DNA of 64,000 nucleotides from NCBI GenBank assembly GCA_965116875.1, contig OZ220733.1:4256001-4320000 (forward strand). Direction: 5' to 3'. Of this stretch, positions 1-64,000 are shown one piece after another. Position 1 is the first letter of the stretch, and the number at the start of each line of letters is the position of its first letter. The notes below the pieces were generated by a model. That model worked only from the letters and a program-made list of their open reading frames with translations, was not told where the DNA came from and made no database searches. The DNA comes from Candidatus Latescibacterota bacterium. Lineage in GTDB: Bacteria; Latescibacterota; UBA2968; GCA-2709665. A program made the translations under genes and the position numbers.

Positions 1-1055
1 ACTTCGGGCGTTCCGGGGAAGATTTCGCGTACGCGTTCGTCAAACCGGCACCACTCCTGGATTCCGAAGTTGGGCGCCCAGAGGTCCAGGTGCAGATTGG
101 CGGCGTGCCCGACCGGAGAAACGTCCCCCGGTCCGTGCCAGGCGGTGCGGATGCCGTACATGCCGGCGAATGCCGCCACGTTGCGGGCGGGCGTCAGGCC
201 GCCCATCTGGCTGATGTGCATTCGGATAAAGTCGATCAGCCGGTCCTGGATCAGCGGCGTCCACTCCCGCGGATGGTTGAAGAGTTCCCCCATGGCGATC
301 GGCGTGGCGCATTGCCGCCGGATATTGCGGAACCACTCCAGGTCTTCCGGCGCGAGCGGGTCCTCCAGAAAAAACAGCTTGAAGGGCTCCGCGTCTTTCG
401 CGAACTGTACCGCGTCTATCGGTACGAGGCGTTCGTGAATGTCGTGGAGGAGCTCGACGTGCGGGGCCGTGTTTGAACGGACATGCCCGATCATGTCGAG
501 GACCCCGCGCGCATATTCCCGCGGGTCGTAGTACGCCCCTTCCCGTGCTCCTTCCGGGGCGCGCAGCCTGGACGTCCGGCCTCCATACCCGCCCATCTGC
601 ACGCGGATGTGCTGATAGCCCTGCTCCTGGTATTTCTGGACGTTGTCCAGGACTTCGTTCCTGTCTCCACCGTCGGCGTGCGCGTAGCAGGCCGCGGCTT
701 CCCGGCATTTGCCGCCCAGGAGCTGGTAGACGGGCATCCCCGCTCGCTTGCCCTTGATATCCCACAGTGCGATATCGACCCCGGAAATCGCATTGTTGAG
801 AACGGGGCCGTTACGCCAGTATCCATTGACCATGGACGTCTGCCAGATGTCTTCGATGCGGTCGACGTCGCGTCCGATGAGAAAGGGTTTCAGGTGGTCT
901 TCGAGGGCGGTATGGACGGCGCGAAACCGCTGGGTGAACGTGGCGCAGCCGAGACCGTAGAGCCCCGGTTGGGACGTGACGATTTTGACCACGATCAGGC
1001 GCGATCCGGCGGGCTGGGTGAGGATGGTTCTGACGTCGCGTATGGTGATGGGCAA
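1..1055 (-). CDS. Enolase-superfamily D-mannonate dehydratase/RspA-like protein, 3' end runs off the window
   Basis: Not in the ORF track. Manual translation from TTG at 1055 (GGAG SD upstream) gives MPITIRDVRTILTQP...GLYGLGCATFTQR...YWRNGPVLNNAISGVDIALWDIKGK...LLHDIHERL...FFLED...MGELF...TAWHGPGDVSPVG, typical of ManD/RspA. Confidence 0.88.
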   Translation of the reverse strand, partial: MPITIRDVRTILTQPAGSRLIVVKIVTSQPGLYGLGCATFTQRFRAVHTALEDHLKPFLIGRDVDRIEDIWQTSMVNGYWRNGPVLNNAISGVDIALWDIKGKRAGMPVYQLLGGKCREAAACYAHADGGDRNEVLDNVQKYQEQGYQHIRVQMGGYGGRTSRLRAPEGAREGAYYDPREYARGVLDMIGHVRSNTAPHVELLHDIHERLVPIDAVQFAKDAEPFKLFFLEDPLAPEDLEWFRNIRRQCATPIAMGELFNHPREWTPLIQDRLIDFIRMHISQMGGLTPARNVAAFAGMYGIRTAWHGPGDVSPVGHAANLHLDLWAPNFGIQEWCRFDERVREIFPGTPE

Positions 1056-1123
1056 GGATCGACTCCGGGTGAATGGAGATGGATATGGACGCCCCGGGCT
1101 TCTTTAATAAAGTCCGTCCGGTG

Positions 1124-1141
1124 AAATGTCCAAGGACATTT
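1124..1141. promoter_or_regulatory. Operator-like perfect palindrome AAATGTCC-AA-GGACATTT
   Basis: 8-bp inverted repeat about 70 nt upstream of the ManD/RspA start. Confidence 0.45.
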
Positions 1142-1206
1142 TCGGGGGTTGCCCGCTGATCGAGCCGAACCGATGCCCGCACGGGCGCGTCGGCTTGTCC
1201 GGAGGT

Positions 1207-2511
1207 CTACAGCAGTCCTTCCTTTTGCAGAATGTCTCCCGCGATCGCGTAGGTCGTGCCGTGCATGCCGATGACGACGAGACCCAGCCCCTCCGCCAGG
1301 TATCCGCCGGGGTACATGTTCGGGATGGCGGCGCATTCATAGTTGTGCGGGTGCGTGGGTAATTGATGGACCTGGAAGCGGTAGTTGTCGTATTTCTCCA
1401 CAAGGGGAAGGGGCGGAAATCCATCGAAAAGGGAATAGTCCGCGATGCCGCCGATTTCGAGGAGGGCGTGATCGACTTCCAGCGTTTCGCAGTTGCCGTT
1501 GCGGCCAAGCGTGGCAATGCCTCCGGATTCGTGCTGCTCGAAACCCTGGACCCGGGTTTCGTAATGTGGTTTCAGGCGCGGGGACCGGCTCTCCATGATT
1601 TCGGCGATCCGCGCGTAATAGGGGAGGCCCCGTCGGCTGTCCGAAATGAGGCGCCAGTGACGGTCGAATGGTTGACGCATGACGTAGTGGACGTGCCTGC
1701 CCGCGTCGTGCAATTCGGTCGCCGCCCAGTCGGCGGAGCGGCCGCCGCCCACGACGAGGATGCGCTCTCCGGGATAGGTCCCCGGTTGATCGTAGCCTGA
1801 AGTGACGAACGGCAGGTGTTCGCCGGGCACGTTGAGTTTCCGGGGAATGCACCGCTGCCCCACCGCGTAGACCAGGTATTTACACGTGTAGCGTCGGGTG
1901 CTTTCCGTTCCGAGGACGCGGGACGTGAGCAGAAAGCCGGCGTCGTGGGGCTGGATACGGGTCACGCGCTCGTGTGTGCGGATATGGTCTTCGACGTCGA
2001 AAAGGCCCGGTACGGCGTGGTAATAGTCCAGGAGGTGTCGTTTCGAAATCAGGGCGTTGGCGTCCAGTTGCACCTGCCGTTCACGGCAGTGACGGCTGAG
2101 CGGATAGAAGGCGAATTCCATCCATTGCCCTGGAGACAGGGTGAGCATGTTTTCCGGGACATTGTTCCACACGCCGCCAACCTCTTCCTGCGTGATCAGC
2201 AACACGTCGACGGGTTCGCGCCGGCGGAATTCCAGAGCGATTTCACCCTCGCCGCGGAACTTCTGTCCCGGATGGTGCAGTATGCGAAACAGGTCCACGG
2301 GACGGATTCCGAGGTTCACCAGAGATCTGAAATCCAGGCCCAACAGCGTGCCGTTTTCGCTGCGAAGAAATCGATCGATCTGCCCGTATCGATTTCGGAA
2401 CAGGTCGCCGCCCCGGTAATAGGGGTGCCACCCGCCGAGTACCACGGCCAGCGGCAGACCCGCCGGGCCCCCGCCCACGATGACAACGGTATGGTGCTCG
2501 GGTTTACCCAT
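1207..2511 (-). CDS. FAD/NAD(P)-dependent oxidoreductase, OSGIN1/OKL38-like
   Basis: Two Rossmann motifs (VIVGGGPAG, ILVVGGGRSAAD), GGVW..MLTLSPGQWM motif, GGAG SD. Confidence 0.8.
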   Translation of the reverse strand: MGKPEHHTVVIVGGGPAGLPLAVVLGGWHPYYRGGDLFRNRYGQIDRFLRSENGTLLGLDFRSLVNLGIRPVDLFRILHHPGQKFRGEGEIALEFRRREPVDVLLITQEEVGGVWNNVPENMLTLSPGQWMEFAFYPLSRHCRERQVQLDANALISKRHLLDYYHAVPGLFDVEDHIRTHERVTRIQPHDAGFLLTSRVLGTESTRRYTCKYLVYAVGQRCIPRKLNVPGEHLPFVTSGYDQPGTYPGERILVVGGGRSADWAATELHDAGRHVHYVMRQPFDRHWRLISDSRRGLPYYARIAEIMESRSPRLKPHYETRVQGFEQHESGGIATLGRNGNCETLEVDHALLEIGGIADYSLFDGFPPLPLVEKYDNYRFQVHQLPTHPHNYECAAIPNMYPGGYLAEGLGLVVIGMHGTTYAIAGDILQKEGLL

Positions 2512-2619
2512 GGAGTCCTGGTGAAACCGGTCGGAAGGCCTGCGCCCTGGGCACGGAATCCTCGAAATGGGGGCGGACAGATGCGCGGGTGGTCCGGCCG
2601 GGAACCAGGGGTGTAGACC

Positions 2620-2648
2620 TTGACTTCAACGGTTGAATGACGTATGAT
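2620..2648 (+). promoter_or_regulatory. Sigma70-type promoter with palindrome in the spacer
   Basis: TTGACT-17 nt-TATGAT; TTCAAC-G-GTTGAA at 2625-2637. Confidence 0.6.
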
Positions 2649-2733
2649 GGTGCTTTTGAAGGAGCGGCTACAAAGTAGATCTGATACCCTGGGGAGTCAA
2701 GCCGAATATCATTGACCGGAGGGTGAGAAGTCT

Positions 2734-4101
2734 ATGGCGGACGAAAACCAGCTGGACGTTGGGGAAATTCGGGCGCAGGACCGCGCGCACGTGTGGCATC
2801 CGATGATGCAGCATCGGACGCTGGAGCACCGGGACCTGATGGTGGTCCACAAGGGAAAGGGAACCACGGTCATGGACGCGGAGGGTCGTGAGTTCCTGGA
2901 TGCGTACGCGGGGCTCTGGAACGTCAACGTCGGATACGGCCGCAGGGAAATCGCGGAGGCCGTGTACGAACAGATGCTGCAGCTTTCGTACTATCCCCAT
3001 CTGCACGTAAATCTGCCCGCCACGAAGCTGGCTTCAAGGCTCGCCGATCTGCTCCCAGGGGACCTGAACCATCTCTTCTTCTCCAACAGCGGTTCCGAGG
3101 CGAACGAAACCGCTCTGAAAATCGCGAGGCAGTATGGCCGGCAGAAGTACCCGGGCCAGAACCGGTTCAAGGTGATTGCCAGATACCAGGGTTATCATGG
3201 GTTTACCTTCGGTGCGATGTCCGCGACGGGACAGGTTGCCAGAAGGGCCGGGTTCGAACCCCTGATGCCGGGTTTTCTGCACGTGAACCCGCCCTGGTCT
3301 TTTCGTTTCGGTTCGAAAGTGACCTATCCCGACGGCGGTGTGGCGTGTGCGAACCAGGTCGAAGAGGTCATTGTCCGGGAGGACCCGACAACGATTGCGG
3401 CGGTCATTGTCGAACCCATTATCGGCGGCGGCGGGGTGATCGTCCCGCCGGACGGGTATCTGCCGCGCCTTCGTGAAATCTGTGACCAATACGGCGTGCT
3501 TCTGATCCTCGACGAGGTGATCACCGGGTTCGGCCGGACTGGCAAGCTGTTTGCCGCCGAACACTGGGGCGTGGTTCCGGACATGATGACCATGGCAAAG
3601 GGCGTGTCCAGCGGATATCTGCCCCTCGGAGCGTGCGCGGTGACGCCGGAGGTGTTCGAGACCTTCATGGGCGAACCCGACGAGCACCGGGAATTTTCCT
3701 CGGTGTCCACCTATGGCGGACATCCGGCCTGCTGCACAGCGGCCCTGGCGAATCTGGACATTCTGACGTCCGAACGTCTTTGGGAGAATTCCGCGGAAAT
3801 CGGCGCTTACCTTCTGGATGCGTTGGAACGACTGGATTCTCCGTTCATCGGAGAAGTGCGGGGCAAGGGGCTGATGATCGCCGTAGAGCTTGCCGCGGAG
3901 AACGGAGATATGCTGGACCCGGAGCGGGTCGCGGCGGTGCAGGCCGGCATCCTTGAACAGGGCGTGATCGTGGGGCGAATGAGCCACGTGATGCACGGAC
4001 CCGAGAGTATTTTCTTCCTGGCGCCGCCTCTGATACTCACACGAGACGAAGCGGACCGAATCGTCTCGGCGTTCGATTTCGGACTAAAACGTATATGCTA
4101 A
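2734..4101 (+). CDS. Class III PLP-dependent aminotransferase (omega-amine/BioA-like)
   Basis: GLWNVNVGYGR, NSGSEANE, YHG, EPIIGGGG, DEVITGFGRTG, MAKG (PLP Lys), GEVRGKGL. Confidence 0.93.
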   Translation: MADENQLDVGEIRAQDRAHVWHPMMQHRTLEHRDLMVVHKGKGTTVMDAEGREFLDAYAGLWNVNVGYGRREIAEAVYEQMLQLSYYPHLHVNLPATKLASRLADLLPGDLNHLFFSNSGSEANETALKIARQYGRQKYPGQNRFKVIARYQGYHGFTFGAMSATGQVARRAGFEPLMPGFLHVNPPWSFRFGSKVTYPDGGVACANQVEEVIVREDPTTIAAVIVEPIIGGGGVIVPPDGYLPRLREICDQYGVLLILDEVITGFGRTGKLFAAEHWGVVPDMMTMAKGVSSGYLPLGACAVTPEVFETFMGEPDEHREFSSVSTYGGHPACCTAALANLDILTSERLWENSAEIGAYLLDALERLDSPFIGEVRGKGLMIAVELAAENGDMLDPERVAAVQAGILEQGVIVGRMSHVMHGPESIFFLAPPLILTRDEADRIVSAFDFGLKRIC

Positions 4102-4169
4102 CGCGGCCGGCATCCTGATCTACCTGGGGCTGGCGACGTTGCTGCTGCAGACACTCTTGTAGACCGCAT

Positions 4170-5732
4170 ATGCAGGCCTGTTTTCGACACTATGCCGCCC
4201 TCAGGAAGGAGATGGACGCCTGGCTGGGGCAGAGCCGGCGTATGGACCCTCCGGGCAGACACGGCGGCGGCGAGGACGAAGCCAACTACGCTCTGGCGTG
4301 GTTCCCGCACTTTCTTGTGACGGGCAATCCGGCGGTCGCGGAGCACTTCGAGTATCTCCGGGATCAACTTGCGGGGTGGGTCCGGCGCGAATGCCTGCAC
4401 GGCTACGAGCCTGAGGCGGAGGCGCATCATGGCACCGAGCCGTTCCTCCTCTTTCTCCCGCGCTATCTGGGTCTGTTTCCGGATGACGGGGTCGCCGCGC
4501 AACTGCTTGCGGATGCGGCCGAACACATCGGAAACTGGGTGAAGGGGATTCCGGCGTGGTTCGACTGGGACCGGAACCGGTTCTTCGGATACCACATTGG
4601 TACGCGGACCGTCGGGCGGGACCCGGAGCACGCGGTGGAACTGGCGGAGCACTTCCGGTTCATCCACATCGCCCTTGCGGCTTACCGTGTGTTGAAGCAG
4701 GATCCGTACCTGGACTGGGCGTTGCGGTACGGCAGGCGTCGCGCGGAGATGATCGTGGCGGCGCAGGACGGGGAGTTGCCGGTGATGTGGGGGCCTGACG
4801 GACGGCCTCTGAGCGAATGCGAGTATACGGAATCGCAGCGTCGGATGAGCGCCGCAAGCCACCATTTGCCGGACGATCCGGCCAGGGGCGTGGAGGTGCT
4901 GCTGGCATCCGGCGCGGTCCATGCGCTGGGCGATCTGTTTCGGCTGTCCGGCGAGAAGGTCTTTCGCGACGCGGGATTCCGGATCGTCGAGCCGCTCGTG
5001 TCCATGCTTCACGACCCCTATTGCGATCCGGGCGCCGCTGCCGTTTCCTTCTACCGTTGCGCCTTTGGCGACGACACCCTGGATGGCCGCATCCTGGAAA
5101 TGGTGGGGCGGCTCCCGGAAGAGGAGCCTGGCGAACTCGTGCTGATGGCGCCCGAGATTCCAAGGATGGTCTTTCCCGGCGTCGGGAAGCGCGCGGATAT
5201 GCTGCATTGGGGCGTGCAGTCGGACGGTATGGACATCGTTGCGCCAACGCGCGAGCCGTGTACGGCCACGTTGACACTTGCCTTCCAGATGACCGGAGAC
5301 GAGTCGTTTGCATCGCGGGCACTGAAGCAGGCGGCGCGGAAGCTGAAGGTGGCGCGGCGCGTACTGAGAGGCGGAAGAGAGCACGCGGACATGGGCGGGG
5401 CGGTCTGCTCCGTGGCCGCCGGCCACGGTCGAAACTGGGGTACGGGAGCGGTAACCGGATGCTACGGTCCGCTGCTGATCGGCGCCAGGGAGCAACTTGG
5501 CGCGCTGGCGTCCGCGTTGGAATTCCGCCGTCCGGGAGGCGGGTCCGGTCTGCCGGAAGAGGTGGTTTCACTGGTCGTACCACCCATTCGATCCGCAGGA
5601 AACGTCCGGATCTTCAACGGCGGTGACGCGGACGTGGACGTCTGCTGGAGGCGGCCCGGGGACACGTGGCAGGAGGTCTCGCTCCCGCCCGGCGGTCAGG
5701 CGAAGACGGTGTTGAAGGAGGATGTGCGATGA
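4170..5732 (+). CDS. Hypothetical protein, possibly an (alpha/alpha)6-toroid carbohydrate-modifying enzyme
   Basis: 520-aa ORF in an operon; stop overlaps the next ATG (ATGA); helical and His/Glu/Trp-rich. Fold is a guess. Confidence 0.6.
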   Translation: MQACFRHYAALRKEMDAWLGQSRRMDPPGRHGGGEDEANYALAWFPHFLVTGNPAVAEHFEYLRDQLAGWVRRECLHGYEPEAEAHHGTEPFLLFLPRYLGLFPDDGVAAQLLADAAEHIGNWVKGIPAWFDWDRNRFFGYHIGTRTVGRDPEHAVELAEHFRFIHIALAAYRVLKQDPYLDWALRYGRRRAEMIVAAQDGELPVMWGPDGRPLSECEYTESQRRMSAASHHLPDDPARGVEVLLASGAVHALGDLFRLSGEKVFRDAGFRIVEPLVSMLHDPYCDPGAAAVSFYRCAFGDDTLDGRILEMVGRLPEEEPGELVLMAPEIPRMVFPGVGKRADMLHWGVQSDGMDIVAPTREPCTATLTLAFQMTGDESFASRALKQAARKLKVARRVLRGGREHADMGGAVCSVAAGHGRNWGTGAVTGCYGPLLIGAREQLGALASALEFRRPGGGSGLPEEVVSLVVPPIRSAGNVRIFNGGDADVDVCWRRPGDTWQEVSLPPGGQAKTVLKEDVR

Positions 5733-6709
5733 GATACCGTACGCTTGGACAGACCGGATTGATGGTCTCGGAGATCGGCCTCGGCGCGTTTCCGATATCG
5801 GGGATGCAGCGGCAGGCCGACGGCTCCCGGTTCGGATGGACCGGGACCGGGGACGCGGAGTCGATCGCGCTGATACATCGCTGTGAGGACCTGGGCGTCA
5901 ATCTGATCGATTCCGCGGAAAGTTACGGCGACGGGCACAGTGAGGTTCTCACGGGCAAGGCGCTGAGGGGTCGGAGAGACAAATGGATCGTGGCCACGAA
6001 GGTGCAGCCGAACGCGGGCATCGATGCTGAAGCCAGGGATGCATCCGCGGTTCGGCGTCGAATTACAGAGGCGTGCGAGCTCAGCCTGAAGCGTCTGGCG
6101 ATGGACCACGTCGACCTCTATCAGTTGCACGCCGTTCCGTTCGAATGGGCGATGCCAACGGTAATGGACGCGCTGGCGGAGCTCAAACAGGCAGGCAAGA
6201 TACGGTGGTACGGGATTTCCACCAATGACCGGCAAGCGGTGGAAAAACTGCGTGCTTTCGGTCCTGTACACATGCTGCAGATCGGCTACAATCTGCTGGA
6301 ACGTTCAGCGGATGGATTTTTGCACTGGGCGAAGGCCGAGAATATCGGCACGCTGATTCGGGTGCCGCTGGCAAAGGGGCAGCTGACGGGCAAGTATTTC
6401 GGCGCGGAAGCGCGGACCATCCCCGAAAACGACGTGCGATACGAACGATTCAACACGCCCGAGACGGTCGATGGGCTGAAACGCCTGCCGCAACTGCTGT
6501 TCCTGCGGAACCGGACGCGGACCATGGCGCAGGCGGCGCTGCGTTTCGTTCTGGATCACCCGGGCGTGTCGTGCGTGATCGCCGGCGCAAAGAACCGCCG
6601 CCAGGTGGACGAGAACGCCGGCGCCGTTGAAATGCCACCGTTGACCGACGGCGAGCTCGAACGCGCGATCCCGATCGCCGATACCATCGGTACGCCAGGT
6701 TGGATTTAG
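5729..6709 (+). CDS. Aldo/keto reductase
   Basis: MRYRTLGQTGLMVSEIGLG, IDSAESYG, VATK, SLKRLAMDHVDLYQLH, GKIRWYGIS; GGAGG SD. Confidence 0.93.
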   Translation: MRYRTLGQTGLMVSEIGLGAFPISGMQRQADGSRFGWTGTGDAESIALIHRCEDLGVNLIDSAESYGDGHSEVLTGKALRGRRDKWIVATKVQPNAGIDAEARDASAVRRRITEACELSLKRLAMDHVDLYQLHAVPFEWAMPTVMDALAELKQAGKIRWYGISTNDRQAVEKLRAFGPVHMLQIGYNLLERSADGFLHWAKAENIGTLIRVPLAKGQLTGKYFGAEARTIPENDVRYERFNTPETVDGLKRLPQLLFLRNRTRTMAQAALRFVLDHPGVSCVIAGAKNRRQVDENAGAVEMPPLTDGELERAIPIADTIGTPGWI

Positions 6710-6719
6710 CAGGAGGAAG

Positions 6720-7985
6720 TTGATGTCTTCCGCGGTTCGAATTGGCGTTGTGGGTTGTGGGAGAATCCTGAACGCACACTTGCGCGGGTTCCGCGTGCTT
6801 CAGGAAAATGGGTTCGGGGATCTCTTCCGGGTTACGGCGCTTTGTGCAAGGAAACGTGAGGACGCCCTTCGATTTCGAACGCGGGGCGAAGGCCCCGGAC
6901 CCAGACCGGCGCCGGTGGAGGCCCCGGGGGACCCGCTGAACGCGCCGCACGCGTACATCAGCGACCTGCATCCCGGGCAGGACACGGCGGTTTTCACGGA
7001 CTACCGCGAGATGCTGAAACGCGGCCCGGTCGACGCGGTGTGCATCCTGACGGGACACGATACGCACCACGCCATCGCCATCGATGCCATGCGCGCCGGC
7101 AGGCACGCGATTGTCGAAAAGCCGATGGCGATTTCGGTAAAGGCCGCCCGGCGGATGTGTGAAGCGGCTTCCGAGACGAACACGTTGTTGAGCGTTGCGG
7201 AAAACGTGAACTTCACGCCTGCCGTGCGTGCGAGCCGGTGGGCTGTCAGGGAGGGACTGATCGGCGACGTGCAGATGGTCTACCGCGGGGCGATCGGGTT
7301 CCGGTCTCACCGTCCTGATCTGGTGGCCGCACGCACGCCGTGGCGGCAGTCAAAGCTGGGCGCGGGGGGCGGGGTGTCGATCGATCTGGGGGTGCATCTC
7401 TTCAACGGCGTTCGGACGATCTGCGGACCGGTGCATTCGGTGCAGGCGTTGTGGCGGGTCCTGGAGCCGGTCCGGGTGCTGATGTCGGACGACGACAGTG
7501 GGGTCGAGGACGAGGTGGAAAACCAGGTCGACGACGTGTTCTTCACCAATTTCAGGCTGGAGAACGGAGCGATCGGGCACATGGCGGTGGCACGCAGCGC
7601 CAGGGGAACGCAGATCGGGGTGCCGGGAGGGACGAATGTATTCGGCAGCAGAGGCGCGCTGTCAGACGGAAAGATCTTTGCACAGGACGGGAACGGAGAA
7701 GACGTCCTGCGGCGGTTCCGGAGAGAGGCCGCGGAACGGGAGCGGGACGAAGCGATGCCCGCCGGGATTACGGATGCATTCGCGCTGGAGAACCTGGACT
7801 GGCTGCGCGCGATCCGCAACGGTTCGCCCTTGCGGATGTCCGGCGAGGAGGGGACGATCGATCTGGCCCTGAGCTACGCGATCCTGGAGTCGGGGCTGCT
7901 GGGCAGGGAGGTTGCCCTGGACGAGATGCTGCGCGGCGACGCGGATGGATACCAGAGGCCCATCAACGCGCACTACGGGTTGTAG
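6720..7985 (+). CDS. Gfo/Idh/MocA family oxidoreductase
   Basis: IGVVGCGRI, HAIVEKPMA, GGGVSIDLGVH. Confidence 0.9.
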   Translation: MMSSAVRIGVVGCGRILNAHLRGFRVLQENGFGDLFRVTALCARKREDALRFRTRGEGPGPRPAPVEAPGDPLNAPHAYISDLHPGQDTAVFTDYREMLKRGPVDAVCILTGHDTHHAIAIDAMRAGRHAIVEKPMAISVKAARRMCEAASETNTLLSVAENVNFTPAVRASRWAVREGLIGDVQMVYRGAIGFRSHRPDLVAARTPWRQSKLGAGGGVSIDLGVHLFNGVRTICGPVHSVQALWRVLEPVRVLMSDDDSGVEDEVENQVDDVFFTNFRLENGAIGHMAVARSARGTQIGVPGGTNVFGSRGALSDGKIFAQDGNGEDVLRRFRREAAERERDEAMPAGITDAFALENLDWLRAIRNGSPLRMSGEEGTIDLALSYAILESGLLGREVALDEMLRGDADGYQRPINAHYGL

Positions 7986-8021
7986 GGCCGCTGCCCGCGC
8001 GTGGAATGCGATCTCTGCCAC

Positions 8022-8049
8022 AGCCCACCGGCCCCTGGGCGGGTGGGTT
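8022..8049. terminator. GC-rich hairpin between convergent genes
   Basis: CCCACC-G-GCCC-CT-GGGC-G-GGTGGG stem-loop. Confidence 0.4.
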
Positions 8050-8064
8050 CTGGGTTCGGGGGCG

Positions 8065-8643
8065 TCAGCGTTTTTCGATTTCGAGGTTGCGGAACCAGAT
8101 CCGGCTGTCGTGGTCCTGCAGGCCGATGTACCCGGTTTCGGTCATTTCGCAGTACGCGCGGTTGAATTTGTTGGGGGCGCCGTCGGGGTTCCGTCCCGGT
8201 GCGGTCCAGCGGCTCAGGTCCATTTCGGTGACTCGCTCACCGTTCAGGTCAACCCGGATGCTGTTGTCCACGGCGCAGACGACCATCCCATTCCATTCGC
8301 CCGCGGGTTTGCAGGCGTTGTGCGTGGGGGCCTGGACGTCATAGACGGCGCCGCAGCACTTGGCGGTTGCGGGGCTCCGGCCGTGCGTGTCCAGAATCTG
8401 GATTTCGATGCCGGTCTGCACGGGGTCGTCCAGATCGGTCCATCGGAAGAAAACGCCGCTGTTGGCGCCGGGCGGGTGTTTGAACTCGAGTGACAGTTCA
8501 AAATTTCTGAACCGGTCGTTCGCATAATACAGGTATCCCCCTTTTTCCCCGGTGCAGAAGATACAATCCTGATCCACCGTCCAGCCGTCCGGATTGCCGG
8601 TGGCTGCCCATCCGTTAAGGGTTTCGCCGTCGAACAGGTGCAT
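8065..8643 (-). CDS. DUF1080 / 3-keto-disaccharide hydrolase family protein
   Basis: LFDGETLNGW, NFELSLEFK, ANSGVFFR, EIQILD, GEWN, GYIGLQDH, FRNL. Confidence 0.92.
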   Translation of the reverse strand: MHLFDGETLNGWAATGNPDGWTVDQDCIFCTGEKGGYLYYANDRFRNFELSLEFKHPPGANSGVFFRWTDLDDPVQTGIEIQILDTHGRSPATAKCCGAVYDVQAPTHNACKPAGEWNGMVVCAVDNSIRVDLNGERVTEMDLSRWTAPGRNPDGAPNKFNRAYCEMTETGYIGLQDHDSRIWFRNLEIEKR

Positions 8644-8804
8644 TTTTCGTCCCTTCAATGATTGTGTTGTGGAAACCGGCCGCCACGGGGTTGATCCCTT
8701 CTGCCGCGGCCGACTGCCGGAATGCGGAAACCATCGCCGGCAAATATCTGTCAAACGGACTGAAAATCAAAGCGAAACTCACACTCGATCGAGGAGAAAC
8801 AAGA

Positions 8805-10106
8805 ATGGTGGGCCGAATTTCGCGCGGGCTTTGTCTGCTGGTTCTCTTTCCGGCTGCCATTCACGCGGACAACTGGCCGCAGTGGCGCGGTCCGCAGCAG
8901 AACGGGGTGAGTTCGGCCCGAAATCTTCCCGCTTCGTGGAGCCTGGAAGAGAACGTCATCTGGAAAACGGAATTGCCCTCGTGGAGCGGAAGTACGCCGA
9001 TTGTCTGGGGAGATCGCATTTTTCTGATGTCCCCGTCGCCGGCGCGTACGCCCGAGCAGAGTGAACCAGGCGGTCCCGAGATATTCATTCTGTGTCTTTC
9101 CAGAAAGGAAGGCAGTGAACGCTGGCGTCGCAAACTGGACGAAGGCAACGATCTCTGGCGCAAGCACAACAATACGTCGCCTTCGCCTGTCACGGACGGT
9201 GCGCACGTGTGGGCCGTAACCGGGAATGGGGTTGTGGCGTGTCTGAACGTGGACGGCAAACTGATCTGGACGCGCGACTTGCAAAGGGACTACGGAGAAT
9301 TCGGCCTGAACTTCGGTTACGCCTCGTCTCCGATTCTGTTCGACGGCAAGCTCATCCTGCAGGTACTTCACGGATCGTACACGGACGAACCCTCGTATAT
9401 CGTCGCGCTGGACGCCGGAAACGGTAAGGAAGCGTGGCGCGAAGAACGCGCGACCGATGCCATACGGGAGTCTCCGGATTCGTACACGACGCCGGCTCTG
9501 TTGAAACAGGGAGGAAAGACTCAGATCGTGATTACGGGCGGGGATTGCGTGACGGGGCACGATCCGGTTACGGGACGCGAGATCTGGCGAGCCAACGGGG
9601 TGAACCCGGAGCGACGGGGAAATTTCCGGATTGTGGGCTCGCCCCTGGTGGTGGACGGCATGATCTATGCGCCCACCCGGCGGCGTCCCCTACTCGCCCT
9701 GACCGCGGGCGGGACCGGCGACGTCTCCGGAAACGTGAAGTGGAAGTGGGAGGGCGCCGCCGCGCCGGACGTGCCTACGCCGGTCTGCGACGGAAGATAT
9801 TTCTATATGGTTGACGATCGCGGTCTGGCAACCTGTCTCGACGCGAAGACCGGCGCCGTTGTCTGGGGTCCCGAGAGAACGGCACAGGGTACGGTGAGCG
9901 CTTCGCCGCATCTGGCGGACGGCAAGTTGTTCCTGCTGAACGAATATGCCGTGACGACCGTCCTTGCCGCCGGCCCGAAGTTCAAAATCCTCGCGACGAA
10001 TGAACTGGACGATACGTATACACTCTCGTCTCCCGTGTCCGCCGGATCTCAGCTCTTCGTGCGATCGGCAACCCATTTGTATTGCATCGGACACCGGGCC
10101 GAGTAA
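8805..10106 (+). CDS. Exported PQQ-binding-like beta-propeller protein
   Basis: Signal peptide, then DNWPQWRGP, WKTELP, repeated SPI/SPV..DG and G..IW blades; GAGGAG SD. Confidence 0.88.
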   Translation: MVGRISRGLCLLVLFPAAIHADNWPQWRGPQQNGVSSARNLPASWSLEENVIWKTELPSWSGSTPIVWGDRIFLMSPSPARTPEQSEPGGPEIFILCLSRKEGSERWRRKLDEGNDLWRKHNNTSPSPVTDGAHVWAVTGNGVVACLNVDGKLIWTRDLQRDYGEFGLNFGYASSPILFDGKLILQVLHGSYTDEPSYIVALDAGNGKEAWREERATDAIRESPDSYTTPALLKQGGKTQIVITGGDCVTGHDPVTGREIWRANGVNPERRGNFRIVGSPLVVDGMIYAPTRRRPLLALTAGGTGDVSGNVKWKWEGAAAPDVPTPVCDGRYFYMVDDRGLATCLDAKTGAVVWGPERTAQGTVSASPHLADGKLFLLNEYAVTTVLAAGPKFKILATNELDDTYTLSSPVSAGSQLFVRSATHLYCIGHRAE

Positions 10107-10138
10107 TCATCGGCCTTCGTTGCGAATTCCGTTAGGCG

Positions 10139-10166
10139 TTGACACGGTAATGCAGAATCATATATT
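10139..10166 (+). promoter_or_regulatory. Sigma70-type promoter
   Basis: TTGACA-16 nt-TATATT upstream of 10191. Confidence 0.5.
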
Positions 10167-10190
10167 GGTGCCGTTTCTAAGGGGGATTCT

Positions 10191-11360
10191 ATGGCCACGC
10201 GACTGAACATCGGCCTTCTTGGATATTCGTTCATGGGCAAGGCGCACAGCAACGCGTTCCGCAAGGTACCGATGTTCTTTCCGGATACCGGCGTCGAACC
10301 GGTCATGAAGGTGATCTGCGGTTCGAACAGGGAAAACGTGGCGGAGGCCGCGGGGACGTTCGGATGGGAGGAATACGAAACCAACTGGGAAAACGTGGTC
10401 GCCCGCGACGATATCGACGTCATCGACATCTGTACGCCCGGGAATCTGCATATGCCGATGGCGATCGCAGCCCTCGAGGCCGGCAAACACGTCATCTGCG
10501 AGAAGCCGCTTGCAAACAACCTGGACGAGGCCAGGGCCATGTTGAGGGCCGCGGAGGATGCCGGAGCGAAAACCATGGTCGCGTATAACTACCGGCGCGT
10601 TCCTGCGGTCGCACTGGCCAGACAGTTGATCGAAGAGGGCCGGATCGGGCAGATCTATCACTGGCGAGCGGTGTATCTTCAGGACTGGATCATCGACCCG
10701 GAATTCCCGATGGTGTGGCGTTTCGAGAAGGACAAGGCGGGCTCGGGGCCGCACGGGGATCTGAATGCGCACATTATCGACCTCGCGCTGCATCTCGTGG
10801 GAGACATTCAATCGGTGGTTGCCGCCGATACGACCTTCATCAGGGAACGACCGCTGGCGGAATCGATCGACGCGTCGCTGGGCGCCGCCGGCGGAAAATC
10901 GGATCGGATGGGTACGGTCACGGTGGACGACGCAACGCTGTTCCTGGCGCGATTCGCAAACGGCGCGCTGGGTTCGTTCGAAGCCACCCGGTTTGCGGCC
11001 GGCAGGCGCAACCACAACCGGTTCGAAATCAACGGAAGCAAGGGCAGTATCGCGTTCAATCTGGAAAAAATGAACGAACTGCAGTTTTATTCCCGCGAGG
11101 ACGAGGGACACATTCAGGGTTTCCGCGAGATCATTGTGAACGAAGGGGTGCATCCTTACATGTCGGCGTGGTGGCCGCCCGGCCATATCGTCGGGTGGGA
11201 GCATACGTTCGTGCACGAGGTCAAGGACTTTTTCGAAGCGATCGAAAATGACCGGGAGGCTTCACCGAATTTCAGCGAAGGGGCGCGGGTCCAGGCTGTG
11301 CTGGAAGCTGCCAGCGATTCAGCGAAATCGGACCGGTGGCGGGAGGTCCCGGAAGTGTGA
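10191..11360 (+). CDS. Gfo/Idh/MocA oxidoreductase (sugar 3-dehydrogenase/levoglucosan dehydrogenase-like)
   Basis: IGLLGYSFMGKAHS, HVICEKPLA, YLQDW, GDLNAHIID, WWPPGH. Confidence 0.92.
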   Translation: MATRLNIGLLGYSFMGKAHSNAFRKVPMFFPDTGVEPVMKVICGSNRENVAEAAGTFGWEEYETNWENVVARDDIDVIDICTPGNLHMPMAIAALEAGKHVICEKPLANNLDEARAMLRAAEDAGAKTMVAYNYRRVPAVALARQLIEEGRIGQIYHWRAVYLQDWIIDPEFPMVWRFEKDKAGSGPHGDLNAHIIDLALHLVGDIQSVVAADTTFIRERPLAESIDASLGAAGGKSDRMGTVTVDDATLFLARFANGALGSFEATRFAAGRRNHNRFEINGSKGSIAFNLEKMNELQFYSREDEGHIQGFREIIVNEGVHPYMSAWWPPGHIVGWEHTFVHEVKDFFEAIENDREASPNFSEGARVQAVLEAASDSAKSDRWREVPEV

Positions 11361-11429
11361 TTTCCCGCATCCGTCTGTGGGCATCGCATCACAGGCAGGG
11401 GCCGGGAGCATCTGGAAGGAGCATTGGGT

Positions 11430-12428
11430 ATGGCGAGACCATGTACTTTGTTTACGGGTCAGTGGGCCGACCTCCCCCTCGACGCGATGGCGGAGAAAGC
11501 GGCCGGATTCGGATACGACGGCCTGGAGCTGGCCTGCTGGGGAGACCATCTGGACGTCCGGGAAGCGGCCTCCAGCGACGGCTACTGCCGGAGCCGGCAC
11601 GAGATTCTGGAAAAACACGGGCTGAAGTTCTGGGCGATCAGCAATCATCTCGCGGGGCAGGCGGTTTGCGACAACATCGACGAACGCCACGAGTCGATAC
11701 TGCCCCCACACGTATGGGGCGATGGCGATCCGGAAGGCGTGAAACGCCGGGCGGCCGAAGACATGATGACGTCGGCGGAAGCGGCAAAGGCGCTGGGCGT
11801 CAGCGTGGTGAACGGCTTTACGGGTTCGTCCATCTGGCATCTGCTGTATTCGTTTCCGCCGGTGTCCCCGGATGCGATCGACGCGGGTTTCAGGGACTTC
11901 GCGGATCGATGGAATCCCATTCTCGATGCGTTTGCAAGGCACGACGTCCGATTTGCCCTCGAGGTGCATCCGACGGAAATCGCGTTCGATATCGCCTCCG
12001 CCGCACGGGCGGTAGCGGCGCTTGGCGGGAGGAGCGAGTTCGGCTTCAATTACGATCCGAGCCACCTCGTTTATCAAAACGTGGACTACGTGGCGTTCAT
12101 CCGGGAATTCAGGGACCGCATCTATCACGTGCATATGAAAGACGCGTACCTGTCGCCGCTGCCCACCCGGGCGGGGATTTTCGGCGGCCACACCGAGTTT
12201 GGCGACCCCGATCGCTCCTGGGATTTCCGGTCCCTGGGCCGCGGAAGCGTGGACTTTGAAGAAATCATCCGCGCCCTGAACGACATTGGCTACGGCGGGC
12301 CCCTGTCCGTGGAGTGGGAAGACTCGGGAATGGACCGGGAACACGGAGCAGCGGAAGCATGCGCCTTTGTGAACAGCGTGGATTTCGAACCGTCGGCCGT
12401 AGCTTTCGACGCGGCGTTTGCCGAATAG
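11430..12428 (+). CDS. Sugar phosphate isomerase/epimerase (AP_endonuc_2 TIM barrel)
   Basis: [45 protein letters not shown]. Confidence 0.9.
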
Positions 12429-12582
12429 TTGACGGATGCAGGCTTCATGCGTCCCGTCCCGGTAGCCGATTCGACTCGTGTCCTATCCCGAAAATTCCTC
12501 ACCATTCGACCGCCGATTCATCCCGTCTCGCTGCGTTCCCGTCGCTCGCCGACCATACACAGGTCTCCTGCGCTCCGGCGCT

Positions 12583-12603
12583 GGTTCCTGAGCTTGTCGA
12601 AGG
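12583..12603. repeat. REP-like element half (CCTGAGCTTGTCGAAGG)
   Basis: A near-identical motif (CTGAGCCTGTCGAAG) recurs near 25000. Confidence 0.4.
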
Positions 12604-12906
12604 ATGCGAGCCGGGCGACTCGACGGTCGAATTCAGGCAACTTATTTCCGGGACAGAACACCCGCTTTCGGGACGCGGGACCCGCGGTCAGCAGGACGTG
12701 TCATCAGGCCTGCCGACCGCGTTTTATTAGAAGCTGTGTTGGAATTCCCGGTGCGTTCCCGAGCGCGAGCGAAAGCGTGTCGGTCCAGGCGGGCGAATTC
12801 GCCCCTATCTTTCGATAGTGGTGGATTTGACCAACGCAGACCGGCGCGTTTGCAGCCGCGCGAAGACCGCTGGGAATTTTAATACAGCTTCGGAGGGAGA
12901 TCATCA

Positions 12907-14469
12907 ATGCGGATGCGTATTTTTCTTCTCTTCCTGCTGTCTGCCGTCTTCGCCTGCGAGGCGGAGCGCCCCAGGACTCTGGTGTTCGGCAGGGGCGGCG
13001 ACACCGTGGGGCTGGATCCCGCACTGGAAACCGATGGCGAGTCATTCAAGGTCTGCGACAATATTTACGACAACCTTGTCACGTTCAGGCCGGAAAACAC
13101 CGAATTGGCGCCCGGTCTGGCGGAGTCCTGGGCGGCGTCGGACGACCTGAAAACGTGGACCTTCAAGCTCAGGCGGAACGTCGTGTTCCATGACGGGAGT
13201 CCTTTCAACGCGGACGCGGTGGTGTTCTCGCTTGCCCGGCAGTTCAAACCCGACCATCCGTTTCACCGGGTGGAAGGCGCGTTTCAGTATTGGAACAGCA
13301 TGTCGATGAGCGAGATTGTCAGCGACGTGAAAAAGGTGGACGATCATACGGTTTCCATAGAGCTGACGCGTCCCAACGCGCCGTTTCTGTCGAATCTCGC
13401 GATGAATTTCTGCGGGATCGTGAGCCCGTCCGCCGTACGGAAGCACGGAGCGGACTTTCCCAGGCACCCGGTGGGCACGGGTCCGTTCCGATTTGTGCAG
13501 TGGATCAAGGACGACCGCGTGGTGCTGGAGCGAAATCCCGACTATTGGGGCGATGCGCCTGAGATCGACAGGCTGATCTTCAGAAGCATTCCGGAGAATT
13601 CCGTGCGCCTGATCGCGCTCATCCAGGGTTCGATTGACGGAATGGACCATCTGGTGCCCGATTTCATTCCGAATATCGAAGAACACCCACACCTTCGGCT
13701 CCTGACCCAGCCGGGTATGAACGTTGGGTACATGGCCATGAATATGGATCGGGCGCCGTTCCACCTTCTGAAGGTGCGAAGGGCGGTGAACCACGCCATC
13801 AACAAACAGGCGCTGGTGGACAATCTGTATCAGGGTCTTGCGCTGCCGGCTGTCAACCCGATTCCACCCTCGATGTGGAGCTATCACGAAGGGATCGAAG
13901 GATACGCCTACGATCCGGAAAGGGCCCGGGAGCTGCTGGTCGAGGCCGGCTATGCGGACGGATTCGAGACCACGCTTTGGGCCATGCCGGTGCCGCGCCC
14001 GTATATGCCGCAGCCAAGGAAAATCGCCCAGGCCATCCAGGCCGACCTGCAGGCCGTCGGTATCCGGGCCGAAATCGTGAGCTATGAATGGGGGACCTAT
14101 CTGGACAAGGTTTCCCGGGGGCAGCACGATATGGCGCTCCTGGGCTGGACGGGCGACAACGGCGACCCCGACAATTTCCTGTACGTCCTGCTCGACAAGA
14201 GCGCGGCACAACATCCCGCCAATAACATCGCGTTCTACCGCAGCGACGAACTGCACGAAGTGCTGGTGCAGGCGCAACGGGAAGTGGACGTCGCCGTCAG
14301 GACCGGGCTTTACCGGAAGGCGCAGGAGATCGTGTTCCAGGATGCGCCATGGGCGCCTCTCGTACACGCGGCGCAGACCGCCGCGTTCAAGAAGACGGTA
14401 ACCGGATTCACGCTTCATCCTACCGGCAGCAAGTGGTTCCAGAACGTGCGGATCCTGGAAACGGATTGA
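12907..14469 (+). CDS. dppA: ABC transporter substrate-binding protein, family 5 (DppA-like), probable lipoprotein
   Basis: VFAC lipobox, PGLAESW, LRRNVVFHDG, PVGTGPF, GWTGDNGDPDNF. Confidence 0.92.
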   Translation: MRMRIFLLFLLSAVFACEAERPRTLVFGRGGDTVGLDPALETDGESFKVCDNIYDNLVTFRPENTELAPGLAESWAASDDLKTWTFKLRRNVVFHDGSPFNADAVVFSLARQFKPDHPFHRVEGAFQYWNSMSMSEIVSDVKKVDDHTVSIELTRPNAPFLSNLAMNFCGIVSPSAVRKHGADFPRHPVGTGPFRFVQWIKDDRVVLERNPDYWGDAPEIDRLIFRSIPENSVRLIALIQGSIDGMDHLVPDFIPNIEEHPHLRLLTQPGMNVGYMAMNMDRAPFHLLKVRRAVNHAINKQALVDNLYQGLALPAVNPIPPSMWSYHEGIEGYAYDPERARELLVEAGYADGFETTLWAMPVPRPYMPQPRKIAQAIQADLQAVGIRAEIVSYEWGTYLDKVSRGQHDMALLGWTGDNGDPDNFLYVLLDKSAAQHPANNIAFYRSDELHEVLVQAQREVDVAVRTGLYRKAQEIVFQDAPWAPLVHAAQTAAFKKTVTGFTLHPTGSKWFQNVRILETD

Positions 14470-14527
14470 GGGCGCCGAAACGTCCGTATAACGACCCGTA
14501 TCCGGCACCTTTGAGGCAAGTCGCGCG

Positions 14528-15541
14528 ATGGGCGTCTACATCCTGAAACGCTTGTTTCTCCTTGTCCCCATGCTGCTGGGAATCGTCGTCCTGGTTTTCC
14601 TGATGGTACACTTCGTTCCGGGCGATCCCGCGCAGGTGATGCTGGGTGAACGGGCCAGCGCGGAACAGGTGGCTGAATTGCGCAGGCAACTGGGACTGGA
14701 TCAGGAGTTGCACGTCCAGCTCGGCCTGTACCTGTGGGGGCTGGCCCAGGGCGACCTGGGACGTTCCTTCAAGTCCCATGCGAAAGTCTCCTCCGAGTTG
14801 CTGGCCAGGTTTCCCGCGACGCTCGAACTCACGTTGATCAGTATGTTGCTGGCCTGCGGGGTCGGGATCGTTGCGGGCGTGGTTTCGGCATCGCGCAAGG
14901 GTTCCGTCATGGATTACCTCGGCATGACGGTTTCCCTGGCCGGGTTGTCGATGCCGATTTTCTGGCTGGGCCTGATGGTTATTCTGGTGATGTCGGTTTT
15001 TCTCGGGTTGTTTCCCGTGTCGGGACGGCTCAGCACCCATATTTTTATTCCGGAGGTCACCGGACTCTATCTGATCGACAGCCTGCTGGCAAGGGACTGG
15101 AGGGCTTTCGCAGACACCGCCTGGCATCTCGTGCTGCCCGGCATTACGCTGGGCACCGTGCCGATGGCGGTGATCGCGCGGATGACACGATCCAGCCTCC
15201 TGGATGTACTCAAGGAAGATTATGTACGTACGGCATGGGCGAAGGGGCTGTCGGAACGGATCGTCATCTTCCGGCATGCGCTCAAGAACGCGTTTATTCC
15301 CGTGTTGACCGTAATCAGCCTTCAGTTCGGATTCCTGCTCGGGGGCGCCGTCATTACGGAGACGATCTTCGCGTGGCCGGGGGTGGGACGGTGGCTCCTG
15401 CTGGCGGTATATTCGAGGGATTTCAGGGCCGTTCAGGGAGGGGTGCTGCTGGTTGCGCTGATGTTTGCACTGATCAACCTCATTGCAGACGTGATGTACG
15501 CGTGGCTGGACCCGCGCATCAGACACCGGAACCGTGCATGA
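14528..15541 (+). CDS. dppB: Peptide ABC transporter permease
   Basis: PGDPA, GDLGRS, EDYVRTAWAKG, ETIFAWPGVG, LDPRI. Confidence 0.92.
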   Translation: MGVYILKRLFLLVPMLLGIVVLVFLMVHFVPGDPAQVMLGERASAEQVAELRRQLGLDQELHVQLGLYLWGLAQGDLGRSFKSHAKVSSELLARFPATLELTLISMLLACGVGIVAGVVSASRKGSVMDYLGMTVSLAGLSMPIFWLGLMVILVMSVFLGLFPVSGRLSTHIFIPEVTGLYLIDSLLARDWRAFADTAWHLVLPGITLGTVPMAVIARMTRSSLLDVLKEDYVRTAWAKGLSERIVIFRHALKNAFIPVLTVISLQFGFLLGGAVITETIFAWPGVGRWLLLAVYSRDFRAVQGGVLLVALMFALINLIADVMYAWLDPRIRHRNRA

Positions 15542-16440
15542 ACCGATCATTCCATCCGGCCGCGGGAACAGGTGTCGAAGTCGACGGATCACAGGGCCTG
15601 ACGGACGCGGGCTGGGGCGGGTTGTTCTGGAAACGGCTTCTGAAGAACCGGTTGGCTGCCGCGGGCGGCGTCCTGCTGCTGGGATTCCTGTTGCTGGCGA
15701 TCGCCGCGCCCCTGGCCGCGCCGCACGATCCCTATGCCCAGAATCTCTATGAACGTCTCCAGCCGCCGTCACTGGCGTATCCGTTCGGTACGGACGACTT
15801 TGGACGGGACGTTCTGAGCCGTGTCATTTACGGCGCGCGAATTTCGCTGCGTGTCGGGGTTGCCGCCGTGCTGATCGCACTGGTCCTGGGCGTTCCGATC
15901 GGGCTCGTTTCGGGGTACTGGGGCGGCGCGCTGGACCAGGTTCTGATGCGGGCGATGGATCTGATGCTCGCATTTCCCAGCATCCTTCTGGCCATCGCCA
16001 TCGTGGCGATCCTGGGACCGGGGTTGGAGAATGCGATGCTGGCGGTCGGGATCGTCGCGGTGCCGCAGTACGCCCGTCTGGTGCGGGCATCCGCGCTGAC
16101 CGTGCGTGGACAGGACTACGTTCAGGCTGTACGGGCGCTTGGCGCGGGGGATTTCCGTATCCTGTTTTTTTCGATTCTTCCGAACTGTCTGACGCCACTG
16201 ATCGTGCAGTCCACGCTGGGTCTGGCAACCGCTATCCTCGATGCCGCGGGCCTGAGCTTCCTGGGATTGGGCGCGCAGCCGCCCACGCCGGAGTGGGGCG
16301 CCATGTTGACCGGTGGAAGGGAACTGGTGCTGCGTGCGCCGTGGGTATTGACGTTTCCGGGCGTGGCGATTTTCCTGACCGTATTGGCATTCAACCTGGT
16401 TGGAGACGGATTGCGCGACGCCCTGGATCCAAGGACCTGA
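15538..16440 (+). CDS. dppC: Peptide ABC transporter permease
   Basis: FGTDDFGRDVLSR, LSFLGLG, PEWG, GDGLRDALDP; ATGA overlap with dppB. Confidence 0.92.
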   Translation: MNRSFHPAAGTGVEVDGSQGLTDAGWGGLFWKRLLKNRLAAAGGVLLLGFLLLAIAAPLAAPHDPYAQNLYERLQPPSLAYPFGTDDFGRDVLSRVIYGARISLRVGVAAVLIALVLGVPIGLVSGYWGGALDQVLMRAMDLMLAFPSILLAIAIVAILGPGLENAMLAVGIVAVPQYARLVRASALTVRGQDYVQAVRALGAGDFRILFFSILPNCLTPLIVQSTLGLATAILDAAGLSFLGLGAQPPTPEWGAMLTGGRELVLRAPWVLTFPGVAIFLTVLAFNLVGDGLRDALDPRT

Positions 16441-16458
16441 CCTGGCCGGAGAAAGCCT

Positions 16459-16487
16459 TTGACTTCCGCATTCCGGTGGCGTATATT
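16459..16487 (+). promoter_or_regulatory. Sigma70-type promoter of the small ORF/structured RNA unit
   Basis: TTGACT-17 nt-TATATT. Confidence 0.65.
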
Positions 16488-16514
16488 CCGCTTACACGGA
16501 AAGGAGGTGGTCAA

Positions 16515-16550
16515 ATGATCGAATCGACCAGTGGAGGTGGCTGTAGTTAG
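16515..16550 (+). CDS. Putative 11-aa small peptide MIESTSGGGCS
   Basis: Preceded by an extended SD (AAGGAGGTG, 16501-16509) just downstream of a consensus promoter. Confidence 0.4.
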   Translation: MIESTSGGGCS

Positions 16551-16749
16551 GTGCGCTGCCGGGTGCGGGAGAACATCTCGTCTGGTAACGCGCCTGGCGA
16601 ATCTAGACAGCCATCGAAAGACAGGCGATCCGTCGGTTTGACGGGCCCCGGCCACTCGGACGGGGCGCTGTGAGATGGAAGCCGTCTCAAGAGTTGCGCC
16701 GTGAGGAGATGTGGCCGGAGGATCGGCTCCCGAATCGCGGCGCATTTTT
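16551..16749 (+). ncRNA. Candidate highly structured RNA, family not recognised
   Basis: Nested long-range stems 16551-59/16737-45, 16566-71/16727-32 and 16573-79/16706-12, internal hairpins, and a U-tract at the 3' end. Confidence 0.5.
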
Positions 16750-16770
16750 CTGTCTTATAAGGGTTTGTGC

Positions 16771-16799
16771 TTGACAAAATCACGCATGCTCTATATCTT
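16771..16799 (+). promoter_or_regulatory. Sigma70-type promoter of rplM
   Basis: TTGACA-17 nt-TATCTT. Confidence 0.6.
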
Positions 16800-16880
16800 C
16801 TGAGGCTTGACAATGCGTGGAATTGTCACGGAGAGGGGGTGAGTTCGAATTCGGCGTCGATGTGGACGCCGTTCGGATTT

Positions 16881-17315
16881 ATGAATACGCCAAGCGCTAA
16901 AAGATCTGACGTCGAACGCAAATGGTTTCTGGCTGATGCCGACGGTAAGGTGCTGGGTCGTTTTGCAAGCGAAGTTGCACGGATCCTGATGGGCAAACAC
17001 AAGCCGTATTATACGTCCCACGTGGATACCGGTGATCATGTCATCGTGGTCAACTCCGACAAGATCATGGTCAAAGGCGCAAATAAGCCCGACCAGAAGC
17101 TTTATACACGATTCAGCGGATATCCTGGAGGTCTGAAAACCAAAACCCTGAAGCGGGCGCTCGAAACGCAGCCGCAGTTCGTGCTGGAACATGCGATACG
17201 GGGAATGTTGCCGCGCACGAAACTCGGGCGGAGGATGATGAAGAAGGTCCGGATTTACACGGGTTCCGATCATCCGCACGACAGTCAGGCGCCCGAAGCG
17301 ATCGACCTTGCTTGA
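16881..17315 (+). CDS. rplM: 50S ribosomal protein L13
   Basis: RKWFLADADGKVLGRFAS, GKHKP, DTGDHVIVVN, SGYPGGLK, IRGMLP. Confidence 0.97.
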   Translation: MNTPSAKRSDVERKWFLADADGKVLGRFASEVARILMGKHKPYYTSHVDTGDHVIVVNSDKIMVKGANKPDQKLYTRFSGYPGGLKTKTLKRALETQPQFVLEHAIRGMLPRTKLGRRMMKKVRIYTGSDHPHDSQAPEAIDLA

Positions 17316-17554
17316 ATCCCGCCGCATCCAACTTCAATACGAAAGAAACAACGGTGCGGCATCGCGACAGCGGCTTCCAGAATGGTATGTAAACGTCGTC
17401 CGGAAGGGCATTTTTTCGGTTCCCGTCCAGCGACTTGGTGTATCCTGGTAATCAGCCTTCTAATCGCCTTTATTAACTTGCACATATTCGAATTTACGTC
17501 CACGAAAACTTACGAATCAAAGTGAAGAATCGTTGAACGAGAGGAGGTAGGGTC

Positions 17555-17947
17555 TTGGCAGAGATCCTTGCTTCTGCCAGAGGCCGGCGCAAGTCGGCCA
17601 CGGCAAACGTGAAGCTGTTTCCCGGATCCGGGGAAATTACCATCAACGGCAGGCCCATTCTGGATTATCTGAAGCGCGAGACGCTGGTGATGATCGTGGA
17701 ACAGCCGCTGACGGTTACGGAAACGACCGGACAATACAACATCGTCGCCAGCGCCAAGGGCGGTGGTCTCAGCGGACAGGCCGGGGCCGTTCGGCTGGGT
17801 ATCGCCCGGGGCCTGCTTGCCCTGAACGATGATCTCAAGACGCCGCTGCGCGAGGCCGGGCTGTTGACCCGCGACGCGCGAGAGGTGGAACGAAAGAAGC
17901 CTGGCCGACCGGGCGCGCGAAAACGGTTCCAGTTTTCCAAACGCTAG
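17555..17947 (+). CDS. rpsI: 30S ribosomal protein S9
   Basis: GRRKSATA, GGGLSGQAGAVRLGIAR, LTRDAREVERKK, QFSKR; TTG start with GAGGAGG SD. Confidence 0.97.
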   Translation: MAEILASARGRRKSATANVKLFPGSGEITINGRPILDYLKRETLVMIVEQPLTVTETTGQYNIVASAKGGGLSGQAGAVRLGIARGLLALNDDLKTPLREAGLLTRDAREVERKKPGRPGARKRFQFSKR

Positions 17948-17999
17948 TCGACTGTTGTTTTGCAATTGGCGTGTTGGGCACGTGGCGACACGCCTATTT

Positions 18000-18101
18000 C
18001 ACATGTGTCCCGACCTCAGACCCGGTGCCGGTTTCCGGCTGGTCTGCGGAATGACGGTCACAGAGGACGAACCGGGGGTAACAGCTTCAATGGAGGATTG
18101 A
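18000..18101 (+). promoter_or_regulatory. Probable rpsB (S2) structured leader
   Basis: Position in the rpsB 5' UTR; stems CAGACC/GGTCTG and GCCGG/CCGGC. Confidence 0.45.
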
Positions 18102-18866
18102 ATGGCTGTCGTTGAAATGAAAGCCCTGCTGGAGGCAGGTGTCCACTTCGGGCACCAGACCCGCCGCTGGAACCCGAAGATGAAAAAGTTCATCTTCATC
18201 GAACGCAACGGCATTTACATCATTGATCTGCAGAAGACGCTTCGGCAGATCGAGGAAGCCTACCGTGTTATCGGCGAAGCCGTGGAACAGGGCGAACCGA
18301 TCCTTTTCGTGGGGACCAAGAAACAGGCGAAAGACGTCATTCTTCGTGAAGCGAAGCGCTGCGAGATGTTCCACGTTACCGAACGTTGGCTTGGGGGCAT
18401 GCTGACGAATTACCAGACCATTCGTCAGAGCATCCGGCGTCTCGAATCGCTCGATAAGATGGGCGCGGACGGAACCTACGAAAAGTTGACGAAGAAAGAG
18501 GTATTGCGGCTGGAGCGCGAGCGTGAGAAGCTGGAGAGGTCCCTGAGCGGTATCCGAAGTATGGGCCGGCTGCCCGGACTGGTTTTCGTGGTAGACATTA
18601 AGAAGGAAAAGATCGCCGTCCACGAAGCAAGACGACTCAATATACCGGTCGTGGCCATCGTCGACACCAACTGCAATCCGGACGACGTGGACTATCCGAT
18701 TCCCGGCAACGACGACGCCATCCGGTCTATCGGACTCATCACACGCCTGGTCGCCGACGCGGTGCTGGAGGGGCAGAGGATCCAAAGAGAAGGTCCCGAT
18801 CGTTCAGACGACGAACCCCGGAAGCTTGGACCCGAGATTACCGAAATCACCGAAGTCAACGAATGA
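18102..18866 (+). CDS. rpsB: 30S ribosomal protein S2
   Basis: [38 protein letters not shown]. Confidence 0.98.
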
Positions 18867-18900
18867 CGTCCGGAAGGCGCTACGCCTGCGGGGAGAACAA

Positions 18901-19500
18901 ATGGCTATTTCTGCGAAGATGGTTCAGGAACTGCGGGCAAAGACCAACGTGGGGATGATGGATTGCAAGAAGGCCCTCGTCGAGAGCGACGGAGATATGG
19001 AGAAGGCCGTTGAGCTGCTGCGGACGCGTGGCGTCGCCAAGGCGGAAGATCGTGCCGGCAGGACGGCGAAGGAAGGTTTGATTGCGTCTTACATTCACAC
19101 CGGCAGCAAGCTCGGCGTGATGCTGGAAGTCAACAGCGAGACCGATTTTGTCGCCAGGACGGACCAGTTCCAGACATTCGCCCGGGACCTTGCAATGCAC
19201 ATTGCCGCCAGCGCGCCGATCGCGGTGAGCCGGGATCAGCTGGAAGAGGCGAACATCGAGCGGGAACGAAGGATCTTCAGGCAGCAGGCGCTGGATGAGG
19301 GCAAGCCCGAGAGGGTTCTCGACCGGATCGTGGAGGGGCGTCTGGAGAAGTATTATCAGGATGTTTGCCTGATGGAACAGCCTTTCGTAAAGGATCCGGA
19401 CAAGACTGTCAGAGACCTGTTGATGGATCTGATCGCCCAGTGCGGCGAAAACGTGACCGTCAGACGGTTCGAGCGGTTCGTCCTCGGAGAGGAGAGCTGA
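18901..19500 (+). CDS. tsf: Elongation factor Ts (short form, about 199 aa)
   Basis: ELRAKTNVGMMDCKKAL, EVNSETDFVA, LAMHIAA, VRRFERF. Confidence 0.97.
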   Translation: MAISAKMVQELRAKTNVGMMDCKKALVESDGDMEKAVELLRTRGVAKAEDRAGRTAKEGLIASYIHTGSKLGVMLEVNSETDFVARTDQFQTFARDLAMHIAASAPIAVSRDQLEEANIERERRIFRQQALDEGKPERVLDRIVEGRLEKYYQDVCLMEQPFVKDPDKTVRDLLMDLIAQCGENVTVRRFERFVLGEES

Positions 19501-19565
19501 GCGCCATCCGTGACGGCGCGGCGAACAGTGCCGGGAGCCCGTTTTTTCACGAAGGGACGAATCAG

Positions 19566-20123
19566 ATGGTCGACGAAATTCTTTCAGAGACCAGGCAATC
19601 GATGACAAGATCCGTGGAAGCGTTTCAGCACGAAATGTCGACGGTTCGTACGGGGCGGGCAAACACGGCATTGCTGGACAATATTCGCGTTGAATACTAC
19701 GGCGCCCAGGTGCCGCTGAACCAGGTCGCGACCATTGGCATACCGGAGCCGAGGCTGATTGTACTTCAGCCGTGGGACAAGAGCGCGATTCCGGCCATCG
19801 AAAAGGCCATCCAGACGTCGAACCTGGGTCTTGCGCCGTCCAGCGACGGGACCGTTATCCGCTTGCCGATACCCCACCTGACGGAGGAACGCCGCACCGA
19901 ACTCGTACGCGTGGTACGCCAGATGGCGGAAGATAGCAAGGTCTCTGTAAGAAATGCCCGGCGGGACGCCAACGAGATGTTGAAAGACGGTCAGAAAGAG
20001 GGCGAGATACCTGAAGACGACTCCAGAAAGGGTCAGGACCAGGTGCAGAAGCTGACCGACGATTTCGTGGAGGAAATCGACAAGCTGCTGGTGCGGAAGG
20101 AAGAGGAGATTATGGAGGTCTGA
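19566..20123 (+). CDS. frr: Ribosome recycling factor
   Basis: VRTGRAN, IEKAI, LTEERR, VRNARRDA, KEEEIMEV. Confidence 0.97.
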   Translation: MVDEILSETRQSMTRSVEAFQHEMSTVRTGRANTALLDNIRVEYYGAQVPLNQVATIGIPEPRLIVLQPWDKSAIPAIEKAIQTSNLGLAPSSDGTVIRLPIPHLTEERRTELVRVVRQMAEDSKVSVRNARRDANEMLKDGQKEGEIPEDDSRKGQDQVQKLTDDFVEEIDKLLVRKEEEIMEV

Positions 20124-20137
20124 GTCCCCTATCAGTC

Positions 20138-20186
20138 CGCCGCCAATCGCTGCTTTCCGGTCTTCCGAAGGTGGCGGTTTTTGTTT
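20138..20186 (+). terminator. Probable intrinsic terminator after frr
   Basis: CCGCCGCC...GGTGGCGG followed by TTTTT. Confidence 0.5.
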
Positions 20187-20257
20187 GCGCGTAAAGGGCG
20201 ATTCGGTTTCGGGACCGGAACCCCGAGAATCTCTGAAAGGAATGCTCGGTAACCCAG

Positions 20258-21130
20258 GTGCTCATGGGCTTTGTGGGTGACTTGCACGGGCGTGTGCTTC
20301 ATGCGCTCGCCCTGATTGTTACGTGGCAGAAACGAAACGGCCGGCGTTTCGACCTGCTGATCCAGGTAGGGGACATGGGGGCCTTTCCGGACATGTCCAA
20401 CCTCGAACGGACCGCCAATCGTCACTTCGCCACGGATCCTTCGCAACGCGACTTCGTTCGCCTGATGCAAGCTGACGCCGGTCTGGCAGAGGCGTTGTCG
20501 TCGCTGGGTCGATTCATTGGTACGCCGGTCCATTTCATTCGCGGCAATCACGAAGATTTCGAATGGCTGGAAGACCTGCCGCGGGATCCGGTTTCCGGTA
20601 CAGCGACAGTCGATCGTTTCGGGCTGTTGCGTTACGTACCGGACGGCACACTGATGACGTTCGGCGGGCTGCGAATTGCCTTCCTCGGCGGCGTCGGGGA
20701 ACGGAATGATGCGGCAGGAATAGATCGGGGAACATATGAAGCGCTGTTGGCCCGGGAACCTGGAAGTATCGACGTACTTGTGACCCATCAGGGTCCGTAC
20801 GGCAGCAGCACCGGATTCAGCGGCGACATTCACGGATCGCAGATGATTTCTCAACTGATCGAGAGGATCCGTCCGTCATATCATGTGGCCGGTCACGCCC
20901 ATGTCCTCTCCGGGCCCACCCGGTATGGCCAGACGACGTATCTTGGACTCGACGGAATTGTGGCCCCTACGCTGTATCACCCTGATGCGCGAGGATTTCA
21001 GCCCGGCAGTCTCGGCGTCCTGGATACCTGCCACGGCAAGCTGGAGCCGGTTGCCGACGATTGGCTTGCCGAGTTCAAAACGCCGTTCGATTTTCGCGAT
21101 TGGTTCGACGGGTTTCGGGCCGCTTCCTGA
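20258..21130 (+). CDS. Calcineurin-like metallophosphoesterase
   Basis: GDLHG, VGDMG, RGNHED, VTH and GHAH motifs. Confidence 0.88.
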   Translation: MLMGFVGDLHGRVLHALALIVTWQKRNGRRFDLLIQVGDMGAFPDMSNLERTANRHFATDPSQRDFVRLMQADAGLAEALSSLGRFIGTPVHFIRGNHEDFEWLEDLPRDPVSGTATVDRFGLLRYVPDGTLMTFGGLRIAFLGGVGERNDAAGIDRGTYEALLAREPGSIDVLVTHQGPYGSSTGFSGDIHGSQMISQLIERIRPSYHVAGHAHVLSGPTRYGQTTYLGLDGIVAPTLYHPDARGFQPGSLGVLDTCHGKLEPVADDWLAEFKTPFDFRDWFDGFRAAS

Positions 21131-21141
21131 CGATTCACAAT

Positions 21142-21876
21142 ATGCTATCTTTGACGGTGATCGCGATCGTTTTTGTGGCGGCGCTGGTCCATTCGACGCT
21201 CGGGTTCGGGACGGCCCTGGTGGCGATGCCGATGCTGGTGATGGTCCTGGATGCCAGGGTGGCGACGCCATTGGTCGCGCTGACGATGCTGACGACAATC
21301 GCCCTGCTTCTGGCCGGGTCCTGGCGGGAGCTGGACGTCAGGTCCGCTTTGCACCTGCTCGCAGCATCCATTCCTGGGATTCCCGTGGGTCTGATGATCC
21401 TGCGTTTTGTTCCCCAGGATGGCTTCAAGGCCGGGCTGGGCATCCTGCTCATCGCCGTGGGTCTCTATAACTTGCGTTCGTCCGTAATGCCGAGGCTGGA
21501 ACATATCGGTTGGGCCCACGTGTTCGGTTTCGTGTCCGGCGTACTCGGCGGCGCGTATAACGTCAATGCGGCGCCGGTGGCCGTTTACGGGATCATGCGG
21601 CGTTGGCCGCCGGAACACTTCAGAGCGACGCTGCAGGGGTATTTTTTCCCGTCGACCTTGCTTATTGTGGCCAGCCACGGATTGGCCGGACTCTGGACGG
21701 GGGACGTATTCGGATTCTATCTGCCAGCCGTTCCCGCCGTCATTCTAGCCGTTCTGCTTGGCCGTTTCATCGGCGCGCGAATTGCACCCGATCGATTTCA
21801 GCGTGTTCTGTACATGGCCCTGTTGGCGTTCGGGGTGATGCTCCTGTTGTCGCCCTTATTGGCGACCGTCAATTGA
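21142..21876 (+). CDS. TauE/SafE (sulfite exporter) family membrane protein
   Basis: GFGTALVAMP, GFVSGVLGGA, FRATLQ; about 8 TM segments. Confidence 0.87.
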   Translation: MLSLTVIAIVFVAALVHSTLGFGTALVAMPMLVMVLDARVATPLVALTMLTTIALLLAGSWRELDVRSALHLLAASIPGIPVGLMILRFVPQDGFKAGLGILLIAVGLYNLRSSVMPRLEHIGWAHVFGFVSGVLGGAYNVNAAPVAVYGIMRRWPPEHFRATLQGYFFPSTLLIVASHGLAGLWTGDVFGFYLPAVPAVILAVLLGRFIGARIAPDRFQRVLYMALLAFGVMLLLSPLLATVN

Positions 21877-21904
21877 CCCATCGCGAAGTACATATTTCCG
21901 TTGA

Positions 21905-22032
21905 TTCGCGCTTTTTGGTTTTTTCGCAGTCTCGCAGCTTTCACGCCTTTCGTATTTTTCGAAGTTCGTAGTCTCGTATACTCGTAGTTTCGTGCCTTTT
22001 GTTTTTTTCGTAGTCTCTTGCCTTTCGCAGTT
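21905..22032 (+). repeat. Pyrimidine-rich degenerate 8-9-nt tandem repeat (TTCGYAGTC-like)
   Basis: About 14 imperfect units; a reverse-complement copy lies at 61792-61900. Confidence 0.7.
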
Positions 22033-22053
22033 GATTTCGGAAAGGAGAGTATA

Positions 22054-22416
22054 GTGAACGCTACAGAACCCATGGTCGTCCATTATGTCGAGGACATGGA
22101 AAAGGCGTTGCCTTTTTACCGCGACGTCATCGGGCTGAAGGTGGAGTTCGAATCGACGGGATGGAGTACGCTGCGCTGCGGAGGATGCATTGTGGCGCTG
22201 CACATCCTTTCCCCGGGGATGAGCGAAGGCGCGGTCGCCCACGCGGGGTTGAATCTCCACGTGGACGACCTCGATGCGGCGGTGAAGGAAGTCGCGGCCG
22301 GTGGAGGAGAGGTCAGAAACGTCCGGGAGGCCGGGGGCGGCATACCCGTGCGAATTGCCGTCATCGCCGATCCGGCAGGCAACGTCTTCGAACTCCGCCA
22401 GTACGTCGGCGACTGA
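22054..22416 (+). CDS. VOC/glyoxalase family protein
   Basis: VEDMEKALPFYRDVIGL, VDDLDAA, DPAGNVFEL; AAGGAG SD, GTG start. Confidence 0.88.
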   Translation: MNATEPMVVHYVEDMEKALPFYRDVIGLKVEFESTGWSTLRCGGCIVALHILSPGMSEGAVAHAGLNLHVDDLDAAVKEVAAGGGEVRNVREAGGGIPVRIAVIADPAGNVFELRQYVGD

Positions 22417-22450
22417 ATCCGGAACCACTCCCCCCGCCCGCCCGATCACC

Positions 22451-22616
22451 GGGTGAGACGTAAGACGGGAGAGGGGAGAGATTGACTGCCTCGTGAGGAT
22501 TCTTTTCGTGCCGAAGGAGATGAGGTTAGACATACCTGGCAAGGGCTTCTTCTACCGTCTACCCTCTTCCGTCTCCCCGCATTTCTTCTACCGTCTACCG
22601 GCTCCCGTCTACCCGT
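22451..22616. repeat. Heptamer-type repeats (TCTACCG) with a complementary purine block
   Basis: 17-mer TTCTTCTACCGTCTACC at 22547 and 22583; AGACGGGA block at 22451-22480. Confidence 0.55.
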
Positions 22617-22691
22617 ATTCAGGCTCTACGTGGCCAATTGAGAGGTTGCCTTTTTTTTAATCGAGTATAACCACTTGAAGGAGGTCTCTCC

Positions 22692-23219
22692 GTGAAGAAC
22701 TGTATACTCGCCGTCGTTCTGTCCGCCGTTGTCCTGTTCGTCTGGGGGTATGTCTCGTGGACGATACTGCCCTGGCACAATGCGGTAGCGAACAAATTCG
22801 CGGATGAATCGGCTGTTGCATCGGTCCTCAAGGAACACGCGCCTTCCGCCGGAATCTATTATCTTCCGTTTGCGCAGGAGGACCTCAAACCGGGCGCCGT
22901 ATTCGCAATGGCGAACGTCTTGCCCGACGGCGTTGAATCGGGCATGGGAGGGATGATGGTCCTGGCCCTGCTCGGGCAGGCGGTCTCCGCGCTGCTCGTC
23001 CTTCTTCTTCTGTGCAAAACGTCGAACCTGGATTACTGGGGGCGGGTTCGTTTCGTGGCGCTCGCGGGCGTGGCCATCGGATTCGTAAGCCACTTTCCTT
23101 ATTGGAACTGGTTCGGCTTCTCCACGTCGTACACGCTCGTCATTATCCTGGATACGCTGATCGCATGGACGCTTGCCGGACTGGTCCTTGCGAGATTCGT
23201 CGAAGGGAAATCAGAGTAG
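22692..23219 (+). CDS. Hypothetical membrane protein
   Basis: GGAGG SD; about 4 TM segments. Confidence 0.75.
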   Translation: MKNCILAVVLSAVVLFVWGYVSWTILPWHNAVANKFADESAVASVLKEHAPSAGIYYLPFAQEDLKPGAVFAMANVLPDGVESGMGGMMVLALLGQAVSALLVLLLLCKTSNLDYWGRVRFVALAGVAIGFVSHFPYWNWFGFSTSYTLVIILDTLIAWTLAGLVLARFVEGKSE

Positions 23220-23265
23220 ATCGTTGCTGCAAATGAGGTGTCGAGTGGCTCCACAACAATCCGGA

Positions 23266-24144
23266 ATGTCATCGCAGGCGCACAGGGCCAGCAGAACGGC
23301 CAACCTGGCTGCATGCGTGCGCGCGTATCACTGCCGCTGGCACCCGGCGCCGATCTTCTCCGACACCTACGCTTTCGCGATGATATCGGGTTTCTGGCGG
23401 GCGATTGCCAGGCATCGTTTGTCCAGCTGGATAACCGTTCACACGCTTTTCCGCGCATTCCGACCCATACACACCGAAATCATCCTGCGTTCCCGGTATG
23501 CCGAAGACCGTCTCAGGGACGCTGTGCGCGCGGGCGTTGCGCAGTACGTCATTCTCGGGGCCGGACTCGATACGTATTCCATGCGCCAGGATGAGGGTTC
23601 GGACGGGTTGCGGATATTTGAGCTGGATCATCCCGCAACCCAGGAAATGAAGCGCTCACGGGTGCTGGATGTGTATGGCAGGATTCCGGCCAATCTGGTG
23701 TTCGTTCCCATCGACTTCGAAACCGATCGCCTCGACGAAGCGCTCGCGAAGGCCGGATTCGATCCTCACACGCCATCGTTTTTTTCCTGGCTGGGTACGA
23801 CCTATTATCTCTCCAAAGACGCGATACACGAGACGCTGGATCGTGTCTCCGGCGTTGTTGCTTCGGGAAGCCGCATGGTTCTGGACTATAAGCTTGACAG
23901 GGATCTCGTTCCTGTGGAGAGCCTCCCGTTCGCTGACAAGCTGGACCGCTTTGTGGCGCGGCGAGGAGAGCCGATGCTCTCCACGTTCACGCCGGAGGAG
24001 TTGAAAGACGTGATGTCCGGGTTCGGTTTTGCGCATCTGGAAAACCTCCCGGCCGGCGAGCAGAAACGCCGGTACCTGAACGAGAGATCCGGTCTGGTGG
24101 ATCCGGCGCCGAACTTCTCATTCGCCTTATATGGCGTGCCTTGA
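23266..24144 (+). CDS. Class I SAM-dependent methyltransferase (LCM/ML2640-like); start uncertain
   Basis: ASRTA, RSRYAED, QYVILGAGLDT, FELDHPATQ, FVPIDFE, WLGTTYYL. Confidence 0.88.
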   Translation: MSSQAHRASRTANLAACVRAYHCRWHPAPIFSDTYAFAMISGFWRAIARHRLSSWITVHTLFRAFRPIHTEIILRSRYAEDRLRDAVRAGVAQYVILGAGLDTYSMRQDEGSDGLRIFELDHPATQEMKRSRVLDVYGRIPANLVFVPIDFETDRLDEALAKAGFDPHTPSFFSWLGTTYYLSKDAIHETLDRVSGVVASGSRMVLDYKLDRDLVPVESLPFADKLDRFVARRGEPMLSTFTPEELKDVMSGFGFAHLENLPAGEQKRRYLNERSGLVDPAPNFSFALYGVP

Positions 24145-24193
24145 CCTGAAGGTCGGGCGACACTGACATTACTTGTCGTCCCGATAACGGATT

Positions 24194-24679
24194 GTGAACC
24201 CGAAACGAAGAGACTGGAAATTGACTGACACAAAGCGACGAATCGGCAAAGTCAGCTTACGCCAGGGTCTCCTGTTGATCTTCGTCCTGGGAAGTGTCGG
24301 CCTGGGCGCTGAGTTGTTGCTGTTGGAGCATTTCAAGGAGTGGCGGCAACAGGTGCCCCTGGCGCTTCTGGTATTGGGTCTCATTTTGCTGGCGGTCCAT
24401 CTGGTCTATAAGGGGCCCGTTGTCCTGCGGTTGTTCCGGCTGATGATGCTGGAGTTTGTCCTCGGCGGGATCGTGGGTGTCTGGATTCACTTCGACGCGA
24501 ACCTGGATTTTGAATTGGAGATGTATTCGAAATTGAGCGGCTGGGATCTGATATCCAGATCTGCGCACGGCGCCCTCCCGGTCCTGGCGCCCGGCGCCCT
24601 CATTCAGCTTGGTCTCATCGGCTTGCTATATACCTACCGGCATCCGGGTCCGGGCTTGGGACAACCTGAATCGGATTAG
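24194..24679 (+). CDS. Hypothetical membrane protein
   Basis: 4 TM segments, ELLLLEH and PVLAPGAL motifs. Confidence 0.7.
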   Translation: MNPKRRDWKLTDTKRRIGKVSLRQGLLLIFVLGSVGLGAELLLLEHFKEWRQQVPLALLVLGLILLAVHLVYKGPVVLRLFRLMMLEFVLGGIVGVWIHFDANLDFELEMYSKLSGWDLISRSAHGALPVLAPGALIQLGLIGLLYTYRHPGPGLGQPESD

Positions 24680-24764
24680 CGAATTCAGGGAGCATGCGCT
24701 AAGCATGACCTCCCTCAGGTCCGCGGAAGTCCGATCTCCGGACCGAAAACCGGGTAATAGCAAA

Positions 24765-24801
24765 GAGCGGCGCGCCTTCCGGCGAATGCGCCGCTCCTTT
24801 T
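24765..24801 (+). terminator. Terminator-like hairpin
   Basis: GAGCGGCGC...GCGCCGCTC followed by CTTTT. Confidence 0.5.
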
Positions 24802-24924
24802 CATGTACTGCTGGCGGTTGTCGGCAATTGAGAGTCTCTGAAGATACCATCGCGTGGCTTCGCTTTGTTCAGCCGTAACCGAACCGATGGGAATCAACGC
24901 GCGAGCCCGTTCGAAGGTTCGATC

Positions 24925-25080
24925 ACTCCCCCCTTGAGGGGGAGTCGCAGAAGCCGAGCCCGCCCCCTGAGCCTTGTCCTGCTTGTGCTGCTTGCACTGA
25001 GCCTGTCGAAGTGGCCTGTCGAAGCAAGCTTTTCGAAGGATTGTCGAAGGGCGGGCGACGGCTGATGCGGTGGGGGGATT
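24925..25080. repeat. Composite REP-like palindromic elements
   Basis: ACTCCCCC-CTTGA-GGGGGAGT hairpin plus repeated (C)TGTCGAAG units. Confidence 0.5.
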
Positions 25081-25350
25081 ACGACACCATACCGTATGCA
25101 TGCAACATAGTCAGACATATACGCATATTGCGGTGAGATGTTGTTGTAGGATCTAACCTTGATTCCTCATTTTTCGGGGACGTTAATTCGAATATGTGTC
25201 AGTTAAAAAAGCGATTTAACTGCTGATTACCAGGATACACCAGGACACTGTACGTGAACGGAAGAAATGTCCTTCATGACGACCATTTCGGCCCATTTCG
25301 AAAGGTTTCGTCGCGGTGCCGCGTTGCGGCTTTCGCGGAATTGAGGCTAA

Positions 25351-27216
25351 TCTCTAATTAAGCGAGTTATTTCAGATTTAAATGTATAAAAGTACCGGAA
25401 AGACTTATCTTTGTTGAAGTTAGCAGTCTCGGACGGGAAATTGCTACTCCAACGAAGGGGGCCTTTCCGGTGAAAAGAATATCGGTAAGAGAAAGCCGCA
25501 GGAACAGTACAAAATGTGGGCGCAAGGTACATGTACGGCAGAAGCGCGCGAGTCGCTTTTGTGCGCAAGGCAAGCCGATGTTTGGCAGCACGCGTGTACA
25601 TTACGAGGTCAGCGCAGATGGGCACGCGATGAGCTACGGTGGCATCACGGCGGTGCATCGCCTGGTGACGAAGTTGGGCTTGGTCAAGGAAATCGACGCG
25701 AGGTTGCAGTTGTTGAAGGTGCATCTGCCGTATCACGAGTCGGATCATGTGTTGAACCTTTCCTACAACATCATGTGCGGCGGCACGCGTCTGGAAGATA
25801 TCGAGCGTTTGCGACATGACGTGGCCTACATGAATGCCTTGAACGCGGATCTGATCCCGGATCCGACGACCACGGGTGACTTCACACGTCGCTTCACCGA
25901 GGCCGACGTGATCGAGCTGATGGATTGCATTAACGCGGTACGCGCCAAGTTGTGGCGCACACGCGCTACCCGAGACCTGGCAGGGGTGGCATACATCGAC
26001 GTGGATGGCACCAGTGCGCCAACGTATGGGCAGAAGAAAGCCGGTATGGACATTTCCTACAAGGGCGTGTGGGGATATGCGCCTTTGATCGTGTCGTTGG
26101 CCAATACCAAAGAGGTGCTGTATGTGGTCAACCGTCCGGGCAACGCGTCTTCTCACCAGGGCGCCGCATCCTGGATCGATGCGGCCATCTCCTTGGTGAA
26201 GCCCCACGCAGGGCGCGTATGCCTGCGCGGCGACACGGATTTTTCGCTCACCGGTCACTTCGATCGCTGGGCCAAAAACGTCGATTTCATCTTCGGCATG
26301 GACGCCAACGAGGCCTTGCGAACACGGGCCGAGGCGCTTGACGAAGCGGCCTGGCATCGCCTGCACCGGCCTGTCGCGCCACAGAAAAGGCACCGACGGG
26401 ACAATGAGAAGCAGCGCATCGTCAAGGCGCGGGGCTACCTCACCCTGGCGCTCAAGTTCGAAGACGTGGCACAGTTTGACTATCAGCCCGGCAAGTGCGA
26501 ACGGACCTACCGCGTCGTGGCCGTGAGAAAAAACATCTCCAAGACGAAAGGCGAGCAGACCCTCTTCGACAATATCCGGTATTTCTTCTACATCACCACG
26601 CGCCACGACCTCACACCTGCCGAAGTCGTCTTTGCGGCCAACAAACGTTGCGACCAGGAAAACGTCATCGAACAACTCAAAAACGGTGTCAACGCCCTGC
26701 GCGTGCCCATGTATGACCTGATCAGTAACTGGGCTTACATGGTCATCGCCGCACTGGCCTGGAACATCAAGTCGTGGTTTGCCATGATGATGCATCGCAT
26801 CAAACACCGCCGGCACTATATCCGGATGGACTTTCGCACCTTCCTCAACCACATCATCCTGTTTCCCTGTCGTGTGGTGAGAAACGCGCGAAGCACCACC
26901 GTGCGCATCATCGGCTATCAGCCGTCCCTGAGCAGACTCCTAAGCGCCTGGGCCACCATCGAACGCACCGGCTTCACCTGACACCAACTCGAAGGATGAC
27001 CGCAGATCACCACAGCGTTCGCGTCCATCATCACGCAACGGACCCTTACGCCCAAATCACACACAACCGGTCGCTTTACACAGCAAACTCACCTCGACAG
27101 ACCTCTGTACGACCTCACGCCATCACCATTTGCCAGGCACCATTGCTCTCATCAACCCAAACGCACCAAAATGCGCCCTTCGGCTCAACAAACAACAATA
27201 CTCGCTTATTTAAGGG
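25351..27216 (+). mobile_element. IS1380-family insertion sequence (1866 bp)
   Basis: Imperfect 17-bp TIRs (TCTCTAATTAAGCGAGT vs rc CCCTTAAATAAGCGAGT, 13/17 identical) and a CTAA target duplication at 25347-50 and 27217-20. Confidence 0.85.
25470..26981 (+). CDS. IS1380-family DDE transposase
   Basis: IDVDGT, GYAPL, RPGNA, LRGDTDF, RCDQENVIEQLK. Confidence 0.92.
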   Translation: MKRISVRESRRNSTKCGRKVHVRQKRASRFCAQGKPMFGSTRVHYEVSADGHAMSYGGITAVHRLVTKLGLVKEIDARLQLLKVHLPYHESDHVLNLSYNIMCGGTRLEDIERLRHDVAYMNALNADLIPDPTTTGDFTRRFTEADVIELMDCINAVRAKLWRTRATRDLAGVAYIDVDGTSAPTYGQKKAGMDISYKGVWGYAPLIVSLANTKEVLYVVNRPGNASSHQGAASWIDAAISLVKPHAGRVCLRGDTDFSLTGHFDRWAKNVDFIFGMDANEALRTRAEALDEAAWHRLHRPVAPQKRHRRDNEKQRIVKARGYLTLALKFEDVAQFDYQPGKCERTYRVVAVRKNISKTKGEQTLFDNIRYFFYITTRHDLTPAEVVFAANKRCDQENVIEQLKNGVNALRVPMYDLISNWAYMVIAALAWNIKSWFAMMMHRIKHRRHYIRMDFRTFLNHIILFPCRVVRNARSTTVRIIGYQPSLSRLLSAWATIERTGFT

Positions 27217-27684
27217 CTAATACTCTATGCGGTCGTCCATATTGTGCCATTCCCGAAACACCGGCAGCGCTTCGTCCCGCATGAACTGGTGGGAAGGGAT
27301 TCTCCGTTCGGCCCTCGGCAATTGTACTTCCCGGTAGAAAAATTCGTCGTCAAAACCGATTTCCGCCGCGTCTTCGGCGGCACTGGCGAAGTAAATCTTC
27401 TCGATCCTTGCCCAGTAGATGGCGGCCAGGCACATCGGACATGGCTCGCAACTGGCGTAGATTTCGCACCCGGTCAGGCGAAACGCGTGGAGTCGGGATC
27501 CCGCTCTCCTGATCGCCATCACCTCCGCGTGGGCGGTCGGGTCGTTGCGCGCGATGACCTCATTGTATCCTTCCGCGATGATCCTGCCGTCCTTCACGAT
27601 GACGGCGCCGAAAGGGCCGCCTTGCCGGGACCGCATCCGAATTCGCGAGAGTTTGATCGCTCTTTCCATGAATTCCCGTTGCAT
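27217..27684 (-). CDS. guaD: Nucleoside/guanine deaminase (CDA superfamily, GuaD-like)
   Basis: GGPFGAVIV, NDPTAHAEV, SCEPCPMCLAAIYWA, IGFDD. Confidence 0.85.
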   Translation of the reverse strand: MQREFMERAIKLSRIRMRSRQGGPFGAVIVKDGRIIAEGYNEVIARNDPTAHAEVMAIRRAGSRLHAFRLTGCEIYASCEPCPMCLAAIYWARIEKIYFASAAEDAAEIGFDDEFFYREVQLPRAERRIPSHQFMRDEALPVFREWHNMDDRIEY

Positions 27685-27832
27685 CTCGATTCGCTCCTCA
27701 TCTTTTTCAACTGTTCTGAAGGTATCCCGCTACCTTGTGATTGGGATCGTCGGGTAATCCAGCGTGGTCGCGATGCACCTTCTCGCCGCCGGAAAGCGCC
27801 GTCGATGGATCATGAAGACAATATACCCGGTC

Positions 27833-27861
27833 TTGACAGTGACGCGACAGAGACCTATGTT
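27833..27861 (+). promoter_or_regulatory. Sigma70-type promoter
   Basis: TTGACA-17 nt-TATGTT upstream of 27911. Confidence 0.5.
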
Positions 27862-27910
27862 CCAGACACCCGTTCAATGTGTCGTTTCAGCATTTCGGGC
27901 GAGGTAGAAT

Positions 27911-29248
27911 ATGCAACAGATGACGTCATACGCAACCGATACACCGCTGCCCCGCGTACGCAACGTTGAGGTGATCCCGATCGATCAGGGTGGCAGCCGC
28001 ATGTTCTACGTTCGGGATCCAATGGAGATCGCGCCGCAGCCTCTGATGCTCGGACCGGCGGGGATGCTCGTTTTGTCGCATCTGGACGGCCGGCGCACCA
28101 TCGATCAGATTCTCGAGTCCTTGCAAAAAGCGTTTCCGGGTGGCGAGGTGGGGGATCGCGAGGTCCGTCATGTGCTGAGCAAGTTGAGCGAGGGCTGCTA
28201 CCTGGACGACCCCGTGGCCGCGGCCCGGATCACCCGGATACGCGAGGAATTCGACCGCACCGACGTTCGGCCGGCATGGCACGCGGGCACCGCCTACCCG
28301 AACGACCCTGGAGAACTCGCCGGGATGCTCGACGGGTTCTTCGGAGCCGCCGCTTCGTCCGTGAAGGCGCAACGTGGAGACGGGAACAGGGACCGGAAAG
28401 CGCGGCTTGCGGCCATCATGTGTCCTCACATCGATCTGCGCGCAGGCGGTGAGACGTATCCGCCTGCCTTCAATGCGCTGGCCGCGGCCTCCGCCGGTTC
28501 GCGGCCCTGCGAGCTCTTTATCATTCTCGGTGTGGCGCACAATGGCGGAACGGAACCGGGAGCGAGCTTTGCCATTGCGACCGGCAAACACTACGAAACG
28601 CCGTTTGGACGAGTGCCGACAGCCGCTGACGTAATCAAGGACTGGTCCGGCCGCGCCGGGCGCGACGTCGCGGAGCAACAGTGGATGCACCGGACCGAGC
28701 ACTCGGTCGAGTTCGCTCTGCTGTTTCTTCAGTATATCCAGGCACGGGAGGAATTGGCGCCGTTCCGGGTGGTGCCGGTCCTGCTTGGTAGCGTCGATCA
28801 CTGCCTGCAGGAAGGACGGAATCCCCTGCAGGCCCCCGAGGTGGCCAACGAACTCGATGCGCTGAGCGAGGCGGTGTCTGCGAGCGGAAAGCGTGCCCTG
28901 TACGTGCTCAGCGTGGACCTGGCGCACGTCGGTCCGAAATTCGGCCATCCGGACCGGATCGACGATGCTGCAGCTGCGGCCTGCGAGACGGCCGACCGCG
29001 AACTGCTGGGCTATGCGCAACGGTTCGACGCGGCCGGCCTCTACCGGTCGCTGCACGCGGACGGAAACAGCCGGAACGTGGACGCCGTCGCGGGTCTGTT
29101 TTCGCTCCATTCGCTTCTGGACGGCGCAGATTGCCGCGGCGACCTGCTCAGCTACGGGCAGAACCGCCAGGGCGATACCGGTTCCCTGGTCAGCTACGCC
29201 AGCATGGCCTTCTATACAACGCCGTCGAAGCCCGCTCCAGGCGGTTGA
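27911..29248 (+). CDS. MEMO1 family (AmmeMemoRadiSam protein B) with N-terminal PqqD/RRE-like domain
   Basis: RPAWHAGTAYP, PHID, LGVAH, YETPFG, EHSVE, SVDLAHVG, VSYASMAF; N-terminal LDGRRTIDQI. Confidence 0.85.
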   Translation: MQQMTSYATDTPLPRVRNVEVIPIDQGGSRMFYVRDPMEIAPQPLMLGPAGMLVLSHLDGRRTIDQILESLQKAFPGGEVGDREVRHVLSKLSEGCYLDDPVAAARITRIREEFDRTDVRPAWHAGTAYPNDPGELAGMLDGFFGAAASSVKAQRGDGNRDRKARLAAIMCPHIDLRAGGETYPPAFNALAAASAGSRPCELFIILGVAHNGGTEPGASFAIATGKHYETPFGRVPTAADVIKDWSGRAGRDVAEQQWMHRTEHSVEFALLFLQYIQAREELAPFRVVPVLLGSVDHCLQEGRNPLQAPEVANELDALSEAVSASGKRALYVLSVDLAHVGPKFGHPDRIDDAAAAACETADRELLGYAQRFDAAGLYRSLHADGNSRNVDAVAGLFSLHSLLDGADCRGDLLSYGQNRQGDTGSLVSYASMAFYTTPSKPAPGG

Positions 29249-29365
29249 CCGGCAGAACAACCCGCCTGTCAGTGCATTCTCCCCCTCTCCTTGCCGCTCG
29301 CGCCAATCCCCCTTACCCGTTATATTGGACGAGTTCAGCGACATTCGATCGTGAAGGAGGTCGTC

Positions 29366-30211
29366 ATGCCCCGAAGATGGTTGCGTGTGGCCGCGGTTCA
29401 GATGCACGTCAATGACGACGTCGAGAAGAATACGCGCGGGATCGTCGACCGGTTGAACGCGTGCGCCCGTGAGAAGGTCGACGTGGCCGCGTTCCACGAG
29501 GGCGTTCTGTACGGCTATTGCGACCGACCGGATTTCTGGGCGGACCTGGATCAATCCCGCATCGAAATTGCGGAACGGCAGATCGTCCGGGCCTGCCAGG
29601 AGACAGGCATCGCTGCCGTCGTTGGTTCCACCCATCAGGAAGACGGACGCCAGTTCAACAGCTTGCTGGTTGTGGACAGAGACGGCACGGTTCGGGGCCG
29701 TTACGGCAAGATCCACCTTGCGGGCGAGCAATGGTTCGAGCCGTCCCGGCACCTGCCCGTTTACAGACTGTGCGGCGTTCCGTGTTGTTTCCTGATCTGC
29801 CACGATATCCGCTATCCCGAACTCGTGCGGCTGCCCGCGGCGGCCGGCGCGCAGGTCTGCTTTTTCTGCAGTTGCGAGAGTTCCGTCACTTCCGAGCATA
29901 AATTGTCGGCCTACAGGGCGATGCCCATCAGCCGCGCGACCGAGAACGGCATCTACGTGGTTATGGCCAACGCGCCTGCCGATCCAACGGATATCGACCG
30001 TGCGGGGTCGTCCCATGGCGAATCGAAGATCATCCATCCTGACGGGAATGTGAGTGCGGAAGCCGGAATGTTTACGGACGAGATCGTCATCCGCAGGCTC
30101 GATCTCCACGCGGCGTCACGAAATATCGCGATGCGCGCCGTAAACGACGTCACGTGCATCAGCGATTGGATGAAGGAAGGCGTGAAGCTTGTAGAAGGGG
30201 GAGTCGCCTGA
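29366..30211 (+). CDS. Carbon-nitrogen hydrolase (nitrilase superfamily)
   Basis: E-K-C triad in FHEG, YGKIHL and ICHDIRYPE; SRATEN. Confidence 0.9.
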   Translation: MPRRWLRVAAVQMHVNDDVEKNTRGIVDRLNACAREKVDVAAFHEGVLYGYCDRPDFWADLDQSRIEIAERQIVRACQETGIAAVVGSTHQEDGRQFNSLLVVDRDGTVRGRYGKIHLAGEQWFEPSRHLPVYRLCGVPCCFLICHDIRYPELVRLPAAAGAQVCFFCSCESSVTSEHKLSAYRAMPISRATENGIYVVMANAPADPTDIDRAGSSHGESKIIHPDGNVSAEAGMFTDEIVIRRLDLHAASRNIAMRAVNDVTCISDWMKEGVKLVEGGVA

Positions 30212-30242
30212 CCGATCGCTTCATCGAACCTGGGGAGTATGA

Positions 30243-31700
30243 ATGAGAGGGTCCAGACCGAATATCCTGTGGATCTGCACGGACCAGCAGCGGTATGACA
30301 CCATCGGCGCGCTGGGGAACCCGCACGTGGACACGCCGAAACTCGACCGCCTCGTCGAGGAGGGGTTCGCCTTTACGCAAGCGTACTGCCAGAGTCCGAT
30401 CTGCACGCCCAGCCGCGCGAGTTTTCTCACCGGACAATACGCGAGCGCCGTCCACGTGAACGGCAACGGCAATTCGCACTTTCCGGATACGCCCCCGCTT
30501 GTTACGAAGTTGCTCGCAGACAGCGGGTACGATTGCGGACTGATTGGCAAATTGCATCTGTCCAGCGCGTTCGGGCGCGTGGAAGCGCGGGTGGATGACG
30601 GGTACCGGTACTGGCAATACAGCCACGCGCCGAGGGACGACTGGGAGACTGGACACGACTACGCCGACTGGGTGCGATCAAACGGGGAGGTGCTGGGGGA
30701 ACTGACAAAGAGTCCGGATGGCGTGCCGGCGGAACTGCACCAGACCACCTGGTGTGCGGAAAAGACCATCGACTTCCTGAGCGAAACACGCGACGGCCCC
30801 TGGCTGGCCTCGGTGAATATCTACGATCCGCATCCGCCGTTCAATCCGCCACGAACGTACCGCGACCTGTTCGATCCCGCCCGGGTGAACGGTCCACTGT
30901 TCAGAGACAGCGATCTCGCACAGCAGAAGCAACTGGAAGCCGTCGACTTTCAGTCCAAAGGGCGGCATCCCAACGACCTGGACATCAAGAGCCCGGTGAT
31001 CCCCTGGACGCAGACCCACGGGCTGGTGGAGCCGGAAACGGCCGGAAAGCGGGACGCCGGAACGCTGATCGCCGCGTATTACGCCATGATCAAGCTGATC
31101 GACGACCAGGTGGGGCGGATCATGGCCGCGCTGGATGCCACCGGCCAGCGTGAGAATACGCTCGTGATCTTCACCAGCGACCACGGCGAGATGCTGGGAG
31201 ACCACGGGCTGATTCAAAAGGGATGCCGATTCTACGAAGGGCTGGTGCGGGTGCCGCTGATCTTCTCGTGGCCGGGATACGTGAAGTCAGGACAGAGAAG
31301 CGACGCGCTGGTGGAACTGCGCGACGTCGCCCCGCTCCTGCTGGAACTGGCGGGGTTGCCGGTTCCGGAGCGGATGCAGCCGCGTTCTTTGGTTCCCATG
31401 CTCAGCGGCGGGAAACCGGCCGGCGAACATCGTGAATACGTCCGATGTGAATTCTACGATGCGCTGGACCAAGCCGACGGGACGTTCGCCACGATGTACC
31501 GCGACCGCCGGTACAAGCTCGTCGTCTACCACGGGCACGGTCTTGGCGAACTCTACGACCTCGAGGAGGACCCGGGCGAGTTCGATAACCTGTGGGACAG
31601 CCCCGGTCACGCAGAGGTAAAAATCGACCTCATGCAGCGCAGCTTCGATGCGTCCATGCTCGCCATGGACCGGGGCCCTGAACGCATCGGGCCGATGTGA
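30243..31700 (+). CDS. Sulfatase (Cys-type, formylglycine-dependent)
   Basis: RPNILWICTDQQR, CTPSRASFLTG, GKLH, PHPP, SDHG. Confidence 0.93.
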   Translation: MRGSRPNILWICTDQQRYDTIGALGNPHVDTPKLDRLVEEGFAFTQAYCQSPICTPSRASFLTGQYASAVHVNGNGNSHFPDTPPLVTKLLADSGYDCGLIGKLHLSSAFGRVEARVDDGYRYWQYSHAPRDDWETGHDYADWVRSNGEVLGELTKSPDGVPAELHQTTWCAEKTIDFLSETRDGPWLASVNIYDPHPPFNPPRTYRDLFDPARVNGPLFRDSDLAQQKQLEAVDFQSKGRHPNDLDIKSPVIPWTQTHGLVEPETAGKRDAGTLIAAYYAMIKLIDDQVGRIMAALDATGQRENTLVIFTSDHGEMLGDHGLIQKGCRFYEGLVRVPLIFSWPGYVKSGQRSDALVELRDVAPLLLELAGLPVPERMQPRSLVPMLSGGKPAGEHREYVRCEFYDALDQADGTFATMYRDRRYKLVVYHGHGLGELYDLEEDPGEFDNLWDSPGHAEVKIDLMQRSFDASMLAMDRGPERIGPM

Positions 31701-31751
31701 GGGCGGGAGACAGATGAAAACATACAACTCCCACAAATGTCAGGAGGAATA

Positions 31752-32507
31752 ATGGGAAATCCGGTAGTCCACTTTGAAATCGCAGGCCCCGATGGTCCCG
31801 CCTTGCAGCAGTTCTACCAAGACCTCTTCGGATGGAATGTACAGACGCAGGGACAGGAGATGGGTAACTACGGGTTGGTACAGACCAATGAAGGAGGCAT
31901 CGGCGGCGGAATCATGGAAACCACCGAGGACATGCATGCCAGCAACTACGTGACGTTCTACATCCAGGTCGACGACCTCCAGGCAGCCCTGGACAAGCTG
32001 TCCGGGATGGGAGGAGCCACTGCGATGCCGCCGATGGAGATTGCACCCGGTATGGGATCCATTGCCATGTTCACCGACCCAGCTAAAAACACCATCGGAC
32101 TCTACTGTCTGCCCGCCGAATGGGACGGCGAGATGCCGCCAAAGGGGAATGCGCCACCTGTTGTGCACTTCGAGGTCGGCGGAAGCGACGCGGAAGCGCT
32201 TAACGACTTCTACACGGAGATGTTTGGCTGGCGGGCCAACCTTATGCATGAGATGAACTATCGACTCGTAGAGCAGGAACCGGAGGGCATCGGGGGCGGT
32301 ATGTTCCAACACATGGACAATATGCCGCCAAACGCACCCTCGGTTGCCGTGATGGTTGACGACCTGCAGGCCTATCTTGACAAGGCTGTAAGCCTAGGCG
32401 CGACGCCCGTGATGCAGCCAAACGAGATTCCCGGCGGCTTCGGTTCGCTTGCGATCTTTAACGATATCGCAGGCAATCGGATTTCCCTCTTCAAGCCGTC
32501 TGAGTAG
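31752..32507 (+). CDS. Two-domain VOC/glyoxalase protein
   Basis: Internal duplication PVVHFEI...VDDLQA...DPAKN / PVVHFEV...VDDLQA...DIAGN. Confidence 0.9.
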   Translation: MGNPVVHFEIAGPDGPALQQFYQDLFGWNVQTQGQEMGNYGLVQTNEGGIGGGIMETTEDMHASNYVTFYIQVDDLQAALDKLSGMGGATAMPPMEIAPGMGSIAMFTDPAKNTIGLYCLPAEWDGEMPPKGNAPPVVHFEVGGSDAEALNDFYTEMFGWRANLMHEMNYRLVEQEPEGIGGGMFQHMDNMPPNAPSVAVMVDDLQAYLDKAVSLGATPVMQPNEIPGGFGSLAIFNDIAGNRISLFKPSE

Positions 32508-32745
32508 CACATCTATACAGGTAACTGACAATTCATCGGCAACGCTGCCAGGGCCAGGCACTGCGTCAAGACGGCGCGTTGAAACGGAATCCCCGCAAGT
32601 CAGGACCGGGAGCGTCGCCCCTGGTCTCGGAACGACTTCACTTCCGGGTGTATCCCTTTGGCACCCAAACCCTTCTGGCCAGCTCTTTTTCGTAGTCGGA
32701 TGGTACGATTTCGCCGAGGATGCTGGAGGGCATCAGAAACTGTCA

Positions 32746-33249
32746 ATGAAAGCGGTGAAGACGATCTTCAACTTCGTGGCCACCTATTACGATTTTGAGC
32801 GCAATTTCGCGGCGTTTTTAGATCGCGCCGAAGACGTCGCCCGTTTCGAGGCGCTCGGCACGACAGAGCAGGGCAACTCTGCGAAGACGTTACACATCGG
32901 ATATCTGAAACGATGTGGGGCGATCGGATTCTATTGTCCGGATTGGGTCGTCGTTCAGGTCACAGATGGCGGCGAGGTATACTGGGTCGTGGAAACTAAA
33001 GGTCGAGTCTGGGAAGGTGCTGACGATATCAATACGGTAGTGCGGGAGTGGTGCAAGCGGGAAAGCGAAGCCACGGGAAATCCATGGAAGTACACACGCA
33101 TCGATCAGTCCGAGTTTTCCGACGAATACACCTCGTTCCGCACGTTACTCTGGAAGAAAGCGCTCAAAGCATCGAGTGAACGCCATCGGGAGATGCTGCC
33201 AGTGGCGCAAGAAGAAATCCGCCGGTGGAAAGGGGAGGGCCGAGGCTGA
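32746..33249 (+). pseudogene. C-terminal PD-(D/E)xK nuclease fragment of a type III restriction Res-like subunit, with antitoxin-like tail
   Basis: KTIFN..FERNFAAFLD, FYCPDWVV, VVETKGR, WKY; no helicase domain upstream. Confidence 0.65.
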
Positions 33250-33683
33250 TAGCGACGGTAATCGAGGAACCTGTTATTGGGGCGCAGTTACGTCCAGATG
33301 GGGCGTATAGCGACTTTGCCCCTGTTTTGCCGGAACGACTGCATACCGAGTAGCGCATTGCACCGATCAATTTTTAGTTTGAAATTCGAAGCGTCCTGCT
33401 CATGGCGAATCGTCGCAATCGAATAGACCAGGGACAACTTGAAGCCTGCCTTGTTTAACTGACGGACGAGCTTACATTTTGAGAGGACTCGCAACGCTAT
33501 GAATCCGCGGTCCTGGACCTCGCGCAGTCGCATAGGCTGACCGTATACGATGCAAGCTATCTCGAAACCGCCGTCCGACGCAAAGCCAGGTTGGCGACAT
33601 TCGACGGGAACCTCGCAAAGGCAGCATTCAAAGAGAAAACCAACAATCCGGCGGTGGATTTGGGCGCGGTGCGGATGGGTTGA
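33249..33683 (+). pseudogene. vapC (PIN toxin) pseudogene
   Basis: One frame reads FEIRSVLLMANRR...AVLDLAQSHRLTVYDASYLETAVRRKARLATFDGNLAKAA, interrupted by four stops; first codon is ATA in a TGATA junction. Confidence 0.8.
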
Positions 33684-34109
33684 TCGTGGTTCGGTGTCAC
33701 GCGTCTCCCTCTCGGGTTGCCCATCGAGAAACGGATTGGCTTCGTAAGATACATAACCAAGCCGAACCACGAGTGGCGTCGACGTGGGAATACCGACACC
33801 GACCAATTGGTTTTTGAGGATGTAGAATTGGTTGTATTGGATGAACAACGAGTAATCGTGGCCTTCCTCGTTTTCAGTATGATCGGCAACGGAGCAGTAG
33901 GTCCCCGGGGACTATTTTCTATTGAAGAAAGCTGATCTCCCGCAAGTAATCATCGTTAACCGAATTGACATCCATTTTCGCAAAACTCTGCTGGTACGAT
34001 AGTTGCAGCACTTGAACCATCCAACACTTTCTGCGTGGGTCACGGGCTTCCTGCCATGAACCCGCGGCGATGCCGGCTGTTCCGCATTTCAAGTGAAGGA
34101 TGGTTCAAC

Positions 34110-36209
34110 ATGACTGAGAAAACGGATGCACTCAAGCTCCTCAGGTTGGCTACGAATGACCTGGACGTTGACTTTCGGCGGGGCCAGTGGGAAGCGATCG
34201 ACGCCCTGGTGAACAGGAGGGCTCGACTGCTGGTTGTCGAGCGTACCGGATGGGGCAAGAGTTCGGTCTACTTCATCGCTACACGCATTCTCCGTAACAG
34301 AGGGCGCGGACCGACCCTGATCGTCTCGCCGCTCCTCGCCCTGATGCGAAATCAGATCGACGCCGCCTGTCGTTTGGGGATCCGCGCGCTCACGATCAAC
34401 TCTGCAAACAAAGAGGAGTGGCCGCGAATTCGGCGCGCCGTGCGGGAGAACGAAGCGGATGCGCTTCTGATTTCGCCCGAGAGGCTGGCGAACGACGAAT
34501 TCGTTGCAAGCGTCTTGCTGCCCGTTGCCGCTCGAATCGGGCTGCTGGTCGTCGATGAAGCGCATTGCATTTCTGACTGGGGGCATGACTTCCGTCCGGA
34601 CTACCGGCGACTCGTCGGCGTTTTGCGGCGAATGCCCGCCAGTGTGCCGATACTTGGCACAACGGCAACGGCGAACGACCGTGTGGTTGAGGATGTCCGG
34701 ACCCAGCTTGGCGATATCGATATACAGCGTGGAAACCTGGTGCGTCGAACACTTGCGCTCCAGAAAATGCGGCTGCCCTCGCAGGCGGAGCGATTGGCAT
34801 GGCTCGCGGAACGAATTGACTCTTTGCCTGGTACGGGAATCGTCTATACCCTAACCAGGCGCGATGCGAACCTCGTTGAAAAGTGGCTCCGGAGTCACGG
34901 TATTTCAGCGAGAGCGTACTATAGCGGCGTGAGGAGTGTCGACTTCGAGGACTCGAACGCATATCGTCTGCACCTCGAACAAAAGCTGCTCCGTAACGAA
35001 ATAAAGGCATTGGTGGCAACGACGGCGCTCGGCATGGGGTACGACAAACCGGACATCGGTTTCGTCGTCCACTACCAGGCGCCCGGTTCGATTGTCGCCT
35101 ACTATCAGCAGGTCGGCAGGGCCGGTCGCGCCATCTCACGCGCCATCGGAATATTGATGTCAGGAGACGAGGATGCCGACATTCATGAGTATTTCCGACG
35201 AAGCGCTTTTCCCATGGAGGAGTGGGTAACCGCTATACTCGGCGCCCTGGAAAAGAGCGATGGCTTGCGTATCAGTCAAATCGAAAGAGCCGTCAATCTG
35301 ACGCGCGGTCAGATTGAGCAAGTGCTCAAATTCCTGTCTGTGGACAGTCCTGCGCCTGTCATTCGATCCGGGTACAAATGGGCCCGCACGGCTGTAAAAT
35401 ACGTGATGGACCGTGAACGAATCCAGCGACTCACGGAAAAACGTGAAATCGAGTGGCAGGAGGTCCAGGAGTATATCGAAACAGACCGGTGCCTGATGGA
35501 ATTCCTCACCCGGTCGCTCGACGATATGGACCCGAAACCGTGCGGCAAATGTGCCTCATGCCGCCGTCGACCGCTCGTCAATCCGTCCTTCACTCGAAAG
35601 GCAGCCATAGCGGCATCCCGATTCCTTCGTCATTCCGAATTCGCGCTGCTATGCAACAGGCAGGTCGCCAGAGACGCATTCCACGAGTATGGCTTTCGCG
35701 GAAATCTGCCTACTGACCTCCGTGCGCAGACGGGACGGGTCCTCTCTCGATGGGGCGACGCGGGATGGGGGCAGTTGGTGGCTGATGACAAGCACCGTGG
35801 CCGCTTTCGTGATGACCTTGTGAATGCGGTTGTGGAGATGATGATCGACCGGTGGAGACCGTCTCCGACCCCCAAATGGGTCACGTGCGTCCCCTCCAGG
35901 AATCGACCGGACCTCGTCCCTGACTACGCGGAACGTTTGGCGGCGGCATTGGGACTGACGTTCGAACCGGTTGTAGCGAAGGTAAAGGACAACGATCCGC
36001 AGAAGCTGCAACAGAACCGATTCCATCAGTGCAGAAACCTCGACGGCGCATTCAAAATCGGCTGTCCCGTGCCGGACGGACCGGTCCTTCTGGTTGACGA
36101 CGTGGTCGACTCCGGCTGGACGATGACCGTAATCGCTGCGCTGCTAAGACAATCCGGAAGCGGGCCCGTATGGCCGATGGCTCTGGCGACCTCGAGAATG
36201 GCGGCGTGA
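34110..36209 (+). CDS. RecQ-like helicase with C-terminal PRTase domain (RqlH-type)
   Basis: TGWGKS, DEAHCISDWGHDFRPDY, TATA, GMGYDKPD, QQVGRAGR, C..CGKCASC zinc site, VLLVDDVVDSGWT PRPP motif. Confidence 0.92.
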   Translation: MTEKTDALKLLRLATNDLDVDFRRGQWEAIDALVNRRARLLVVERTGWGKSSVYFIATRILRNRGRGPTLIVSPLLALMRNQIDAACRLGIRALTINSANKEEWPRIRRAVRENEADALLISPERLANDEFVASVLLPVAARIGLLVVDEAHCISDWGHDFRPDYRRLVGVLRRMPASVPILGTTATANDRVVEDVRTQLGDIDIQRGNLVRRTLALQKMRLPSQAERLAWLAERIDSLPGTGIVYTLTRRDANLVEKWLRSHGISARAYYSGVRSVDFEDSNAYRLHLEQKLLRNEIKALVATTALGMGYDKPDIGFVVHYQAPGSIVAYYQQVGRAGRAISRAIGILMSGDEDADIHEYFRRSAFPMEEWVTAILGALEKSDGLRISQIERAVNLTRGQIEQVLKFLSVDSPAPVIRSGYKWARTAVKYVMDRERIQRLTEKREIEWQEVQEYIETDRCLMEFLTRSLDDMDPKPCGKCASCRRRPLVNPSFTRKAAIAASRFLRHSEFALLCNRQVARDAFHEYGFRGNLPTDLRAQTGRVLSRWGDAGWGQLVADDKHRGRFRDDLVNAVVEMMIDRWRPSPTPKWVTCVPSRNRPDLVPDYAERLAAALGLTFEPVVAKVKDNDPQKLQQNRFHQCRNLDGAFKIGCPVPDGPVLLVDDVVDSGWTMTVIAALLRQSGSGPVWPMALATSRMAA

Positions 36210-36210
36210 C

Positions 36211-37194
36211 ATGAAATCAGGTTCCAATACGCAGGCTGTAACGCTGCTTACGGTCTCCTTTGGCAGATCCGACAGGTCGAAGGCAAAACCGCTCTCGCCG
36301 AAAGAATGGGCGCGCCTGGCGACGTGGCTCAGAAGTCGCAATCTGGAGGTGTCAGATCTGCTGAGAGGTGAATTGACGGGTCAGCTTGAGGGTTGGACGG
36401 ATCGTTCAATCACACTGTCCAGATTGGAAAGTCTTTTTGACCGGGGAGGCGCGCTTGGATTGGCGCAGGAGAAATGGCAGCGTGCCGGCCTCTGGATGAT
36501 GACGCAATGGGATTCGGAATATCCGGAAAAGTTGAAACGCCGGCTTGGATTGGAATGTCCACCCGTACTATTCGGCTGCGGAAACGAAATGCTCCTTGCA
36601 CGCGGCGGCATCGCCGTTGTTGGCTCTCGAGATGCAGGCCGGGAAGACCTCACTTTTGCCGGAGACCTTGGCGCTGCCGCCTCTGCACAGGGATATTCGG
36701 TCGTCTCGGGCGCGGCTCGCGGGGTGGACGAGAGCGCCATGTTGAGCGCACTGGAGAACGAAGGTACGGCAATCGGCGTTGTCGCAGACAGCCTGATGCG
36801 CGCGGCGACCTCTGAGAAATATCGCAGATTTCTTCTCTCGCGTGATCTGGCGCTGGTAACACCATTCAATCCGGAAGCGGGATTCAGCATTGGGAATGCG
36901 ATGTCCAGAAACCGGTACATCTATTGCCTGGCCGACGCGGCGATCGTGGTCAGCAGTACGCCGAATCGTGGAGGAACGTGGAACGGGGCGCTCGAAGACT
37001 TAAAGGCCGCATGGGTGCCTCTGTGGGTCAAACGCACGGCAAACGCGGAATCAGGAAATGCAATGCTCGTTCAGAAGGGTGCGCGCTGGATACCCGACGA
37101 TCTGGCGTCACTTGAATCCTTGACGGCATCAGGGCCGGATAAAGCGTTACGGCTCGAGCTTCCCCTGATGCGTCGGAGGAAGAGGCATCCATAA
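36211..37194 (+). CDS. DprA/Smf (SLOG) domain protein, RqlI-like
   Basis: YPEKLK, PPVLFGCG, AVVGSRDA, VSGAARGVD, AMSRNRYIYCLAD, GGTW; starts 1 nt after the helicase stop. Confidence 0.88.
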   Translation: MKSGSNTQAVTLLTVSFGRSDRSKAKPLSPKEWARLATWLRSRNLEVSDLLRGELTGQLEGWTDRSITLSRLESLFDRGGALGLAQEKWQRAGLWMMTQWDSEYPEKLKRRLGLECPPVLFGCGNEMLLARGGIAVVGSRDAGREDLTFAGDLGAAASAQGYSVVSGAARGVDESAMLSALENEGTAIGVVADSLMRAATSEKYRRFLLSRDLALVTPFNPEAGFSIGNAMSRNRYIYCLADAAIVVSSTPNRGGTWNGALEDLKAAWVPLWVKRTANAESGNAMLVQKGARWIPDDLASLESLTASGPDKALRLELPLMRRRKRHP

Positions 37195-37204
37195 AATCCA
37201 ATCG

Positions 37205-38461
37205 TCACTCCCCCTCGTATCCCGTTGACGCCCAGACCTCTCTGGCCAGCTTTTTCGCTTCGTCGGACGGTTCGACGTCGCCCAGGATGCTGGAAGGGGG
37301 CTGGCCTTCCTTCTTTCGGGCAGGGTCGGGCGACCAGTCGTCGTCTTCGTATTGCTTGCGCACGGTTTCGTCTCGGAAATCGGGCACATCCATGGTCGCC
37401 GAGTCGTTCAGCGCGGAACGCCAGGCCTGGATCCCGGCAATGCTCATGTCCAGGCCGCGGTAGACGTCGAGATACGGCTGTTTGCCCGCGCGGATCGCCT
37501 CGGCGAAGTGGTAGGTCGTGAAGAAGTCCCCGCCGCCGTGTCCCGTGCGGGTCGCCCGGTCATGATGGTGGGGGAAGTCGGGCTTGTAGACCGTTTCGAC
37601 CGGATCGCCCTTGCGCTTTTCCCATGGTTCGTACCAGACGCGCAGCCGCTGTCTGTCGCCGTGGCGGCAGTTTTCCATCACGCCTTTGTTTCCGTGAACA
37701 CGGACATAGTTGCCGTGACCGCGCAGCCCGCCGTGCAGGGACTTCATCACCGCGTCGTTGTCCATCCGGCAGATGATCACCGCTGCCGTGTCCGATCGCC
37801 TCATGTGCAGGGTCTGTGCCGGATCGGTGAAATCAAAGGGGATGACGAAGCCGTTCACCTTCGCAGGCCTCGTGTCGGTGATATACATCACCGGGGCGAT
37901 GGAGTGGGTGCAGTAGTACGTGGCGGGGACCCAGTTGCGCCAGTGGTTGCGTCCGCAGCTACGGGCCAGTTTAACCTCGGGCGGGTCCGGGTGGACGTAT
38001 TCGCCTTCGCCGTATTTGAACTCGCCCACGCGTCCTTTCTGATAGAGCCGCTTCATCTCCTGGTTGAAAACCATGTAGGGGTAATTTTCCGCGAACATGT
38101 AGGTCTTGCCGCTGTTTTCAACCGCCCGCGCCAGGGCCACGCCTTCGCCCAGCGTATGGCATGCAGCGGTCTCGCTCATCACGTGCTTGCCGGCGTCAAG
38201 GGCCTTTATGGCAAACGGCGCGTGCTCGTGGAAATAGTTCGCCAAGACGACCGCGTCGATGCCGCATCCAAGAAATTCGTCGTAATCAACGAAGGTCCGC
38301 ACATTCAGCGCCTCCCCTTTCGCGGCGAGTCGCTCTTCCCAGGTGTCGCAAATTGCGACGAGTTCCATTCCGGTTGCTCCGGCCGCTCTGGCAAAGGAGC
38401 GGCCCCGGCCGACACCGACCACGCCGACACGTATACGCTGTCTTCCGGTTTTTCCGGCCAT
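37205..38461 (-). CDS. Gfo/Idh/MocA oxidoreductase, GH109-related subtype
   Basis: VGVVGVGRG, HVMSETAA, AENY, GEGEYVH, YCTHS, GHGGGDF. Confidence 0.88.
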   Translation of the reverse strand: MAGKTGRQRIRVGVVGVGRGRSFARAAGATGMELVAICDTWEERLAAKGEALNVRTFVDYDEFLGCGIDAVVLANYFHEHAPFAIKALDAGKHVMSETAACHTLGEGVALARAVENSGKTYMFAENYPYMVFNQEMKRLYQKGRVGEFKYGEGEYVHPDPPEVKLARSCGRNHWRNWVPATYYCTHSIAPVMYITDTRPAKVNGFVIPFDFTDPAQTLHMRRSDTAAVIICRMDNDAVMKSLHGGLRGHGNYVRVHGNKGVMENCRHGDRQRLRVWYEPWEKRKGDPVETVYKPDFPHHHDRATRTGHGGGDFFTTYHFAEAIRAGKQPYLDVYRGLDMSIAGIQAWRSALNDSATMDVPDFRDETVRKQYEDDDWSPDPARKKEGQPPSSILGDVEPSDEAKKLAREVWASTGYEGE

Positions 38462-38837
38462 GGTGCACTCCCTCGACGTTGCAGTGTAGTGGGTGAATAC
38501 GAAAACTCCGAATCCGACATCCGGTCTTCGAAAAGATAATCCTGATTTCCGAACTTCATATTGAATTTTCGACCGTGCCGCACCTGTCGAAAATTCACGT
38601 TTCTTGTCAACCTTGATTCGCAATTCTTCGTAAACGCTGATTACGACCTCAATACCCCATTTTGCACCGGTACTTTCTGTGCCTCTTTTCCTTTTTGTGG
38701 TAAATTTGACTGTAGTTTTTTTCAAATTGAGGTTAATATAGTCAGTAGCGGGCGCTCCGAACCGATTCGTATCTCTTGAGGACCGGTATCCTGCGTCAGA
38801 TCGAATGACTCCCAGCCCCGCCGGAGAACAATTCGAT

Positions 38838-39656
38838 ATGGAAACCGAAGCGATAGAAAGAAAAGGACTGACGCGGGCGGAACGTTATTTCTTCGACGTC
38901 AACGGCTACGTCCTGCTCGAGCGTATTTTCAGTCCGGCGGAATGCGCGCGCCTGATCGATCTCGCGGACCAGATGGACGCTGACGACGGCTGCGCGTACA
39001 AGCACGACGGGTATCCGAAGACCCCGGCGCTCACGATACTCTCACGTTGCGCGTGGTATCATCCGCAACTGCTGGAAACCGCAATGCATCCGGTCCTGTT
39101 TCCAATCATGCAGGACGCGGTAGGGGGAGACGTGCGCCTGGAGGAGCATCAGTATCTTATCAACTATCCCATTGGGCCGGAAAAGGATACCGAATGCCAT
39201 GAATGCCGTGTGGCGGATGAGGGATGGCACAGGGGCATCGCGCCGAACGTTGGCAGCTTCGAAGCGAACGGGCACTATCACTGTATGTTCACCAAAGCCT
39301 TCATCTACCTGACCGATAACGGTCCGGGGGAGGGCACGTGGGTGGTGCCGGGGAGCCACCGGATGGACATGCCCACGGGAACGCTGCGCGAATTCATGGA
39401 CGGTACCGTGGCGCGGCAGCTCGAATCCCGTTCCGGTGACGTGCTCGTCCTGAGCGAAACGCTGATACACGCCGGTCCCAGATTGAAAGCCGGCGCGCGG
39501 CCGCGCTATTCGCTGGTCTACGGATACACGGCGCCGTTCATGCAGACGTGGAATCGTTACGACCCGCCGGCCGATCTGCTGGAACGGGTTACGCCCGAAC
39601 AACGCTGCCTGCTGACCGGTGAACTCCGATACGCATTCCGCCGCGGACAGTTCTGA
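38838..39656 (+). CDS. Phytanoyl-CoA dioxygenase (PhyH)-like Fe(II)/2OG enzyme with HxG motif
   Basis: FDVNGYVLL, WHRG, IYLTD, VVPGSH, GDVLVL, LIHAG, RYS. Confidence 0.85.
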   Translation: METEAIERKGLTRAERYFFDVNGYVLLERIFSPAECARLIDLADQMDADDGCAYKHDGYPKTPALTILSRCAWYHPQLLETAMHPVLFPIMQDAVGGDVRLEEHQYLINYPIGPEKDTECHECRVADEGWHRGIAPNVGSFEANGHYHCMFTKAFIYLTDNGPGEGTWVVPGSHRMDMPTGTLREFMDGTVARQLESRSGDVLVLSETLIHAGPRLKAGARPRYSLVYGYTAPFMQTWNRYDPPADLLERVTPEQRCLLTGELRYAFRRGQF

Positions 39657-39717
39657 GAATCCGCGGGGAATCCTGCATGCCCGCGGTGCGGCAGCCGGCG
39701 CACGGGAGGAGTCGGAT

Positions 39718-40863
39718 ATGGCGCAGGAAGAAAGGATGACGTTCCAGTCAGAGTACGTTCGCTGGCTCGTCGTCATCCTGTGTATTTACGTATTGCTGGT
39801 CGCCGTCGGCGTGATTGGCAAGGGCTTTCGACTGGAGTTCGGCAGGGAGGGCGTCACATCCCTGTTCGCACTTGGGACGAACCCGTTCGTCGGACTGGTG
39901 CTGGGTATACTGGCAACGGCGTTGCTCCAGTCTTCCAGCACGGTAACCTCCATCATCGTCGGTCTTGTAGCCGGAGGAATGCCCATCGCCGTCGCGATAC
40001 CGATGATCATGGGCGCCAACGTCGGGACGACGATCACCAATACGATCGTCAGCTTCGGGCACGTGGGCAAGTCGGACGAATTCAGGAAAGCATTTGCGGC
40101 CGCCACGGTGCACGATTTCTTCAACGTTCTGAGCATTGTGATTTTCCTGCCGCTGGAACTCACGTTCGGCTTTCTCCATAAACTGAGTGGTGAGTTGACC
40201 CATATCGTCGAGAACATCGGGACCGTCGACGCGGGCGGGAAGGGTATCTTCAAGGTCGTCATCGGTTTCGGGACCGGGCTTGTCGAGTCAATGGTCTCCT
40301 GGCTGCCTGACGTCTGGGCCGGGCTTGTTCTGATTATCGTGGGAATCGCGCTTATTCTGGTCTCGATCATGTACCTGGGGAAGGCCCTGAAGAGCGTGTT
40401 CGTGGGCAAGGCGCAGAGGTTCCTGCACGCGGCCGTCGGCAAGGGTCCGATTACCGGTATCTGCTCGGGGACGCTGGTTACCGTGCTGGTGCAGTCGTCC
40501 TCAACCACCACAAGCCTTATCGTGCCGTTGGCCGGGTCGGGTTTGATCCGGCTTCGCCACGTGTACCCGTTCACGCTCGGCGCAAACATCGGGACGACCA
40601 TTACCGCGCTTCTCGCCGCAACCGCGATCGCGGGCCCCACCCACGCCGTTGCCCACCAGATCGCGATCGCGCACTTTCTCTACAATCTGGTGGGGGTTAT
40701 CGTGATCTACGGCATCCCCTGGCTGCGGGACGTTCCAATTATGGGCGCCGAATGGCTGGCGCGCCTCGGCAGCGATCGGAAGTGGTTGGCCATCATATAT
40801 ATCGTCTTTGCGTTCTTCGGAATTCCGGCGGCGCTCGTGTTTGCGAACGCGTGGCTGTCCTGA
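39718..40863 (+). CDS. Na+/Pi cotransporter (NptA-type)
   Basis: Two QSSS repeats, GANVGTTITN and GANIGTT, ATVHDFFN. Confidence 0.92.
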   Translation: MAQEERMTFQSEYVRWLVVILCIYVLLVAVGVIGKGFRLEFGREGVTSLFALGTNPFVGLVLGILATALLQSSSTVTSIIVGLVAGGMPIAVAIPMIMGANVGTTITNTIVSFGHVGKSDEFRKAFAAATVHDFFNVLSIVIFLPLELTFGFLHKLSGELTHIVENIGTVDAGGKGIFKVVIGFGTGLVESMVSWLPDVWAGLVLIIVGIALILVSIMYLGKALKSVFVGKAQRFLHAAVGKGPITGICSGTLVTVLVQSSSTTTSLIVPLAGSGLIRLRHVYPFTLGANIGTTITALLAATAIAGPTHAVAHQIAIAHFLYNLVGVIVIYGIPWLRDVPIMGAEWLARLGSDRKWLAIIYIVFAFFGIPAALVFANAWLS

Positions 40864-40913
40864 GCACCTGAAGCAACGTCCCGGCAATCGCTTTCAATGC
40901 AGGAGTATGCCCC

Positions 40914-41942
40914 ATGTCTTTTGGCGTCGCAGTACTCGGAACCGGCCGCATCGGCGGCAGTTACATCGACGTCGTCAAGAAGACGCCCGGCGCAGCCATA
41001 AAGGTAGTCGCCGAGCCCGGCGAGGATGCCTCCGCGCGCTGGCGGAGCCGCCATCCCGATGTTGACTTTGTGGCGGACTACCGGGAGGCCCTGGAGCGCG
41101 ACGACGTGGACGTTGTCATCGGGACCCTTCCGCACTGGCTCCACTACCAGGCCGCGCTGGATGCCGCGGCCGCGGGGAAGCACATCTTCATGGAGAAACC
41201 GCTCGCGGCATGGGCGTGGCAGGCGGAGGAGATGCTGGCCGCGGCCGGGGACAACGGCGTCAAGCTCATGACGGCGCACACGCAACGGTACTTCCCGGCG
41301 GTGAAGGCGATGAAGGACGTGGTGGACCGGGGCGACCTGGGGTGGGTGATCATGGTCTACGATATGTGGCACAAGCCCTACGTCCCTTACAACCGGCCGG
41401 AGTGGATGCTGGACCGCGAACGGGGCGGAGGCATGGGCCAGATGGACGGCACCCACCAGATCGACCGGCTGCTGTGGATTCTCGGGAATGACGTTGCGAC
41501 CGTCTCGGCGCGGCAGGGACAGTTCACGTACCCGAAATCCGAACATCCCGCCATCGATTGCGACGACACGGGCATGTTTTTTATCCGATGGAAGAGCGGG
41601 ATCGTCGCCACGGTCAGCCGCATCGCGTGGGAGCGCGGCGCCACCGAATACGGGGGCGATTGGTTCTTCACACGCGGTATGGCGCGATTCCGGCTGCCGT
41701 ATGGCGGCGGCGATCCGCCCGGGCTGTTCGTCGCCGATTCTGCCGACGGGACCTGGCGGCGCGAATCCGTGCCCGCACGCGACAGCCTGGTGGACGAATT
41801 CACGGATTTTATCGATTCCCTCGAACGGGGCGACGACGATACGCCGATACCGCAGGTTCACGGCCTGAACGTGCTGAAGGTGCTCGAAGCGACCGAAGCA
41901 TCCGCGCGCGTTGGCAGGGAAGTCGAGTTGCGTCTCGAATGA
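40914..41942 (+). CDS. Gfo/Idh/MocA oxidoreductase
   Basis: LGTGRIG, HIFMEKPLA, GGGM..DGTHQID. Confidence 0.9.
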   Translation: MSFGVAVLGTGRIGGSYIDVVKKTPGAAIKVVAEPGEDASARWRSRHPDVDFVADYREALERDDVDVVIGTLPHWLHYQAALDAAAAGKHIFMEKPLAAWAWQAEEMLAAAGDNGVKLMTAHTQRYFPAVKAMKDVVDRGDLGWVIMVYDMWHKPYVPYNRPEWMLDRERGGGMGQMDGTHQIDRLLWILGNDVATVSARQGQFTYPKSEHPAIDCDDTGMFFIRWKSGIVATVSRIAWERGATEYGGDWFFTRGMARFRLPYGGGDPPGLFVADSADGTWRRESVPARDSLVDEFTDFIDSLERGDDDTPIPQVHGLNVLKVLEATEASARVGREVELRLE

Positions 41943-41957
41943 AAACCGGAGGACAGG

Positions 41958-42692
41958 ATGGACGACATGCGGACGTTTTTCCAGGAAAACGGCTATTACC
42001 TGGCCAAAGGCGTGTTTTCGCCGGACGAATTGGACGTGCTTGAAGAGGAGTTCGATCGCATTGTCCGGCAGCTCGGCAAAGAGGCCGAGGGCGCGGCGAA
42101 CGATAACGGTGTCATCGGCACCCGCAATGTGCAGCAGTATTCGGGCTTGTGGATGGCGGCCCTGCTCCACGAAAAGTTCCTCGACACGGTCGAACAGTTC
42201 ATCGGTCCCGACATCGTCCTCAACCATTCCACGCTCTTCGAGAAACGGATGACAGCCGGTAAAACGCCGTTCCATATGCACCAGGACTGGAGCTATCTGC
42301 CTACCCGAATGAACACCATGATCGCGGGAATGATCCATATCAGCGAAGCCACGGAAGAGATGGGCTGCCTCAGAGTCTATCCCGGTTCGCACAGCCACGG
42401 CAGAGTGGAGGACTCTACCGCCACGAATGCCTCGTTCCACGAGCGGTTTCCGTTTGAAGGTTCCACGGCGATCGAAGCCGAGCCGGGCGACGTCACGTTC
42501 TTCGACTACTTTATCGTGCATGGGTCGCCGTCCAATCGTTCTGAAACACCGAGGAAGGTGGTGATCGCGCGGTTGTTCTCCGGCAGGGACCGGAAGGAGG
42601 ACATCCACCAGTTCAGCGAAAACCTGGTGTTGCGCGGGTGGAATTACCACACGACGGCCGCAACGGCCAGAAAAACCGTCGTCAAGGCCTGA
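41958..42692 (+). CDS. PhyH family dioxygenase
   Basis: FQENGY, HQD, GCLRVYPGSH, GDVTFF, VHGS, R. Confidence 0.9.
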   Translation: MDDMRTFFQENGYYLAKGVFSPDELDVLEEEFDRIVRQLGKEAEGAANDNGVIGTRNVQQYSGLWMAALLHEKFLDTVEQFIGPDIVLNHSTLFEKRMTAGKTPFHMHQDWSYLPTRMNTMIAGMIHISEATEEMGCLRVYPGSHSHGRVEDSTATNASFHERFPFEGSTAIEAEPGDVTFFDYFIVHGSPSNRSETPRKVVIARLFSGRDRKEDIHQFSENLVLRGWNYHTTAATARKTVVKA

Positions 42693-42804
42693 AACGCACG
42701 GCGTCGTGGATAGCCTGCCTGCGCAGCGGTCTGCACTGCAGGCAGGCCCCACCCTCACACCCGTTTCCTGAGCTGCACAGTATACACCTGCAAGGAGGTG
42801 TGAA

Positions 42805-44346
42805 ATGAAGACCGTTATCCTCACATTCGTCGCGCTGCTCCTGCCCGGAACGACTATGGCGAAGGCGACGTTGACGTTGGACGGTGCTTCCACCGACAGT
42901 ACGATCACCATCAATTACGTCGTTCCGGAGTCATCGCACGTCCAGGTAATGGTAGCTTCGATGGGCGTATTTTCTGCACCACAATTCGGTTTCCAACCGC
43001 CCGGGAACTATACAGTTTTACTGGACAAATCCGGATTCCCAACGGGAAGTTATGCCGTCAGATTGATACTGGATCGAGATCGAAAAAAGGTAACCCGGCG
43101 CATCTTCCTTCACAGCGCTTCCGGAAGGCCTGTTACCCGGACCCGAGAAGAAACGGATCTGTACAATCAATCCTTTGTTACGACGTACTTCGATCTAACA
43201 CAAGCCCTCGAACTATGGAATGAGCTCCTCAACAGGTATCCCGATTACGTGGATAGGGGCGAGGCGTTTCTGTATTCAATCGTCGCCAGAATGGCGGTAA
43301 GTGACAGTGTCGACGTCCACGCTGCTGCGGACAGTGCGGCAATGATAGTCCCTCATTCGGGAACATATTACTGGATTGGACGCATGCTGAGCGGACTTGA
43401 GAATCCGGCGGGTTCAGATACGAAATATCCGCAGACTGCGTTGTCGTTTGCAGAGAGAGCCGTGGAACACATTGGGGACGTTCCTGCACCCTACCGGAAT
43501 GATGAGCTCTATGAGTGTCAGTATCTCCGGGGCCACTGCTTGCAACTATTGGGTCGTTACGAGCAGGCATCGGAGGCATACAACGAAGCCATTCGGACTC
43601 TTGACTCGCTAGAGCGTACCGGGGCTCTTTCGGACCTATCGAGAGGCGTACCGGTGTACAGCGGTCTTGCCTCGCTTTACGAAGCGCGAGGCAGGCACAG
43701 GGAGGCGATCGAATCTTACGAAACAGCCATTAGGAGGAAACCCGGGGATCCCAAACTCTGGATGGGTTTGCAGCGCAATTTCAACCTCTTCCACGGGTCA
43801 GACGAGGGCTATGCGGAATACAGCCGGAAACTGGAGGCTGAGATACGTGGCGGCGCGCCGGAAAAACAGGACGACCTTGTTGGCAAGCCGCTTCCCGGAT
43901 TCACGCTGACGCGATTGAGCGGGGACACGTTGACCCTGGAACAGATCAAGGGAAATGTGAGCGTTCTGAACTTCTGGGCGTTCTGGTGCGGGCCCTGCAT
44001 GGCGGAGTTGCCCGTTATCGCCCGACTGGCGAGAGAAACTTCCGGTAGCGGAGTCAAGGTGATCGCCGTTCACACCCCTCTTGAATCGGTTCCAGGCATC
44101 TCAAAAGACCAGGTCCCAAAGCTGGTTCGGAATACCTCCGGCAAGTACGAGGGCACATTCGAAACCGTCTGGGACCGCAAGGAGCAGAGTCTCTATGTGC
44201 AGACCGGGACAAAATCTCTGCCCGTAACGCTGGTTGCGGACAAGGAGGGCATTGTCCGGTACAGGTTGGTCGGCTTCGATCCGGAAAACGCCTACAGAAA
44301 GCTGAAGGCCGTCGTGGATCGCCTGGTGGCGCAGTCGGGGCATTGA
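42805..44346 (+). CDS. Exported TPR plus TlpA-like redoxin protein
   Basis: Signal peptide, Ig-like N-terminus, TPR-like helices, VLNFWAFWCGPC, SLPVT; AAGGAGG SD. Confidence 0.85.
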   Translation: MKTVILTFVALLLPGTTMAKATLTLDGASTDSTITINYVVPESSHVQVMVASMGVFSAPQFGFQPPGNYTVLLDKSGFPTGSYAVRLILDRDRKKVTRRIFLHSASGRPVTRTREETDLYNQSFVTTYFDLTQALELWNELLNRYPDYVDRGEAFLYSIVARMAVSDSVDVHAAADSAAMIVPHSGTYYWIGRMLSGLENPAGSDTKYPQTALSFAERAVEHIGDVPAPYRNDELYECQYLRGHCLQLLGRYEQASEAYNEAIRTLDSLERTGALSDLSRGVPVYSGLASLYEARGRHREAIESYETAIRRKPGDPKLWMGLQRNFNLFHGSDEGYAEYSRKLEAEIRGGAPEKQDDLVGKPLPGFTLTRLSGDTLTLEQIKGNVSVLNFWAFWCGPCMAELPVIARLARETSGSGVKVIAVHTPLESVPGISKDQVPKLVRNTSGKYEGTFETVWDRKEQSLYVQTGTKSLPVTLVADKEGIVRYRLVGFDPENAYRKLKAVVDRLVAQSGH

Positions 44347-44362
44347 GAACACGACTGTGAGG

Positions 44363-44583
44363 GTGGGGCGAACATTCCTGTCTGCCCGTTTTTGTTGTCA
44401 TCCTGCCGAAACGGAGACAGAAGAATAGCCTGTGCGAACGGCCGGTCGCCCCTGCGGGTGGTTGCGCATTACGGTCGTTGTGGGTTTTGCGTGATGGTGC
44501 GGACGACGGGAAACGGGCAGGTATTCCTGTGGTCCGTTATCTGCCGAAAAGGGCGCGAAGGGGCAGGAATCAAACCTGCCCCT
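44363..44583. repeat. REP-like palindromes
   Basis: AGGGGCAGG-AATCAAA-CCTGCCCCT near 44559-44583 and GGGGCGAACATTCCTGTCTGCCC near 44365. Confidence 0.45.
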
Positions 44584-44758
44584 TCTGTCTTGATATCGCG
44601 TTTGGCACTGACGTAACGCGTTGGAGGGGAACCGATTTTCCCGGGAAGCGTTAAAATTCATATGGACTGATCTGTAGACTGTTGTGTCGCCATTCGCGCA
44701 ATGCGTCCGTAACCCGTTTGTAGCGGGTCAATTTCACGGCGTTATGTGCCCGCACGTT

Positions 44759-44785
44759 CCAACTGTCGCATTTTGCGACAGTTGG
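44759..44785. promoter_or_regulatory. Perfect 12-bp inverted repeat (operator-like)
   Basis: CCAACTGTCGCA-TTT-TGCGACAGTTGG, 35 nt before the TldD start. Confidence 0.55.
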
Positions 44786-44820
44786 CGTGATTCCGATCGC
44801 CGTTACAGAAAGGCGCGTCA

Positions 44821-46539
44821 ATGAGAACGATTCCGAGGACGATATGCCTATGGCTTTTCTCTACCGCATTTACAGCGGCCGGAGTCGGGGCGGAGACCGC
44901 CTCCCCGCTGCTGCAGGCCATGCGAGAGGAATTGAACCGCTCCGTTGACCTGCTCAAACGGCAGCCGGTCCCGCCCTATTTTCTGAGTTATGAGATCACG
45001 GAAACGCACGAGGTTCGCGTCGAAGCGTCCTTCGGGGCACTGACCCGCGATCGGGAAACGCGCCGTCGTCTGCTGGACATCGATCTGCGTGTGGGTGATT
45101 ACGCCTTCGACAATACGCACCCTGTCAGGGGCCGCATACCCAGTTGGAGCCGTCGGTTTTCAAGGATAGATATCCCGATTGAGAATGATCCCGACGCGAT
45201 TCGCAGCGTCCTTTGGTACCACACCGATAGAAAGTACAAGCGCGCTATCGAGCAGTTGACAACCGTCAAGACGAATGTTCAGGTCAAAGTGGAAGAAGAA
45301 GACCAGTCTGCGGATTTCTCGCGAGAGCCCGCTGAACGGTATATGGAGGAACACGCATCCTTCGATATCTCTCGTGACGAGTGGGTGGCCAGACTCAAGA
45401 AATACACAGCGCCCTTCGCCGGGCACGGTAACATCTACCAGGCTGATGCCAGCCTCACGGCGAATATCTCGACTCGTCAGTACGTCAACAGCGAGGGCAG
45501 CGAGGTCCAGACCTCCCAGGTGCTCTACCGACTCTTTATCTATGCCTTTACAAAGGCTGACGACGGCATGGTGTTGCCGCGTTACGAGTCTTTTTCCGCA
45601 TTCGCTGAGGAGGGCTTACCGGGCGATGACGAGATTCTTGAAATCGTCGAGCGCATGATCGCCGATCTTCAAGCCCTCCGAGACGCCCCGGTCGTAGCAC
45701 CTTATACGGGCCCGGCCATCCTTTCAGGACGCGCAAGCGGCGTCCTGTTCCACGAAATTTTCGGTCATCGCATCGAGGGCCATCGCCAGAAGCGAGAGGA
45801 AGAGGGTCAGACCTTTAAAAAGAAAATAGGCGAGAGGGTACTGCCCGAGACGTTTTCGGTGTATTTCGACCCCGCCACGCGCAACATGGCCGGAAAGGAC
45901 CTGGTTGGCGCCTACGCGTACGACAATCAGGGTGTCAAGGCGCGGCGCGTGGCCGTTGTGGAAAACGGGATCTTCCGCCGCTTCCTCATGTCCCGTTCGC
46001 CGATCGAGGGCTTCCCGAACTCCAACGGACACGGTCGAAAACAGCCGGGCTACAGCCCGGTCGCAAGGCAGTCCAACCTCATTGTGGAGACATCCGAGCC
46101 GCTCAGCCGTGCCAGGCTCAAGGAATTGCTCATCGAGCAATGCCGCAAGGACGGCAAGGACTTCGGCCTTTACTTCGAGGATATTCAGGGGGGATTCACC
46201 ATAACCGGACGCTTTATCCCGAACGCATTTAACGTGCTCCCCATCATGGTCTACCGAATCTACACCGACGGACGAGAAGAACTGGTACGAGGGGTCGATC
46301 TCATTGGAACACCGCTAACCGCCTTCAGCCGGATCGCCGCTGCCGACGATCACATCGATGTTTTCAACGGCAGGTGCGGCGCCGAGTCGGGGCTCGTGCC
46401 CGTGGCCGCGGTTTCCCCGGGCATCTTCATCACACAGATCGAGGTGCAGAAGAAACCGAAGTCCCAGGAGCGGCGCCCAATCCTCGAAGCGCCGCCTTCC
46501 GATACGCCTGACGAAGGCGAAACTGGAGGGTTGCTCTGA
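44821..46539 (+). CDS. TldD-family metallopeptidase with signal peptide
   Basis: HEIFGHRIEG zinc motif, YDNQG, SNGHGR, RQSNL, CGAESG; hydrophobic N-terminus ending GVGA. Confidence 0.88.
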   Translation: MRTIPRTICLWLFSTAFTAAGVGAETASPLLQAMREELNRSVDLLKRQPVPPYFLSYEITETHEVRVEASFGALTRDRETRRRLLDIDLRVGDYAFDNTHPVRGRIPSWSRRFSRIDIPIENDPDAIRSVLWYHTDRKYKRAIEQLTTVKTNVQVKVEEEDQSADFSREPAERYMEEHASFDISRDEWVARLKKYTAPFAGHGNIYQADASLTANISTRQYVNSEGSEVQTSQVLYRLFIYAFTKADDGMVLPRYESFSAFAEEGLPGDDEILEIVERMIADLQALRDAPVVAPYTGPAILSGRASGVLFHEIFGHRIEGHRQKREEEGQTFKKKIGERVLPETFSVYFDPATRNMAGKDLVGAYAYDNQGVKARRVAVVENGIFRRFLMSRSPIEGFPNSNGHGRKQPGYSPVARQSNLIVETSEPLSRARLKELLIEQCRKDGKDFGLYFEDIQGGFTITGRFIPNAFNVLPIMVYRIYTDGREELVRGVDLIGTPLTAFSRIAAADDHIDVFNGRCGAESGLVPVAAVSPGIFITQIEVQKKPKSQERRPILEAPPSDTPDEGETGGLL

Positions 46540-46568
46540 TTCCCATTTCATGCCCCAGGAGCCATCAC

Positions 46569-48344
46569 ATGCACAGGGTGATTTCCTCCCTTATGATCGC
46601 GGCCGTCGGCCTTCTGGCGGCTCCGGCCGCCCGCGCGGAAGAAAGCATACTGCAACGTGCCCTGCGTGACGAACTGTCGCGCTCGATGAAGGAACTCCAG
46701 CTTGAAGCCCTGGATCGACCGTACTATGTTTCATATCTCGTGCGCGAAATAAAGGCCAGGGTAGCCTCGGCGACCTTCGGCAGTCTGCTGGAGAGCAGGG
46801 AGGTCCACTCGCGCACGCTGAACGTAGAAGTGAGGGTGGGAGATTACGCCCTTGACAATACCAACTTTCGCTCGTTCACCTTCGGCGGATCGGGCGTGGT
46901 CCGTATGCGGGGCGGCCGTGTGACATTGCCCGTGGAAGACAGCTATAGTGAGCTCCGGCGCAAGATCTGGCTGGCCACCGACGGCGCATACAAGACGGCG
47001 CTGGAAGATCTGGCCAAGAAGCGCGCCGTGCTGCAGAACAAGACGCGCACCGAGGAGATACCCGATTTCAGCAGAGAGGCGCCGACAACCGAAGTGTTTG
47101 AGGTGGCGCCGATCGTTGTGAATCTCGACACACTCGAACAGCGAGCGCGCCATCTTTCCGCGCTGTTCCGTGACATGCCCGACGTCTACACATCACGGGT
47201 GCGAATGAGCGGCAATAACATCAGATACGAATACGTGAACAGCGAGGGCACTTCGTTTTCGGTAACAACTTCCGGCGTAGCGTTCACTGCGGTTGCCGCC
47301 ACGCAAGCCCTCGACGGCATGCCCCTCGAAGACTTCGTCGCCGCATACGCCCGAACACCCGAAACCCTGCCTGGCGACGGTGAACTTGCTGACAGGATCG
47401 GTGTTATGGGAAAACGCCTGAGTGCATTGCGTCATGCACCGCTCGTCAATCGCTTTACCGGCCCGGTAATTTTCGTCGGCCAGGCGGCGACGGAACTGTT
47501 CAATCAGGGGTTCTTACCCTACCTGCTGTCGAACCGCCGGGCGTTGCACGACAATCCCGATTACGAAGGCTATTATCCACAAAAGAAGGAGAATCCTTTC
47601 CTTGACAAGATCGGCGTGCGTGTGCTGCCCGAATTCCTGAATGTTCGCGCCGTTCCTCATATCGACACCTACAGAAATCAGCCGTTATTGGGCGCGTATC
47701 GTATAGATGATGAAGGGGTGCGTGCGCGCGAGGTCCAGCTTGTACGGTCCGGCGTACTGGAAAACCTGCTGACGACTCGCACTCCCGTTCGCGGCATCCA
47801 CCGCAGTACCGGAAGCCGTCGCGGTCCCGGGGTCGCGCCGGGCAATATTCTGGTTGAGCCTGATAAGGGATTGAGCGAAGAGCAGATCCGAAAAGAATTC
47901 TACAAACTGATAAGAAGACAGAAAAAAGAATACGGATACATCGTCACACGCATGTCTAATCCGTCGTACAGTGCGTCCGAAGCGCCGGTCGTTGTAACAT
48001 TCGGCGGCTCGGAAAATGGGGGAGCCGGGCTGCAAAACCCGATCGTCATTTACAGGGTCTATCTCGACGGGCGGAGGGAACTGGTTCGAAATGCGGAATT
48101 GGGTGGTACGGGCGCCTATACCTTCAAGGACATCTTCAGGGTATCCAGGACACATGAAGTCAATACGGTAACCTTTCGGTCGGAGGATAATTCCTCGCCG
48201 TTTTCCGGGAGTGGCCGCGGACGTCTGGTTCTTGTAAGTATCGTCACCCCCCGAATGGTCCTGTTCGAGGACATCACGCTGAAGCCGCCCACCGGCGAGA
48301 TTCCCAGGGCGCCGGTTTCCCCGCATCCCTATTTCGGCGGGTGA
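46569..48344 (+). CDS. TldE/PmbA-like partner with signal peptide (no HExxH)
   Basis: Paralogous to the upstream gene (RVGDYALDNT, VNSEGT, IDDEG, GRRELVR); ARA signal peptidase site. Confidence 0.85.
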   Translation: MHRVISSLMIAAVGLLAAPAARAEESILQRALRDELSRSMKELQLEALDRPYYVSYLVREIKARVASATFGSLLESREVHSRTLNVEVRVGDYALDNTNFRSFTFGGSGVVRMRGGRVTLPVEDSYSELRRKIWLATDGAYKTALEDLAKKRAVLQNKTRTEEIPDFSREAPTTEVFEVAPIVVNLDTLEQRARHLSALFRDMPDVYTSRVRMSGNNIRYEYVNSEGTSFSVTTSGVAFTAVAATQALDGMPLEDFVAAYARTPETLPGDGELADRIGVMGKRLSALRHAPLVNRFTGPVIFVGQAATELFNQGFLPYLLSNRRALHDNPDYEGYYPQKKENPFLDKIGVRVLPEFLNVRAVPHIDTYRNQPLLGAYRIDDEGVRAREVQLVRSGVLENLLTTRTPVRGIHRSTGSRRGPGVAPGNILVEPDKGLSEEQIRKEFYKLIRRQKKEYGYIVTRMSNPSYSASEAPVVVTFGGSENGGAGLQNPIVIYRVYLDGRRELVRNAELGGTGAYTFKDIFRVSRTHEVNTVTFRSEDNSSPFSGSGRGRLVLVSIVTPRMVLFEDITLKPPTGEIPRAPVSPHPYFGG

Positions 48345-48386
48345 GCCCAGGGCGCTCCGCGACGGGCGCCAAACTCCGGTTTCGGT

Positions 48387-49391
48387 TCATACGCCGGTGA
48401 ACGCTTTGGCCTTGTCCTCATTTCCTGACGGCCGCCTCGTGCGCTTGCCGCGCAACTCGCCCCACAGCGCGATCGCGATCCCCGTGAGGATGATGCCGCC
48501 GCCGATGAGTTGCGCGGGCATGGGGACCTCGCCCAGGATGAGCCCCGCGAAGAGTACGCCGGCAACCGGCGAGAAGGAGGAAGCGGTGGCGATGTCGGCG
48601 GGGCGCACGCGTTTGATGCCGGCAAACCACGCCAACTGCCCGCAGGCCACCACAACGCCCCCGTAAAGGCCCATCCAGCCCCACAGCACCGGTGTGAAGA
48701 CGTCGGCGAAGTGCTCGACTCCGAACAAATAGAGTCCAATGCCCAGGAAGAGGAATGCACCCAACAGGTTTCTGTAGACGCTGAAAATACCCAGAGGGAT
48801 CGTCTGCAGCTGCTTTCGGCCGATTTCCGCGCCGCACACCAGAAGTACGGTCGCGGCCGCAGCGAAGACCTCACCGCTGCCCACGCCGCCCCGCATTCGC
48901 GCCGCCGCCATGCTTTCCGGGGACGCGTCCGTCTGGAGCACAAGCGTTGCCGCGACGCCGCCGACCGCGCACAACGCGCCGAATACTGCCGCTCCGCTCG
49001 ATTTCTCACGATAAAACATCCAGGCCAGCAACAGGACGAGCGGGATTTCGATCGTCTCGATCAGGACGATGTTGGTGACCGAAGTGCGCGAAATGGCCGT
49101 AAACATCATGGCAGGCGCGACCGCGCCCGACGTTAGCGCCAGTACGGTCTGGACCATCCACTGGCGGCGCGACAGCCTTCGCAGGCGGGACGGGCGCCAT
49201 TCCCGTTGATTGAGGGCGAACAGGGTCAACGCCGCGACAAGGTTTCCGGCAAAGAGGAGGTTGCAGAAGGAGATCGGGTTGCGCCCGTCGATCAGATGCG
49301 ACTGACCGATTTCCACCAGGCGCGCCACCACCGATGCGGCGGCGGCGAAGATCAGAATCGCAATCCACAGGTAGATTCTTCCCCAGGTCAT
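48387..49391 (-). CDS. DMT/EamA family transporter
   Basis: About 10 TM segments in two repeats; ILGEVP..QLIGGGIIL. Confidence 0.85.
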   Translation of the reverse strand: MTWGRIYLWIAILIFAAAASVVARLVEIGQSHLIDGRNPISFCNLLFAGNLVAALTLFALNQREWRPSRLRRLSRRQWMVQTVLALTSGAVAPAMMFTAISRTSVTNIVLIETIEIPLVLLLAWMFYREKSSGAAVFGALCAVGGVAATLVLQTDASPESMAAARMRGGVGSGEVFAAAATVLLVCGAEIGRKQLQTIPLGIFSVYRNLLGAFLFLGIGLYLFGVEHFADVFTPVLWGWMGLYGGVVVACGQLAWFAGIKRVRPADIATASSFSPVAGVLFAGLILGEVPMPAQLIGGGIILTGIAIALWGELRGKRTRRPSGNEDKAKAFTGV

Positions 49392-49609
49392 CGGTCCTCC
49401 TTCGCGGCGGGTACCCTTATCCCGTATCGCGCGCGATCACGTTCGCATCGCGTATGAGCTGTACGCGCATATTCCATTTTGATCTCCCGCTTGACGCGGG
49501 TGAATCCGGGCGCTTTATTGTACCCAATACCGCGTAACCACGCAATTGCGCAATTCCACCTCCGGACAACCGAAGCCACGTGTCGATCTGTATCTCGAAA
49601 AGGAGAAAG

Positions 49610-49993
49610 ATGAACGGGACACCCTCCGCGGAACTGACAGGCATGAGCCCGCAATTCCTGGTGGCCGATCTGGACCGGTCGATCGGATTCTATACCGAAC
49701 GACTCGGGTTCGACCTGGACTTCCGGTACGAGCATTTCTACGCGGGAATCGTGCGGGACGGTCACTCCATCCATCTCAAGCTCGCCGACGCGCCGTGCGA
49801 CGAGAGGGAATTCCGCCGGAAGAACGAGCACCTGGACGTCACGTTTACGGTGGACGATATCCAAACCGCGTACGCGGACGCGCATAGCAAGTCCGCACCG
49901 GTCATTCAGCCGCTCCGGGAGATGCCCTACGGCCACGAATTCTACGTCTCGGATCCCGACGGGTATATTCTCGCCTTTGTCCAAACGAAATAG
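49610..49993 (+). CDS. VOC/bleomycin-resistance family protein
   Basis: VADLDRSIGFYTERLGF, MPYG..F.VSDPDG; AAGGAG SD. Confidence 0.88.
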   Translation: MNGTPSAELTGMSPQFLVADLDRSIGFYTERLGFDLDFRYEHFYAGIVRDGHSIHLKLADAPCDEREFRRKNEHLDVTFTVDDIQTAYADAHSKSAPVIQPLREMPYGHEFYVSDPDGYILAFVQTK

Positions 49994-50053
49994 CGCAGGC
50001 CGTGAAGATGGCGTAACGGAACAAGGAAGGGCTTCGGACGGTTGACGTCGAAC

Positions 50054-50098
50054 TTGACATCGTCACCGAATGTTTGTATACGTATAATACACGTATAC
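50054..50098 (+). promoter_or_regulatory. TA promoter/operator
   Basis: TTGACA at 50054, TATAAT at 50083 (non-canonical spacing), inverted repeat GTATACGT-7 nt-ACGTATAC over the -10 region. Confidence 0.55.
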
Positions 50099-50133
50099 TT
50101 GTTTGCCGTACCGTCAGAAACGGGGAAATACAT

Positions 50134-50364
50134 ATGCGCAAAAAACTGACCATCACCATTGATGAAGAAGTGTATGAAGGCCTGCATCAGAACATCGGCC
50201 GACGCCGCATCAGCCGCTTCGTAGAATCGCTGGTCCGCCCGCACGTGCTTCAACCGGACCTGGAGCAGGCATACGCGGAGATGGCGATGGACGACGAGCG
50301 GGAAGCCGAGGCCGCGGAATGGGCGGAAGAGACCGTGGGGGACACATCCGATGCGCCGGGGTGA
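50134..50364 (+). CDS. Type II antitoxin (RHH-like N-terminus)
   Basis: MRKKLTITIDEEVY, acidic C-terminus, overlaps the toxin start. Confidence 0.82.
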   Translation: MRKKLTITIDEEVYEGLHQNIGRRRISRFVESLVRPHVLQPDLEQAYAEMAMDDEREAEAAEWAEETVGDTSDAPG

Positions 50365-50671
50365 AGTATGGTGGGTGAATTTCAACCCGTCGGCCGGCGG
50401 TGAAGTACGCAAGAGGCGCCCCGCGATCATCGTGAGTAACGACGCATCCAACAGGCATTTGAATCGTGTTCAGGCTGTGCCGTTAACGAGTAATCTCGAT
50501 CGCCTCTATCCCAGTGAAGCCTATGTATCTGTACGTGCAGAAAGACGCAAGGCGATGGCCGATCAGTTGACAACGGTAAGCAAACACCGATTGAGCACGC
50601 TTCACGGGCGTATCTCCGACTCGGATATGGAAAACGTGGAGCGTGCCATAAGGATTCAGTTGGGCCTGTAA
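50351..50671 (+). CDS. mazF: PemK/MazF family endoribonuclease toxin
   Basis: RGEVWWVNFNP, KRRPAIIVSN, VPLTS, ADQLTTVSK. Confidence 0.92.
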   Translation: MRRGEVWWVNFNPSAGGEVRKRRPAIIVSNDASNRHLNRVQAVPLTSNLDRLYPSEAYVSVRAERRKAMADQLTTVSKHRLSTLHGRISDSDMENVERAIRIQLGL

Positions 50672-50715
50672 CGTCCGCAATCCGATGAAACCTTCAAAGG
50701 GGGAAGTCTGATAAG

Positions 50716-51942
50716 ATGGCGACCATCAATTCCAACTACAACAAACTCTCTGCCGGCTATCTGTTCCCGGAAATCGCGAGGCGGACCGGGGCATATCTGG
50801 ACGAACATCCCGGCGTCGAGGTGATGCGCCTCGGCATCGGAAACACCACCGAGCCGCTGCCTCCAAGCGTGATTTCCGGGTTGCATCAGGCCGTCGACAG
50901 ACTCGCGGCCGTCGAAACCTATACCGGATACGCGGACGGGAGCGAAGGCGAACTGCCTCTCAGAGAGGCGATCGCCGGTCGATACGCGGCGCGCGGCGTC
51001 GCTCTGGACCCGGACGAGATTTTCGTGAGCGACGGTGGGAAGCCCGATTCCGCGAATATTCAGTCCATTTTCGGCCTGGACAACGTGGTGGCGGTGCAGG
51101 ATCCGGCCTATCCCGTCTACGTGGACAGCAACGTGATCGCCGGACGGACGGGGAAGGCGGAGGCGGGTCAGTACGAGGGCATCGTATACATGCCCTGTAC
51201 CGAGGAGAACGGCTTCTTTCCCGAATTGCCGGCGGACAAGGTGGACCTGATCTACATCTGCAGCCCGAACAATCCCATCGGATCCGTTACAACCGCGAGC
51301 CAGCTTCAGACGTTTGTGGATTATGCCCGGGAACACCGGGCGGTGATCATCTTTGACGCGGCGTACTGCGCCTATATTTCGGATCCTGAGGTGCCCCACA
51401 GCATCTTTGAGGTCAACGGCGCGAGTTCCTGCGCGATCGAGATCAACAGCTTTTCCAAGGACACCGGCTTCACGGGCGTGCGGCTGGGCTGGACGGTTGT
51501 CCCGCGGGAACTCGCCGTGGAAGACTCCGGGCCCGGCGTTGTGCAGGGGCTCTGGCGCAGACGGCAGAATACGATGTTCAACGGCGCCTCCAATATTGTG
51601 CAGGGCGGCGGGCTGGCGGCGTTTACGGAGTCGGGAAAGGCGGAGTGCGCCGCGATGGTCGCCTACTATATGGCCAACGCCGCACGCATCCGTTCGGGGC
51701 TGGAAGGGATGGGACTGACGGTCTACGGCGGGGTCCACGCGCCGTATCTCTGGATGAAGACGCCCGGAGGCATGGGTTCGTGGGAGTTCTTCGACAAGTT
51801 GCTCTCCGAAGCGCACGTCGTCGGGACGCCGGGGGCGGGATTCGGCCCCAGCGGCGAGGGTTTCTTCAGATTGAGCGCATTCGGACACCGTGAGGACATC
51901 GAGTCGGCCGTAGAGAGCATTGAGAGAAACCTGAGGCTGTAG
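50716..51942 (+). CDS. dapL: LL-diaminopimelate aminotransferase
   Basis: GYLFPEI, LGIG, VSDG, DPAYPVYVDSNV, SPNNP, SFSKDTGFTGVR, GEGFFRLSAF. Confidence 0.93.
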   Translation: MATINSNYNKLSAGYLFPEIARRTGAYLDEHPGVEVMRLGIGNTTEPLPPSVISGLHQAVDRLAAVETYTGYADGSEGELPLREAIAGRYAARGVALDPDEIFVSDGGKPDSANIQSIFGLDNVVAVQDPAYPVYVDSNVIAGRTGKAEAGQYEGIVYMPCTEENGFFPELPADKVDLIYICSPNNPIGSVTTASQLQTFVDYAREHRAVIIFDAAYCAYISDPEVPHSIFEVNGASSCAIEINSFSKDTGFTGVRLGWTVVPRELAVEDSGPGVVQGLWRRRQNTMFNGASNIVQGGGLAAFTESGKAECAAMVAYYMANAARIRSGLEGMGLTVYGGVHAPYLWMKTPGGMGSWEFFDKLLSEAHVVGTPGAGFGPSGEGFFRLSAFGHREDIESAVESIERNLRL

Positions 51943-51998
51943 CCCGTTTCGATTTGAGAGACACAAACAATCGCCATTTTTCGCGCACTCTTCCGCAC

Positions 51999-52012
51999 GG
52001 CAAACGCCTTGC
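51999..52012 (+). promoter_or_regulatory. Possible sigma54 -24/-12 promoter
   Basis: GGCAAACGCCTTGC (GG-N10-GC) upstream of the NHL gene; could be chance. Confidence 0.25.
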
Positions 52013-52057
52013 GCGTGGAGCGCCAAACGCTGGCTGAATCGGTCACGCGCCGGAAGG

Positions 52058-53020
52058 ATGGAAATGAGACTGCGGGCCCTTGTTTTCTGGACATCAATGG
52101 TTGCGGCCGCACCGGGTGTCTCGGAGGAGAAGAAGACGCCGCCCAAACTCACGGTTGCCTTCCGCTTCAGCTCGGTTATCGGCCAGAAGGGCGGAGGGGC
52201 CGGGCACTTTCACGAACCGTCCGCAATCGCCCTCGACACGTTCGGCAATCTCTACGTGGCCGATACGGGCAACGACCGCATCCAGAAGTTCAATGCGGAC
52301 GGATCGTATATCTCCGAGGTGGGCACCTTCGGCTGGGACCCCGGCCAATTCAGCCAGCCGACGGGGGTGGCGGTGGGTCAGGGCGGGCTCGAGATATGTG
52401 TCGCGGACGGTAGAAACAACCGCATCCAGATCTTCAGCCCTCACTTCCGCCTGCTGGGTGTGGTCGGAGGGCGGGACGTCGACGGTCCGATTCGGATGGG
52501 GACGCTCGGCGGGATCGCGGTATCCGAAGACGGCGAGCTTTATGTATCGGATACCGATGCGGACCAGGTGGTACAGATCAGCGATTACAGCCCTGTGGAG
52601 AACCAGTTCGGGGGATATGAGTACGGCGCCGACCGGCTGCGGCGTCCTCTGGGACTCGCCGTCGGGCGGAAGAACGAAATCTACGTCTGTGACAGCGAGA
52701 ACGATCGCATTGCTGTTTTTGACAGGTACGGGAACTTCAGGAAAAGCCTGGCGGAAGAGTCCCTCTCGGAACCCGCCGGTGTGTGCACAGGACCTGAGGA
52801 CGTACTGTTTGTGGCGGATACCGGACATCATCGGATCGTGGTACTGGATCTTCGGACGGGGGAGGTGGCATCGCTGATCGGCGGGCCCGATGCCGGACGT
52901 CGGCCTGGCGCGTTCAGCGCGCCTGCAGACGTGGACTTCGGCGCCGGGAAGTTCCTCTTTGTTCTGGACGGCGGCAATCATCGTATCCAGAAGTTCGAAA
53001 TGCTGATCAGCAGAAGGTAG
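52058..53020 (+). CDS. NHL-repeat beta-propeller protein
   Basis: Repeated F..P..IA.D..G.LYVADTGNDRIQKF units. Confidence 0.9.
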   Translation: MEMRLRALVFWTSMVAAAPGVSEEKKTPPKLTVAFRFSSVIGQKGGGAGHFHEPSAIALDTFGNLYVADTGNDRIQKFNADGSYISEVGTFGWDPGQFSQPTGVAVGQGGLEICVADGRNNRIQIFSPHFRLLGVVGGRDVDGPIRMGTLGGIAVSEDGELYVSDTDADQVVQISDYSPVENQFGGYEYGADRLRRPLGLAVGRKNEIYVCDSENDRIAVFDRYGNFRKSLAEESLSEPAGVCTGPEDVLFVADTGHHRIVVLDLRTGEVASLIGGPDAGRRPGAFSAPADVDFGAGKFLFVLDGGNHRIQKFEMLISRR

Positions 53021-53161
53021 GATGTGCAGTCCGAACGTCCCATTCAGGATTCGGGAGTCATCAGGAGGGGCCGTGGTTCTTGAAGACTGGCAGCCCGGAT
53101 GGGTTTTTTCGGCGGGCCGCCGGGGTCGGAACCGGGTTTTTGCGATTCCCGGCCTTTTTTT

Positions 53162-56100
53162 ATGCTCAAGCGCTATCCCATATGGCTGGTCTTCATTGTC
53201 TGCACCGGCCTGTTCACCACGGCAGGCGCGGCGCCGCCGCCTGAACGGTTGACCGTTTTCGACGTGGAACGGACCATTCGGGCGGATGGCGGCCGTGGAC
53301 CCTATCGTATTTCGGACCGGCCCATTCTGACGGACAGCGAACGGGTCCGGGTGGGGGACAGCCTGCTCGTGAGGGACCTGGACTACAACATGGACTATGC
53401 CGAAGGGTTGCTGCTGCTGGCGCGGGAGCGGCCGCGAGGCGTCGAGCTTCTGGTCCGTTTCCGGCAGTTGCCCCGGGTGCTGTCCCGGGTTTACAGGCGT
53501 CGTGAACAAGACGTTCAACGGGCGCCGGTACGGCCGGCCCCGGTCCGGCGCCGTCGGCTTCGCGCGTCCGCGAAAGCGCCGGAAGCGTACGGCGAGGCGC
53601 AGTCACAACTGGACGTGGGGGGCGTCAAACGCATTCAGGTCGCCGTTGGCGGAAACCGCGATCTCGAGCTCAGCCAGGCGCTGCGGGTGCATATTACAGG
53701 ACAGATGGCGGACGGCGTCGAAGTAACCGCGCTGCTGTCCGACCGGAACCTTCCGTTGGGGTTCGAGGGGAGCACCCGTAGTCTGCAGGAGCTGGATCGG
53801 GTGATGTTTCAGGTCCGTTCACGGAAGCTGTCGGCCTCACTCGGGGATCTGGAGGTTGCGTTTGACGGTACCACGTTCGGGAGGTATCGCCGCAGGCTCC
53901 ACGGCGCACGCGTCGCGTATTCGTCTTCCGGGAGAGATCTGAGGATATTCGGGGCAGCAGCTGACGGACGCTGGATCAGCCACCGCCTACTTCCCGTCGA
54001 AGGATATCAGGGCCCGTACCGGTTGCCCGGTGACGCCGGGGCGGCGGGCGGACGGATCGCTGCGGGTTCGGAACGGGTGTGGCAGGACGGACGCCTTTTG
54101 CGGCGCGGCGAAAGCCAGGATTACGTCGTGGATTATGAAATGTCCACCATCACGTTTACCCCGGTCACGCCGGTAACCGGACAGAGCCGCATTACCGTGG
54201 AATATCAGTTCGAGGCGCCCGGTTCCCGCCGGCGTCTGATGGGCGCGCGCGGTACGCTCGCGCTTTCCAATGACCGTCTGAAGCTGGGGGGCACGTACAT
54301 ACGGGAGGCCGACCGAAACGGCCCGGTTCCGGGTGTCGGCATTTCCGCGCCTCCGCTTCAGCCGGTTCGACAACAGCTGGCTGTGATGGACGCGGCGTAT
54401 GAACCGGTTGGGGGCGTGCGGTTCGACGGCGAACTGGCGCTGAGCCAGGCGCCCGCACAGGTGGACGGGCATCAGCAGCAGCGGGGCCGCGCTTTCAGGC
54501 TGGGACTGGACCTGTGGCCGGAGGCGCTGCGTCTGGGCGGAACCGGCATCGGGCGGTTTCGACTGACCGGCGCATTCAGACAGATCGGCGCGCAGTTCCG
54601 CGGGATCGAGAAGCCCGTGAGGGTAACGCGCGAGGGGCGGTGGGGCTGGGGGGCAGACGGTCCGCAGGCCGGAGACCGGATGGGCGAAGTCGCATTGCAG
54701 TACGCCCTGAGGCCCGGGATCCGGTTCGACGCCGGGTACGGCAGGCGCCACGGAGACGTGAACGCCGTCCGGCGCGACGTGGGGCTTCAGATTTCCAACG
54801 CGCGCGGGCCACAGGTGTTCTATCGATTCGACGAGGTGTCTCACGGGTCAGGGATGTTTTCCCGTCACCGGGGCCGCATCCGTGCGCCTGTGGGAGGGAT
54901 TACGCCGGGGTTTCGTTTCGAGTCGGAAACCGCGACGGGGTCGTCGGTTGCTCATTCAACGCTGTTCTATGCCACGGCGCCCGATTCCGCGCGTCGCGGG
55001 ATACGCATCCTGTCGGGGGCGATGGACCTCTCCACGCGCGTGATGGACGCGCTGGCATGGACTTCGGAGATTTCAATCCGCAGAATACACGTCGGGGAGC
55101 GCGCGTGGCAGGACAGCCTGCGGGCCTGGACGACGACACACCGCGCCTCGATGTCCGGCTGGCGCGGGCTGTCGTTTTCCGGGGAGTACAGCAGGAGCAG
55201 AGCGAATTCGCCGCTGCATCCGGAAAAAGGGCGAATTACGGACCTTGCCCGCATCAGGTGGGGGTACGACGTTCTGAACGGCGCCGTTTCACACAGATTC
55301 TCCTATCGGATTTCCAGTACCGGGGCGCCGGACGGTGAGCCGGTGTTTGTCGACGTCGGACGCGGTCGTGGCACGCATGAATGGGAGGACGCGGACGGCG
55401 ACGGGCTCCGGGATCCGGAGGAATTCGTGGCCGACACGGATGGCGAGTACGTGCGGTTCTTCAGTCCGTCCGCTGGGTTCCGTCCCGTGCGCGACGCGGC
55501 TCTTGCGGCCAGGACGGAACTGGTGTTGAAGCGGCTGTTGAAATCTCCCGCGGGCCGGTGGCTGCGACTTCTCTCAGGCCTGTCGCTCGACCTATCGCTG
55601 GAAGCCGACCGTCAGGCGCCGCCGGGCAGTGCCGGCGTGGCGCCCTGGAACCTGTACGGTTTCGGCTACGGGGAGGGGATGTTGAACGGCAGGCGCGAAC
55701 TGAGGTCGCGGCTCTACCTGTTCCGATACGGCCGTCCCGCCACGCTGCGTCTATCCGCCCGCCGGGGTTCCCGCGCGGACCGGGACTTCACCGGCGGCGC
55801 GCTGGAGACGAATTCGCAGGCGTCCGCGATGGGACGCTTCGCGCTTGGCAGGACGTCTTCCCTGGAGCTGGAACTGCACGGCGAGACGCGCGACCGGCCC
55901 GGTGACGGGCCTTTTTTCTACCGGATCCGATCTCGCCGGATTTCAGTGAACGGGTACCGGCACCCGCCCAGGTCGTGGCAGACCCGCGTGGAACTGTCTG
56001 TCGGCAGGGACCGGGAGGAGAACCGGGCGCTGGTGGCCCGCTTTGTGTCCGTCCGCCCGGGATTCCGCCGCGCCCTTCCCGGCCGGGGTCGGCTGAGGGT

Positions 56101-56317
56101 ATCATGTGACTGGACCCGTGTTCTCGGTTCGGGACCCATGCCGTTGTTTCTGAGAATGGCCGACGGAAACCGGGTGGGAAACAACGTGGGCTGGCGTCTG
56201 GGCGTGGACTATCGGCTGGGTCGGTATCTGACGGCCACGGCCCTGTACGACGGACGCAGGCGTCCCGGAAGATCCCTCCTGCATCTCGGGCGCATGGAAA
56301 TGCGGGCTCTTTTCTGA
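53162..56317 (+). CDS. Large outer-membrane beta-barrel-like protein with SprA-like domains
   Basis: Signal peptide, two SERV..L.R..DY..DY modules, amphipathic beta strands, DADGDG calcium motif, C-terminal Phe. Confidence 0.7.
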   Translation: MLKRYPIWLVFIVCTGLFTTAGAAPPPERLTVFDVERTIRADGGRGPYRISDRPILTDSERVRVGDSLLVRDLDYNMDYAEGLLLLARERPRGVELLVRFRQLPRVLSRVYRRREQDVQRAPVRPAPVRRRRLRASAKAPEAYGEAQSQLDVGGVKRIQVAVGGNRDLELSQALRVHITGQMADGVEVTALLSDRNLPLGFEGSTRSLQELDRVMFQVRSRKLSASLGDLEVAFDGTTFGRYRRRLHGARVAYSSSGRDLRIFGAAADGRWISHRLLPVEGYQGPYRLPGDAGAAGGRIAAGSERVWQDGRLLRRGESQDYVVDYEMSTITFTPVTPVTGQSRITVEYQFEAPGSRRRLMGARGTLALSNDRLKLGGTYIREADRNGPVPGVGISAPPLQPVRQQLAVMDAAYEPVGGVRFDGELALSQAPAQVDGHQQQRGRAFRLGLDLWPEALRLGGTGIGRFRLTGAFRQIGAQFRGIEKPVRVTREGRWGWGADGPQAGDRMGEVALQYALRPGIRFDAGYGRRHGDVNAVRRDVGLQISNARGPQVFYRFDEVSHGSGMFSRHRGRIRAPVGGITPGFRFESETATGSSVAHSTLFYATAPDSARRGIRILSGAMDLSTRVMDALAWTSEISIRRIHVGERAWQDSLRAWTTTHRASMSGWRGLSFSGEYSRSRANSPLHPEKGRITDLARIRWGYDVLNGAVSHRFSYRISSTGAPDGEPVFVDVGRGRGTHEWEDADGDGLRDPEEFVADTDGEYVRFFSPSAGFRPVRDAALAARTELVLKRLLKSPAGRWLRLLSGLSLDLSLEADRQAPPGSAGVAPWNLYGFGYGEGMLNGRRELRSRLYLFRYGRPATLRLSARRGSRADRDFTGGALETNSQASAMGRFALGRTSSLELELHGETRDRPGDGPFFYRIRSRRISVNGYRHPPRSWQTRVELSVGRDREENRALVARFVSVRPGFRRALPGRGRLRVSCDWTRVLGSGPMPLFLRMADGNRVGNNVGWRLGVDYRLGRYLTATALYDGRRRPGRSLLHLGRMEMRALF

Positions 56318-56327
56318 AAGGCGCGTT

Positions 56328-58046
56328 GTGTTTCGACATTTGCGTATCTGGCGCTACAGCCTCCTTATCACGCTTTTCGTGGGCGTGTGGGAAGACGTGT
56401 CCGCGGCAGGCCGCGTACTCGTACGGAAGGTGCACGTAGACGGGGCGCACCGGATTTCCGAGGACCGCATACGAGGCTGGCTGGTCACGCGGCCCGGCAT
56501 GCCTCTGGACAGCCTGCTGATTGAGAAGGATATGGCGCGAATTCTGAAAGGCTATTTGAACGAGGGTTACTGGCAGGTAGCGGTCGCGTTTCCGGAGGTG
56601 GAGCCGAACCGGGGGCGTGTGCGGTTTCGGATTGAGGAGGGCCGTCGGACCCTGATCGACAGGATCCGGATTACCGGAAATGTACATGCTGCGAAGGATT
56701 CGCTGAAGAACGAGATGTTTTCGCGCGGCGGGTCGCCGTTAATCCGGGAATCCCTGGAGATCGATATCGAAGCGCTTCTCAGATTCTATGAGAACCGCGG
56801 GTACCCCTATTGTTCGCTGGCGCCCGAGGTGCGCTTGTTGCCCGGCAGCCACGTCGCGCAGGTCAGGATCGCGGTGGACGAAGGTCCCTTTGTGCGGGTG
56901 GATACGATCCGCTTCACGGGCAACCGGATCACCCGAGTGGAGACGCTGCGCCGGGAAATGCGGATGGCGCAGGGCGGGCCCTACGACCGGCGACGGGTCG
57001 ACCGGGCGCTTCGTGCGCTCAGACGTCTTCCATTTCTGCTGGACGTGGATGACCCGTTGTTGATGACCGAACCCGACGGACGTACGGCGCTGGTCGTTTC
57101 CGTCCACGAGGCCCCGGCAGGCAGGGCCGAAGGCGTCGTCGGCGTTGTGCCCGCATCGCGTGACGGCGTTCAGGGGCTTACCGGATCGTTCGCGACCACG
57201 TTCGTGAATCTGCTCGGAACCGGGAGGCAGGCGGACGCCTCCTGGTCTCGCAGAGGGAACGGGGCGTCCGACCTGGACCTGCGATACCATGAGCCCTGGA
57301 TCCTGAAGCGGCCATTGGGCCTGGACGTGGGGCTTCTGATGCGGCAGCGGCCCGGATTCGCCGAAACCCGCATGGGCCTCGGCGTCAGTCTGTCCACGGC
57401 CGGCGGCGCCGCCGAGGTCCGGCTGGGCGCTTCCAGGGGCGGTGTCCGGCCGGATTCGAGCGGGGCGAACCGGTTTGCGAAGGGTCGTATAACCTCTCTG
57501 GACGGTGCGTTTGAGCTGGACGGCAGGAACGATCGATGGAATCCCACGTCGGGATCGTTGTATCGCGTGGGTCTGGTGTGGAGCCGCGTGACGCAGGCAG
57601 GCGGCGCAGGCCGGAGGTTGCGCGCAACCGCGGACTTGCATCGAATTCTTCCGCTGGGACGGCGGACCGCGGTGGCCGCCTCGCTGCATGGAGCGGGAGT
57701 GGCCGAAACGGGGGTCGGGCTTCCGGACGGGCCGTTGCGATTGGGAGGAGCCGCATCGATACGAGGCTATCGCGAGGAGGCGTTTCTGGTGAATCGGGCG
57801 TTCTGGATGAATCTGGAGTGGCGGGTCATTCTCGCGCGCCGGTCGAGGGCGTTTTTCTTTGTCGATGCCGGTGTTCTGGGAGATGGCGCCCGGGGTGAAA
57901 GGAATGGGCTGCTCTTCCCGCTTGGATTCGGACTGGGCATGCGAACCGCGTCCCGGGTTGGGACCATCGGACTCGAATACGGGATGGCGAGAACCGACAG
58001 TCCGGGTCGTGGAAAGGTTCACGTACGGATCGTGAACGACTTCTAA
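56328..58046 (+). CDS. Omp85/BamA-TamA family protein with POTRA domains
   Basis: POTRA motifs (IRITGN, YENRGYP, IRFTGN), NLLGTGR, LGGAASIRGY, FVDAG, C-terminal Phe. Confidence 0.9.
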   Translation: MFRHLRIWRYSLLITLFVGVWEDVSAAGRVLVRKVHVDGAHRISEDRIRGWLVTRPGMPLDSLLIEKDMARILKGYLNEGYWQVAVAFPEVEPNRGRVRFRIEEGRRTLIDRIRITGNVHAAKDSLKNEMFSRGGSPLIRESLEIDIEALLRFYENRGYPYCSLAPEVRLLPGSHVAQVRIAVDEGPFVRVDTIRFTGNRITRVETLRREMRMAQGGPYDRRRVDRALRALRRLPFLLDVDDPLLMTEPDGRTALVVSVHEAPAGRAEGVVGVVPASRDGVQGLTGSFATTFVNLLGTGRQADASWSRRGNGASDLDLRYHEPWILKRPLGLDVGLLMRQRPGFAETRMGLGVSLSTAGGAAEVRLGASRGGVRPDSSGANRFAKGRITSLDGAFELDGRNDRWNPTSGSLYRVGLVWSRVTQAGGAGRRLRATADLHRILPLGRRTAVAASLHGAGVAETGVGLPDGPLRLGGAASIRGYREEAFLVNRAFWMNLEWRVILARRSRAFFFVDAGVLGDGARGERNGLLFPLGFGLGMRTASRVGTIGLEYGMARTDSPGRGKVHVRIVNDF

Positions 58047-58073
58047 CGACCCGTCGACGTCTGCTCCACACGG

Positions 58074-58889
58074 TCAAAAGGGGAACAGGACGGGGATATT
58101 TTCAGGTGGGAGTGCGCCGCCGTATTCGCAGACCTGAAAGGCCTCGGCATACCGGACAGCGCGTCCGCGGCTTTCGCCGTACCGATTCACGAGAATGTCC
58201 CGATGGCGGTCGGCAACCGCGCTGAACTGCGCCAGCCGGTGTTCCAGCCATTTTCTGCGCTGGCGGGGCGATTTCGGCACTTCATCGAGTTTCCCGGCGT
58301 TAAAGGGCAACCACTCGTACATCTGCGACGTGTGACAGTGCAGCATGTCGAGCTTTTTATCCACGACCGCGTCGATGTCGATTGCGACCTCGGGCGCAAA
58401 CGGTGCGGGAAACCTGAAGTTGTCGCTCATGTACGCGATCACCGGATTGTACGCCAGCGCGGGAACGTCCGTACAGACGTTCGGGACGGTGACCATATAC
58501 GCGGCGTCCTGAACGAGGATGCCCGCGTACCGATGGTCCGGATGATAGTCGTTGGGACGATGGGTGAGGATGAGGTCCGGCGTGTAGGAACGGATCATGC
58601 GGATGACCTGCTTGCGGTTCTCCAGCGTGGGCTCCAGCTCTCCGTCGTGGACGTCCGTGACGTGGTATTCGATGCCGGCCATGGCGCCGGCGGCTTCGGC
58701 CTCGGCCCGGCGCCTGCGCGCGAGCGCGATGCCCCCCGTTTCGTGGTGGCCCGCGTCTCCGTTCGTAAGGGAGACGAACCGGACCTCGTGGCCCTGAGCC
58801 GCGTAGCGGATAGCCAGACCGCCGGCCTTGATGTCGCAGTCGTCCGGATGCGCCCCGAAAACGATAATTCTGAGAGGTCGATTCGCCAC
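58074..58889 (-). CDS. PIG-L/LmbE family deacetylase
   Basis: GAHPDD, LTNGDAG, DGEL, DYHPDH, HTSQ, AEAF. Confidence 0.9.
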   Translation of the reverse strand: MANRPLRIIVFGAHPDDCDIKAGGLAIRYAAQGHEVRFVSLTNGDAGHHETGGIALARRRRAEAEAAGAMAGIEYHVTDVHDGELEPTLENRKQVIRMIRSYTPDLILTHRPNDYHPDHRYAGILVQDAAYMVTVPNVCTDVPALAYNPVIAYMSDNFRFPAPFAPEVAIDIDAVVDKKLDMLHCHTSQMYEWLPFNAGKLDEVPKSPRQRRKWLEHRLAQFSAVADRHRDILVNRYGESRGRAVRYAEAFQVCEYGGALPPENIPVLFPF

Positions 58890-58896
58890 GGTGTGC

Positions 58897-60609
58897 TCAA
58901 TTCGGATTCGGGTGGTAGACGGCCTCGATCGATATGCCGGACCGACCTTCGGGTATGGACACGAAGCCGACGCGTTCACGGTAACGGACGTCCGTCTCCG
59001 GACGCACCTCTTCACCGTCCAGCCGGATTTCGCCAATCGATGCGCCGGCGAACTGCAGCGGGATCTGGATGCGTAGATCGGGGTGAGGCGAACCGCCCTG
59101 CAGGCTGAATCCAAGTCTCGAATCGTTCCATCGCAGGTCGGCGATGCGCCACCCATCGCGTGCGCTCCAGAAGGCCGCCCACTGGTCGAGGGACCAGATT
59201 GGCAGGCCTTTTTCGTTTGCCTTGCGTAGCAGTTCACGGCCCTGTTCCTCCGAAAACCTCACCCAGTTTCCCGGATGGATACAGACGCCGTAAGGCGTGT
59301 GGAACCGGGTCGTGATATCGGTGAAAATGCGCTCGAGCATCACCGAGAATACGGACGGCGACAGCTTGTACGAATAGTCCTGCGGGCCGAACCAGCCGTC
59401 GTCGATGAGGTGGGTGTGCTGCTGATAGACGTTGACGAGGCGTCCGTCCGGGTGGCAGAAGCGCATCGGAAGCGCAGCGCCGAAGGAGGCGTAGGGCGCG
59501 CTCTCCCGGTCTCTCATATAGGTCCCGGAAAAATAGTTCCCGTCCATCTGCACGCCCAGTTTCTCCATGACGTCCACCAAGTCCAGATAGCCGGCCCACG
59601 CGGTGCAGTGATTGCGCACGGTACGCGCGGGAATCTCGAACGTCTCCTCGAACAGGCGGACCTGGCGCTCGAATTCGGCGACGCGTTCCGGTACGGGGCG
59701 CCCGTCCAGCGGGCGAAGGTTCGGATGCGGTCCGACGTCGTGGCGTCTCGCGTATCCTGCCACGTCATCGGGCGTGGACTTCGTGTGGTTGGGGATGATA
59801 TACAGGCTCATGCGTCCCCCCGCGTCGGCGACGCCGTCGAACTCATCCTCGTTCGACGCCACGTCGGCGAAGTCTTCGTCGCCGGAGTAGAGCAGGATTC
59901 CCGGCGCGGTCCGGGGAAGATGGGACAGGACGGGAACCGGCGCAGGCATGAACTTGCGGGCGAGGTCTGTGAACAACCTCGAAAGCAGGTCTGCATGGGG
60001 GATCCATCCGGCATCGTAGGGACCCACGCGGGCGGCCATGTGGGTTGGTCGTGCGCAGCCGTCTCCGTCGGGAATGCGTTCCGCCAGGGCGGGATCGCCC
60101 TGGCGCAGCAAGAGAACGCAACGGGGCAGGTCAAAGGCGAAGGAGACGATTCGCCCGCCGCCGAGACGGGTTTCGGCTATGCCAACGGTTTCGCCGCCAT
60201 AGCGCCCCGGGTGAGACAGATAGCCCAGTGGTTTCGTGGTTTCTGAAAGTTCCCACGCGTGAACGGACCCCACGACCGGAACGAATTCGCCGGCCAGACC
60301 GCCGGTGGGATACGCCACGTTGCGCAGACGCAGCGGCGGTTCTTTCGTGCCCCGCACCTTCAGCCCGGCCGCACGAGCAAGCGCCCTTCCCGGGAGGAAG
60401 CAGAGAACCGTACCTCCCCGGCGGGCGTAGTCGGGCAGCGTGGCTTCATCATGGTACGCCGGACACACAAGCACGGGGAACTCGGCCGGTTCCAGACCGG
60501 GCACCATGTCGTTTGAGACGGGCGCGTAAAGCGGCAGACCCCATGTCTTGAGAATCTCGGCGATGTACGCCGAAAGCTTGGACCGGTCTGTCATGATGCC
60601 GATCTGCAT
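58897..60609 (-). CDS. Hypothetical protein with polysaccharide-deacetylase-like domain
   Basis: SGDED, GPHP, VRNH and IHP motifs; TGATG overlap with the upstream gene. Confidence 0.65.
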   Translation of the reverse strand: MQIGIMTDRSKLSAYIAEILKTWGLPLYAPVSNDMVPGLEPAEFPVLVCPAYHDEATLPDYARRGGTVLCFLPGRALARAAGLKVRGTKEPPLRLRNVAYPTGGLAGEFVPVVGSVHAWELSETTKPLGYLSHPGRYGGETVGIAETRLGGGRIVSFAFDLPRCVLLLRQGDPALAERIPDGDGCARPTHMAARVGPYDAGWIPHADLLSRLFTDLARKFMPAPVPVLSHLPRTAPGILLYSGDEDFADVASNEDEFDGVADAGGRMSLYIIPNHTKSTPDDVAGYARRHDVGPHPNLRPLDGRPVPERVAEFERQVRLFEETFEIPARTVRNHCTAWAGYLDLVDVMEKLGVQMDGNYFSGTYMRDRESAPYASFGAALPMRFCHPDGRLVNVYQQHTHLIDDGWFGPQDYSYKLSPSVFSVMLERIFTDITTRFHTPYGVCIHPGNWVRFSEEQGRELLRKANEKGLPIWSLDQWAAFWSARDGWRIADLRWNDSRLGFSLQGGSPHPDLRIQIPLQFAGASIGEIRLDGEEVRPETDVRYRERVGFVSIPEGRSGISIEAVYHPNPN

Positions 60610-61781
60610 CAGCCTGCCTCCCCGGGCGAAGCGCCCCTGGGCCTGGCGTCCGTGGGACGAAATTCGGGCACCTTCATCGGCCGGGAGCCGCGATCGATGG
60701 AGTCCGCCGCGAGGATGGCCGGCGCGGCTGTCTCGATTGCCCGGTAGACGTCGAACTCCGGGGCTTTCCCGTCGAGGACAGCGTCGCGAAACGCGGCGTG
60801 CACGTAATAGTCGGCGTCGCCGTGGCCGCTTGCCCGCGCTTCGGCCGGCGCGTTGGTTCGCTCGAAGCGCCAGTCGACTTCGGCCATGTCGTGCATCTGT
60901 TCGTCGGCCAGCCACAGGAGCGGTCGCCCCCTCTGCGAACGCTTCCATTCAACGCTGCCTCTTGTGCCGAGCACCTGGTACCAATGGTGACCCCGGTTGC
61001 TTGGGATTTTCTGTGTGAATCCGGCGGCCATCCGAAGAATCGCGTCCTTTTCGGTTTTCATCAGCGCCACCTGGATGTCGGGCTGACCGATTTCAGGATG
61101 GGAATAACTGGGACTGGACGTACTCATGGCCGTCACTTCCACCACCCGGTCATCCAGTACCCGGAGCATGGGACTGAGTTCGTGAGGAAGGTAGTGGATG
61201 GGCGGCATTTCGTGCAGCCACGTCGGTCTGGCCCCCGAATGCTCCTTCAGTTGCTCGACCGAATGGAACGCTCCGGTACGCGGATCCTGAAAGAACTGGC
61301 GCGTGCCGTAGTAGCCGATGTACTGGCCTTCGCAGAAGGTGACCCTGCCCAGCCGTCCCTGCGACACGAGGTCCCGCCAGATTTCCACGAAGCCCCAGTA
61401 CCTCGTCTGCTCGGCCAGATGGTAGACCAGGCCCGTGCGTTCAACCTGGGTGACGATCCGCCAGCAGTCTTCCAGGGTGTGTGCCGCGGGCACTTCGGAG
61501 TTCACGTGTTTGCCGGCTTCCAGGGCCATGGCTGCCAGTGCGCCCTGGTCCCGACAGCGAACGCAGAGGGCGACGGCGTCCACGCTGCGGTCCGCCAGGA
61601 GGTCCTCGTACGCCGCATACGCGGTGGCGGGATCATCAAGTGCGGCAAGCGCCCGTTCGTGCAGCGCGGCGATGGGGTCGCAGACGGCCGTGATCCGGTA
61701 GCCGCGGAGGCGTTGAAGCATACGGAGCCAGTGCAGGCCCCTGTGTCCCAGGCCGACGAGGCCGATGCGAATGTCATCCAT
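60609..61781 (-). CDS. Gfo/Idh/MocA oxidoreductase, GH109-related subtype
   Basis: IGLVGLGHRG, HVNSEVPAA, AEQ, CEGQY, YLPHE, GHGDAD. Confidence 0.88.
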   Translation of the reverse strand: MDDIRIGLVGLGHRGLHWLRMLQRLRGYRITAVCDPIAALHERALAALDDPATAYAAYEDLLADRSVDAVALCVRCRDQGALAAMALEAGKHVNSEVPAAHTLEDCWRIVTQVERTGLVYHLAEQTRYWGFVEIWRDLVSQGRLGRVTFCEGQYIGYYGTRQFFQDPRTGAFHSVEQLKEHSGARPTWLHEMPPIHYLPHELSPMLRVLDDRVVEVTAMSTSSPSYSHPEIGQPDIQVALMKTEKDAILRMAAGFTQKIPSNRGHHWYQVLGTRGSVEWKRSQRGRPLLWLADEQMHDMAEVDWRFERTNAPAEARASGHGDADYYVHAAFRDAVLDGKAPEFDVYRAIETAAPAILAADSIDRGSRPMKVPEFRPTDARPRGASPGEAG

Positions 61782-61791
61782 TGCATACCTC

Positions 61792-61900
61792 AGAACGAGA
61801 ATACGAGACTACGAATATACGATAAAATCGAAAGGCGCGAGAATACGTGAATTCGAAGAAACAGAAGAGCGCGAGACTACGAAGGAACGAAAGAAATCGG
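61792..61900 (-). repeat. Pyrimidine-rich degenerate 8-9-nt tandem repeat (on the minus strand)
   Basis: Shares TTCGTAGTCTCG with the 21905-22032 tract. Confidence 0.65.
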
Positions 61901-62110
61901 AGATTCCGTGGTTGAATTCCGCTGCCGGAAGACGCGTAAAACCGACCTGTCGGGAACTCACATGGAATTCCATAACAGCGTCTGCCGCGTGAACGGCGGA
62001 GTGAGGCCGGTTCTCGTGGAATTGGCGGGCATCGGACGAATATACGGAACAGGGACCCGTACGCAAGCGCGTCCTCGGCGGCGAACCGGGCGGCGACGTT
62101 CAGGGCGGAT

Positions 62111-63337
62111 TCATTCCGGGCGGCGTCCGGGACCGGGATCCGATGCCCTGTGAGCATAGTAAAGGCCGATGCCGCAGGCAACCGCCCCCAGGGCGAAGAC
62201 CGTGCCGATGGCGAACGGCAGGGACGTTCCCCAGTCGATGAGTTTTCCGCCGCCCAGGCTTCCGGAGAGCATGCCGGCGCTCCAGGCGACGTGCGCGCTG
62301 CCCACCACGCGGCCCTCTTCGCCCTCACGGGCGGTCAGCTGGAGTATACCGGGCATCGTGGTGGAGAGGGACCAGGCGAAAACGGACGCCACAATCCCGA
62401 AGATGTACAGTCCCGCGAGCGTGTGCGCCGTAAACGCAAGACCCACCGCGCTTACGGCAACGAGCGAGGATGAGATGACCACGGGTTTCCACCGGCCGAT
62501 GCGATCCACGAGCCGGCCTGTGAGCAGCTGCGAGCCGCAGGCGGCGACAAGGCTGATGGCGCTGTACGTGGTGACGGACGTGTTGGTTCCGGAGACGCGA
62601 AAGATGAGCAGCGGTATGAGCAGGGTCACGGCGCCCCAGTAGCTGGTGGGCAGGTACCGGATGGCGAGCAGCAGGCGTACCTCCCGCCGCCGGCAGAGGT
62701 CGATGAAACCCGCCAGAGAGCGTGCGGCCGATCTCTCGTTGTTTACGGGACGCGCAAGGCTGGGCAACAGGACGAGCGACAGAACGACGATACCAGCGGC
62801 GGTTGCGCAGGCCAGATGCCCCAGCCGCTCGTATCCCAGGCTGTCGGCAATGGGTCCGGCCAGCAGATTGCCCGCGGCGCTCCCGAGCGTGCTGCTCAGG
62901 AAATATCCGCCCGCGGCCATTCCAAGGACGCGGGCGGGAACCGAACCCAGAAGATAGCTCTGTCCGCCAGTACTGCTGAAACCGAACGTCATGCCCAGGC
63001 CGATACAGAGGGCCGACAGGAGATACGGGTCGCCGGTGAGAAAGATCGCGCCCGCCAACAAAGGACCGAACTGGCCCAGGATGAATACCCTCTTGATGCC
63101 GAAGGCATCGCACAGCATGCCGGCGGGAATCGAACAGAGTCCGCCCAGCGTGAAGAAGAGCCCTCGCAGGCCGGCCGAAAAGAGGGGGGAACGGGCAAGG
63201 CCGGCTTCCACGTACACGGGAAGGAGCGAGGAGTAGAGGGGCGAGGAGACGAAACTGGCAAGAAAGGAAACGACGAGAAGGGCCACGAACCGGCGGTTCA
63301 GCAACTCCTGGAAGCCTGCGGAGGTTGGTTCGGACAT
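62111..63337 (-). CDS. MFS transporter
   Basis: About 12 TM segments; GMLCDAFGIK and GRLVDRIGRW motif A. Confidence 0.9.
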   Translation of the reverse strand: MSEPTSAGFQELLNRRFVALLVVSFLASFVSSPLYSSLLPVYVEAGLARSPLFSAGLRGLFFTLGGLCSIPAGMLCDAFGIKRVFILGQFGPLLAGAIFLTGDPYLLSALCIGLGMTFGFSSTGGQSYLLGSVPARVLGMAAGGYFLSSTLGSAAGNLLAGPIADSLGYERLGHLACATAAGIVVLSLVLLPSLARPVNNERSAARSLAGFIDLCRRREVRLLLAIRYLPTSYWGAVTLLIPLLIFRVSGTNTSVTTYSAISLVAACGSQLLTGRLVDRIGRWKPVVISSSLVAVSAVGLAFTAHTLAGLYIFGIVASVFAWSLSTTMPGILQLTAREGEEGRVVGSAHVAWSAGMLSGSLGGGKLIDWGTSLPFAIGTVFALGAVACGIGLYYAHRASDPGPGRRPE

Positions 63338-63407
63338 TGTTGAACCGGATTATGGCGATTCGCGTTCGAAATCGCTGGACATCAAACTGCGGTGAAATCA
63401 TATTAAG

Positions 63408-63553
63408 CAGCCCGTTGAAAAAGTCCATCCGGGCTACGGCCGGCCCTTGCGGTCGAAAACCTGCGTTGCGCTTCCTCGCCGAATCAAAGGATGGGACTCG
63501 GTCGCGCGCCTTGTCTTCGGCCTCGCCTGCAGAGCGACTTTCTCAACGGACTG
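63408..63553. mobile_element. MITE-like element (146 bp)
   Basis: 18-bp TIRs CAGCCCGTTGAAAAAGTC vs rc CAGTCCGTTGAGAAAGTC (16/18 identical); no transposase inside. Confidence 0.65.
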
Positions 63554-63723
63554 TTAGGCGCTGTCTGGAAGCGCGCTAATTATCGAAGATCGCGGCCGCG
63601 ATGTCAACCCAAAAGCCATTCGACGTCACGGCGGCTTCGGTCGGGTCCGGGAGAGGAGCGGGTCGTCGACTTGCGGGAGTGTGCATGAATGGTCTGTCGC
63701 CCGGGAGCAGAAAGAGGTTGGGT

Positions 63724-64000
63724 ATGGGGAAAACCGCAAAACAGGTGATACCGGGCTGGACGGGGCGGTGCTATGAGGATTTCGCCGTGGGTGAAGTCTA
63801 TCGGAGCCGGTTCGGGAGAACGGTGACGGAGGCCGACAACCAGCTGTTCACGCACCTGACGCTGAATACAAATCCGCTTCATTTTGACGAAGTGTATGCC
63901 CGGGGCACGCGGTGGGGCAGGATACTGGTGAACAGTACGTTTACGCTCGCACTCGTCGTTGGCATGAGTGTGCCTGACGTGAGCGAGAAGGCGATGGCGA
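63724..64000 (+). CDS. MaoC family dehydratase, truncated by the window end
   Basis: Manual translation: GRCYEDFAVGEVY..GRTVTEADNQLFTHLTLNTNPLHFD..VNSTFTLALVVGMSVPDVS. Confidence 0.88.
   Translation, partial: MGKTAKQVIPGWTGRCYEDFAVGEVYRSRFGRTVTEADNQLFTHLTLNTNPLHFDEVYARGTRWGRILVNSTFTLALVVGMSVPDVSEKAMA

Follow-up and report, generated by a model that had tools for sequence, protein, structure and literature searches.

What is encoded just upstream of the ribosomal protein gene rplM in this Candidatus Latescibacterota genome? The window analysed here, i.e. the whole stretch of 64,000 nucleotides, had received an initial annotation in which positions 16459-16749 were described as a separate transcript with a strong Shine-Dalgarno (SD) sequence, an 11-codon open reading frame (ORF) and a closed multi-stem RNA domain, not matched to tmRNA, SRP, RNase P or common riboswitches, and serving either as a ribosome-binding structured RNA (decoy, hibernation or dual-function sRNA) or as a peptide-coupled attenuator. 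The locus raises the questions of whether there is a gene, to what it is related and what it might do.

The predicted transcription unit upstream of rplM

Judging from comparison with its relatives, the stretch 16494-16750 appears to be, to a large extent at least, a real and independently transcribed structured RNA gene. Its predicted parts, together with the neighbouring promoter, are the following.

16459..16487, + strand: promoter of the small RNA, TTGACT-17-TATATT, sigma-70-like, 10 of 12 consensus positions
16494..16750, + strand: small RNA, ~257 nt (about 255), beginning at A16494 (predicted) and closing with the U-tract
16495..16533, + strand: helix P0, CAC 16495-16497 paired to GTG 16531-16533, around the SD bulge and H0
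16498..16512, + strand: SD1, GGAAAGGAGGTGGTC, 15 contiguous pairs to the 16S 3' tail, mostly shown as a bulge between P0 and H0
16508..16530, + strand: hairpin H0 (RNAalifold), stem TGGTC/GACCA, loop holding the start codon
16515..16550, + strand: mini-ORF MIESTSGGGCS, 11 codons plus TAG, ATG at 16515 and stop at 16548-16550
16533..16540, + strand: SD2, the internal GGAGGTGG, invariant, 8 nt before the stop codon and mostly masked in P1
16536..16615, + strand: long hairpin P1, base GGTGGCTGT/ACAGCCATC; the stop codon 16548-16550 pairs with 16594-16596
16619..16687, + strand: irregular hairpin P2, including TCCGTC 16629-16634 paired to GATGGA 16674-16679, not seen outside this order
16696..16749, + strand: intrinsic terminator, basal stem GCGCCGTG/CGCGGCGC, inner hairpin GCCGG/TCGGC, then TTTTT
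16771..16799, + strand: separate promoter of the neighbour rplM, TTGACA-17-TATCTT, outside the small RNA

The promoter of the initial annotation is present, and its -35 and -10 hexamers are conserved across 30 aligned relatives; a scan of 1.6 kb found 2 promoter-like sites, against 0.6 +/- 0.8 in shuffles. The U-tract lies at 16745-16749 as described, and the separate rplM promoter is there too, kept in 25 of the 30 aligned relatives. With a conserved promoter and a terminator of its own, and an RNA that stays structured across relatives, the element is probably an independent unit, as first described. Its full length is conserved within the order in a DNA-level alignment. The + strand folds better than shuffled sequences (z = -4.79, none of 200 shuffles equal), against z = -2.31 for the - strand in the same comparison, and RNAalifold predicts 64 pairs on a 30-sequence alignment of the order, 14 of them with compensatory changes. 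Pfam gave no match for overlapping ORFs on the minus strand, of 207 aa and 88 aa, or for a 40-aa ORF on the plus strand.

Transcript coverage, suggested earlier as a check, gave a hint of expression: contigs from four RNA libraries of four studies cover the element, but contigs of this kind carry no strand, end or level information. This holds also for the 232-nt contig from RNA library X17 spanning 16494-16718, which is strandless and has uninformative ends. Contigs from X20 and X22 include promoter or upstream-gene sequence as well, so that DNA carry-over or read-through is possible. The rplM gene had no RNA-contig cover, and there were DNA runs with small word shares; neither was counted for expression or habitat.

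The 5' module, the mini-ORF and the 3' hairpins

The 9-nt anti-SD match noted before (AAGGAGGTG, at 16501-16509) exists but is part of a longer one. GGAAAGGAGGTGGTC is complementary to the 16S tail of this very genome, GGATCACCTCCTTTCT, over 15 contiguous pairs, two of which are G-U, and just four sites in the 5.45-Mb genome reach this length, one of them the antisense of the 16S gene itself. RNA positions G6-C19 are invariant among the 30 sequences of the order.

Helix P0, which frames this sequence, covaries. On the cross-phylum alignment A3, at each of three of its four pairs both partners have changed in 21-30 sequences, giving a covariation score of 0.401 versus 0.126 in shuffles (0/500 reach 0.401); with the partners slid, the score is at most 0.102. 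The H0 stem is invariant within the order, as is the ATG, while the flanking loop bases vary. The second SD-like motif annotated within the ORF was also found (GGAGGTGG, 16533-16540). According to RNAalifold and pair counts on the order alignment, SD2 pairs with ACAGCCATC, and this SD-like GGAGGUGG would hence be masked in the long helix P1, whose base is paired in 270/270 cells. As the 5' strand of P1 is invariant, its base pairs change on one side only. A naive search for P1 partners by best complementarity gave no evidence, shuffled 5' strands scoring equally well. In an anchored test across phyla, two pairs extending the P1 base beat all 1000 shuffles, by modest margins (58 vs a maximum of 56, 36 vs a maximum of 34). 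Because the pattern search required AAGGAGGTGGT and AGGTGRCTG, the cross-phylum invariance of those bases is partly built in, and because the sequences are related and not independent, covariation and ORF counts overstate the number of events.

The mini-ORF MIESTSGGGCS is present as annotated. Among 98 distinct sequences of the family, 93 have an equivalent ORF starting with ATG, GTG or TTG, and all 98 have one when CTG starts are allowed, against 15.3 +/- 3.5 of 98 in a shuffled-loop control. With eight sequences added, all 106 distinct sequences have an NTG-started ORF with an in-frame stop; the first base of the start is variable (ATG 63, TTG 23, CTG 11, GTG 9). Lengths are 11, 12, 13, 14 or 15 codons, and the spacer from SD to start ranges from 4 to 14 nt in single-nucleotide steps. 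Lineages use different frames relative to the invariant AGGUGGCUG, but a frame open from start to stop is retained. The peptides are unlike between lineages (..TSGGGCS, ..TREVAAR, ..GNQRWLLQ, ..CAGDCWGCDA, ..CTAGRLVT). Throughout the order the peptide keeps its C-terminal TSGGGC, and codons 2-4 freely change amino acid; 19 contiguous invariant bases (G33-T51) have no synonymous change, which points to constraint on nucleotides that are also helix strands. In Actinomycetota, R/C exchanges in the peptide follow base-pair covariation in P0. The comparison proposed for SD, ORF and peptide thus gave a divided answer: the SD is invariant in the order and an ORF of 11-15 codons is always kept, but its peptide varies across the family. 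On these alignments it is the ORF that is conserved and not its product, with selection evidently at the nucleotide level. The ribosome-binding character claimed earlier is borne out to the extent that SD, start codon and ORF appear to be under selection.

At the level of predicted structure, comparative analysis showed P0 and H0 to present the 15-nt complement of the 16S tail as a bulge, with the start codon in the H0 loop. The 11-codon frame traverses first the 3' sides of H0 and P0, then the 5' side of P1, and ends at a P1-paired stop, 8 nt after the masked GGAGGUGG. Two further predicted hairpins follow, the last being the terminator.

The 3' part does not fold as first proposed. The initial annotation had enclosed everything after the stop codon in one closed domain, and pair counts for its stems on the 30-sequence alignment of the order, together with the energy, led us to reject this topology. 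The closing stem GTGCGCTGC/GCGGCGCAT is paired in 239/270 cells with 0 compensatory changes, and its 3' strand belongs to the terminator. The stems TGAGATGG/CCGTCTCA (195/240 cells) and CGCCTG/CAGGCG (134/180) were not confirmed either, and CCGTC/GACGG (129/150) is displaced by TCCGTC/GATGGA, paired in 180/180 cells with compensatory changes, within a P2 hairpin for which RNAalifold finds compensatory changes at 8 pairs. Enforcing the closed fold gives -105.1 kcal/mol versus a minimum free energy (MFE) of -122.4, some 17 kcal/mol worse. The terminator stem GCGCCGTG/CGCGGCGC, on the other hand, is paired in 240/240 cells, with double changes from GC to AU in 16 sequences and from CG to UA in 2, and the inner terminator hairpin covaries. 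The candidate stems CGGGAG/CTCCCG and ACATCTC/GAGATGT are complementary and nearly invariant.

Probable kinship to Ms_IGR-5 and spread across phyla

The statement that the RNA matches nothing known was right only at Rfam gathering level, where the whole window gave no match, 6S RNA, tmRNA, SRP RNA, RNase P RNA and known riboswitches included. Below that level, the 5' third (16494-16633) matches RF02471 (Ms_IGR-5) with 26.9 bits (E 3.5e-4), under the 45-bit gathering cut-off. A relaxed search of 16300-16950 with E up to 10 listed four families. Among these, Scr1601 (E 1), CC2171 (E 1.4) and Six3os1_3 (E 4.3) were taken as noise; CC2171 has just the SD stretch in common and its model had no match to the genome at E <= 1. 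The L13 leader (RF00555), which shares the position upstream of rplM, was not listed in this search; the window RNA terminates before the rplM promoter and its relatives are not linked to rplM.

Homologues and covariation, which the earlier annotation had asked after, were both found, the latter as covarying or compensatory pairs in P0, P2 and the terminator. A DNA search found the element in 40 of 41 related genomes, and a model of the 5' domain (R1) matched 52 of 151 genomes of the phylum (17/18 in f1, 30/30 in f2). Each of five genomes searched individually had one match. A pattern derived from the window hit public genome DNA in at least 120 places; among the 80 loci listed of these, 68 are labelled Actinomycetota. 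The RF02471 threshold is passed by 8/8 Actinomycetota-labelled loci tested and by one of two Blastocatellia (L097, 49.6 bits); intermediate relatives in Blastocatellia and Acidimicrobiales are among those that cross it. L148, L081, L104, L133, L137, L090, L122 and L063 do not reach it. R2, a cross-phylum model built from an alignment of 82 sequences, gives the window a score of 53.9 bits (E 7e-13), a value that is partly circular because the window sequence was in the seed.

Twenty columns of the 82-sequence cross-phylum alignment are invariant, and this alignment and the cmscan alignment both contain the 5' module shared with RF02471, i.e. the SD-like GAAGGAGGUGGUC, a hairpin and GAGGUGGCUG. 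At E <= 1e-4, a 73-position model finds 57 of 121 sampled Actinomycetota (51/115 minus six unpublished genomes), 11 of 121 Acidobacteriota and 4 of 101 Planctomycetota; at a looser E <= 0.01 it finds 73 of 151 genomes of the window's own phylum, most matches outside the order being weak. On this comparative evidence, a single 5' module links the window RNA with the copies in Actinomycetota, Acidobacteriota and Planctomycetota.

The predicted likeness to Ms_IGR-5 is close in this module, which can be aligned base for base (ACAC..GAAAGGAGGUGGUC, the start-codon hairpin, GUG(G)AGGUGGCUG and the stop) and has the covarying P0 and the same mini-ORF layout. Both are predicted to be free-standing genes with a terminator hairpin at the end, in single copy in the five genomes searched individually. 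The window RNA differs by its score (26.9 vs 45 bits), by the additional hairpin P2 and an elaborated terminator, by its place in a different phylum, Latescibacterota, and before rplM, and by an ORF one base out of register with the conserved motif, for which a 1-nt shortening before the stop compensates. The RF02471 consensus structure, as in the cmscan alignment, lacks P0 and the P1 base.

Passages in published work describe ribosome footprints on Ms_IGR-5 homologues in two mycobacteria (PMC4974804), its transcription as a separate sRNA unit in Streptomyces avermitilis (PMC8780764) and validation by RNA-seq in S. lividans (PMC8079986). No function was assigned to Ms_IGR-5 in the literature found by full-text search. 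Ms_IGR-5 is known as a little-studied actinobacterial sRNA, and what the comparison adds are the divergent relatives in further phyla and the predicted P0/H0/P1 structure.

What the RNA may do

The reading that we prefer, and to which we would give an even chance, is that 16494-16750 is a free-standing sRNA gene, a divergent relative of Ms_IGR-5, that acts by engaging ribosomes. A 30S subunit would dock at SD1; complete SD1 pairing would melt H0 and free the start codon. The translating ribosome would then open P0 and P1 and expose SD2, which could pair with the anti-SD of the same ribosome near the stop codon, and the RNA may in this way switch between a closed untranslated and an open translated state. 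A frame kept without its peptide behind a very strong ribosome-binding site suggests function by the act of translation, and it is this act, not the peptide, that would be conserved. As to the output, our hypothesis is that the RNA reads out or titrates free ribosomes, with an effect in trans or on its own fate, and does not control the adjacent rplM. The decoy, hibernation and dual-function roles first suggested are likewise hypotheses.

A conventional non-coding RNA, acting by base-pairing or as a sponge that takes up a protein or the 16S tail of idle 30S subunits, with the SD bulge as seed and an ORF that is incidental or evicts ribosomes, is the strongest of the alternatives, and we consider it unlikely. 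The bulge is indeed held like a seed on a rigid P0/H0/P1 scaffold, the 15-nt complementarity to the 16S tail would suit such a role and a conserved cis target is absent, but a seed alone leaves the invariant NTG at correct spacing unexplained, and the open frame survives length changes in multiples of three with its in-frame stop in 106/106 sequences.

Fainter still is the case for a cis-acting, translation-coupled attenuator of rplM-rpsI, in which ribosome traffic on the mini-ORF would control formation of the terminator at 16696-16749 and read-through would add rplM transcription. The downstream gene is clearly rplM (Pfam Ribosomal_L13, E 2.4e-44), and L13 lies 332-542 nt downstream in 32/32 loci of genera g1-g6 and two named relatives, and downstream also in 4/4 loci of g10 and g11. 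The P1 apex CGGGAG..CATCTC complements the terminator interior GAGATG..CTCCCG (94.9% of cells paired) and could compete with termination. The design also recalls the leader-peptide attenuators of trp, his and leu, which have a strong SD, a very short ORF whose stop borders on a stable helix, and an intrinsic terminator further downstream, all of which the window RNA has.

Against attenuation, rplM has a consensus-like promoter of its own, conserved as described above, and in g8 and g9, two genera of this order (2/2 testable loci each), the RNA precedes an unrelated membrane-protein gene instead. L13 was found near none of 83 other loci with DNA available around each. In Actinomycetota the commonest neighbour is a convergent gene (21 of 80 listed loci), which we take to be nitrobindin/Rv0813c-like, and no neighbour shared among the non-actinobacterial loci was found. 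A tie between the long-range motifs and rplM adjacency fails as well, since g9 lacks both and g8 keeps the complementary motifs without rplM. The alternative fold lies 17 kcal/mol above the MFE; the local apical hairpin is paired in 98.6% of cells, covariation is uninformative for this hairpin and for the long-range pairing alike, and a single change speaks for the local form. Unlike known leader-peptide attenuators, the window RNA has no conserved run of regulatory codons, its downstream gene varies by lineage, and covariation supports the terminator (all cells paired, compensatory) and is uninformative for the candidate antiterminator, whose pairs are invariant. With rplM adjacency specific to lineages, a cis attenuator is improbable, and the earlier suggestion of a peptide-coupled one is weakened accordingly.

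Within the order, the RNA stands directly before rplM in 36 of 40 testable loci, which counts against our preferred reading and may reflect a functional link.

Least probable is a small protein gene with the 11-residue peptide as product and the downstream hairpins as a stabilising 3' UTR. In its favour, ORF, start and stop are conserved in all members examined and TSGGGC throughout the order, but the invariant codons lack synonymous variation on nucleotides doubling as helix strands, the peptides are wholly different among lineages, the frame shifts relative to the conserved RNA motif and the actinobacterial R/C exchanges follow P0.

The gene also differs from other known systems. Dual-function sRNAs such as SgrS/SgrT, RNAIII/hld and SR1/SR1P encode a conserved functional peptide. 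The window RNA likewise is small and bears a short ORF, the translation of which is predicted, but across the family its peptide is not kept, and conserved helices overlap with the ORF. At the prfB and dnaX recoding sites, internal SD-like elements act on elongating ribosomes. Here too an SD-like sequence stands in the ORF at a fixed short distance before the stop, with a stable helix after it, but there is neither a conserved slippery sequence nor an extended downstream frame, and we do not propose recoding.

More tentatively, and with more doubt than for the single gene, we suggest that the window RNA and Ms_IGR-5 belong to one ancient, multi-phylum family of 'ribosome-gated' sRNAs, in which a super-strong SD borne by a helical scaffold, together with a throw-away mini-ORF, would serve to read out or buffer the pool of free ribosomes, translation unzipping the helix that masks SD2 as a two-state switch. 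To our knowledge, very few small RNAs are common to several bacterial phyla. Every copy examined combines a ribosome-binding site far above mRNA strength with a frame kept without its peptide, which points to a function by translation itself, and for this the literature searched offered no explanation. Genome annotation could profit as well: with a better structure (P0, H0, P1), one Rfam family might be broadened to several phyla. If true, the ribosome-gated reading would amount to a regulatory principle apart from riboswitches, leader-peptide attenuators and base-pairing sRNAs, and since members of the family include those of the genetically tractable and harmless Mycobacterium smegmatis and Streptomyces, the hypothesis is directly testable.

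Architecture and fold of the small RNA

The small RNA upstream of rplM (16494–16750, + strand) is a real, independent and structured RNA of conserved architecture. Within a known but uncharacterised family it is a divergent member that carries an extra domain. As the initial annotation had proposed, it forms a unit of its own, with its own promoter-like site and terminator, and rplM has a separate promoter.

Features of the locus
ends at 16440: OppC/DppC-type permease gene
16459–16487, +: promoter-like site TTGACT-17-TATATT (promoter scan)
16494, +: predicted transcription start, A16494
16498–16512, +: first SD-like stretch (SD1), GGAAAGGAGGTGGTC
16508–16512/16526–16530, +: small hairpin H0, TGGTC/GACCA, with the ATG in its loop (RNAalifold consensus)
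16515–16550, +: mini-ORF MIESTSGGGCS, 11 codons (ATG at 16515, TAG at 16548–16550)
16533–16540, +: second SD-like stretch (SD2), GGAGGTGG
16536–16615, +: long hairpin P1, with the stop codon paired inside (RNAalifold consensus)
16619–16687, +: irregular hairpin P2 (RNAalifold consensus)
16696–16743, +: terminator hairpin, then a U-tract (RNAalifold consensus)
~200 nt, +: G+C-rich segment, 3′ end GCGGCGCATTTTT, U-tract at 16745–16749
16771–16799, +: second promoter-like site, upstream of rplM (promoter scan)
16881–17315: rplM (Pfam Ribosomal_L13, E 2.4e-44), followed by rpsI

Against dinucleotide shuffles, the folding z-score was −4.79 for the + strand RNA and −2.31 for the − strand. Of 41 related genomes, 40 gave a single match each in a DNA search with the element, the sole miss being a 92%-complete draft, and in the 30 loci fetched the promoter hexamers, SD, ATG, stop and terminator all align. 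RNAalifold predicted 64 pairs from these 30 sequences, 14 of them with compensatory double changes; at the base of P1, the SD2 stretch GGTGGCTGT pairs with ACAGCCATC in 270/270 cells.

The RNA is not the closed multi-stem domain initially drawn. The proposed closing stem GTGCGCTGC/GCGGCGCAT was paired in 239/270 cells with zero compensatory changes, whereas the competing terminator stem GCGCCGTG/CGCGGCGC was paired in 240/240, with GC to AU changes in 16 sequences and a CG to UA change in 2, the latter disrupting the closing stem. Two further proposed stems, TGAGATGG/CCGTCTCA (195/240 paired) and CCGTC/GACGG (129/150), are displaced by TCCGTC/GATGGA (180/180 cells, with compensatory changes). 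When enforced, the closed domain reached −105.1 kcal/mol versus an MFE of −122.4. What did stand was the complementarity of CGGGAG/CTCCCG and ACATCTC/GAGATGT (94.9% of cells paired in 29 sequences), which joins nearly invariant segments; a rival local hairpin, CGGGA/TCTCG, is equally well paired (98.6%), and informative covariation is absent from both. The P1 apex CGGGAG-AA-CATCTC (16566–16579) is a near-perfect complement of the terminator interior GAGATGT..hairpin..CTCCCG (16706–16732), both almost invariant across the order, and this pairing may be a pseudoknot, an alternative state or a switch. In one genus (that of locus L214) the apex/terminator helix seems to slide, with two extra pairs formed at one of its ends.

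Four RNA libraries, each from a different study, contain contigs that lie on the element, among them a 232-nt contig on 16494–16718 (3 differences), a 196-nt contig on 16537–16732 and shorter pieces; these attest presence in RNA libraries only, being silent on strand, ends and level. One contig of 159 nt also includes 51 nt of a relative's promoter, and a 1305-nt contig of a relative extends over the upstream gene.

Relationship to Ms_IGR-5 and distribution

The RNA does have known relatives. No Rfam family reached its gathering score in the window, but a relaxed scan aligned 16494–16633 to the actinobacterial sRNA family Ms_IGR-5 (RF02471) with E 3.5e-4 and a score of 26.9 bits, below the threshold of 45. 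A degenerate pattern derived from the window (AAGGAGGTGGT, 10–32 nt, AGGTGRCTG) retrieved at least 120 matching stretches from one-genome-per-species DNA, 80 of which were taken as loci. Among the matches listed, these were by record title Actinomycetota (68), Blastocatellia (4), Planctomycetota (2), Candidatus Latescibacterota (2, near-identical to the window's relatives) and one each of Zixiibacteriota, Sumerlaeota, 'Syntrophobacter' and 'Heliobacteriaceae'. The last label (L081, titled uncultured Heliobacteriaceae) is probably wrong, because its genome shares a GTDB phylum with the Blastocatellia genome, and occurrence of the family in Firmicutes is therefore not demonstrated. The RF02471 threshold was passed by 8/8 Actinomycetota-titled loci tested, by one of two from Blastocatellia and by 0/7 other tested loci.

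At E ≤ 0.01, a 73-position covariance model of the 5′ module (R2, with the window's sequence in its seed) matched 73/151 genomes of the window's phylum: 17/18, 30/30, 3/5 and 20/64 in families f1, f2, f8 and f3, 2/2 in f4 (both weak), and 0/31 in nine other families. When five weak matches were checked, the module was visible in four and one looked false. At E ≤ 1e-4, R2 matched 57/121 Actinomycetota (51/115 without six unpublished genomes), 11/121 Acidobacteriota and 4/101 Planctomycetota. Four loci of family f3, which belongs to the window's class (L190–L192, L194), carry a shorter, divergent version, in which SD1 is followed by a 12-codon frame that opens with TTG and closes with TGA, GGGAGGTTGG serves as second SD-like element, and a terminator comes last. 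Because the cross-phylum model gives this version only ~23 bits, the counts for the family are probably too low.

Ribosome footprints have been reported on Ms_IGR-5 homologues of Mycobacterium abscessus and M. smegmatis (PMC4974804). Two sRNA transcription units of Streptomyces avermitilis are described as having an Rfam match, and Ms_IGR-5 is one of them (PMC8780764); in S. lividans it is described as RNA-seq validated (PMC8079986). A search of the main text of published papers returned none giving it a function. We have little doubt that the window's sRNA is genuine and conserved and that it is a relative of Ms_IGR-5.

Genomic neighbourhood and rplM

The small RNA could be a cis attenuator of rplM, as L13 follows it in 32/32 loci of six genera of the order (g1–g6) plus two named relatives, and in 4/4 loci of g10 and g11. 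Yet rplM keeps its own promoter, and in g8 (2/2 testable loci; two more contigs end too early) and g9 (2/2) the RNA lies upstream of a conserved membrane-protein gene instead (M..LHFDIRDLF..IRLGWSGKKIWTGLC...; L211:485–1129, L068 from ~1876), with no Pfam family in the L211 copy scanned. L13 was found in 0/83 other loci within the available flanking DNA; the commonest neighbour in Actinomycetota is convergent, and non-actinobacterial loci had no common neighbour gene. Given the separate promoter and the lineage-varying neighbours, we regard attenuation as improbable, and the small RNA is probably not an rplM leader.

In the 5′ region of rplM (16832–16881), a long SD-like GGAGAGGGGGTGAG precedes by 36 nt the ATG that fits the usual N-terminus of L13. 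A GTG in the same frame lies at 16842, with a hairpin GGCGTC..GACGCC between them; the GTG may be the true start, or the region may form a leader structure for L13 feedback. Elsewhere in the genome, outside the window (C1:147764–167295), eight sites in 20 kb share a ~35-nt stretch beginning with a 12–14-nt anti-SD match (GAAAGGAGGTGATATTGGAATCCACGTCGC-like), and appear to be paralogous 5′ regions arranged in tandem.

The 5′ module, the mini-ORF and a possible ribosome-bound state

In a cross-phylum alignment of the shared 5′ module (82 sequences), the 3–4 nt preceding the SD and the 3–4 nt preceding the second AGGUGG form a helix, P0. Both sides changed in 21–30 sequences at three of its four pairs, and its covariation score was 0.401, against 0.126 in shuffles (0/500 reaching 0.401) and at most 0.102 with slid partners. 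P0 and H0 adjoin on the 3′ side, and the 10–11 nt GAAAGGAGGU therefore bulge out of a continuous helical scaffold at the extreme 5′ end of the RNA. The 5′ strand of P1 is invariant and its 3′ strand drifts through C/U changes preserving G-C or G-U, so that the constraint lies on the SD-like sequence itself and not on its partner; two P1-extending pairs (58/68 and 36/68 paired) exceeded all 1000 shuffles. Since the single 16S gene of the genome ends in GGATCACCTCCTTTCT, SD1 can form 15 contiguous pairs with this tail (13 Watson-Crick, 2 G-U), a length reached at only four sites in the 5.45-Mb genome, one of them being the 16S gene's own antisense strand.

An ATG, GTG or TTG 4–16 nt past GGAGG, opening a frame that closes 7–9 nt past AGGTGRCTG (19 nt in three of the ORFs), was found in 93 of 98 distinct sequences, all counts in this paragraph being inflated by kinship among the sequences. 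The remaining five have CTG at the start position (four titled Acidimicrobiia-type, one Actinomycetota), and with eight more sequences from the order an NTG-started frame was present in 106/106; shuffled loops gave an ORF in 15.3 ± 3.5 of 98 (maximum 26). The ORFs have 11, 12, 13, 14 or 15 codons, nine SD-start spacer values (4–14 nt) and TAG (88), TAA (5) or TGA (5) stops. The conserved motif is read GGA-GGU-GGC-UGU in the window's order, GAG-GUG-GCU in most others and AGG-UGG-CUG in Planctomycetota, an extra G ahead of it being compensated by one base fewer ahead of the stop, and each lineage therefore has a wholly different peptide. In the window's order, codons 5–11 are covered by 19 contiguous invariant bases with zero synonymous changes, and codons 2–4 vary freely in amino acid; in Actinomycetota, Arg/Cys exchanges track P0 base-pair covariation. 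At the sequence level, this pattern is a signature of selection for translation and not for a peptide product.

We consider the chances roughly even that the small RNA acts through translation of the mini-ORF. A 30S subunit would dock on the displayed SD, and pairing extended through GGUC would melt H0 and free the start codon, after which the ribosome would unzip P0 and P1. With the stop codon in the A site, the unmasked GGAGGUGG would lie 8 nt upstream of the stop and 5 nt from the codon in the P site, the spacing of SD–anti-SD pairing at initiation, and the stop codon itself would mark the start of the next P1 helix. The RNA would thus have two states, one closed and one open and ribosome-bound. 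In the open state it might titrate ribosomes or signal how available they are; alternatively, opening might expose another element or determine how long the RNA lasts.
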